Part shown: piece by piece, positions 1-30,913 of the stretch
How positions within the stretch are numbered: position 1 is the stretch's first letter
How the letters are laid out: each line of letters begins with the position of its first letter
Assembly: GCA_022844165.1 (NCBI GenBank)
Contig: JALHMH010000046.1
Coordinates: 1 to 30,913, forward strand
Length of the DNA: 30,913 bases
DNA from: Lysobacterales bacterium
GTDB taxonomy: Bacteria; Pseudomonadota; Gammaproteobacteria; Xanthomonadales; SZUA-5
Reading direction: 5' to 3'
The notes under the pieces: generated by a model
Databases searched by the model: none
Told to the model about the DNA's origin: nothing
Seen by the model: the letters and a program-made list of their open reading frames with translations, nothing else
Program-made: the position numbers and the translations under genes

Positions 1-111
1 GCTCATCGAGGCCAGCGGCAGCTTTGCTTCTCAACCACCACCAACCGAGCCATCTGACATCCCGATTGTTCATCTTAATAATTGACGAAAAACGTTGGAA
101 AAAGGTTGACA
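1..111 (+). mobile_element. Probable right end of an insertion sequence (TGT/CA-ended, IS21-like or similar), with the 3' end of an incoming ORF (2..85)
   Basis: AT-rich stretch ~65-111 in GC-rich DNA, ending ...GGTTGACA (TGTCAACC on the minus strand), with an internal 11-bp near-repeat CAACCTTTTTC/CAACGTTTTTC. A + strand frame (LIEASGSFASQPPPTEPSDIPIVHLNN*) stops at 85. The neighbouring TPR gene runs into this sequence. No transposase motif is visible in the window. Confidence 0.4.
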
Positions 112-1893
112 CATTCCGAACCAGGAGCGCACCTTGCTTTCGCTCAGGGTGCTGGCCAACGGACCCACGTAAGGCAGGTAACGTTCGAATATTGCGTTGT
201 CCAGCAAAGATGCGGGCAAAGCGCTGCGGAGCTTGATGGTCTGGTGCGCTTGCCGAATCTGGCCGAGCGCGATCTGCAGATCAGACTTGGCTTTCAACGC
301 CAAATCGCGTTGCTGATTGTCCAGTTTGCGCGCAAGCAGCTTATCAATATCGGCTAACGCAGCTTCGCCTTCGCCCAGATCATGTCGCAGCCGGGCACGC
401 TGCAGGTCTGCCGAAATGAGATCGGGGCGCACCGCTTGGGCCTGCCCAAGATAATCCGCCGCTTGCGTATGACCACCGCGTACGCTTTCGATAGATGCCA
501 ACGCTCGCAGCGTCGAATAGTCTGTCGGATCGAGGCGCAATGCTTGTTCCGCGAGTTGCAGGGCATCGTCGCTACGCCGCTGGCGCAGGAACATCGTGGC
601 GCGCGACGACATCTCAGAGGCGGATCCCGATTCCAGCGTCAGCGTTTTGATCGCATCCATCGCCTCCGCATTGTTCGGATCTTCGCTTAGTCGCAGTTCG
701 GCGATCGCCAATCGCGGCGCGCGATCCCATGGTGCAGTGCGCGCCCAGGTATCAAGTACTTGACGCTCACCGGTCTTGTCGTCGCGCGCCTGTGCAATGA
801 AACGTTGGATCGTGAAACGGAAATTGACTGGTAGCACATCGAGATGCGGCAACATGGTTTCCAATGCTGGCAATCCCTCCAGCATCGTGTTGTTGGGATT
901 GACGGTCACACTGAGGTATTTGGCGATCAAGAAGTTAGGATCGAGCGACTGTGCCTTTTCGAACGCCTGTGTGGCGCCAACACGATCCTTGCCCAGGATG
1001 ACGCGCACGTTGCCCTCGACGTAAGACTTCGCCGCCTCAAGCGACTCCGTGGTCACGCTCCGAATATCCGGATCGTTGGCTTGCGCCAAGGCCTTTGGCG
1101 GCGCCAGTTCCGTGCGGACGAGCGCTGCCAGTTGGTTGATCGCGTCCCATTCGTCGCGCGCGCTCAGTTCGAAAGGCCCGAGCGTGGCATCGGGCCGAAG
1201 TCGGTAGATGTCGACAATCATCCTGAACATCGGTCCGTCGCGAACGATGCGCCCGCTCACGATCGCACGAAACCCGAGCGCAACCGCAGCGCGACGGCGA
1301 ACGGCGGCGGGTGCGGCCACAATTTCCTTCACGCCATTGCGCTCCAGGAATGCCATCAGCGCCGGTGTCGTCGTCGAAAGCACCGAGCGCGCCGCAAAAC
1401 GCCCATCGAAAAAGAGATCGTACTCGGCCAGCAAGGGCAATCCAAATTGCATCCAGGCGTCGTTCGGCGCGCCGCCTGCGTCGAAGGCATAGATGAGCAC
1501 GTCGCTCACCTGCTCTTCGCGCCGCGCCTTTGGTACTGAGGGGGTTGCAGGCGTCTCGGCCGCAGCTGAGGAGGTCGGTTGCTCCGGCTGTAGCGCGAAG
1601 CGCCAGCCGACGCTGCCCGCGCACAGCAGAGCAAACAGCGCAATGAGCGCACGATCCAATCCGGAGAAGATCGCTGGGCCCGGCGCCCCGATTCGCCAAA
1701 TGAGCAGAATCGCCAGTGGTGCACCGCTGACCATTGCCGTGAGCGACAAATCGACCGATCGATCCGGCCAGCCATAGCGCTCGACCATAAAGCTCAAAAA
1801 CTGCACCAGCGCCCACATCAGACCGAAATAGCCCGCCAGCAGCGGCAGTACACGGCGTTCCTTGATCTTCGCCCAGAAGCTTTGTTCGCGCAC
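70..1893 (-). CDS. Membrane-anchored TPR-repeat protein (three N-terminal TM helices, TolB-N-like domain, TPR repeats); possibly 3'-truncated
   Basis: GTG start. N-terminal SFWAKIKERRVLPLLAGY followed by three hydrophobic segments and a Pro/Ala linker. TPR-like repeats (AFEKAQSLDPNF, AEQALRLDPTD, QAQAVRPDL). The last ~13 codons lie in the AT-rich IS-like end. Confidence 0.75.
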   Translation of the reverse strand: MREQSFWAKIKERRVLPLLAGYFGLMWALVQFLSFMVERYGWPDRSVDLSLTAMVSGAPLAILLIWRIGAPGPAIFSGLDRALIALFALLCAGSVGWRFALQPEQPTSSAAAETPATPSVPKARREEQVSDVLIYAFDAGGAPNDAWMQFGLPLLAEYDLFFDGRFAARSVLSTTTPALMAFLERNGVKEIVAAPAAVRRRAAVALGFRAIVSGRIVRDGPMFRMIVDIYRLRPDATLGPFELSARDEWDAINQLAALVRTELAPPKALAQANDPDIRSVTTESLEAAKSYVEGNVRVILGKDRVGATQAFEKAQSLDPNFLIAKYLSVTVNPNNTMLEGLPALETMLPHLDVLPVNFRFTIQRFIAQARDDKTGERQVLDTWARTAPWDRAPRLAIAELRLSEDPNNAEAMDAIKTLTLESGSASEMSSRATMFLRQRRSDDALQLAEQALRLDPTDYSTLRALASIESVRGGHTQAADYLGQAQAVRPDLISADLQRARLRHDLGEGEAALADIDKLLARKLDNQQRDLALKAKSDLQIALGQIRQAHQTIKLRSALPASLLDNAIFERYLPYVGPLASTLSESKVRSWFGMCQPFSNVFRQLLR

Positions 1894-1948
1894 GCGGTCA
1901 TGTTTCCTGGCTTGTTGGTGTCGAGTTTAGCGAGAAATCCGCGCCCAA

Positions 1949-1972
1949 GCGCCGGGCCCCATTGCCCGGCGC
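1949..1972. other. GC-rich stem-loop just downstream of the slipin stop codon (possible 3'-stabilising hairpin or weak terminator)
   Basis: GCGCCGGGC-CCCATT-GCCCGGCGC, perfect 9-bp stem, no clear U-tract. Confidence 0.45.
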
Positions 1973-1980
1973 ATTCCAAC

Positions 1981-3111
1981 TCACTTCGGCAGCAACTTCA
2001 TGACGCTCTCGAGACCGCCCAACACGTTGAGTTGCCCAACGTTGCCGGTGATCTTCTCCAGCGCTTCCAGTTCCTTCAACCGCAGCAACACCGGACTCTC
2101 TTCCAGCAGCTTTGCGGTGTTCAGCAAGCTGCGCGTGGCGGCGGTTTCCTCGCGACGCTTGATCAAGTTGGCCTGCGCCAGCTTCTCGGCCTCGACCACC
2201 TGGTTCAACAGCGCCTTCATCTCGCCCGGCAAGATCAGGTCCTTGACGCCTACGCTCACCAGTTGCACGCCCACATCATCGAGCTTGGCTCGCGCGTACT
2301 CGGCGATCTCGACGTCGACCACGCCCTTGTCTTGCAGCAACGCATCCAAAGACCGCGCTCCCAACGCCTGACGCAAGCCGAACTGCAGCTCGCGATAGGC
2401 ATACGCCTTGACGTCTGCAACCCGCGACTTCAGCTTCACGACATCGGTGACGCGATACACAGCGCACACGTTGGCGCGGATGCTGACCTTGTCGCGCGTC
2501 AGGATGTCCTGGCCGCTGACATCCAACTCGATCAGTCGCATATCCACGGTCTCAACGCGCAGGCTGCGACCGAAACGCCAGAAGCCGTAGACCCCGGACG
2601 ACAAGGTTTGCGTGAGCGCACCGTCGATCCACACCAAGCCTGTCTGTTCGGCACCGACCTCGACCAACTGCACGGCCTGCGCTACGTCCTTCGCCAATTC
2701 CGTCGAACCCGGCGCACGCAACGCGGTCAGCGTTCGCGCCCCGACCGCAGCGCCCGCCTTCAGGTCGATCCGCTCGACGCTGATCGGCTCGGAGGCGCGC
2801 CAGTAAAACTGCCGCGAGCCCGGCGCCAAAACGCGCACGAGTTTGCCGCGCTCACGCACCAGCCCAACCTCATCTGCGGCCAAATCGACCTCCACGATCT
2901 CGGCCTCGAGCGCGCCGCGGTGCAAGCGAAACAGCGCCTCGATGCCGGCCACGTTGACCTGCGGTCGATCGAGACGATCGGTCAAGAATTGCGGCGCGCG
3001 GCCCAAGCCATAGCGAAGGTGACGTCCCGGCGCGAGCACACGCTGAAAGCGTCCATCGTGCAACTCGATTGCGCGCTCGTTATCAGCCACCTGGGTTCGA
3101 GTGAAGTACAT
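1981..3111 (-). CDS. Slipin-family SPFH/Band 7 domain protein
   Basis: ATG with AAGGAG RBS. Three N-terminal repeats of the type ER.L...DG....L.PG. SPFH core (VSGQDILTRDKVSIRAN, VKDLILPGEMK). C-terminal AQANLIKRREETAATRSLLNTAKLLEESPVLLRLKELEALEKI typical of slipins. Confidence 0.9.
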   Translation of the reverse strand: MYFTRTQVADNERAIELHDGRFQRVLAPGRHLRYGLGRAPQFLTDRLDRPQVNVAGIEALFRLHRGALEAEIVEVDLAADEVGLVRERGKLVRVLAPGSRQFYWRASEPISVERIDLKAGAAVGARTLTALRAPGSTELAKDVAQAVQLVEVGAEQTGLVWIDGALTQTLSSGVYGFWRFGRSLRVETVDMRLIELDVSGQDILTRDKVSIRANVCAVYRVTDVVKLKSRVADVKAYAYRELQFGLRQALGARSLDALLQDKGVVDVEIAEYARAKLDDVGVQLVSVGVKDLILPGEMKALLNQVVEAEKLAQANLIKRREETAATRSLLNTAKLLEESPVLLRLKELEALEKITGNVGQLNVLGGLESVMKLLPK

Positions 3112-3449
3112 GGCACATCTCCTTGTTGTTTTTCATATCGTTGGATAACGCCCAGAGCCCCACGCCGCCGGCGTGGGCGATGGGGCGAGTGACTTGCGAT
3201 CGGCGGCATGACCATCGGCCTGTGCATCGCAAGCGATGCGCTTCGTACCGATGGCGTATCCACTACATTCGCCACCCGCTTGACCACCGCGCAGAACGCG
3301 TCTAACGCTGCGTATTGGACTGACGCGTATCCGCCCTGCCCGGCTCGGATACCGCCAGCACCCAACACGCCGGGGCCCTTGGCGCCGCGTCTCGCGACGC
3401 GGATGCCGGGAACCGCCCGGCCGGTCTTACTTCCATGCGGCGTGACAGG

Positions 3450-3521
3450 CCGTTGCGACGGGAGTCGAACCCGCTACCGAGTCATTAACAGTGACTTGCT
3501 CTACCCATGAGCTACGCATGT
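3450..3521 (-). tRNA. tRNA-Asn(GTT)-like element with a degenerate acceptor stem (pseudo-tRNA or tRNA mimic)
   Basis: Minus strand: acaTGCG TA GCTC-ATGGGTA-GAGC A AGTCA-CTGTTAA-TGACT CGGTA GCGGG-TTCGACT-CCCGT CGCAacg G CCT. D, anticodon and T arms are canonical, anticodon GTT at 3487-3489, discriminator G. Only 4 of 7 acceptor pairs form, and CCT replaces CCA. Confidence 0.75.
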
Positions 3522-3572
3522 TGGGCTGGGTGGAGTCGAACCACCGAAGGCCCCCGATTGGGCTCCAGTCCA
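3522..3572 (-). ncRNA. Mini-tRNA-like element lacking an anticodon arm
   Basis: Minus strand: TGGACTG GA GCCC-AATCGG-GGGC CTTC GGTGG-TTCGACT-CCACC CAGCCCA. Acceptor-like stem with 6 of 7 pairs, 4-bp D-like arm, perfect T arm, and only a 4-nt linker in place of the anticodon arm. Confidence 0.55.
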
Positions 3573-3789
3573 CGGTCACCGAACATCGTGTTTCCCGGTA
3601 CGTTGAACGGCAAAGCCATCAACGCCAGACCGGCATGGTTTCCCATAAACCGGTTATCGCTAGAAAAACACGCCGTTTCGATGCGCTGTTTGAATCGGCC
3701 GTTAATCCGATTCGAAATTCGTATATTCCAGGCAATAATCGTCCGTCGTCGAAAACGATTTTTTCGACGTTGAACTCAGGGGGTGCTGG

Positions 3790-3828
3790 AAAATAAAAAA
3801 CCCCCGGTGCAGCAGCACCGAGGGCTTT
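3790..3828 (-). terminator. Intrinsic terminator (attenuator position)
   Basis: Minus strand AAAGCCCTCGGTGC-TGCT-GCACCGGGGG-TTTTTTATTTT: GC-rich stem followed by a long U-tract, 50 nt after the leader ORF stop. Confidence 0.85.
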
Positions 3829-3878
3829 AGAGAATCAAAGCATACTCAGGGCTGCCAACGCAGCCCTGACAAGCAAGG

Positions 3879-3941
3879 CTACGCGCGACGGCGCATTGGA
3901 TTGAATCCATGCGGTCGACAGGGAATACCGTGCTTGATCAT
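3879..3941 (-). CDS. Putative 20-aa leader (attenuator) peptide MIKHGIPCRPHGFNPMRRRA
   Basis: Perfect GGAGG RBS (3949-3953) 7 nt before the ATG, placed between a promoter and a terminator. Too short for the ORF track. Confidence 0.65.
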   Translation of the reverse strand: MIKHGIPCRPHGFNPMRRRA

Positions 3942-3968
3942 GCAAGAACCTCCGAATGAGTGCCGCGT

Positions 3969-3996
3969 ATTATTCTCAACTCTATTCTCTTGTCAA
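3969..3996 (-). promoter_or_regulatory. Sigma70-type promoter for the leader/ncRNA/slipin unit
   Basis: TTGACA (3996-3991), 16-nt spacer, AATAAT (3974-3969) in an AT-rich patch, just upstream of the GGAGG RBS. Confidence 0.65.
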
Positions 3997-4167
3997 GTGG
4001 CCATTAATGACCACTCGTCGGATTATTGAACCGACGGGGTTCATTGCCAGAAGGCTGAAACCACCGCAGTGCCACAGAACCACCGCGCTCCACGCACTAC
4101 TGGACACAACTAACTCTGACAGGGCGCGGCTCCAGTAGACTTCAGGCAAGTTACCAGGAGAACCGCC

Positions 4168-5277
4168 ATGAAAGTTCGAGCCGCCGTCGCCTATCGCGCA
4201 GGAGCGCCGTTGACCGTTGAAACCGTCGATCTCGATGGCCCGCGCGCCGGGGAAGTGCTGGTTGACATTCGCGCCACGGGCATCTGTCATACCGATGCGT
4301 ACACACTGTCTGGCGCCGATGCCGAAGGCAAGTTTCCGGCAATACTCGGCCATGAAGGCGCAGGTGTCGTGGTGGATGTCGGCGCGGGTGTGAAGAGCGT
4401 GCGCAAGGGCGATCACGTGATTCCGCTGTACACACCAGAGTGCCGTGAATGCGAGTACTGCTTGAATCCCAAGACCAATCTCTGCCAGGCGATTCGCAGC
4501 ACGCAAGGTCAGGGGCTGATGCCGGATGGCACCAGCCGATTTTCGATTGGCGGCGAACCGATCTATCACTACATGGGAACGTCGACTTTCGCCAACTACA
4601 TCGTGCTGCCGGAAATTGCGGTGGCGAAAATTCGCGAAGACGCGCCGTTCGACAAGGTGTGCTACATCGGCTGCGGCGTGACCACGGGGATCGGTGCCGT
4701 GATCTACACGGCCAAAGTCGAGCCTGGTTCGCGCGTGGTTGTGTTCGGCCTCGGCGGTATCGGCTTGAACGTAATTCAAGGCGCACGGATGGTCGGCGCG
4801 GCGCAGATCGTTGGTGTCGATATCAATCCCGCGAAGCGCGCCCTCGCCGAAAAATTCGGCATGACGGATTTCGTGAACCCTAAAGAAGTCGACGGCGATC
4901 TCGTCGCGTATTTGGTCTCGCTGACCAAAGGTGGCGCCGACTACAGCTTCGAGTGCGTCGGCAACCCCACCTTGATGCGTCAGGCGCTCGAGTGTTGCCA
5001 CAAAGGCTGGGGAACATCCGTGATCATCGGCGTCGCCGAGTCCGGCAAAGAGATTTCGACGCGCCCGTTCCAACTGGTCACCGGACGCAACTGGCGCGGC
5101 AGCGCCTTCGGTGGCGCGCGTGGACGCACCGATGTGCCGAAGATCGTCGATTGGTATATGGAAGGCCGCATTGATATCGACAGCCTGATCACGCATACGA
5201 TGCCGCTGGAACGCATCAACGATGGCTTTGAGCTGATGCATCGCGGCGAGTCCATTCGCAGCGTGGTTCTTTTTTGA
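4168..5277 (+). CDS. frmA: S-(hydroxymethyl)glutathione dehydrogenase / class III alcohol dehydrogenase
   Basis: GICHTDAYTLSGAD, GHEGAG, CRECEYC...NLC Zn cluster, GLGGIG, ISTRPFQLVTGR; AGGAG RBS. Confidence 0.97.
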   Translation: MKVRAAVAYRAGAPLTVETVDLDGPRAGEVLVDIRATGICHTDAYTLSGADAEGKFPAILGHEGAGVVVDVGAGVKSVRKGDHVIPLYTPECRECEYCLNPKTNLCQAIRSTQGQGLMPDGTSRFSIGGEPIYHYMGTSTFANYIVLPEIAVAKIREDAPFDKVCYIGCGVTTGIGAVIYTAKVEPGSRVVVFGLGGIGLNVIQGARMVGAAQIVGVDINPAKRALAEKFGMTDFVNPKEVDGDLVAYLVSLTKGGADYSFECVGNPTLMRQALECCHKGWGTSVIIGVAESGKEISTRPFQLVTGRNWRGSAFGGARGRTDVPKIVDWYMEGRIDIDSLITHTMPLERINDGFELMHRGESIRSVVLF

Positions 5278-6107
5278 TGGCCATCGAGATCCTCGCCGAA
5301 CACCGCTGTCACGGCGGCGTGCAAGGCTTTTATCGGCACGAGTCGAAGCACTGCAACGGGCCGATGCGCTTTGCGCTGTTTTCGCCGCCCAATCCGCGCG
5401 GCGCGCCAGTGGTATTTTGTCTCGCGGGCCTGACCTGCACCGAAGAGACCTTTGCCATCAAGGCCGGCGCCCAGCGTATCGCAGCGGAGCTCGGACTGAT
5501 GCTCCTGATGCCGGACACCAGTCCGCGCGGCACGGGATTTGCGGGTGCGACGGACGATTGGACCTTCGGCGAGGGTGCCGGATTTTGGCTGGACGCGACA
5601 GCTGATCCGTGGCGCGAGCGCTTTCGCCTCGCCAGTTGGATCGAACACGAGCTTCTCGCCATCGCCGCAGACTTCGGCGCCGACCAAGATCGCTGCGGCG
5701 TGCTTGGACACTCGATGGGTGGTCACGGCGCGCTGACATTGGCTCTCAAACGTCCGCAAATTTTCAAGAGCGTGTCGGCGTTTGCCCCGATTGTGGCACC
5801 GTCCGCCGTTCCTTGGGGGCAACGCGTGTTGCCGCGTTATCTGGGCGACGACCCAACGGCCTGGGCGCAGCACGACAGTTGCTCCCTGCTGCGGGCCGGG
5901 CATCGCTGTGCATCGCTGCTGGTCGACCAGGGGATGGCGGATAAGTTTCTGGTCGAACAGTTGCAGCCCGAACGGCTGGAAGCGGTATGCGCTGAAATGG
6001 GGCAACCGATCAGGCTACGACGACATGACGCTTACGATCACGGCTACTTCTTCATCCAGAGTTTCATCGCCGATCATTTGCAGCATCACGCGGACGCGCT
6101 CGCCTAA
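5277..6107 (+). CDS. fghA: S-formylglutathione hydrolase
   Basis: [27 protein letters not shown] nucleophile motif, [11 protein letters not shown] overlaps the frmA stop (TGATG). Confidence 0.95.
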
Positions 6108-7228
6108 CCCAGGAGCCGCTCGATCACCTGCCGATAGGTGCGCGCCAGCGGTTCGAGATCGGCCACGGCAACGTGTTCATCGATCTTATGAATGCTGGCA
6201 TTGATGGGACCCAGTTCAACGACCTCAGCGCCCGTTGGCGCGATGAAGCGGCCATCCGAGGTGCCACCGCCAGTATCGAGTACCGTCGCGATGCCAAGTT
6301 CCGATTGGATCGCCGCTTGAACGGCGTCGATCAGCGTTGCGCTCACCGTCAAAAAAGGCTCGCTGGAAACGCGAAAGCGCAACTCGTATTCAAGACCGAA
6401 CGCATCCAGGATCGACTCGACTTGCGCACGCAGGCTGGCTTCAGTACTCGCCGTGCCATAGCGAAAATTGAAGTTCACGAACAACTCGCCGGGGATGACG
6501 TTGTTCGCACCGGTGCCGGCCCTCACCTCATAGATTTGGAACGATGTCGGTGGGAAATGCGCGTTGCCCTGGTCGAACTGTGTTGCCGCCAACTGTGCCA
6601 GCGCCGGAGCCGCCTGGTGAATCGGATTTCGCGCCAATTCAGGGTAGGCCACGTGGCCCTGAATCCCCTTGACCGTGAGATAGCCGTGCATCGATCCACG
6701 TCGACCAATGCGCACACGATCACCCAGGCGCGTCGACGACGATGGCTCGCCAATCAGTGCATAGTCGATGGCGATGCCACGCTCTTTCAGCCAAGGCATC
6801 ACGGCTTGAATGCCATCGCGTGCCGGGCCTTCTTCGTCGCTGGTCAGCAATAACGCCAGCGTGCCTGTGTGATCGGGCATGGCAGCGACAAATTCTTCCG
6901 CTGCGCAGACCATTGCCGCGATGGACGCCTTCATGTCCGCGGCACCGCGACCGTAGAGTTTTCCGTCGCGCACATCGGGCTCGAAAGGCGCGCTCGACCA
7001 CTGCTCCAGCGGCCCGGGCGGAACCACATCGGTATGGCCAACCAGAGCCAGGACCGGCGCACCGCTGCCACGCGTGATCCAGAGGTTATCAGTTTCGCCA
7101 AAGCGCAAGTGTTCGGCGCGAAAGCCGCACTGCGCCAGACGCTCCGCAATCAGTGCCTGACAACCGGCGTCGTCGGGTGTGATCGACGCACGCGAAATCA
7201 GCGCCTCGGCTAAAGCTTGTACGCGCAT
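6104..7228 (-). CDS. dapE: Succinyl-diaminopimelate desuccinylase
   Basis: [51 protein letters not shown]. Confidence 0.97.
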
Positions 7229-7234
7229 CGTGCT

Positions 7235-8053
7235 CTAACTCCTCAACAGCTCGTTGATGCTGGTCTTCGAGCGCGTTTTTTCGTCGACGCGTTTGACGAC
7301 GATCGCCGCATACAAACTATGCGATCCATCCGCCGCAGGCAGGCCTCCTGAAACCACCACCGAGCCTGCGGGCACGCGCCCATAACTGATCTGCCCGGTC
7401 GAACGATCGTAGATGCGGGTGCTTTGCCCGAGATACACACCCATGCCAATCACGCTGCCACGCTCGACGATCACGCCTTCGACCACTTCCGAGCGCGCGC
7501 CAATAAAACAATCGTCTTCGATGATCGTCGGTGCTGCCTGTAAGGGCTCCAGGACGCCACCGATCCCAACGCCACCCGACAAATGAACGTTGCGTCCGAT
7601 CTGCGCACATGAACCCACCGTCGCCCAGGTATCGACCATGGTTCCGGCGCCAACATACGCGCCGATGTTCACGAAGCTCGGCATGAGTACGGCATCGCGG
7701 CCGATATACGCCCCTTCGCGCACCACAGCGCCAGGAACCACACGCGCGCCAACCGCCTCGAACTGCGCCGCGTCGGCCGCAGCAAAGCGCAGTGCGACTT
7801 TGTCGTAATACGCAGCGGGCTGTGCCGGCATGGTCACACTGGCCGTGATCTTGAAGTGCAATAGCACCGCTTTCTTGATCCACTCGTTGACTTGCCAGCC
7901 GCCTGGCGTCGGCTCGGCGACCCGTCGCTCACCCGTTTCGAGGCTCTGTAGTACCTCGCGTACCGCGGTACGCAGGTCCGGCGAGCCTTGTTGCGGCGAC
8001 AGTTCGCTGCGACGTTCAAAGGCGGTTTCGATGAGAGTTCGCAAAGAGGACAT
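7235..8053 (-). CDS. dapD: 2,3,4,5-tetrahydropyridine-2,6-dicarboxylate N-succinyltransferase
   Basis: [54 protein letters not shown]. Start moved to the ATG at 8053 to match homologue length. Confidence 0.97.
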
Positions 8054-8277
8054 GCAAGGCAGGCTTCTGTTTTCAGTGCAAAGACTATAGCGAGCCTGGG
8101 CTGAGTTCTTGCTATGACGACCAAAGGGTCTCCAATCTCTGACCAATGAGCGCCCAACCCGTTGTTGAGGAACGCACTTCCTGTGCGTTTCTCAAGTCGC
8201 GAGTCCGGCGCATGTCCGGTTTCTCAACAGCCTGCCAACCAGCCTATAGTTGCACGCAATCGACCATCCGATGAGCA

Positions 8278-10776
8278 ATGTCCGTCAACGCCGAACATAC
8301 CAGCGCCTATCCCAAGCCACACACGCTGCTCGAAGATTGGGCGCAAATCGCCAGCAGCGCCGACTGGGAACCGGGGCAGCAGCTCGGACCCTACGTGCTC
8401 AAGCAGCGCTTGGGCAAAGGCGGCATGGGCGTGGTCTGGCTGGCCGAGCAACTCACCCCGCTGAAGCGCTATGTCGCGATCAAGCTGATGGCGCACGAAC
8501 AGCGTTCGGCGGTCGCCGAGGCCTATTTCGAGATTGAGCGACAAGCGCTCGCGCAGTTGTCTCATCGCGCGATCGCACAAATCTACGATGCTGGGCGGCT
8601 GCCCGATGGGGCGCTTTTCTTTGCGATGGAGTACGTGCCTGGCGCGCCGCTGGACCAATTTCAACGCGAACACCCACTTAAGTACTCACAACTCGCCAGG
8701 TTGTTCGTCCAAATCGCCTCCGGCGTGCAGCACGCGCACCAGCGTGGGTTGATCCACCGCGATCTGAAGCCGCTCAATGTGCTGGTGCATGTCGCAGACG
8801 GCGAGGCACTGCCCAAGATCATCGATTTTGGTATCGCCATGGGTTCTACGCCCGGCGCCGCCATGAAGATTGACCAGTCGCGCTCGGTAGGTACACCGGC
8901 GTACATGTCGCCCGAACAAAAGCGCCCCAACGATCTGGGGATCGATGCCCGTACCGACATCTATGCGCTTGGGATGATGCTCGCCGAGGCACTGGCGCGA
9001 TGTGGCAACCTCAAGACCGAGAGCGGCGCCATCGACAGCACGGTATTTCGAAACGCGGTGCAAAAACGCTTGAGCCGCGGTCTCGAACGCGGCATCGATT
9101 CGGAGTTTCTCGACAAGGCGCTCGTCTCGGCACCCAAAGAGCTGCTCGCGGTGGCCGCCAAGGCACTATCGCCCGAGCGCGACGAACGCTACGAGAGCGC
9201 CGCCAGTTTCGCCGACGATTTGGGCCGTTGGTTGCAACGCCGTCCGGTACTCGCTTATAGCCAATCGCCCGGCTACTCTTTTTGGTGCCTGGTGCGCCGC
9301 AACCGCATCGCCAGCGTCGCGGCGACACTGATCGTGCTGGCGATTGCCAGCGGCACACTGCTGGCGCTGCACGGTATGCGCCAGGCGCAGGCCGCCCAGA
9401 CACTCGCCGAACAGCGGCGCAACGATGCTGAGCGATTGATTCAATACATGCTTGGGGATTTCGCGGACAAGTTGCGGCCGATTGGGCGTTTGGATTTACT
9501 GGATGGCGTCAGTAACGAGGCGCTCAGGTACCTTGGCGCAACTGTATCGATTGACGAAGCAAGCGGACTAGTCAGAGCCCGCGCGCTGCGAACACTGGGC
9601 GAAGTTCAGGTGACTCGCCAGCAGTTTCCGCTCGCAAATGAGACGCTAACGACTGCCGCGAAGGTGTTGGTCCGTTGGGAAGAGGCTGCGCAGAATGACG
9701 ATTTGCTGCTCGAATCTGGAACCATTTCGTACTGGCGAGGGATGATCGCTTTTAGGCAAGATGACTTCCCCTCTGCAGAGCGCCACTGGCGACACTATCT
9801 GGCGGCTGCCCTAACATATTCGCAGCGCGCGCCCAATGACGCAAAGCGGCAACTCGAAGTCGCGTACGCGAACTCAAATCTGGGGACGTTGGCGCGGTCG
9901 ACGGGAGACTTCCAGAATGCCCGGCGTTTCTTTGCGGAAGCATTGAATCGGATGCGCGCTGTGTCGCAAGCGGGGATCGACGTCGCCAGCGACATCGCAA
10001 ATACCCAGGCATGGTTGGCGGACGTATATCTGGAATTGGGCGACGAAGTGTCGGCATGGACCACAACGAATGCAGCTTTGCAGTTGGTTGGCGATTCCGA
10101 ACCGCAAAACGCCATCGAACGCCAGATGGCGATAAACTTCAGAACGGCGTTGGGCCTGCAAGCAGTCGATCTTGGACTGGTCGATATTGCGCGCGCGCAA
10201 CTGACGCAAGCGTTGCAGCTTTCCGAGGTCGACATCGAGAACGATCAAACGCAGCCTCGTCGGCTTGCGATTCATGCAAGAATTTTGATCGAACTTTCCC
10301 GACTGCCAGGCGCCAATTTCGAAGCGCTCATGGCGCGTGCTGAACGCATCGCGGGCGAACCGATCTTGAATCAGCTGACCGCGAGTGAGCTCGCTGAAAC
10401 CAAGGCACTCTCTGTTGTCGCTCGTGCCGAACGTGGTGGTGATGCTCTGCCAACGATCGAAGAGATGCGCGCCTCAATAGAGTCGTTACTCAATGGAGGG
10501 GAATGGTCAAGCATTCGCCTCGCACGGCTCTACCAATGCATGGCAGCTTTGGCGCGGGTATATCCGAAGGAAATGCAGAGTCACCACGCAGCACTGGAGA
10601 AGCTCGCCGCCGAAGAAGCAGTGGAAAGCCGCCCGATGCTCCGCTTAAGGCTTGCGCGCCTTCGCGTAATGCGCGAGATTGGTCCCGCTGATCTCGCCAT
10701 GGCGTTAGATCGGCAGATCAGAGAAACCAGAGTACGTTTTTCTAACACAACTTCAGGGGGACCAAATGAGCATTGA
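8278..10776 (+). CDS. Hanks-type Ser/Thr protein kinase with a TM helix and C-terminal TPR-like helical region
   Basis: LGKGGMGVV, VAIK, HRDLKPLN, DFG, GTPAYMSPEQ, TDIYALG; TM IASVAATLIVLAIASGTLLAL; TPR-like repeats (AYANSNLGTLARSTGDFQNARRFFAEAL). Confidence 0.92.
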   Translation: MSVNAEHTSAYPKPHTLLEDWAQIASSADWEPGQQLGPYVLKQRLGKGGMGVVWLAEQLTPLKRYVAIKLMAHEQRSAVAEAYFEIERQALAQLSHRAIAQIYDAGRLPDGALFFAMEYVPGAPLDQFQREHPLKYSQLARLFVQIASGVQHAHQRGLIHRDLKPLNVLVHVADGEALPKIIDFGIAMGSTPGAAMKIDQSRSVGTPAYMSPEQKRPNDLGIDARTDIYALGMMLAEALARCGNLKTESGAIDSTVFRNAVQKRLSRGLERGIDSEFLDKALVSAPKELLAVAAKALSPERDERYESAASFADDLGRWLQRRPVLAYSQSPGYSFWCLVRRNRIASVAATLIVLAIASGTLLALHGMRQAQAAQTLAEQRRNDAERLIQYMLGDFADKLRPIGRLDLLDGVSNEALRYLGATVSIDEASGLVRARALRTLGEVQVTRQQFPLANETLTTAAKVLVRWEEAAQNDDLLLESGTISYWRGMIAFRQDDFPSAERHWRHYLAAALTYSQRAPNDAKRQLEVAYANSNLGTLARSTGDFQNARRFFAEALNRMRAVSQAGIDVASDIANTQAWLADVYLELGDEVSAWTTTNAALQLVGDSEPQNAIERQMAINFRTALGLQAVDLGLVDIARAQLTQALQLSEVDIENDQTQPRRLAIHARILIELSRLPGANFEALMARAERIAGEPILNQLTASELAETKALSVVARAERGGDALPTIEEMRASIESLLNGGEWSSIRLARLYQCMAALARVYPKEMQSHHAALEKLAAEEAVESRPMLRLRLARLRVMREIGPADLAMALDRQIRETRVRFSNTTSGGPNEH

Positions 10777-11125
10777 TATTACGACCAACGTGAGCGTGAC
10801 GATCACCGGTACGTACCCAGACTACGTGGTCACATTCAGTGATCAGGGCACAGAAAGTGTGCCGCAGAACACGACCAAAGCCATCGTGTACAGTTTCGCT
10901 CAGGGCACAACTGGTTTCAGCTTCGTCGAAGTCGTCGACATCGAGAAGGATCCCGAAAAGTCGTCTGATAGCATTAGTGTGTCTGGATCCGGCCAAAGTT
11001 TGACGGTTACTGCATCAAACACTGACGTCGGCGCCGCAAGAATCGACTACCGAATCCAGTTTTCAGACTCGCAAGGTCGAAAATTCGACAGCTCAGATCC
11101 GGCTGTAGTGTTCGAACCTGAGTGA
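10766..11125 (+). CDS. Small acidic beta-rich protein, DP-EP (DUF1888)-like
   Basis: GGGGG/AGG-type RBS, 11-bp overlap with the kinase 3' end, 119 aa of alternating beta-strand pattern, C-terminus SSDPAVVFEPE with the terminal DP motif. Family call is by recognition only. Confidence 0.6.
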   Translation: MSIDITTNVSVTITGTYPDYVVTFSDQGTESVPQNTTKAIVYSFAQGTTGFSFVEVVDIEKDPEKSSDSISVSGSGQSLTVTASNTDVGAARIDYRIQFSDSQGRKFDSSDPAVVFEPE

Positions 11126-11180
11126 GCTGAGGCAGGATTACGAAGGCGAACCCGAATGAGCCCTTGATCCAGCCTTAGCT
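11125..11180. terminator. Long imperfect hairpin between convergent genes (possible terminator)
   Basis: AGCTGAGGCaGGAT...ATCCaGCCTTAGCT arms; no U-tract. Confidence 0.35.
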
Positions 11181-11193
11181 GGCCCTGGAGCGA

Positions 11194-12135
11194 TCACCAG
11201 AACGCACCCTGCACCCGTTGCCGTACATAACCACCGGCCGGGGTGCGTTGGATCAGGCTGTAGAAGCGAAAATCCCGATCGCCGAGTCGAACATCAGCGC
11301 GGGCGACGAAGAAATCCGATGAGACTTTCAGGTCTTGCATCGACGCCGGATCCATCACCACACCGGCTTGGGTGATGGCATCGACGATGTCAGCGATATT
11401 GCGGTATTGCGCTCGGCCATTGGACCAAAGGCGTTTGGCGAGTTCTTCGCTGATCCCATCGGCAAGGCTCATGAATCCGGCAACGCTGGCGGTATTGACG
11501 TTGAATCCGGTTTCTGGCGGCAGCGCGGCCACCTCTGGCGCCAGACGCGCGTAGATCTTGTCGTCGATCCCCTTTAGTTTGCGCAGCTCGGAGACATGCG
11601 CGAAGGCGCGATTGGCGGCTCGATAAGGCGGGTCAGCGCGCAGATACTCCAAATCTTCGGCGCCCTGCCCCTGCGCTTGCGCATCCGCGTCGATCCAGTC
11701 TGCTGCCACGTCCGACAACGCGGTGTCCAATTCGAGCGCGGCCAAGAGTCGCGCGAATCGCGCCATCGCCACAGGATCGCGCTCGCCGTTGCGCAGCAGC
11801 GAATTGAGGTTGAAACGGCCATCCAGGTCCTCAAGCTTGCCGGCGATCACACCGCCTGGCACGGGCAGCGGCGGCAGCGTGCTCGCCCAGGCATCGCTGC
11901 GCGTATCAATGCCATCGCCCGATTCCGCGTCGCGCCAGAGCAGCACAATCGCCCAGTCTTCCATCCCCTTGGCCAGATGCGCAGCATCCGCCAGGCGCGC
12001 CTGGGATTCGGTGCGCGCCATGCTCGATGTGCTCACTGTGAATATCCGCACCGCAATCATGGTGGCGAGCGCGACCACCAGCAGTGCCAGCAGCAGCGCG
12101 GCGCCGCGTTGCGATTGCCTCCCCGAGCGCTTCAC
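11194..12135 (-). CDS. gspK: Type II secretion minor pseudopilin K
   Basis: QRG|AALLLALLVVA prepilin N-terminus lacking Glu5, DLDGRFNLNSL, DWIDAD, GAEDLEY, PYRAAN, NVNTAS. Confidence 0.93.
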   Translation of the reverse strand: MKRSGRQSQRGAALLLALLVVALATMIAVRIFTVSTSSMARTESQARLADAAHLAKGMEDWAIVLLWRDAESGDGIDTRSDAWASTLPPLPVPGGVIAGKLEDLDGRFNLNSLLRNGERDPVAMARFARLLAALELDTALSDVAADWIDADAQAQGQGAEDLEYLRADPPYRAANRAFAHVSELRKLKGIDDKIYARLAPEVAALPPETGFNVNTASVAGFMSLADGISEELAKRLWSNGRAQYRNIADIVDAITQAGVVMDPASMQDLKVSSDFFVARADVRLGDRDFRFYSLIQRTPAGGYVRQRVQGAFW

Positions 12136-12728
12136 GGACGCGTCTCGGGCAGTTCGATGAGCCTGACAATGTCACCCAGATCGCTCAGGACCAGACGGAT
12201 CTCCACCGCTCTGGGCAAACGCTCGCTCGGCAAACGGCCCAATCGCGGTGGCCATTGGTCGATACGTTCCACTCCGTTTTCGATATACCGCCAACTGACC
12301 CGCTCGACATCGTCGAGCACCACGCGTACCGCTGCGGTATCGCGCGGCGAGCGGTCGATCACGGAGTCAACACGACGACGCCATTGTCTGCCGACCAGCG
12401 AATAGTTGATCCGTTGCAGTTGCGGACCCACAGTACCATTGATCGCGACCAGATCCATCGATGTCCATTCGATACTCTGGTCGCCGCCGACCATCGCTGG
12501 CAGATCTTCTCCATATGGCCCACGCGCCGGTCGTGCCAATGCCTGGCTCAAATCGCGCTCCAGGCGCAGCAGTGTCAGTTCGATGGCACGCTGCCGCCCT
12601 GCCGCGACCTCAATGCCCTCCTGATTCCGCGCCATCGCAGCGAGCCCCTGATAGGACATCACGGCAACCACTGAAAAAACGCCCAAGGCGACCAACAGCT
12701 CGATCAAAGTAAATCCACGCTGCCTCAC
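12132..12728 (-). CDS. gspJ: Type II secretion minor pseudopilin J
   Basis: QRG|FTLIELLVAL, LERDLSQA..RP.R, QWPP, LPRAVEI. Confidence 0.92.
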   Translation of the reverse strand: MRQRGFTLIELLVALGVFSVVAVMSYQGLAAMARNQEGIEVAAGRQRAIELTLLRLERDLSQALARPARGPYGEDLPAMVGGDQSIEWTSMDLVAINGTVGPQLQRINYSLVGRQWRRRVDSVIDRSPRDTAAVRVVLDDVERVSWRYIENGVERIDQWPPRLGRLPSERLPRAVEIRLVLSDLGDIVRLIELPETRP

Positions 12729-13111
12729 GGCGACCTCGATCGTGCGCCAGCGAAACCAGAAACGGTCACAATCGGTGCGGCAACAGAGACATCCGCATCG
12801 GCCGGAAAAACACTGGCATCAAGGCGGCGCATATCGCCGTCGGGCGTGTCGCTCACGCGCAGCCGCCAGCGCCACGAACGCCCGGCCATGCGGACTTCAC
12901 CATCACGTTCGCCCAACTGCGGCCAGCGTTCACCCAGGCGCGTTTCGGCAATGACATTTGCCGCCACATATCGCGCCAACACCAGGTCCTGACGTTGGCC
13001 GAGCCCACGAGCGTACTGGCCCGTGGCCATCACGGCGGCCGATAAGGCGATCGCCAACACAGCCAGTGCAACGAGCACCTCAATCAGGGTAAAACCGCGG
13101 TTGCCTGCCAT
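12725..13111 (-). CDS. gspI: Type II secretion minor pseudopilin I
   Basis: RG|FTLIEVLVALAVLA, MAGRSWRW, TPDGDMRRLD. Start set to the ATG at 13111. Confidence 0.92.
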   Translation of the reverse strand: MAGNRGFTLIEVLVALAVLAIALSAAVMATGQYARGLGQRQDLVLARYVAANVIAETRLGERWPQLGERDGEVRMAGRSWRWRLRVSDTPDGDMRRLDASVFPADADVSVAAPIVTVSGFAGARSRSP

Positions 13112-13554
13112 TGACCTCGCTCGTTCAAATCGATGCGCCACTGCCCGTCCGCACTGGCCACACGCATGTCGAAATCTGCGCTGTCGCCCGCAGGCGAACA
13201 AATCCACTGCGGTTCAGCTGGCAAATTGCGTTCCAAAACCGTATCGCCGCGCTGCAACACAAAGCCCTTCGGCAGTTGACGTGCGGCGAGCGGTCCAGCA
13301 TGGCCCACCGGCTCCCAACCGTTTGCGCCAAATCGGAAGCCCACATATGCACGCTCAGCGAAGCCGAGTCCGAAGAACCCTGCTTCGATCGTTGCTCGAT
13401 CGCACACAAGTTCAGCAATCGCACGCAAGCGCTGTGCTTCGTTTTCCAGTTGCCGGGAAGTACCCGCAGCGGCACTCAGAACGACGCTCGCAGCGATGAT
13501 GGCGATCAATGCGACCACGACTAAAGTCTCCAGCAGCGTGAAGCCGCGGTGCAT
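13084..13554 (-). CDS. gspH: Type II secretion minor pseudopilin H
   Basis: RG|FTLLETLVVVALIAI, LENEAQRL, position between gspG and gspI. Confidence 0.85.
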   Translation of the reverse strand: MHRGFTLLETLVVVALIAIIAASVVLSAAAGTSRQLENEAQRLRAIAELVCDRATIEAGFFGLGFAERAYVGFRFGANGWEPVGHAGPLAARQLPKGFVLQRGDTVLERNLPAEPQWICSPAGDSADFDMRVASADGQWRIDLNERGQWQATAVLP

Positions 13555-13964
13555 CACCAATTGCCGATGTCGGCGTTTTCGCCTTCGCCGCCAACCTTGC
13601 CGTCCGCGCCGAGCGAAAAAACATCGTAACGACCGCGTTGCCCTGGGCTGAGATATTGGTACGGCCGGTTCCAGGGATCGGGCGGGAGCTTTTGCACGTA
13701 TGGTTTCCAATTCGGCGCCGCAGGTTCGCCACCCGGGCGCGTCACCAGCGCCTCCAGCCCTTGTTGCGTCGAAGGGTATTGAATGTTGTCGAGTTTGTAC
13801 ATTTCGAGCGCACTGACTAACGCCGCAACATCCTGTTTAGCCCGCGATACGCGCGCCTTACCTGGCTCGTCCGCAAGATTGACAATGACCACAGTCGACA
13901 AGATCGCGATGATTGCGACCACCACCATGATCTCAAGCAAGGTAAAGCCCATCTGGCGACGCAT
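13554..13964 (-). CDS. gspG: Type II secretion major pseudopilin G
   Basis: G|FTLLEIMVVVAII, ALEMYKLDN..YPSTQQGLEALV, LPPDPWNRPYQY, SLGADG...GEGENADIGNW; GAGGA RBS. Confidence 0.96.
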   Translation of the reverse strand: MRRQMGFTLLEIMVVVAIIAILSTVVIVNLADEPGKARVSRAKQDVAALVSALEMYKLDNIQYPSTQQGLEALVTRPGGEPAAPNWKPYVQKLPPDPWNRPYQYLSPGQRGRYDVFSLGADGKVGGEGENADIGNW

Positions 13965-14050
13965 AGAAAGTCCTCTGCAGCGAACCCATCGATCATAACC
14001 GGAGTGCACAATGGTGCCATGCAGATTCACACGGAAAACCCCAGGATCGA

Positions 14051-14863
14051 TCAGCGGAGTACGCGCACCGGATTGCTGTAAACGTTGCAGCCACGTGCAC
14101 TCAAAAAGCCGATCAGAGTGATGCCCGCCGCCTCGGCCAGTTGGATCGCCATACTCGATGGAGCGCCGATCGCCGCCACGACCGGAACGCGGGCGCGGGC
14201 GGCCTTTTGCAGGAGTTCGAAACTGGCACGGCCAGACAACAGCAAGATACGTCCAGACCAGGGCAGTCGATCGGACAACAACGCATAGCCGAGCAATTTG
14301 TCGAGCGCGTTGTGGCGACCAACGTCCTCACGCACGGCCAACAAGCCGCCATCCGCATCAAAAAGTGCGCACGCATGCGTGCCACCGGTGGTGGCAAAGC
14401 CCGCTTGCGCTTGACGCAGAGCAGACGGCAAGGACCGCAGAATTTCCCAGCGCACGTGCGGGCCATCGGCCAACCGTGCTTCGCTGCCTGTTAGCGCCAA
14501 TGACGCCATTGACTTGCCGCAGGCGCCGCAGGCGCTGCTGATCGTACCAACCCGCTGCAGCCGGGCGAAATCTGGCAGCGGCCCGGCGATCTCAATGCGC
14601 ACAGATTCGCCGTTGTTGCATGGCGCCAGCGCCGCGATGTCCGCTCGTGACTCGACAATGCTCTCGGCGTACAAATAGCCGGCCGCCAGCTCCAGATCCT
14701 GTCCCGGCGTGCGCATGGTTGTCGCCAGTACCCGAGGCTCAACGCCGCGAGCTGCGAGTCTGAGTTCCAGTGCGGCCTCAACTGCAACCCAGTCCGCGAC
14801 GCGGTGTTGTTCGGCCTCGGTCAACCGATCGACAGGCACTTCGCGGCGCGAGCGCTCAAGCAT
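14051..14863 (-). CDS. fdhD: Formate dehydrogenase accessory sulfurtransferase
   Basis: TMRTPGQDLELAAGYL, SSACGACG, TGGTHAC, REDVGRHNALDKL, SGRASFEL, GAPSS. Start set to the ATG at 14863. Confidence 0.93.
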   Translation of the reverse strand: MLERSRREVPVDRLTEAEQHRVADWVAVEAALELRLAARGVEPRVLATTMRTPGQDLELAAGYLYAESIVESRADIAALAPCNNGESVRIEIAGPLPDFARLQRVGTISSACGACGKSMASLALTGSEARLADGPHVRWEILRSLPSALRQAQAGFATTGGTHACALFDADGGLLAVREDVGRHNALDKLLGYALLSDRLPWSGRILLLSGRASFELLQKAARARVPVVAAIGAPSSMAIQLAEAAGITLIGFLSARGCNVYSNPVRVLR

Positions 14864-14867
14864 GGCG

Positions 14868-16106
14868 TCAAGCGTCGCTGCGCAGCGCCGCAATGGGATC
14901 GAGCTCTGCGGCTTGTCGGGCGGGATAAACGCCGAACAGCAAGCCGATCGCCGCGCACAAGACCACGGAGGCGATGACTGGGAGCGGTGCCCATCCAACA
15001 TGCCAGCCGGCGAGCCAGGCAATCGCGTAGGCCAGCATCATTCCAAAGACCAGGCCCAAGAAAGCGCCGACGCCGCAGATGACGCTGGTTTCGCGCATGA
15101 ACTGTGCAATGACGTCTTGTCGACGGGCGCCGATCGCTCGCAGCAATCCGATCTCGCGGCGACGTTCAAGTACATTGGCGAGCATGATGTTCATGATGCC
15201 GATGCCGCCGACCAGCAGACTCACCGCCGCGATCGCGCCCATGACAAAGCGAAAAATGCGCTGCGTTTGCTGATGTTGTTGATACAACTGTGCCGGCACG
15301 ATCAAGCTAAAGTCATCTTGCCCGGCGTGGCGCTGATCCATCAGCGCGGCCAGCACACGCGCACCACCCTCGATACGCGACGGATCGTCGAGCTTCAGCA
15401 GAAACCTGTCGACTGGGTCTTCCATCGGCTGAAAGCGTAATCGCGCCTGCGCGGTCGACAGCGGAATAAAAATACGATTGCTGTCCAGGCCCAGTTGCAC
15501 GCCCTCGAAACGATCCGCCGAAAGGTCACGATCAGCGAGTATGCCGATCACCTCAAACCACGCATGATTTACTTTGACCCATTGGCCGAGCGGATCGACG
15601 CCAGGAAACAGTGTGCGCGCGGCCGCATGACCCAACACTGCCACGGCCGCAAATGCCGCCTCGTCTTCGGCAGTAAATGGGCGACCGCTGGCGACCACCA
15701 GATTGCTCAGATCGAAATAGTCCGCGCTGACGCCGCTGGCCTGCGCATCGCCGCTGCCAAGATCGCTGAACGCCAGAAACGTACGCACGCGCTTCTCAGC
15801 CGCATACAGCATTGCGCCCGGCACCACATCAAGCGCCGCACGCGCATCGTTGGCGCTCAGACCCGGCGAACGCGCGCGCACCTCACGCAGCGTTTCGGTG
15901 TCCAGCGTTTTCGCCTCAACGATCAGATTGTTCAGGCCCAAACCCTCGACCAATCGCAACGCTTCCTGGCGACTACCCTCGCCTACGCCAAGCATCGCGA
16001 CGATGGCGCCAACGCCGAAAATCATGCCGAGCAACGTCAACGCGGTCCGCAGGCGACGACGCCACAACTCCTCGAAGGCCTCCTTCCAAACGCGCTGGCG
16101 GATCAT
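14868..16106 (-). CDS. MacB/FtsX-family ABC transporter permease
   Basis: RTALTLLGMIFGVGAIV, periplasmic domain, SLLVGGIGIMNIMLANVLERRREIGLLRAIGA, GVYPARQAAELDPIAALR. Confidence 0.93.
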   Translation of the reverse strand: MIRQRVWKEAFEELWRRRLRTALTLLGMIFGVGAIVAMLGVGEGSRQEALRLVEGLGLNNLIVEAKTLDTETLREVRARSPGLSANDARAALDVVPGAMLYAAEKRVRTFLAFSDLGSGDAQASGVSADYFDLSNLVVASGRPFTAEDEAAFAAVAVLGHAAARTLFPGVDPLGQWVKVNHAWFEVIGILADRDLSADRFEGVQLGLDSNRIFIPLSTAQARLRFQPMEDPVDRFLLKLDDPSRIEGGARVLAALMDQRHAGQDDFSLIVPAQLYQQHQQTQRIFRFVMGAIAAVSLLVGGIGIMNIMLANVLERRREIGLLRAIGARRQDVIAQFMRETSVICGVGAFLGLVFGMMLAYAIAWLAGWHVGWAPLPVIASVVLCAAIGLLFGVYPARQAAELDPIAALRSDA

Positions 16107-17413
16107 CCTTCGCTCTTCCGATCAGGAATCAGCAGCACCAGATCGCCCTCGACCAAACCAGATTGCACCACCGACCTTGCTGTGCCCCGCGCCCCGAGCT
16201 CTACGCCGACACGTTCGACGTTGTCGCCGCGAAACACATCGACCATGGTGGTTTGGCCATCTACGATCAAAGCGACATTGGGTACCGAGAGCACGTCTTG
16301 GGCACGAGCGTGATACAGGCGGGCGCGCACGCCGGCTCCGGGCACCAAACCCAGACGCGCTGCGTCCTCTGCTGGCACAGGCGCTCGCATCGTGACAAAT
16401 TTGCTGGTATCTCCACGGCTACGAACTTGCGCCGCCTGCGAGACCTGCGAGAGCTGGGTACGGATGATCAAATCCGAGCGGCCCAACGGCGAAAGTTCGA
16501 CTTCGGCACCCACTGTCAGACCTTCAGCATCCAGCTGTGGCACGGCGAGCGTCACCTCAAGTTTGCCTGGATCCGGCAAACTACCGAACTCGCGTCCGGC
16601 CCACATACTGCTGCCGACTTGCGGCTTTTCGCCGCCCCAGTCGGACTCAAGGGCAAACACGCCATCGTTCGGCGCCCGCAGTTCCAGTGCTTTGAGATCT
16701 TCATCTCGCTGACGCACGCGAGATTGGGCACTGGCCTTGGCCGAATCGATGACGGCAACTTCAGCCGCACCGCGCGCTTCTGACTGGCCTTGTTTCCAGG
16801 TCAAAAAATTGCGCTGCACACCGAGGAATTCAGCATCCTGCACGGCATCGAGTATTTCGTTGCGCGCGAACATGTCGAGGTCCGCATCCGCATAACGTTC
16901 GGCGATGACGAGATTGGTGTCAACCTGCGCCAGGGCTGCATCCAGACGCGCACCTATCGTACTGAGCTCTCCCTGCTTCCCGGCGCGAGCCAGCAGCTGC
17001 CGCCGCACGTCGATTTCTGCCTGGGTCAATTCGAGTTCGCTTTGACTCGCACTGAAACGCGCCACGACATCGCCAGCCTTCACCCGTGTGCCATCGGGCA
17101 CCATCCAGGTCAATTGTCGACTGGCGAACTGCGGCCCCGGAACTTGCAGTAACGTCGCTGCCGTGGAACGCAACTCTCCCTGCGCCTCAACAAAGAGCTC
17201 GGCTTTGCCCGACACGACCATCTCGACAGGCAGCTGCGTCCGATCCTCGGCACATCCACCGAGAAGAAGCGGCAGACACCAGCAGGCCATAACGAGGCTT
17301 CGCCACGGACATCGGGGGGAGAGCAACGTCCGAATCGACACCTTTGCCCGGCAACTCTGCGGTAAAGGACACCGTTTTATGGCATGGTCCTGGGGGAAGG
17401 GACAACCCGACAT
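16103..17413 (-). CDS. Periplasmic adaptor / membrane fusion protein (MacA/HlyD-like), possibly a lipoprotein
   Basis: Lipoyl halves VPDGTRVKAGDVVA and LRAPNDGV, helical hairpin, VLSVPNVAL, GLVEGDLV; lipobox-like LLLGGC. Start uncertain (17413, 17341 or 17290). Confidence 0.85.
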   Translation of the reverse strand: MSGCPFPQDHAIKRCPLPQSCRAKVSIRTLLSPRCPWRSLVMACWCLPLLLGGCAEDRTQLPVEMVVSGKAELFVEAQGELRSTAATLLQVPGPQFASRQLTWMVPDGTRVKAGDVVARFSASQSELELTQAEIDVRRQLLARAGKQGELSTIGARLDAALAQVDTNLVIAERYADADLDMFARNEILDAVQDAEFLGVQRNFLTWKQGQSEARGAAEVAVIDSAKASAQSRVRQRDEDLKALELRAPNDGVFALESDWGGEKPQVGSSMWAGREFGSLPDPGKLEVTLAVPQLDAEGLTVGAEVELSPLGRSDLIIRTQLSQVSQAAQVRSRGDTSKFVTMRAPVPAEDAARLGLVPGAGVRARLYHARAQDVLSVPNVALIVDGQTTMVDVFRGDNVERVGVELGARGTARSVVQSGLVEGDLVLLIPDRKSEG

Positions 17414-19323
17414 CACGGCGCGCCCTCGACAGCGATCTCGACCCGCACCGGTTGCCCTGGCCGCAGGCCCTGGCTGTCGACTGCCACGATGGCATCGACG
17501 ATTGGCTCTGGTTGCACGCGCGAACGCGAACGTACGACTCGACCGATATCCACAACTTCGCCAACCAGATTAACGCCAGCGCCACCTTCGCCGCGCACCA
17601 CGACTCGCGCGCCTTTTTTGAGCCTGGGCAGTTCGCGCTCCGGCACCAGCGCCCGCACCGCCAGAGAACTCGGGTCGGGTATCTGCGCAACCGATTGACC
17701 ACGAAAAACGCTGGAACCTGCGGCGAACTTGCCTTGCCAGCTGCTCAGATGCAAGACGATGCCATCTCGCGGCGCCAGCACCGCCATCGATTTTTGCGCT
17801 GTCTGCAACATGTTCAACTCCGTCTCCAACTGTGCAATTTCGGCGCCGATCAAAGCGCGGTCTGCCGCATGTTGCGCGCTGCCCGCAACACCTCGTGCCA
17901 GCTGACTTTCATAGCGCGCAACCGTGCGCTCGCGATCAATGACCAATTTGGCATAGTCGATTCGACCGATCAGGTTCTCCGGTTGTTCCGCTTTACGCGC
18001 AGCCTTGTCGCGTTCGGCACGCGCCGACTCCAGATCCACCCTCTGCTGTCGCTCAAGTTCTGCCAGCTCCAGGAATAAACGCTCGCGCTGCGTTTGCTTC
18101 TCGGCGAGGCTCGATTGTGCAGTGACGACCCTTTGCACGAGACCCGAACCGTCGAATACCGCCACCGGCTTCCCGGCTTTGATCGGTGCTCCTTCCGGGG
18201 CGAGTTGGGTCAAGGTCAATTGCCACAAATCGTCGACTTGCGGCGGTGAAATCTCCGAACTGCGCTGCGCGAACACTTCGCCATCGACCGTGATGCTGCG
18301 AACGTCCGAGGCGCTACGCTGCAGCGGTGCAATCGCGTCGGTTTCCACGCGTACACTCATGCCCGGCATGAGCCTCGCGTCGGTCGCAGGCAATCCGATA
18401 TCGACCGTGAGCCAGCGACCCTCGCCCCACTCGCGGCGATTGTCTGGCGCCGCAGAAATTCGCTCGACGTTGGCGTCGAGCCGAACTTGAAGCGCATCGA
18501 ACTTCAGGCTCACCGCCTGACCAGTCGCAAGGCGTTCGCGATCGGTCTCCGGCGCATAGGCACGCACCATAAGCCGCCCGGAAGCGCCGATGATTCGACC
18601 GGCTTCGTTCCCAGGCGAGACGCTGGCGCCTTCAACAATACGTTGCCCGGAACGCGGATCCGTGCCTGCGACAATCACACCGTCCATGGTGGCACGGACT
18701 TGCGCTGACGACACCATCAGCTCGTGGAACGAGAGCTGCGCGCGCAGGCGTTCGAGCTCTAAATCACCGTCGGAACGGCGACGCGCAACCGCCTCGCTGG
18801 CACTCGCACGCTCTTTTGACCGCACCTCAAAATCGCGCGAAGCCCGTTCCAGCTCACCCTGGTAACGATCGAAATCGAGCGCCGACAGATGCGCCTTGGG
18901 AATGCCCGCGTCGAGCCGCGCGCGCTGCAGAGCCGCGTCGGCGTCAATCCGTGCCAGTTCGGCATCGACAGCTGTCACGTCCAATGCTGCCAGTTCCTTG
19001 GCCAGACGCGCCTGCAACTGTTCGATCTGCGTCAGCAACTGCCGTCTCTGCTGCTCCGAACCACCTGGATCAATGGCGAGCACCACGTCGCCCTTTTGCA
19101 CCAAGGTACCATCGGTCGCAAACTTACGCAGCACCACGGGCGATGTATTGGACGGCGGCACGATCAGCGGTTGTGCATCGAGCGCAACCACTTCGCCGGT
19201 CAGCGCCAACCGGTGCGCGGCGAGAGGAAAACTCAACAACACGGCAACGATCGCCCACACCATCCGGCATCCGCGCTTGCGAGCCATGTTGCGGCCCGCC
19301 ACTGGATCTACCTTGAGCATCAT
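17413..19323 (-). CDS. Tandem double membrane fusion protein (two HlyD-like adaptor units in one polypeptide)
   Basis: Unit 1: DGTLVQKGDVV...VRATMDGVI...LMPGMSVRVE. Unit 2: APEGAPIKAGKPV...VLAPRDGIV...LRPGQPVRVE. N-terminal signal/anchor. ATGA overlap with the ATPase gene. Confidence 0.85.
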   Translation of the reverse strand: MMLKVDPVAGRNMARKRGCRMVWAIVAVLLSFPLAAHRLALTGEVVALDAQPLIVPPSNTSPVVLRKFATDGTLVQKGDVVLAIDPGGSEQQRRQLLTQIEQLQARLAKELAALDVTAVDAELARIDADAALQRARLDAGIPKAHLSALDFDRYQGELERASRDFEVRSKERASASEAVARRRSDGDLELERLRAQLSFHELMVSSAQVRATMDGVIVAGTDPRSGQRIVEGASVSPGNEAGRIIGASGRLMVRAYAPETDRERLATGQAVSLKFDALQVRLDANVERISAAPDNRREWGEGRWLTVDIGLPATDARLMPGMSVRVETDAIAPLQRSASDVRSITVDGEVFAQRSSEISPPQVDDLWQLTLTQLAPEGAPIKAGKPVAVFDGSGLVQRVVTAQSSLAEKQTQRERLFLELAELERQQRVDLESARAERDKAARKAEQPENLIGRIDYAKLVIDRERTVARYESQLARGVAGSAQHAADRALIGAEIAQLETELNMLQTAQKSMAVLAPRDGIVLHLSSWQGKFAAGSSVFRGQSVAQIPDPSSLAVRALVPERELPRLKKGARVVVRGEGGAGVNLVGEVVDIGRVVRSRSRVQPEPIVDAIVAVDSQGLRPGQPVRVEIAVEGAP

Positions 19324-20033
19324 GCGTTTCGCTCCGGGTGATCCAATGGTGTCTGGGGCTTTTTGCCGTCCTCGGCCACACGGCCGTCCTTCAACCGCAC
19401 ATGCCTGGGCGCACTGCGTGCGATATCAGGATCATGCGTCACCAGGACGACGGTCTGCCCTTGGGAATGAACCTCGCCGATCAGTGCCAGGACCTGTTCG
19501 GCGCTCTTTGAATCCAGATTACCGGTTGGTTCATCGGCCAACAGCAACTTGGGCTGCATGAGCAGCGCACGCGCGATGGCGGCACGCTGCATTTGACCGC
19601 CCGATAGCTCGCCGGGCCGGTGCGTGGAGCGATCGCTCAGACCAACACGCGCCAGCAACTCGTGCGCACGCGCCTCCAGATCCAGCTGCGGCGGCGCAAA
19701 CCGAAGCGGTAACAGCACGTTCTCCAGCACTGTCAACCGCGGCAACAAATGGAATGACTGGAAAACGATACCGATGTCCAGATTACGAACTCGGCTGATC
19801 TGGGTATCGTCGAGCGACGCAAGCTCTGTGCCGCCCAATCGGTAGCGACCGCGACTGGGACGATCCAGGCCGCCCAGGATATTCAGCAGTGTCGACTTGC
19901 CCGAACCGGAGGCGCCGGTAATCGCGACAAACTCTCCTCGCTCGATCGACAGACTCACGCCGGCCAGTGCTCGCACCGGCTCATCGCCACTGCCGTACCA
20001 ACGCTCAACGTCTGACAATTCGATCAATGCCAT
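19320..20033 (-). CDS. ABC transporter ATP-binding protein (LolD/MacB type)
   Basis: Walker A GASGSGKST, LSGGQ signature, LLLADEPTGNLD, VTHD. Confidence 0.95.
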   Translation of the reverse strand: MALIELSDVERWYGSGDEPVRALAGVSLSIERGEFVAITGASGSGKSTLLNILGGLDRPSRGRYRLGGTELASLDDTQISRVRNLDIGIVFQSFHLLPRLTVLENVLLPLRFAPPQLDLEARAHELLARVGLSDRSTHRPGELSGGQMQRAAIARALLMQPKLLLADEPTGNLDSKSAEQVLALIGEVHSQGQTVVLVTHDPDIARSAPRHVRLKDGRVAEDGKKPQTPLDHPERNA

Positions 20034-20092
20034 TTCATGACCCATCGGCAACCCATCTTCGAGGGTAGAGGGCGAGCAAAGTTCCGCACGTC

Positions 20093-20704
20093 TCAGGAAT
20101 TCATCCAGCGCAACGACAACGGTTGTTCCGCAACAACGGCGTAGTGGTAGCTGCCGATCTCACCGGTGTGTACGCGCAGCGTTGCACGCCGCAGAGGTAC
20201 ACGCGCTATCGCGCCGCCGTCGATCAAATGCACACCGCCCAATGCTGGCCACAGGCGCCAATCGAGCGCCTTGACGACCGCTTCGATCACGCAGAATCGT
20301 TCGCGCAACGCGCGTCGCTGTTCATGAAAATCGAAGCGCTGCCAGCGTGTCAACTCGGCAGATCCGAACACGCGCCTGGCCAGGCGCGCAGGCTGATGCA
20401 TGCCACGCTGCGCCATTAAATCGACACCGAGTCGACGCACGTTGGCCACGGCAAACAAAGCCATCTCATCGTCGTGGCTCAAACTGAAACTGCCTTTCAA
20501 TCCGCTGAAACTCGGCTTGCCGTTCGGGCTGCGCTCGATCCGGATTTCGTCGATGCGACACTGGCAACGTTCCGCCAGCAGCGGAATTACTGCGGCCCAC
20601 AATCCCGCCGAGCGTTCGCGCATATCGGCGCCACGCAAGACGAAGCGCCAAACGTCGACCGTCGTTGGCACATCTGTAGCTCTCGGCGCATGATCCTCAG
20701 GCAC
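20093..20704 (-). CDS. Sfp-type 4'-phosphopantetheinyl transferase family protein
   Basis: PNGKP, FSLSH, LGVDLM, FCVIEAVVKA (degenerate WxxKEAxxKA). Confidence 0.75.
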   Translation of the reverse strand: MPEDHAPRATDVPTTVDVWRFVLRGADMRERSAGLWAAVIPLLAERCQCRIDEIRIERSPNGKPSFSGLKGSFSLSHDDEMALFAVANVRRLGVDLMAQRGMHQPARLARRVFGSAELTRWQRFDFHEQRRALRERFCVIEAVVKALDWRLWPALGGVHLIDGGAIARVPLRRATLRVHTGEIGSYHYAVVAEQPLSLRWMNS

Positions 20705-20760
20705 GGTGGTCGCATCAATGAAGTTGCGCCGATAATGCCGAATCGAAGGAGTCCTTGCCC

Positions 20761-21210
20761 GTGAAGAAGATGCTGCTGGTCATTCTGGTGTTGCTGTTGG
20801 CGTTGGTACTGTTGCTTGCCACGCGAAGCTATTTGTCGCGCAGCAATCCCCCGGAACTGGGCCTGGTGGCGGGGATACTGCGCGCTTGCGGCGAGCGACC
20901 AAACTGCGTTGGCAGCGAGGCGAACGGAGAACTCGGCATTCAGCCACTGCAATATGTGGGCGACCGGGCCTCTACCGAAAAAGCCATGATCCAGGCACTT
21001 CTGGCGGTTGGCGCAAACGTGCAACGTCGACAGGGCGACTACTGGCATGCGATTGCGGTCAGTTCGCTATTTCGTTTCATTGACGACATCGAACTGCGCT
21101 TCGACGACGCCGCGGGGCTGATCCACGTACGTTCCGCTTCGCGCGTCGGCTACTCCGATCTTGGCGTGAATGGCAAGCGAATTGAGGCGCTACGCGCAGC
21201 ACTGAAATAG
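20761..21210 (+). CDS. DUF1499 family protein
   Basis: N-terminal TM helix, C...PNCVGS, FRFIDDIE, HVRSASRVGYSDLGVN..R; AAGGAG RBS before a GTG at 20761. Confidence 0.88.
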   Translation: MKKMLLVILVLLLALVLLLATRSYLSRSNPPELGLVAGILRACGERPNCVGSEANGELGIQPLQYVGDRASTEKAMIQALLAVGANVQRRQGDYWHAIAVSSLFRFIDDIELRFDDAAGLIHVRSASRVGYSDLGVNGKRIEALRAALK

Positions 21211-21216
21211 TCCACC

Positions 21217-22257
21217 ATGTTTGGCCTGCCTCGCACTGAGCACTGGCTACCGGAGTTTTGTCGCGCCCCGACCGTATTCGCGATCATGCTGCTGGCCGAG
21301 CTTGTGGTTCTGATCGCCGTACTTGCACCGCACGGCGGCAAGGGCGACACACTATCTGCCGTCGCCGTGGCCAGTCTGCTGGCGCAATCCATCGCGCTGC
21401 CCTGCACTGCCGTACTCTGTTGGTTGCGGACCTGGCTGTTGCGCTTGCCATCGCCCTTCGCGTTGGCCGCAGTTTTGGCTGTCGTGTTACTGGCGACTTT
21501 TGCGATGAGCTGGCTGGCGATCAACTTCGACCGCGCTCTGGATATCGGCCTGGTGCCCAACGATGTTACAAGCAGCGACTTCGTAGGCGGGTGCATTCTC
21601 CTGGCGCTGCTGATGAGCCTGCTTGGTGTGCGCTACGGATACATGCACACCCAATGGCGGGCTCAGATCGAGGCCCAGGCACGCGCAGAGGTCGACGCAC
21701 TGACAGCACGCATTCGCCCGCATTTTTTGTTCAACAGCATGAACACCGTAGCCGGCCTGGTTCGGGTGGATCCAGAGCGCGCCGAACAACTCATTGAGGA
21801 CTTGTCCGAGCTGTTTCGAGCCGCACTCACAGCAGGCGCAGAACCACATTCGCTGGAGCGCGAATTGGATCTCTGCGAGCGCTACCTGGAAATCGAACGT
21901 TTGCGCATCGGCGATCGCCTGCGCGTTCGTTGGCGAATCGACGATGCGCTGCTGTCGCAGCCTGTGCTGCCTCTGCTGCTGCAGCCGCTGGTGGAGAATG
22001 CCGTGTACCATGGCGTGCAGCCGCTCGCGGCGGGCGGCGAAGTGGAGATCCGCGCCGAACGCCGGGGTGCAAAGCTGCGCCTTTGCATCACAAATCCGAT
22101 ACCCGACTCGCCATCGCCGACACGCGGTCATGGAGTGGCCTTGAAAAACATCGAACGTCGCTTAGCCTTAGCGTACGGTAGCGGCGCGCGCATGGACATC
22201 GAACGCCAATCCGATCGCTTTCTGGTCAGCGTCGAACAACCGATGAAATCGCCATGA
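21217..22257 (+). CDS. algZ: LytS-type sensor histidine kinase (AlgZ/FimS-like)
   Basis: WLPEFC N-terminus, four TM helices, ARIRPHFLFNSMNT, LQPLVENAVYHG, GHGVALKNI..RL. Confidence 0.88.
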   Translation: MFGLPRTEHWLPEFCRAPTVFAIMLLAELVVLIAVLAPHGGKGDTLSAVAVASLLAQSIALPCTAVLCWLRTWLLRLPSPFALAAVLAVVLLATFAMSWLAINFDRALDIGLVPNDVTSSDFVGGCILLALLMSLLGVRYGYMHTQWRAQIEAQARAEVDALTARIRPHFLFNSMNTVAGLVRVDPERAEQLIEDLSELFRAALTAGAEPHSLERELDLCERYLEIERLRIGDRLRVRWRIDDALLSQPVLPLLLQPLVENAVYHGVQPLAAGGEVEIRAERRGAKLRLCITNPIPDSPSPTRGHGVALKNIERRLALAYGSGARMDIERQSDRFLVSVEQPMKSP

Positions 22258-22979
22258 GAATTCTGGTTGTCGACGATGAACCGCTCGCGCGCGCGCGACT
22301 CGTCAAGATGCTGGCCGACATCGGTGGCGTCGAAGTTGTCGGCGAGGCTGGAGACGGTGCGGCGGCGATGAACGCTGTGGACCTGCACACACCCGATGTG
22401 ATGCTCTTGGACATCCGCATGCCGGGCGTAGATGGAATGGAAGTTGCCCGGCGTCTGAGCACCCGCGAAGACGCACCAGCGATCGTTTTTTGCACCGCAT
22501 ACGATCAGCACGCGCTTGCCGCGTTCGAAGCCAGGGCCATCGACTATCTGCTCAAACCCGTGCGCCGCGAACGCTTGCTCGATGCCCTCGAGCGCGCGAG
22601 GCGCTTCAACGGATTGACTCACACGCCGGCGGCTACCCCCAAGGCGCAGAGAACCCATCTTTGTGCCCGTGTCCGGGGCGATATGAAGATGGTTCCGGTG
22701 ACTGCGGTCGCTTACTTCCTGGCCGACTCGAAGTACGTGGAAGTGCATTACGACGGCGGCGCCGTACTGATCGAGGAATCGCTGGTTGGACTTGAGGATG
22801 AGTTCGGCGAGCGTTTCGTACGCATTCACCGCAATTGCCTGGTGGCGCGCGACCGCCTCGATTCGCTCGGTAAGAATGCCGACGGCGAGCCCACCGTCAG
22901 ATTGCGCGGGCACAGTGAGCCACTAGAGGTCAGCCGGCGCAATCTGCCGCAAGTCCGCAAGTTTATTCGCGGCAAATAA
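22254..22979 (+). CDS. algR: LytTR-family response regulator (AlgR-like)
   Basis: VDDEPLAR, LDIRMPG, FCTAYD, DYLLKP, RIHRNCLV, LEVSRR; ATGA coupling to the kinase gene. Confidence 0.9.
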   Translation: MRILVVDDEPLARARLVKMLADIGGVEVVGEAGDGAAAMNAVDLHTPDVMLLDIRMPGVDGMEVARRLSTREDAPAIVFCTAYDQHALAAFEARAIDYLLKPVRRERLLDALERARRFNGLTHTPAATPKAQRTHLCARVRGDMKMVPVTAVAYFLADSKYVEVHYDGGAVLIEESLVGLEDEFGERFVRIHRNCLVARDRLDSLGKNADGEPTVRLRGHSEPLEVSRRNLPQVRKFIRGK

Positions 22980-22986
22980 AGCCTCG

Positions 22987-23919
22987 TCAAATCAACTTGA
23001 TCTCACGCAACCGCTCCATTAAATAACCGTGTGCGGTGATTGCAGTCGGATACCGGCTGGGGTTCTCTGCAGACACGCAACCAGGCAGCACGTCGATCAA
23101 AAAATCAGGATTCGGATGCAGGAAAAACGGCACCGAAAACCGAGGTTGTCGCGATTTTTCGCCTGGCGGATTGACGACGCGATGCGTCGTCGATGGGTAC
23201 ACGTGATTGGTCAGCCTTTGCAGCATATCGCCGATGTTGACCACGATCGCATCACCCTGCGTGGTGACGGGCAGCCACTCGCCCTGGCGCGTCAGTACCT
23301 GCAATCCTTCGGCGCTGGCGCCCACCAGCAACGTGATGAAATTGATGTCCTCGTGCGCTCCAGCACGGACGTTCGGTACATCGGGTGTGGTGATGGGTGG
23401 GTAGTGAATCGGGCGCAAGATGGAGTTGCCAAAATTGGTTTTGTCGTCGAAGAAGTCCTCTGGCAAGTCAATGTGCAACGCCAGCGCCCGCAGAACGCGT
23501 GTGCCGAGTTGATCGAGTGCCTCATAGAGCGCGTAAGCCTTCTCTTTGAACTGCGGAACTTCCGCCGGCCACAGATTGGCAGGCATCACTTCGCGATACG
23601 AAGAACCGTCCGGCAGTTCGCGGCCGACATGCCAGAACTCCTTTAGATCCGCATAGCGGGAATCTTTGGCGGTTTCGACCATGAATGGCGTGTAGCCGCG
23701 CGCACCGCCGCCGCCAGGAACGTGATATCGGCGTTTGACCTCATCGGGTAGCGCGAAAAAGTCATAGAAGCACTGGTACGCCTCGTCGATGAGTTGCGGC
23801 CGGATGCCGTGCCCGGAAATTCCGCAAAATCCGAACTCACGGTAAGCCGCGCCGAGATCGGCGACGAATGCTTCGCGATCATGATCGAAGCGACCAATGT
23901 CCAAGGTGGGGACGGCCAT
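22987..23919 (-). CDS. Isopenicillin N synthase-family 2OG-Fe(II) dioxygenase
   Basis: HED...H facial triad (AGAHEDIN, STTHRV), RFS motif, GARGYTPF, DLKEFW. Confidence 0.92.
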   Translation of the reverse strand: MAVPTLDIGRFDHDREAFVADLGAAYREFGFCGISGHGIRPQLIDEAYQCFYDFFALPDEVKRRYHVPGGGGARGYTPFMVETAKDSRYADLKEFWHVGRELPDGSSYREVMPANLWPAEVPQFKEKAYALYEALDQLGTRVLRALALHIDLPEDFFDDKTNFGNSILRPIHYPPITTPDVPNVRAGAHEDINFITLLVGASAEGLQVLTRQGEWLPVTTQGDAIVVNIGDMLQRLTNHVYPSTTHRVVNPPGEKSRQPRFSVPFFLHPNPDFLIDVLPGCVSAENPSRYPTAITAHGYLMERLREIKLI

Positions 23920-23949
23920 TTGAATTCTCCCGGATGTCGATTCACCATT

Positions 23950-25287
23950 CTAAGCGTTTGCCGCGTCCCGTACCGCCTTCGCCAGCGGCTCGATCGCGGC
24001 TGCGATGAGTTCATCGCTGAGCGCCTCAACGGTCACTCTAATCAAGGGTTCCGTACCCGAGGCGCGCAGTATCAGCCGTCCTTGTGTGCCCAGCGCCTTT
24101 TCGGCCGCGGTGCGCGCGGCGATCACGGTCTCTCGCGCCAGCAAAGTCGGATCGCGCGAAGGCAGCCGCACGTTGATTGTTCGTTGTGGGAAACGCGACA
24201 AACCGCTGAGCCAATCGTCCAAACTGCGACCAGACTCAGTCAACGCATTGAGCACCAGCACCGCCGTCAGCAAGCCATCACCGGTGGGCGCGTAGTCCAA
24301 ACACAGAACATGCCCGGATGCTTCTCCGCCAAGTGTACCGCCCGTCTCCCGCAGCATCTGGTGCACATAACGATCACCGACAGCAGCCCGAGCGAACTCG
24401 ATGCCCGCCGTTTCCAATGCGCGCTCGATACCCAGATTACTCATCACCGTGCCGATCACCGGACCCTTCAGCCGCCCGGTGTTTTTCCAATGCAGCGCAA
24501 GCAGATAGATCAGATCGTCGCCGTCTACGACCCGGCCAGTCTCCGTGATCGCCTGCAATCGGTCACCATCACCGTCGAGCGCAAAAGCGAGTGCCGGTGA
24601 CCGCCCATGTTCGCTCTTGAGCGCCGTCAAGTCGGTAGCACCGACACCAGCGTTAATGTTCAGGCCGTTGGGCTCCACACCAATCGCTCGGACGTGAAAG
24701 CCCAGGCGCTGGAACAGCATTGGCGCAACGCGATATCCGGCCCCGTGGGCAGCGTCGATCAGAAGCGTATGTTGTTTCGCCGCGAGCCCAGGCAAGGCCA
24801 TGGACAGAAGAAAGGCCAAGTAGTCTTCGGACGCGCGCTCATGACGACGCGCACGGCCAAGGTCGGCGGCGCCAACCATCGGCACCGCGCGGTCGATCCG
24901 TGCTTCGATCGCCAACTCTAATTCGTCGTCGAGTTTTTCGCCCAGCGACGAAAACAACTTGATGCCGTTATCTTCGAAAGGATTGTGCGATGCTGAGATG
25001 ACGATTCCGGCGCTCGCGCCCAAACTTCGAGTGACCAGCGCGATTGCCGGCGTCGGCAGCGGCCCAACCAGAATGCTGTTGACGCCGCTCGCGGAAAGCC
25101 CGGCCTCAAGCGCACTCTCGAGCAAGTAACCGCTGCTGCGCGTGTCTTTACCGATCACAACACTGGAAGCCCGCGGCAGGCTGGCGCCAATGGCGCGCCC
25201 CAAAGCCAACGCAAACTCCGGCGTGATTGGGTGTTCGCCCACGCGACCGCGAATGCCATCGGTACCGAAGTATCTGCGTTTGCTCAT
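23950..25287 (-). CDS. glmM: Phosphoglucosamine mutase
   Basis: YFGTDGIRG, ISASHNP, DGDGDR, VGDRYV, GGEASGH, RASGTEPLIRV. Confidence 0.97.
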   Translation of the reverse strand: MSKRRYFGTDGIRGRVGEHPITPEFALALGRAIGASLPRASSVVIGKDTRSSGYLLESALEAGLSASGVNSILVGPLPTPAIALVTRSLGASAGIVISASHNPFEDNGIKLFSSLGEKLDDELELAIEARIDRAVPMVGAADLGRARRHERASEDYLAFLLSMALPGLAAKQHTLLIDAAHGAGYRVAPMLFQRLGFHVRAIGVEPNGLNINAGVGATDLTALKSEHGRSPALAFALDGDGDRLQAITETGRVVDGDDLIYLLALHWKNTGRLKGPVIGTVMSNLGIERALETAGIEFARAAVGDRYVHQMLRETGGTLGGEASGHVLCLDYAPTGDGLLTAVLVLNALTESGRSLDDWLSGLSRFPQRTINVRLPSRDPTLLARETVIAARTAAEKALGTQGRLILRASGTEPLIRVTVEALSDELIAAAIEPLAKAVRDAANA

Positions 25288-25372
25288 GGGCGACAGCATG
25301 CGGCGCATTTGGGGGCGCGGACACTATCAGGCGGGTTCGCCCGCTCACAAGCGATCAAGTGGATGGCCGACA

Positions 25373-27937
25373 TCAATCGACCCTTTCCAGCCGCGCACCA
25401 AGCGCCTGGCCCAGCCGCTCGCGTTCGGCTTCGCTCAGCGCCTCGCTGCTGGCGCTCGCCACAGCGAAAAAATCTTCGGCGCGTTCGCCGAAGGTTGCGA
25501 TCCGCGCGCTTTGTACGCGCACGCCGGCGTCGCGAAACGCATGTGCCACGCTCGCCAGCAGCCCTGGGCGATCCGGGCAAACCAGCATCAGCTGCGTTGC
25601 GTTTTCTCCAGGCCGCTGCTCAAATTCGATCAACGGCGGAAACCGGAACAAACGCTCCTCGCGCGTGCTGCGTCGCCGTGCGAGCTTCGGTTTCAGCGGG
25701 TGCTCGGACAGGGCCATGGTCAATGCCATTTGAATCTCTTGATTGCGCGTCATCGCATCCTGAGATTCGCGCCGCAAATCCAGGACCTGAAACGTATCGA
25801 GCGTCAGGCCGGACTTGCAGGTCATGATACGCGCGGCGATGACCGACAAGTCCATGCGATCCAGCGTCGAAGCGATCGTCGCGAAAATGCCGTCCTGGTC
25901 GTGCATGCGCACGAAAATTTCGCGAGTGCCATCTTTGCCCACTGCGCGAACCGCCACCAGCGGCTTGCCCGGTCGCACGTTGGCGATGATCGCGTGCGTC
26001 AACCAACGCAACTGATCGGGCGAATAGCGCCAGAAACTCTGTTCCGGGAAATCCAGCCACAGCGCCTCGACGGTCGCGAACATGACACCCTCACCCGTCA
26101 GCAGCTCAAGCGCGCGCAAACGCGTCGCGGCAACGCGATCGCGGCGATCCAGCGCCTCGCCGCCCTTACGCAATTGCATCCGCGCGGATTTATAGAGATC
26201 GGACAACAACCGCGCTTTCCAGCCGTTCCAAAGCTTGGGGTTCGTCGCACGAATATCGGCAACCGTCAGCAGATACAAACACTCGAGTCGCTCCCAATCG
26301 CCCACTTTGAGGGCAAATTTGCGGATCACCTCTGGATCTTGAATGTCCTGCTTTTGTGCGGTGGTCGACATCAACAGATGCTGCTCTACCAGCCACGCCA
26401 CCAGATCGATATCCGCCTTGGGCGAACCGATCATTTTCAAGTAGCGCCGCGCATCCTTTGCGCCAAGCGTCGAATGGTCGCCGCCACGGCCTTTTGCAAT
26501 GTCGTGAAACAAAGCTGCAAGAAACAGCAGCTCCGGTTGGCGCACACGCAGCATCAGCTCATGCGCCAACGCAAACTCTGCATCCTCCGGCGGCACAAAG
26601 AACTGTTGCAGGTGTTTGACCAGGAACAGCGTGTGCTGATCGACCGTATAAACGTGGAACAAGTCGTATTGCATTCGACCCGTCACCCGGGCGAAAGCCG
26701 GAATCAGTTCGCCCAACAATCGGTGGCGATGCAATTCCGCCAACGCCGGATAAGGGTGGCGCGAACGCAGAACTGCCTCGAGTTGTTCATGTGCATCGCG
26801 GTCCTTTCTCAGCGCCGCGCGCAGCGCTCTGGGCGCCCGTGCGATCGCTTGCGCCAGCACCGGCCCCAGGCGCCTCGGGCCATCGATGCGGGCAATGGCA
26901 ACAAAGGGCTCAAGCAAGTCTGCCGGACTCGCCAGGCCGGGATGACCCGGCAGCGCCTCAACTCGATCGCCGTCCAGGGCCAGACGCGCGCTGCCGGCAA
27001 TCGGCATCCACGCAAGTGCGCGCAGCGACAATCGTTGTTCGATGCGATGGGTCAGCGCCTCGAACAGACGATCCACATCGCCGGCCGCACGAAAATACCG
27101 CTGCATCAGCGTTTCGACCACATGGTGCCCAGCGTCCCTGGCGTGCACGAAACGCGCCGCGAGCGCTCTTTGAAAGTCGAACAGGAGCCGCTCCTCGCGG
27201 CGTCCAGCCTCGCGATGCAGCGCAAATCGCAAGTCCATCAGCAAGGTCTCTGCTCTGCGCAGAGTCGCCATTTCATCGCGCTCGGCAAGGCCCTCGCGGA
27301 TCCAGTCGGCCGCTCGATACAAACCACAACAGCGCATCCCCAGCCAGCGCAAGGTATCCAGATCGCGCAACGCGCCGCGCCCGTTTTTCAAGTTGGGCTC
27401 AAGGTTATGTGCGGTATCTGCGTATCGCTCGCGTCGCGTTTGCGTTTCGTCGATCTTCGCCCGGAAAAAAGCGGCCGGCGTGAAACGGCTTCTCGCCAAC
27501 GTCGCCGCTATCACGGTCGCCATTTCGGGCGCACCGCCAAGCATGCGGGCGTCCAGCGCTGCGGTGAAGCCACTCAGGTCTTGATCGACGAATGCCGACC
27601 ATTCGTCCAAGGTGCGGACGCTGTGCGCCAAATCCAGCTGCAAGTCCCAAGCAGCGGCCAAAAATGCGCGAACAGCAGCTTCGCGATGTCGCGATTTTTC
27701 CCCTGGCACCAGAATCAGCACATCCACATCTGAGGCTGGAAACAACCGCCCTCGTCCATAACCGCCGGTGGCGATCAAATGGCAATCGGCCAAGGTCTGC
27801 GCCTGCCATAGCTCGATCAATGCGGCGTCGGTCGCGGCCGCTAATGTGCGGCACACGGGGTCGGCTCGTAACTCGGCGTTGAAGTGCGCGTATGCGCTGG
27901 CACGAACCGCTGCCAGCCGCGCCCGCAGTTCGCTCAA
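25373..27937 (-). CDS. glnD: [Protein-PII] uridylyltransferase / uridylyl-removing enzyme
   Basis: GGYGRG..FPASDVDVL NTase motif, LEPNLKNGRGALRD, HD domain (HVYTVDQH, FHDIAKGRGGDHS), two ACT domains (DRPGLL, TFGERAEDFF). TTG start overlaps the map stop. Confidence 0.96.
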   Translation of the reverse strand: MSELRARLAAVRASAYAHFNAELRADPVCRTLAAATDAALIELWQAQTLADCHLIATGGYGRGRLFPASDVDVLILVPGEKSRHREAAVRAFLAAAWDLQLDLAHSVRTLDEWSAFVDQDLSGFTAALDARMLGGAPEMATVIAATLARSRFTPAAFFRAKIDETQTRRERYADTAHNLEPNLKNGRGALRDLDTLRWLGMRCCGLYRAADWIREGLAERDEMATLRRAETLLMDLRFALHREAGRREERLLFDFQRALAARFVHARDAGHHVVETLMQRYFRAAGDVDRLFEALTHRIEQRLSLRALAWMPIAGSARLALDGDRVEALPGHPGLASPADLLEPFVAIARIDGPRRLGPVLAQAIARAPRALRAALRKDRDAHEQLEAVLRSRHPYPALAELHRHRLLGELIPAFARVTGRMQYDLFHVYTVDQHTLFLVKHLQQFFVPPEDAEFALAHELMLRVRQPELLFLAALFHDIAKGRGGDHSTLGAKDARRYLKMIGSPKADIDLVAWLVEQHLLMSTTAQKQDIQDPEVIRKFALKVGDWERLECLYLLTVADIRATNPKLWNGWKARLLSDLYKSARMQLRKGGEALDRRDRVAATRLRALELLTGEGVMFATVEALWLDFPEQSFWRYSPDQLRWLTHAIIANVRPGKPLVAVRAVGKDGTREIFVRMHDQDGIFATIASTLDRMDLSVIAARIMTCKSGLTLDTFQVLDLRRESQDAMTRNQEIQMALTMALSEHPLKPKLARRRSTREERLFRFPPLIEFEQRPGENATQLMLVCPDRPGLLASVAHAFRDAGVRVQSARIATFGERAEDFFAVASASSEALSEAERERLGQALGARLERVD

Positions 27938-28734
27938 AACGTCTCCTCGGCGGCGAGCGTCAGGATTTCAAAGCCCTTCTCGGTGACCGCCACCGTATGC
28001 TCCCACTGCGCGCTCAAGCTGCGGTCCTTGGTCACCACTGTCCATCCGTCGGGCATCAATTTCACATGCCGCTGGCCCGCGTTGACCATGGGCTCGACCG
28101 TGAACGTCATCCCGGGATCAAGACGTTCGCCTCGCCCACGTGATGAGTCGAAGTAGTGCAGCACCTGCGGCTCCTCATGGAAACGCTCGCCAATGCCGTG
28201 CCCACAGTACTCGCGCACCACGGTAAACCGCTCCGCTTCGACGAAGCGTTGAATCGCCTTGCCGATATCGCCAAGGTAAGCGCCAGGTTTGATCAGCTCG
28301 ATCCCCAACTTCATGGCCTGGTAAGTGGTATCCACCAGGCGCCTCGCCAACACCGACGGTTCTCCAACAAAGAACATCCGTGAGGTATCGCCATGAAAAC
28401 CGTCCTTGATCACCGTGACATCGATGTTCACGATGTCGCCGTCTTTCAGGACTTTAGGGCCTGGGATTCCGTGACACACCACATTGTTGACGCTGGTGCA
28501 AATCGAACGCGGAAATCCTTTGTAGTTCAAAGGTGCCGGGATTGCGCCTTGTGTGTCTACGATGTAATCGTGACAGATCCGATCGAGCTGATCGGTGGTC
28601 ACGCCAGCTTTCACGTGCGGGCGGATCATCATCAGCACGTCAGCCGCGAGCCGTCCGGCCACGCGCATCTTCGCCATCTGGTCGGGCGTTTTATAGGTGA
28701 TGCCACTGGGGGCAGTCGCGGGTGGTGCGCGCAT
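27934..28734 (-). CDS. map: Type I methionine aminopeptidase
   Basis: SICTSVNNVVCHGIP, NIDVTV..DGFHGDTS, YCGHGIG..FHEEP, TVEPM, SAQWEHT. The true start is far downstream of the ORF-track start. Confidence 0.97.
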   Translation of the reverse strand: MRAPPATAPSGITYKTPDQMAKMRVAGRLAADVLMMIRPHVKAGVTTDQLDRICHDYIVDTQGAIPAPLNYKGFPRSICTSVNNVVCHGIPGPKVLKDGDIVNIDVTVIKDGFHGDTSRMFFVGEPSVLARRLVDTTYQAMKLGIELIKPGAYLGDIGKAIQRFVEAERFTVVREYCGHGIGERFHEEPQVLHYFDSSRGRGERLDPGMTFTVEPMVNAGQRHVKLMPDGWTVVTKDRSLSAQWEHTVAVTEKGFEILTLAAEETF

Positions 28735-28855
28735 AGTTTGCCTTGTTCCAAAAAGTCCAGTTATTATCCCGAAGATTTTTCGCGCGCCCAAGGGGTCCCC
28801 GGCAAGCATCGCGAATTCTCCGTTGGTCCGATGTACGCATCGTAAGCCAATGACT

Positions 28856-28927
28856 ACACACACGCACGGTGTTTCTTCTTTTTGGGGTGCTCGAAGGATC
28901 GAGTCCGGCAAGAAGCGTTGCGTGGGC
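28856..28927 (+). ncRNA. t44 / rpsB 5' leader (S2 autoregulatory structure), conserved core
   Basis: ACACACACGC...GGGGTGC...TCCGG...GCGTGG matches the conserved t44 pattern and lies immediately upstream of rpsB. Confidence 0.75.
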
Positions 28928-28977
28928 GAACCCAACCCAGGCGTCGCAAGTCGACGCACAAATCTCAAGGATTGAAC

Positions 28978-29862
28978 ATGCCACAAGTAACTATGCGCCA
29001 GATGCTCGAAGCTGGCGTACATTTCGGCCATCAAACGCGCTATTGGAACCCGAAAATGGGGCCCTACATTTTCGGCGCACGCGGCAAGATTCACATCGTC
29101 AACCTGGAAAAGACGATGCCGCTGTTCCACGACGCAATGAATTTTGTGTCCGGTCTCGCGCAGCGTCGTAGCAGCATTTTGTTCGTCGGCACCAAGCGCT
29201 CCGCTCGTGAGGCGGTCAAAGACGAAGCGTCGCGTTGCGGCATGCCCTACGTCAGCCAACGCTGGCTGGGCGGCATGCTGACCAATTTCCGCACCGTGAA
29301 ACAATCGATTTCCCGCTTGAAAGAGCTGGAAAGCAACAGCACCGATGGCACCTGGGACCGCCTGGTCAAACACGAAGTGCTTGGCTTGAAGCGCGAGTTG
29401 GAAAAACTCGATCAGAGTCTCGGCGGCATCAAGAATATGAACAGCCTGCCCGACGCGCTGTTCGTGATCGACACCGGCCACGAAGAAATTGCAATCAAAG
29501 AAGCCAAGAAACTTGGCATACCGGTGATTGGAATCGTCGACACGAACCACAATCCCGACCACGTCGATTATGTCATTCCCGGCAACGACGATGCGATCAG
29601 CGCCATCCAGCTGTATGCGCGCGCTGCTGCCGATGCCGTACTGGAAGGCAAAGCCGCTGCGCCGATCATGGCCGGCTCAGGCGACGACTTCGTCGAGCTG
29701 GATGCCCAGGGCAACCCCTTGGCCACCGAAGCTAAGCCAGAAAATCGTCGACGCGATGGCAAGAACGACCGCGATCGAAAGGGTCCGCCGCGTCGTCGGC
29801 CGTCCGGTGACCGCCCGCAGGCGGGTCGTCGTCACCAACCGCAAGATGACTCCGGCGAGTAA
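28978..29862 (+). CDS. rpsB: 30S ribosomal protein S2
   Basis: [46 protein letters not shown] at 28978. Confidence 0.99.
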
Positions 29863-29883
29863 TCGTCGCGTGGTTTGATTCAC

Positions 29884-29905
29884 CAGCGGCGCTTCGGCGC
29901 CGCTG
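29884..29905 (+). other. C(UUCG)G hairpin between rpsB and tsf
   Basis: CAGCGGCGC-TTCG-GCGCCGCTG, perfect 9-bp stem. Confidence 0.65.
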
Positions 29906-30035
29906 AACTATGACAAAACGGGGCACGAGGCGCGGTGGACACGCGAAACGGCGACAGCGAACGCTGTCTCCGCGCGCCATACCTTGATCGTGTCGTTTGC
30001 CCCGTGCCCTGTGCCCCAAAGAAGGAATGAAGCCT

Positions 30036-30913
30036 GTGGAAATCACTGCTGCCCTGGTGAAGGAACTACGCGAGCGCTCTGGCGCCGGCATGATGGAATG
30101 CAAGAAGGCGCTCACGGAGAACGCCGGCAACATTGAAGCGGCCGCCGACTGGTTGCGCAAACAAGGCTTGGCAAAGGCCGACAAGAAGGCAACCCGTGTT
30201 GCCGCAGAAGGCCGAATGGCGCTGGCTGTCACGGACGGTCGCGCCGTGCTGGTCGAACTGAACTGCGAAACGGATTTCGTCGCCAAGGACGAGAACTTCG
30301 TCAAACTGTGCAATGCCGTTGCCGCAGCCGCTTTGGAAGCCAATACCTCAGACATCGAAGCCATCAAACAATTGGTTTTGGCCGATGGCCAGACCGTCGA
30401 TTCCACCCGCCAGGCCCTGGTCGCCAAGATCGGCGAAAACATGCAGGTGCGCCGTGCCGCATTGCTGCAAGGCGCGAACATCGGCTCTTACATCCACAGC
30501 AACAACAAGCTGGGTGTGTTGATCGCACTGGAAGGCGGCTCGGCCGAGTTGGCCAAGGGCCTGGCGATGCATATCGCCGCGATGAATCCGCAGTATCTGG
30601 ACATGAGCCAGATCCCAGCGGATGTGATGGCGCGCGAACGCGATATCGCACTCGATCAGTCGAAGGATTCCGGAAAGCCGCCGGAAATTCTGGAGAAAAT
30701 GATCCAAGGCAAGATTCGCAAGACGCTGGCCGAACAAACATTGCTCGGACAGGCGTACGCTGCGCCCGACGCAAACGGCATCGGCGTCGAAGAGGCGCTC
30801 AAGAAAGCTGGCGCCAAAGTCACTGCGTTCGTGCGCTTGAACGTTGGCGAAGGCATCGAGAAGAAAGAAGAGAATTTCGCCGAAGAAGTCATGAAGCAGG
30901 TCAAGGCGAGCGA
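30036..30913 (+). CDS. tsf: Translation elongation factor Ts (runs off the window end)
   Basis: GTG start after AAGGA; EITAALVKELRERSGAGMMECKKAL, AAEG, ELNCETDFVAK, AMHIAAMNP, GEGIEK..NFAEEV. Missing from the ORF track because there is no stop in the window. Confidence 0.98.
   Translation, partial: MEITAALVKELRERSGAGMMECKKALTENAGNIEAAADWLRKQGLAKADKKATRVAAEGRMALAVTDGRAVLVELNCETDFVAKDENFVKLCNAVAAAALEANTSDIEAIKQLVLADGQTVDSTRQALVAKIGENMQVRRAALLQGANIGSYIHSNNKLGVLIALEGGSAELAKGLAMHIAAMNPQYLDMSQIPADVMARERDIALDQSKDSGKPPEILEKMIQGKIRKTLAEQTLLGQAYAAPDANGIGVEEALKKAGAKVTAFVRLNVGEGIEKKEENFAEEVMKQVKAS

Follow-up and report, generated by a model that had tools for sequence, protein, structure and literature searches.

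A slipin gene of a Lysobacterales bacterium lies behind a conserved structured leader RNA with tRNA-like modules and a candidate translation-sensing attenuator

A 30,913-nucleotide stretch of DNA from a Lysobacterales bacterium (contig JALHMH010000046.1; hereafter, the window) carries a gene for a slipin, an SPFH protein, preceded by a long region that raises the question of whether a promoter, a small open reading frame (ORF), a terminator, a structured RNA and the slipin gene work as one unit and, if so, what that unit does. The initial annotation had proposed an undescribed unit, induced by translation stress and lacking the usual Rtc genes. All of the elements that it listed were found on the minus strand in the order given, namely, promoter, small ORF, hairpin with terminator, structured RNA with tRNA-like modules, and slipin:

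3969..3996, minus strand: sigma70-like promoter, -35 TTGACA at 3996-3991 and -10 AATAAT at 3974-3969 with a 16-nt spacer, 11 of 12 consensus matches
3879..3941, minus strand: small leader ORF, 20 codons and a TAG stop; a GGAGG Shine-Dalgarno sequence lies 7 nt upstream, at 3953-3949
3874..3882, minus strand: region 0, GUAGCCUUG, stop codon included; complementary to the hairpin's 5' arm
3846..3869, minus strand: hairpin 1:2, TCAGGGCTGC-GTTG-GCAGCCCTGA, whose 3' arm has an alternative pairing partner in the terminator's 5' arm and loop (antiterminator)
3787..3828, minus strand: intrinsic terminator, a 14-bp stem with 8 G-C pairs followed by a T-run (terminator scan, 3828-3797)
3690..3786, minus strand: linker with two hairpins, GTCGAAAA/TTTTCGAC and GAATCGG/CCGATTC, as read from the sequence
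3576..3689, minus strand: junction motif, an outer helix around AGCGAUA, hairpin, CUGG, hairpin and GUACC; matched by covariance model R1
3524..3560, minus strand: tRNA-like module 1, T-arm at 3545-3529 (GGUGG-UUCGACU-CCACC) and a short closing stem, without a D-arm
3454..3518, minus strand: tRNA-like module 2, D-arm, anticodon-like arm, T-arm at 3474-3458 and an acceptor stem of only 4 bp
3438..3452, minus strand: hairpin with a CUGUCAC loop that recurs in many aligned loci (ACGACCTGTCACGTCGT type)
3135..3437, minus strand: 3' structured domain, closed by a helix of GGGCCCC (3378-3372) with GGGGCUC (3161-3155), inside which are a hairpin whose loop is GCCGGGCAGGGCGG and a long helix
1981..3111, minus strand: slipin/SPFH gene, 376 amino acids, Pfam Band_7, with an AAGGAG Shine-Dalgarno sequence at 3124-3119

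Between the terminator and the slipin gene lie approximately 685 nt of noncoding RNA that hold both tRNA-like modules. The promoter, small ORF, terminator, tRNA-mimic RNA and slipin gene recur in this order in two families of the order, and we found the upstream conservation that would be expected of a single unit. The R1 model matches the junction motif of the window with 58.2 bits (E value, 9.4e-13), its sole match in the genome, and the motif also appears in the predicted fold of the window's RNA. Of 80 slipin loci, 71 have an R1 match, which in every case is on the slipin strand, and these loci include lineages outside its training set. R1 was absent from all 150 other families of a class sample (0/150), and among 149 sampled genomes of the order, 34 have R1, 49 have slipin and 31 have both. 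The RNA tracks slipin and not rtcB, which is adjacent to slipin in 47 of the 80 loci (45 downstream, 2 upstream) and in none of the 16 loci of the window's family within the approximately 1.5 kb covered downstream.

We asked whether the tRNA-like modules are tRNA genes. Module 2, which lies 343 nt upstream of slipin on the slipin strand, matches the Rfam tRNA family (RF00005) with 47.4 bits at 3518-3454 (gathering score, 29), a match that covers only model positions 4 to 67. The seven-base anticodon-like loop at 3491-3485 carries the triplet GUU at 3489-3487, and this loop is highly variable, with 23 triplets in 46 seven-base loops; such variability is compatible with a decoy and equally with no constraint. 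ARAGORN reported 0 tRNA genes in the window and rejected both modules. Because the acceptor stem has 4 bp rather than 7 bp, ARAGORN finds no tRNA and the triplet is not conserved among orthologous loci, we rejected a genuine tRNA gene as an interpretation. The modules are nevertheless a regular feature of slipin loci: T-loop motifs lie upstream on the slipin strand in 84 of the 86 loci listed, versus 15 of 86 on the opposite strand, and pairs of T-loops 40 to 110 nt apart were found in 62 of 80 slipin loci.

Resemblance to other RNA families proved partial. The window's T-arm, together with the D-arm downstream of it, weakly matches part of the YrlA model at module 1 (model positions 29 to 81; 20.4 bits against a gathering score of 69). 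Module 1 also matches tmRNA weakly (13.5 bits), and there are a sub-threshold NsiR1 match (23.1 bits) and a His_leader match (26.9 bits against a gathering score of 49) that stems from the terminator part. We regard these four sub-threshold matches as resemblance of parts (terminator, T-arm) and not as membership; in 11 homologous loci, Rfam returned nothing besides tRNA. Like the YrlA and YrlB RNAs that accompany Ro60 (Rsr) in the Salmonella rsr-yrlBA-rtcBA locus, the RNA studied here mimics tRNA, and in that system the RNA is encoded with an RNA-repair operon. However, the YrlA score is below the gathering score, the TROVE/Ro60 domain (PF05731) has 0 matches in the genome, which is 99.97% complete, and the partner protein here is an SPFH protein, so we rejected membership among the Y RNAs or YrlA RNAs that act with Ro60.

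The evidence that the leader is a structured RNA is comparative, not thermodynamic, since single-sequence folding energies were no better than those of shuffled controls (z scores of -0.43 for 3428-3690 and -1.72 for 3112-3450). Pairing was counted on the same alignments that gave the consensus structures, whose related sequences are not independent observations, and was compared with a slid control in which the 3' partners were shifted by 1 to 3 columns. On this basis, the tRNA tandem was 94.7% paired versus 34 to 46% in the slid control, with 28 of 37 pairs changed on both sides; the corresponding values were 91.0% versus 31 to 43% (47 of 77 pairs) for the 5' domain of Lysobacteraceae-type loci and 88.4% versus 37 to 51% (42 of 49 pairs) for the 3' domain, and in each domain 0 of 500 shuffles reached the observed values. 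In all, compensatory base changes are seen in three RNA domains beyond the tRNA tandem, and within the tandem covariation is seen in the anticodon-like stem, whose loop varies freely. The data show the parts of the leader, their conservation and covariation, and their linkage to slipin.

The window-type 3' domain was derived from 5 sequences of the window's lineage, and 28 Lysobacteraceae-type loci have a 3' domain of the same topology with strong compensatory change; the apparent correspondence of the two is suggested by the topology shared with that 5-sequence alignment and by weak BLAST similarity. The linker looks like a reduced form of the Lysobacteraceae-type 5' domain, a homology that we infer, and the sister genome (G001) has GAATCGAC/GTCGATTC at the same place. 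We rejected a hidden small protein between module 2 and slipin, as no consistent ORF was found there and two low-G+C loci (L037 and L103) have none of at least 30 codons. In a metatranscriptome run from another study, a 214-nt contig corresponds to 3430-3643 with 1 mismatch and nothing else near-identical was found in 1900-4200; the assembly does not give the strand or ends of this contig, library DNA could be its source, and the parts that it does not cover are uninformative. The locus is also contained in two DNA sequencing runs (X1 and X2).

The statement that the usual Rtc genes are missing held for the window, which encodes 0 of them, and did not hold for the genome, in which RtcB and RtcA are encoded on one contig (C15) and RtcR on another (C39). 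RtcB is present in a single copy on C15, so it is not adjacent to slipin. The genome's rtcB-rtcA genes are preceded by a TGGCAC-N5-TTGA motif, and at the slipin locus we found no convincing TGGCAC-N5-TTGCW site, in agreement with the initial annotation. The nearest sigma54-like match, at 4059-4074, has 2 mismatches in the -12 box and no counterpart in the sister genome; this pattern occurs at chance frequency (20 matches observed versus 19.9 expected), and among 69 loci, 0 had its strict form upstream of the tRNA-like modules. RtcR adjoins slipin in only 1 of 12 annotated loci (L088). Thus, neither of the marks of an RtcR/sigma54-regulated rtc operon, a -24/-12 promoter and RtcR at the locus, was found here. 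The slipin locus shares a functional neighborhood with the RtcR/sigma54 rtcBA operons of Escherichia coli and Salmonella, and its genome also has RtcR, but the slipin locus differs from them in having a sigma70-like promoter and no -24/-12 element.

A scan of 1800-4300 found 3 promoter-like sites versus 0.8 expected. Both hexamers of the promoter are kept in the sister genome, where the sequence farther upstream does not align; analogous TTGAC(A/T)...TAATGC sites are present in two further genomes (G016 and G003), and Lysobacteraceae-type loci have cTTGCA-N17-TAACGT at this place. Leader-peptide attenuators, such as those of the trp and his type and the ribosome-stalling leaders of antibiotic resistance genes, combine a promoter and a short ORF with mutually exclusive hairpins and an intrinsic terminator. 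The slipin leader shares this layout with the trp/his type: its promoter is followed by a short ORF that has a ribosome-binding site, then by alternative hairpins and, last, by an intrinsic terminator. It differs from that type in that its ORF lacks a run of regulatory codons and in that it controls an RNA-repair RNA and protein rather than biosynthesis. It also differs from trp super-attenuation, because here region 0 over the stop codon would give read-through without translation, which is the opposite outcome.

Each of the 40 leaders examined has the promoter, the small ORF, the hairpin and the terminator, together with nested alternative pairings. The ORF has at least 20 codons in all 40, its stop lies 49 to 60 nt before the terminator, and the homologous terminator, GCCCTCGG...CCGGGGG followed by a T-run, is present in 40 leaders; equivalents of region 0 were read in the sequences of relatives. 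In the sister genome, the ATG, the frame (with one 3-nt indel) and the stop of the small ORF are all kept. The predicted product of the small ORF in the window is MIKHGIPCRPHGFNPMRRRA; the peptides are poorly conserved, and a coding signature was not seen in the small ORFs, as differences by codon position were 0.55, 0.60 and 0.53, without a third-position excess. Chance ORFs of this length are easily found in G+C-rich DNA, and a clear Shine-Dalgarno sequence is absent from most Lysobacteraceae-type small ORFs.

When the window leader was folded as nascent RNA, the 0:1 hairpin had the minimum energy at lengths of 34 to 42 nt; at 90 nt, just before the 3' arm of the terminator, the minimum-energy fold had both 0:1 and 2:3. 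Across 45 leaders, the antiterminator pairing formed in the free state in 24 and hairpin 1:2 formed in 40 when region 0 was masked. In a crude automated test, 0:1 and 2:3 occurred together in only 18 of the 45 leaders, and only 6 of 45 passed under a strict definition of the masked state; a CGAGG segment can pair with the terminator arm despite hairpin 1:2. At equilibrium, the fold of the window leader is the terminator (-56.8 kcal/mol), so antitermination would have to be kinetic. The attenuator is nearly invariant among Lysobacteraceae-type loci and therefore offers little covariation by which to test it. The attenuator logic, with nested pairings 0:1, 1:2 and 2:3 in folds of the leaders, fits the earlier proposal that the unit is induced by translation stress.

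The slipin itself matches Pfam Band_7 (PF01145) with 99.3 bits and no other Pfam domain, the vault repeat included, at E values up to 0.01. We take it to be a soluble protein; in its AlphaFold2 model (mean pLDDT, 81.4), beta repeats are joined to an SPFH domain and a long helix, and the model compares with stomatin, HflK and prohibitin folds at Z scores of 14 to 17.5 (stomatin, 17) and with the major vault protein at 10 to 11.7. Residues 4 to 336 of the model align to residues 272 to 688 of the major vault protein with Z scores of 10.3 to 11.3, although a Z score near 11 may mean no more than a common arrangement when repeats and long helices are compared. The predicted fold shares with the vault particle the N-terminal beta repeats, the SPFH "shoulder" and the long helix, and as in the vault, where the major vault protein is joined by vault RNA, a soluble protein would be linked to a small structured RNA. 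The slipin differs from the major vault protein in its length (376 versus approximately 800 to 900 amino acids) and in having no Pfam vault repeat. The slipin protein had 0 matches in a phage collection, and its matches among plasmid records are large replicons. Escherichia coli has a 38%-identical slipin beside a nucleotidyltransferase, and we rejected it as a stand-in for the unit studied here, as Rfam found no upstream tRNA-like RNA (E value up to 0.1).

Part of this arrangement has been predicted before. Burroughs and Aravind (2016) predicted a tRNA-like RNA beside a Band-7 protein and RtcB and named it b7a-tRNA (cited in bioRxiv 10.1101/312249), and on that preprint's account the initial annotation's description of the unit as undescribed does not stand: the pairing of a tRNA mimic with slipin is not new and fits a "band 7-associated tRNA." Shared with the b7a-tRNA module are the Band-7/SPFH protein at the window locus and a tRNA-like noncoding RNA that adjoins its gene on the same strand, as in 62 to 71 of 80 homologous loci. 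The window locus differs in that the RtcB gene is not adjacent and in that the tRNA-like RNA is a two-module tandem within a leader of approximately 0.85 kb that has three more covarying domains, a promoter, a small ORF and an attenuator. We found no description in the literature of this leader architecture (attenuator, further RNA domains, an R1 junction motif tied to slipin, and a family of slipin loci without adjacent rtcB), the 2016 prediction being represented there by the preprint that cites it.

We consider it probable that the locus is a tRNA-mimic/slipin module of the RtcB-type RNA-repair systems, with the ligase genes elsewhere in the genome, and that it is gated by a ribosome-dependent attenuator. 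Most likely, a translation-sensing attenuator releases the tRNA-mimic RNA together with the slipin mRNA, and the tRNA-like modules would be parts of a conserved, folded leader RNA of approximately 0.85 kb and not free-standing genes. Transcription of the leader would start at the sigma70-type promoter. When the small ORF is translated normally, a ribosome on the stop codon would cover region 0, hairpin 1:2 and the terminator would form, and transcription would stop at approximately 3790. When its translation is slow or blocked, region 0 would pair with region 1, region 2 would be left to pair with the terminator's 5' arm, and RNA polymerase would read through. Both the structured tRNA-mimic RNA and the mRNA for slipin would come from the read-through transcript. 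Its tRNA-like part is probably retained in stable form, and slipin probably forms an oligomeric cage or scaffold that acts with the leader RNA in tRNA or ribosome damage control. Of these steps, we infer the direction of the switch, the processing of the RNA and the binding of slipin to RNA. Circumstantial support comes from reports that rtcB is induced 252-fold by tigecycline in Acinetobacter baumannii (PMC7652931) and that in Anabaena a slipin gene and rtcB are derepressed together with a translation stress regulon (PMC10272220). A further-reaching version, which we hold to be doubtful, is that an RNA of a new class, 0.85 to 1.2 kb long and bearing tRNA mimics, forms with a soluble, vault-like SPFH cage a bacterial ribonucleoprotein particle that needs no co-encoded RtcB; an attenuator centered on a stop codon would sense failing translation, and the particle might, for example, capture or decoy tRNA-targeting nucleases or keep damaged tRNAs available for repair.

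The same parts could instead belong to three separate units, namely, the small ORF with its terminator, a Y-RNA-like small RNA with its own promoter, and slipin with its own promoter or a long untranslated leader, with no attenuation at all. Such a division would suit a terminator that is strong and is the equilibrium fold, the sole RNA evidence, which spans 3430-3643 and includes neither the small ORF nor slipin, and the A+T-rich stretch at 3740-3700, which could hold a promoter. Between the terminator and the structured RNA, however, a conserved -35/-10 motif is absent and the stretch varies in sequence and length, and the fixed distance from stop to terminator recurs with the nested pairings 0:1, 1:2, 2:3 and 3:4 in two families of differing sequence; we judge separate units to be unlikely. 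It is quite unlikely, in our estimation, that the leader is instead a cis-acting sensor of RNA damage, in which cleavage by an anticodon nuclease or binding of a tRNA-handling factor alters the stability or translation of the slipin (elsewhere, rtcB) mRNA and so does the job of RtcR without RtcR. The rarity of RtcR beside slipin, the lack of a sigma54 promoter at the window locus and the covarying anticodon-like stem with its freely varying loop would suit such a sensor, as would reports that tRNA fragments are the RtcR signal in Salmonella (PMC7790460 and PMC10159003), but the A-rich surroundings of the slipin Shine-Dalgarno sequence give no sign that it is sequestered, and the small ORF and terminator would be left unexplained.

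The region might also consist of decayed tRNA genes or integration site remnants, or be the leftover of a deleted rtc operon without a function of its own. Module 1 has lost its D-arm in both the window and the sister genome, ARAGORN rejects both modules, and two other loci (L109 and L064) still have rtcB fragments following slipin, all of which could be read as decay. Against this, 62 to 71 of 80 loci keep position, strand and structure, and compensatory changes are seen; the leaders of the window and the sister genome are 79% identical while approximately 47% of synonymous sites in slipin differ, and the slipin dN/dS ratio of 0.066 in the same comparison indicates that slipin is under purifying selection. 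In addition, slipin is kept without a downstream rtcB in 16 of 16 loci of the window's family, 15 of which keep the upstream T-loop motifs, while the sixteenth has 556 nt of upstream sequence. Decay, which the initial annotation had named as an outcome that would speak against a functional unit, is largely refuted by this conservation and appears to us very improbable.

According to the preprint cited above (bioRxiv 10.1101/312249), RtcB systems that combine a Band-7 protein with a tRNA-like RNA were still no more than predictions in 2018, and there was no knowledge of how they are switched on where RtcR is not involved. The leader RNA looks much larger and more regulated than the tRNA-mimic/slipin pair described in the literature available to us, and R1 provides a specific, testable model of it for which cultivable hosts exist. 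If a tRNA-mimic/slipin module gated by an attenuator is the correct explanation, a whole order of the Gammaproteobacteria would run an RNA-repair module via a leader-ORF attenuator that senses translation directly, and b7a-tRNA would be only the most easily recognized segment of a folded RNA of much greater size, which Rfam 15 does not include. Slipin, not the ligase, would then be the constant partner of this RNA, which would point to an SPFH-RNA particle as the functional core.

The slipin locus of the window comprises a promoter, a leader ORF, a terminator, tRNA-like modules, and the slipin gene, all on the minus strand, which confirms the parts given in the initial annotation. The features are listed here.

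Features of the slipin locus and its divergent neighbor
3996-3969, minus strand: sigma70-like promoter, TTGACA-16-AATAAT, 11 of 12 consensus matches
3941-3879, minus strand: small ORF of 20 codons, product MIKHGIPCRPHGFNPMRRRA followed by a stop, with GGAGG 7 nt before the ORF
3869-3846, minus strand: hairpin of 10 bp
3828-3797, minus strand: intrinsic terminator, 14 bp plus T-run
terminator to slipin, minus strand: non-coding stretch of ~685 nt without a credible ORF
3111-1981, minus strand: slipin gene, 376 aa, preceded by AAGGAG, Pfam Band_7/SPFH match of 99.3 bits
4168-5277, plus strand: divergent zinc-dehydrogenase gene, flanking the unit on the side opposite slipin

The gene immediately 3' of slipin (70-1893, minus strand) encodes a 607-aa TPR protein. 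A Marinicella locus (L081, 7251-8852) likewise encodes a TPR protein next after slipin, one that also carries a Trans_reg_C domain, and this common neighbor may be a coincidence or more. When single-sequence folding of the leader was compared with shuffled controls, the z-scores were -0.43 (3428-3690) and -1.72 (3112-3450); the region is not marked as structured by thermodynamics alone.

For comparison, we used 80 loci with slipin homologues (42 to 91% identity) and 7 loci from relatives. The 80 come from named genomes, the majority of them Lysobacterales and other Gammaproteobacteria; two contigs are labeled Chloroflexota and Verrucomicrobia. Inside the non-coding stretch of the window, Rfam reports a tRNA match of 47.4 bits (gathering score, 29) at 3518-3454 that is limited to model positions 4 to 67, so that the acceptor stem of this module (module 2) has only 4 bp, and ARAGORN called no tRNAs in the window. 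A second T-arm, that of module 1, lies 71 nt upstream (3545-3529). In the usual form across loci, each module has a D-arm and a T-arm; a short stem-tetraloop stands in module 1 where the anticodon arm would be, and module 2 has an anticodon-like stem of 5 bp with a loop of mostly 7 bases. The D-arm of module 1 is lost in the window and in the sister genome, G001. The anticodon-like triplet is variable, with 23 distinct triplets among 46 seven-base loops, and the loop favors U at position 2 (36/46) and A at position 6 (43/46). Upstream T-loop motifs were found on the slipin strand in 84 of the 86 loci listed and on the opposite strand in 15. A pair of T-loops spaced 40 to 110 nt apart is present in 62 of 80 loci and at least one T-loop in 15 more, the upstream sequence of the remaining 3 being truncated or mishandled. 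On one contig labeled Verrucomicrobia (L107, 400-5600), ~30 Rfam-scored tRNA genes are arrayed directly upstream of both modules and slipin, an arrangement that recalls the stress-induced tRNA operon of Anabaena (PMC10272220).

On comparative grounds, the tRNA mimics are judged to be part of a far larger conserved RNA. The interval from the terminator to module 1 contains long-range helices and a multi-helix junction common to 30 Lysobacteraceae-type loci, and that from module 2 to the slipin ribosome-binding site contains a ~240-nt domain, closed by an 11-bp helix, common to 28 loci. The proportion of cells paired was 94.7% for the double cloverleaf (53 sequences), 91.0% for the 5' domain (30 loci), and 88.4% for the 3' domain (28 loci), compared to 34 to 46%, 31 to 43%, and 37 to 51%, respectively, when the 3' partners were slid by 1 to 3 columns, and changes on both sides of a pair were seen in 28/37, 47/77, and 42/49 pairs. 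These values were matched by 0 of 500 shuffles in each count, with the consensus structures drawn by RNAalifold on the same alignments used for the pair counts and with related sequences not being independent. The window carries the Lysobacteraceae-type elements in reduced or diverged form, and its 3' domain, in which a closing helix is combined with a long helix and a hairpin whose loop is GCCGGGCAGGGCGG, has the same topology as in four relatives. A hidden coding sequence in the spacer between module 2 and slipin was rejected: its ORFs are inconsistent among loci and two low-G+C loci (L037 and L103) have no ORF of 30 codons or more, so the spacer was judged non-coding. At three loci (L114, L115, and L116, from G024, G008, and G020), the 3' domain has grown to 529 to 764 nt by 1 to 3 copies of a ~110-nt element (gtagagcggagcttgctccgctgc...) that looks like an inserted REP-like repeat. 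In searches of the window and homologous loci, Rfam 15 contained no family except tRNA for any part of the leader RNA.

The junction motif consists of AGCGAUA, a hairpin, CUGG, a hairpin, and GUACC within an outer helix, and the window copy aligns with the Lysobacteraceae type. A covariance model of this motif, R1, has a single match in the window's genome (3689-3576, 58.2 bits) and matches 71 of 80 slipin loci, every time on the slipin strand, reaching Competibacter and other lineages outside its building set; a class-wide sample of 150 other families gave no matches. Among 149 genomes of the order, R1 is present in 34, slipin in 49, and both in 31; the three genomes with R1 only comprise two weak matches and one near a contig end.

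Promoter, small ORF, hairpin, and terminator recur in the same order in 37 Lysobacteraceae-type leaders, which have the promoter cTTGCA-N17-TAACGT, an ATG ~55 nt downstream, and small ORFs of ~33 to 49 codons that stop with TGA in 31 cases. There, the ORF is followed by GGAGAUCGG-loop-CCGAUCUCC, CGAGG, GCCCUCGGG...CCCGGGGGC, and a U-run. The window's own family has different sequences but the same layout (ORFs of 29 codons in G016 and 27 in G003, both ending TAG-CC), the distance from stop to terminator is 49 to 60 nt in 40/40 leaders, and the small ORFs of the window and G001 differ by an in-frame 3-nt indel that keeps start and stop. The leaders of both families allow four pairings that exclude one another. 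Region 0, which overlaps or directly abuts the stop codon, is complementary to region 1, the 5' arm of the hairpin; regions 1 and 2 form the hairpin; region 2 and the next bases are complementary to region 3, the 5' arm of the terminator; and regions 3 and 4 form the terminator. Variants of region 1 are accompanied by matching regions 0 and 2 (GGAGGUC/GACCU in L055, another variant in L042, and the TAGCC type in the window's family). Predicted folding of the nascent window transcript gives 0:1 earliest and 0:1 with 2:3 just before the 3' arm of the terminator emerges, and the predicted equilibrium fold is 1:2 with 3:4 (-56.8 kcal/mol). In a crude automated test of 45 leaders, 24 free-state folds showed the antiterminator pairing, and 18 of these also had 0:1. 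Masking of region 0 gave hairpin 1:2 in 40 leaders; by the strict criterion, all 2:3 pairing was lost in only 6, since CGAGG could still pair with the terminator arm.

A ribosome at the stop codon of the small ORF would cover region 0 and leave region 1 free, so that normal translation would lead to termination and slow or absent translation to read-through. This predicted direction agrees circumstantially with stress responses of rtcB and slipin elsewhere: rtcB is strongly responsive to a ribosome inhibitor in one bacterium (PMC7652931), and in Anabaena a single translation-stress regulon includes both rtcB and a slipin gene (PMC10272220). Codon-position analysis of the small ORFs gave no third-position excess, and most Lysobacteraceae-type ORFs are without a clear Shine-Dalgarno sequence. 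A weak peptide motif (..IAK.hALRPxGhG..) is common to small ORFs of families with diverged DNA (SIALRP in G016, HALRPAGHG in L069, and PCRPHG in the window); either a nascent-chain signal or chance could account for it.

The initial annotation described the unit as lacking the usual Rtc genes, which holds for the window but not for its genome (99.97% complete), where the proposed search located rtcB-rtcA beside ferrochelatase on contig C15 and RtcR on contig C39 and found no TROVE/Ro60 protein. As had been stated, the slipin locus has no credible -24/-12 promoter. The C15 operon has a sigma54-like TGGCAC-N5-TTGA motif ~240 nt upstream (L031:1160-1415) and, ~70 nt before the rtcB start, a stretch resembling a tRNA D-arm (GGTAGCTCAGTGGTAGAGC); Rfam gave no matches over this upstream stretch at E up to 1. 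RtcB adjoins slipin in 47 of 80 loci (45 downstream and 2 upstream), with rtcB fragments in two more, and RtcR occurs at 1 of 12 Pfam-annotated loci (L088). These fragments, immediately 3' of slipin (L109:7294-7491, 66 aa; L064:7182-7282, two tiny pieces), look like what is left of an rtcB gene that was lost. In the window's family, rtcB was found downstream of slipin in 0 of 16 loci, with ~1.5 kb covered, and upstream T-loop motifs are kept in 15, the sixteenth having just 556 nt of upstream sequence. Decay after deletion of an rtc operon is contradicted by the comparison with G001, in which slipin is under strong purifying selection (dN/dS of 0.066 at dS of 0.75) and the entire leader is kept at 79% identity, better conserved than neighboring synonymous sites, ~47% of which differ. 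With selection on slipin, a conserved leader, and rtcB-less loci that keep the motifs, the unit is thus maintained, and slipin is the RNA's constant partner.

One metatranscriptome run (X5), from another study than the DNA runs with the locus, contains a 214-nt contig equal to 3430-3643 with 1 mismatch, which runs from within the junction through the two tRNA-like modules to the CUGUCAC hairpin, and nothing further near-identical within 1900-4200. Contigs are blind to strand, ends, and level, and DNA in such a library is possible; the contig is a hint, no more, of a stable RNA form of the tRNA-like part.

An AlphaFold2 model of slipin, built on 32 sequences (mean pLDDT, 81.4), has beta-rich segments at 3-46, 72-116, and 147-190, then the SPFH domain and a long helix, with no N-terminal helix of the membrane-anchor type predicted. 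It matches stomatin, HflK/C, prohibitin, and erlin chains (Z, 14 to 17.5) and major vault protein (Z, 10 to 11.7), with two entries aligning residues 4-336 to MVP 272-688; the likeness to the vault protein serves as a lead and does not classify slipin. In Escherichia coli (L130, CP061233.1), a 38%-identical slipin is followed by a nucleotidyltransferase-domain gene, flanked by a DUF3811 gene and lysC, and matches over 80% or more of the query occur in 1,629 of 5,426 complete E. coli genomes. Rfam found no tRNA-like RNA in the 530-nt spacer upstream of the L130 gene.

The core of the unit cannot be called undescribed, since Burroughs and Aravind (2016) predicted a tRNA-like RNA paired with a Band-7 protein and RtcB, under the name b7a-tRNA. 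According to a 2018 preprint (bioRxiv 10.1101/312249), the only paper with that name in the literature searched, this prediction was still without experimental validation. Literature searches on RtcB with slipin, band-7, tRNA-like RNA, or Xanthomonas returned nothing further relevant, the 2016 paper's own text being outside the search. Within this literature, three aspects appear to be new: the attenuator, how large the RNA is and how its domains are built, and its slipin-centered linkage. The earlier interpretation is therefore partly right: its core had already been predicted, and what stands is one conserved unit that is probably stress-switched and, judged from its gene neighborhoods, independent of rtcB in the window's family.
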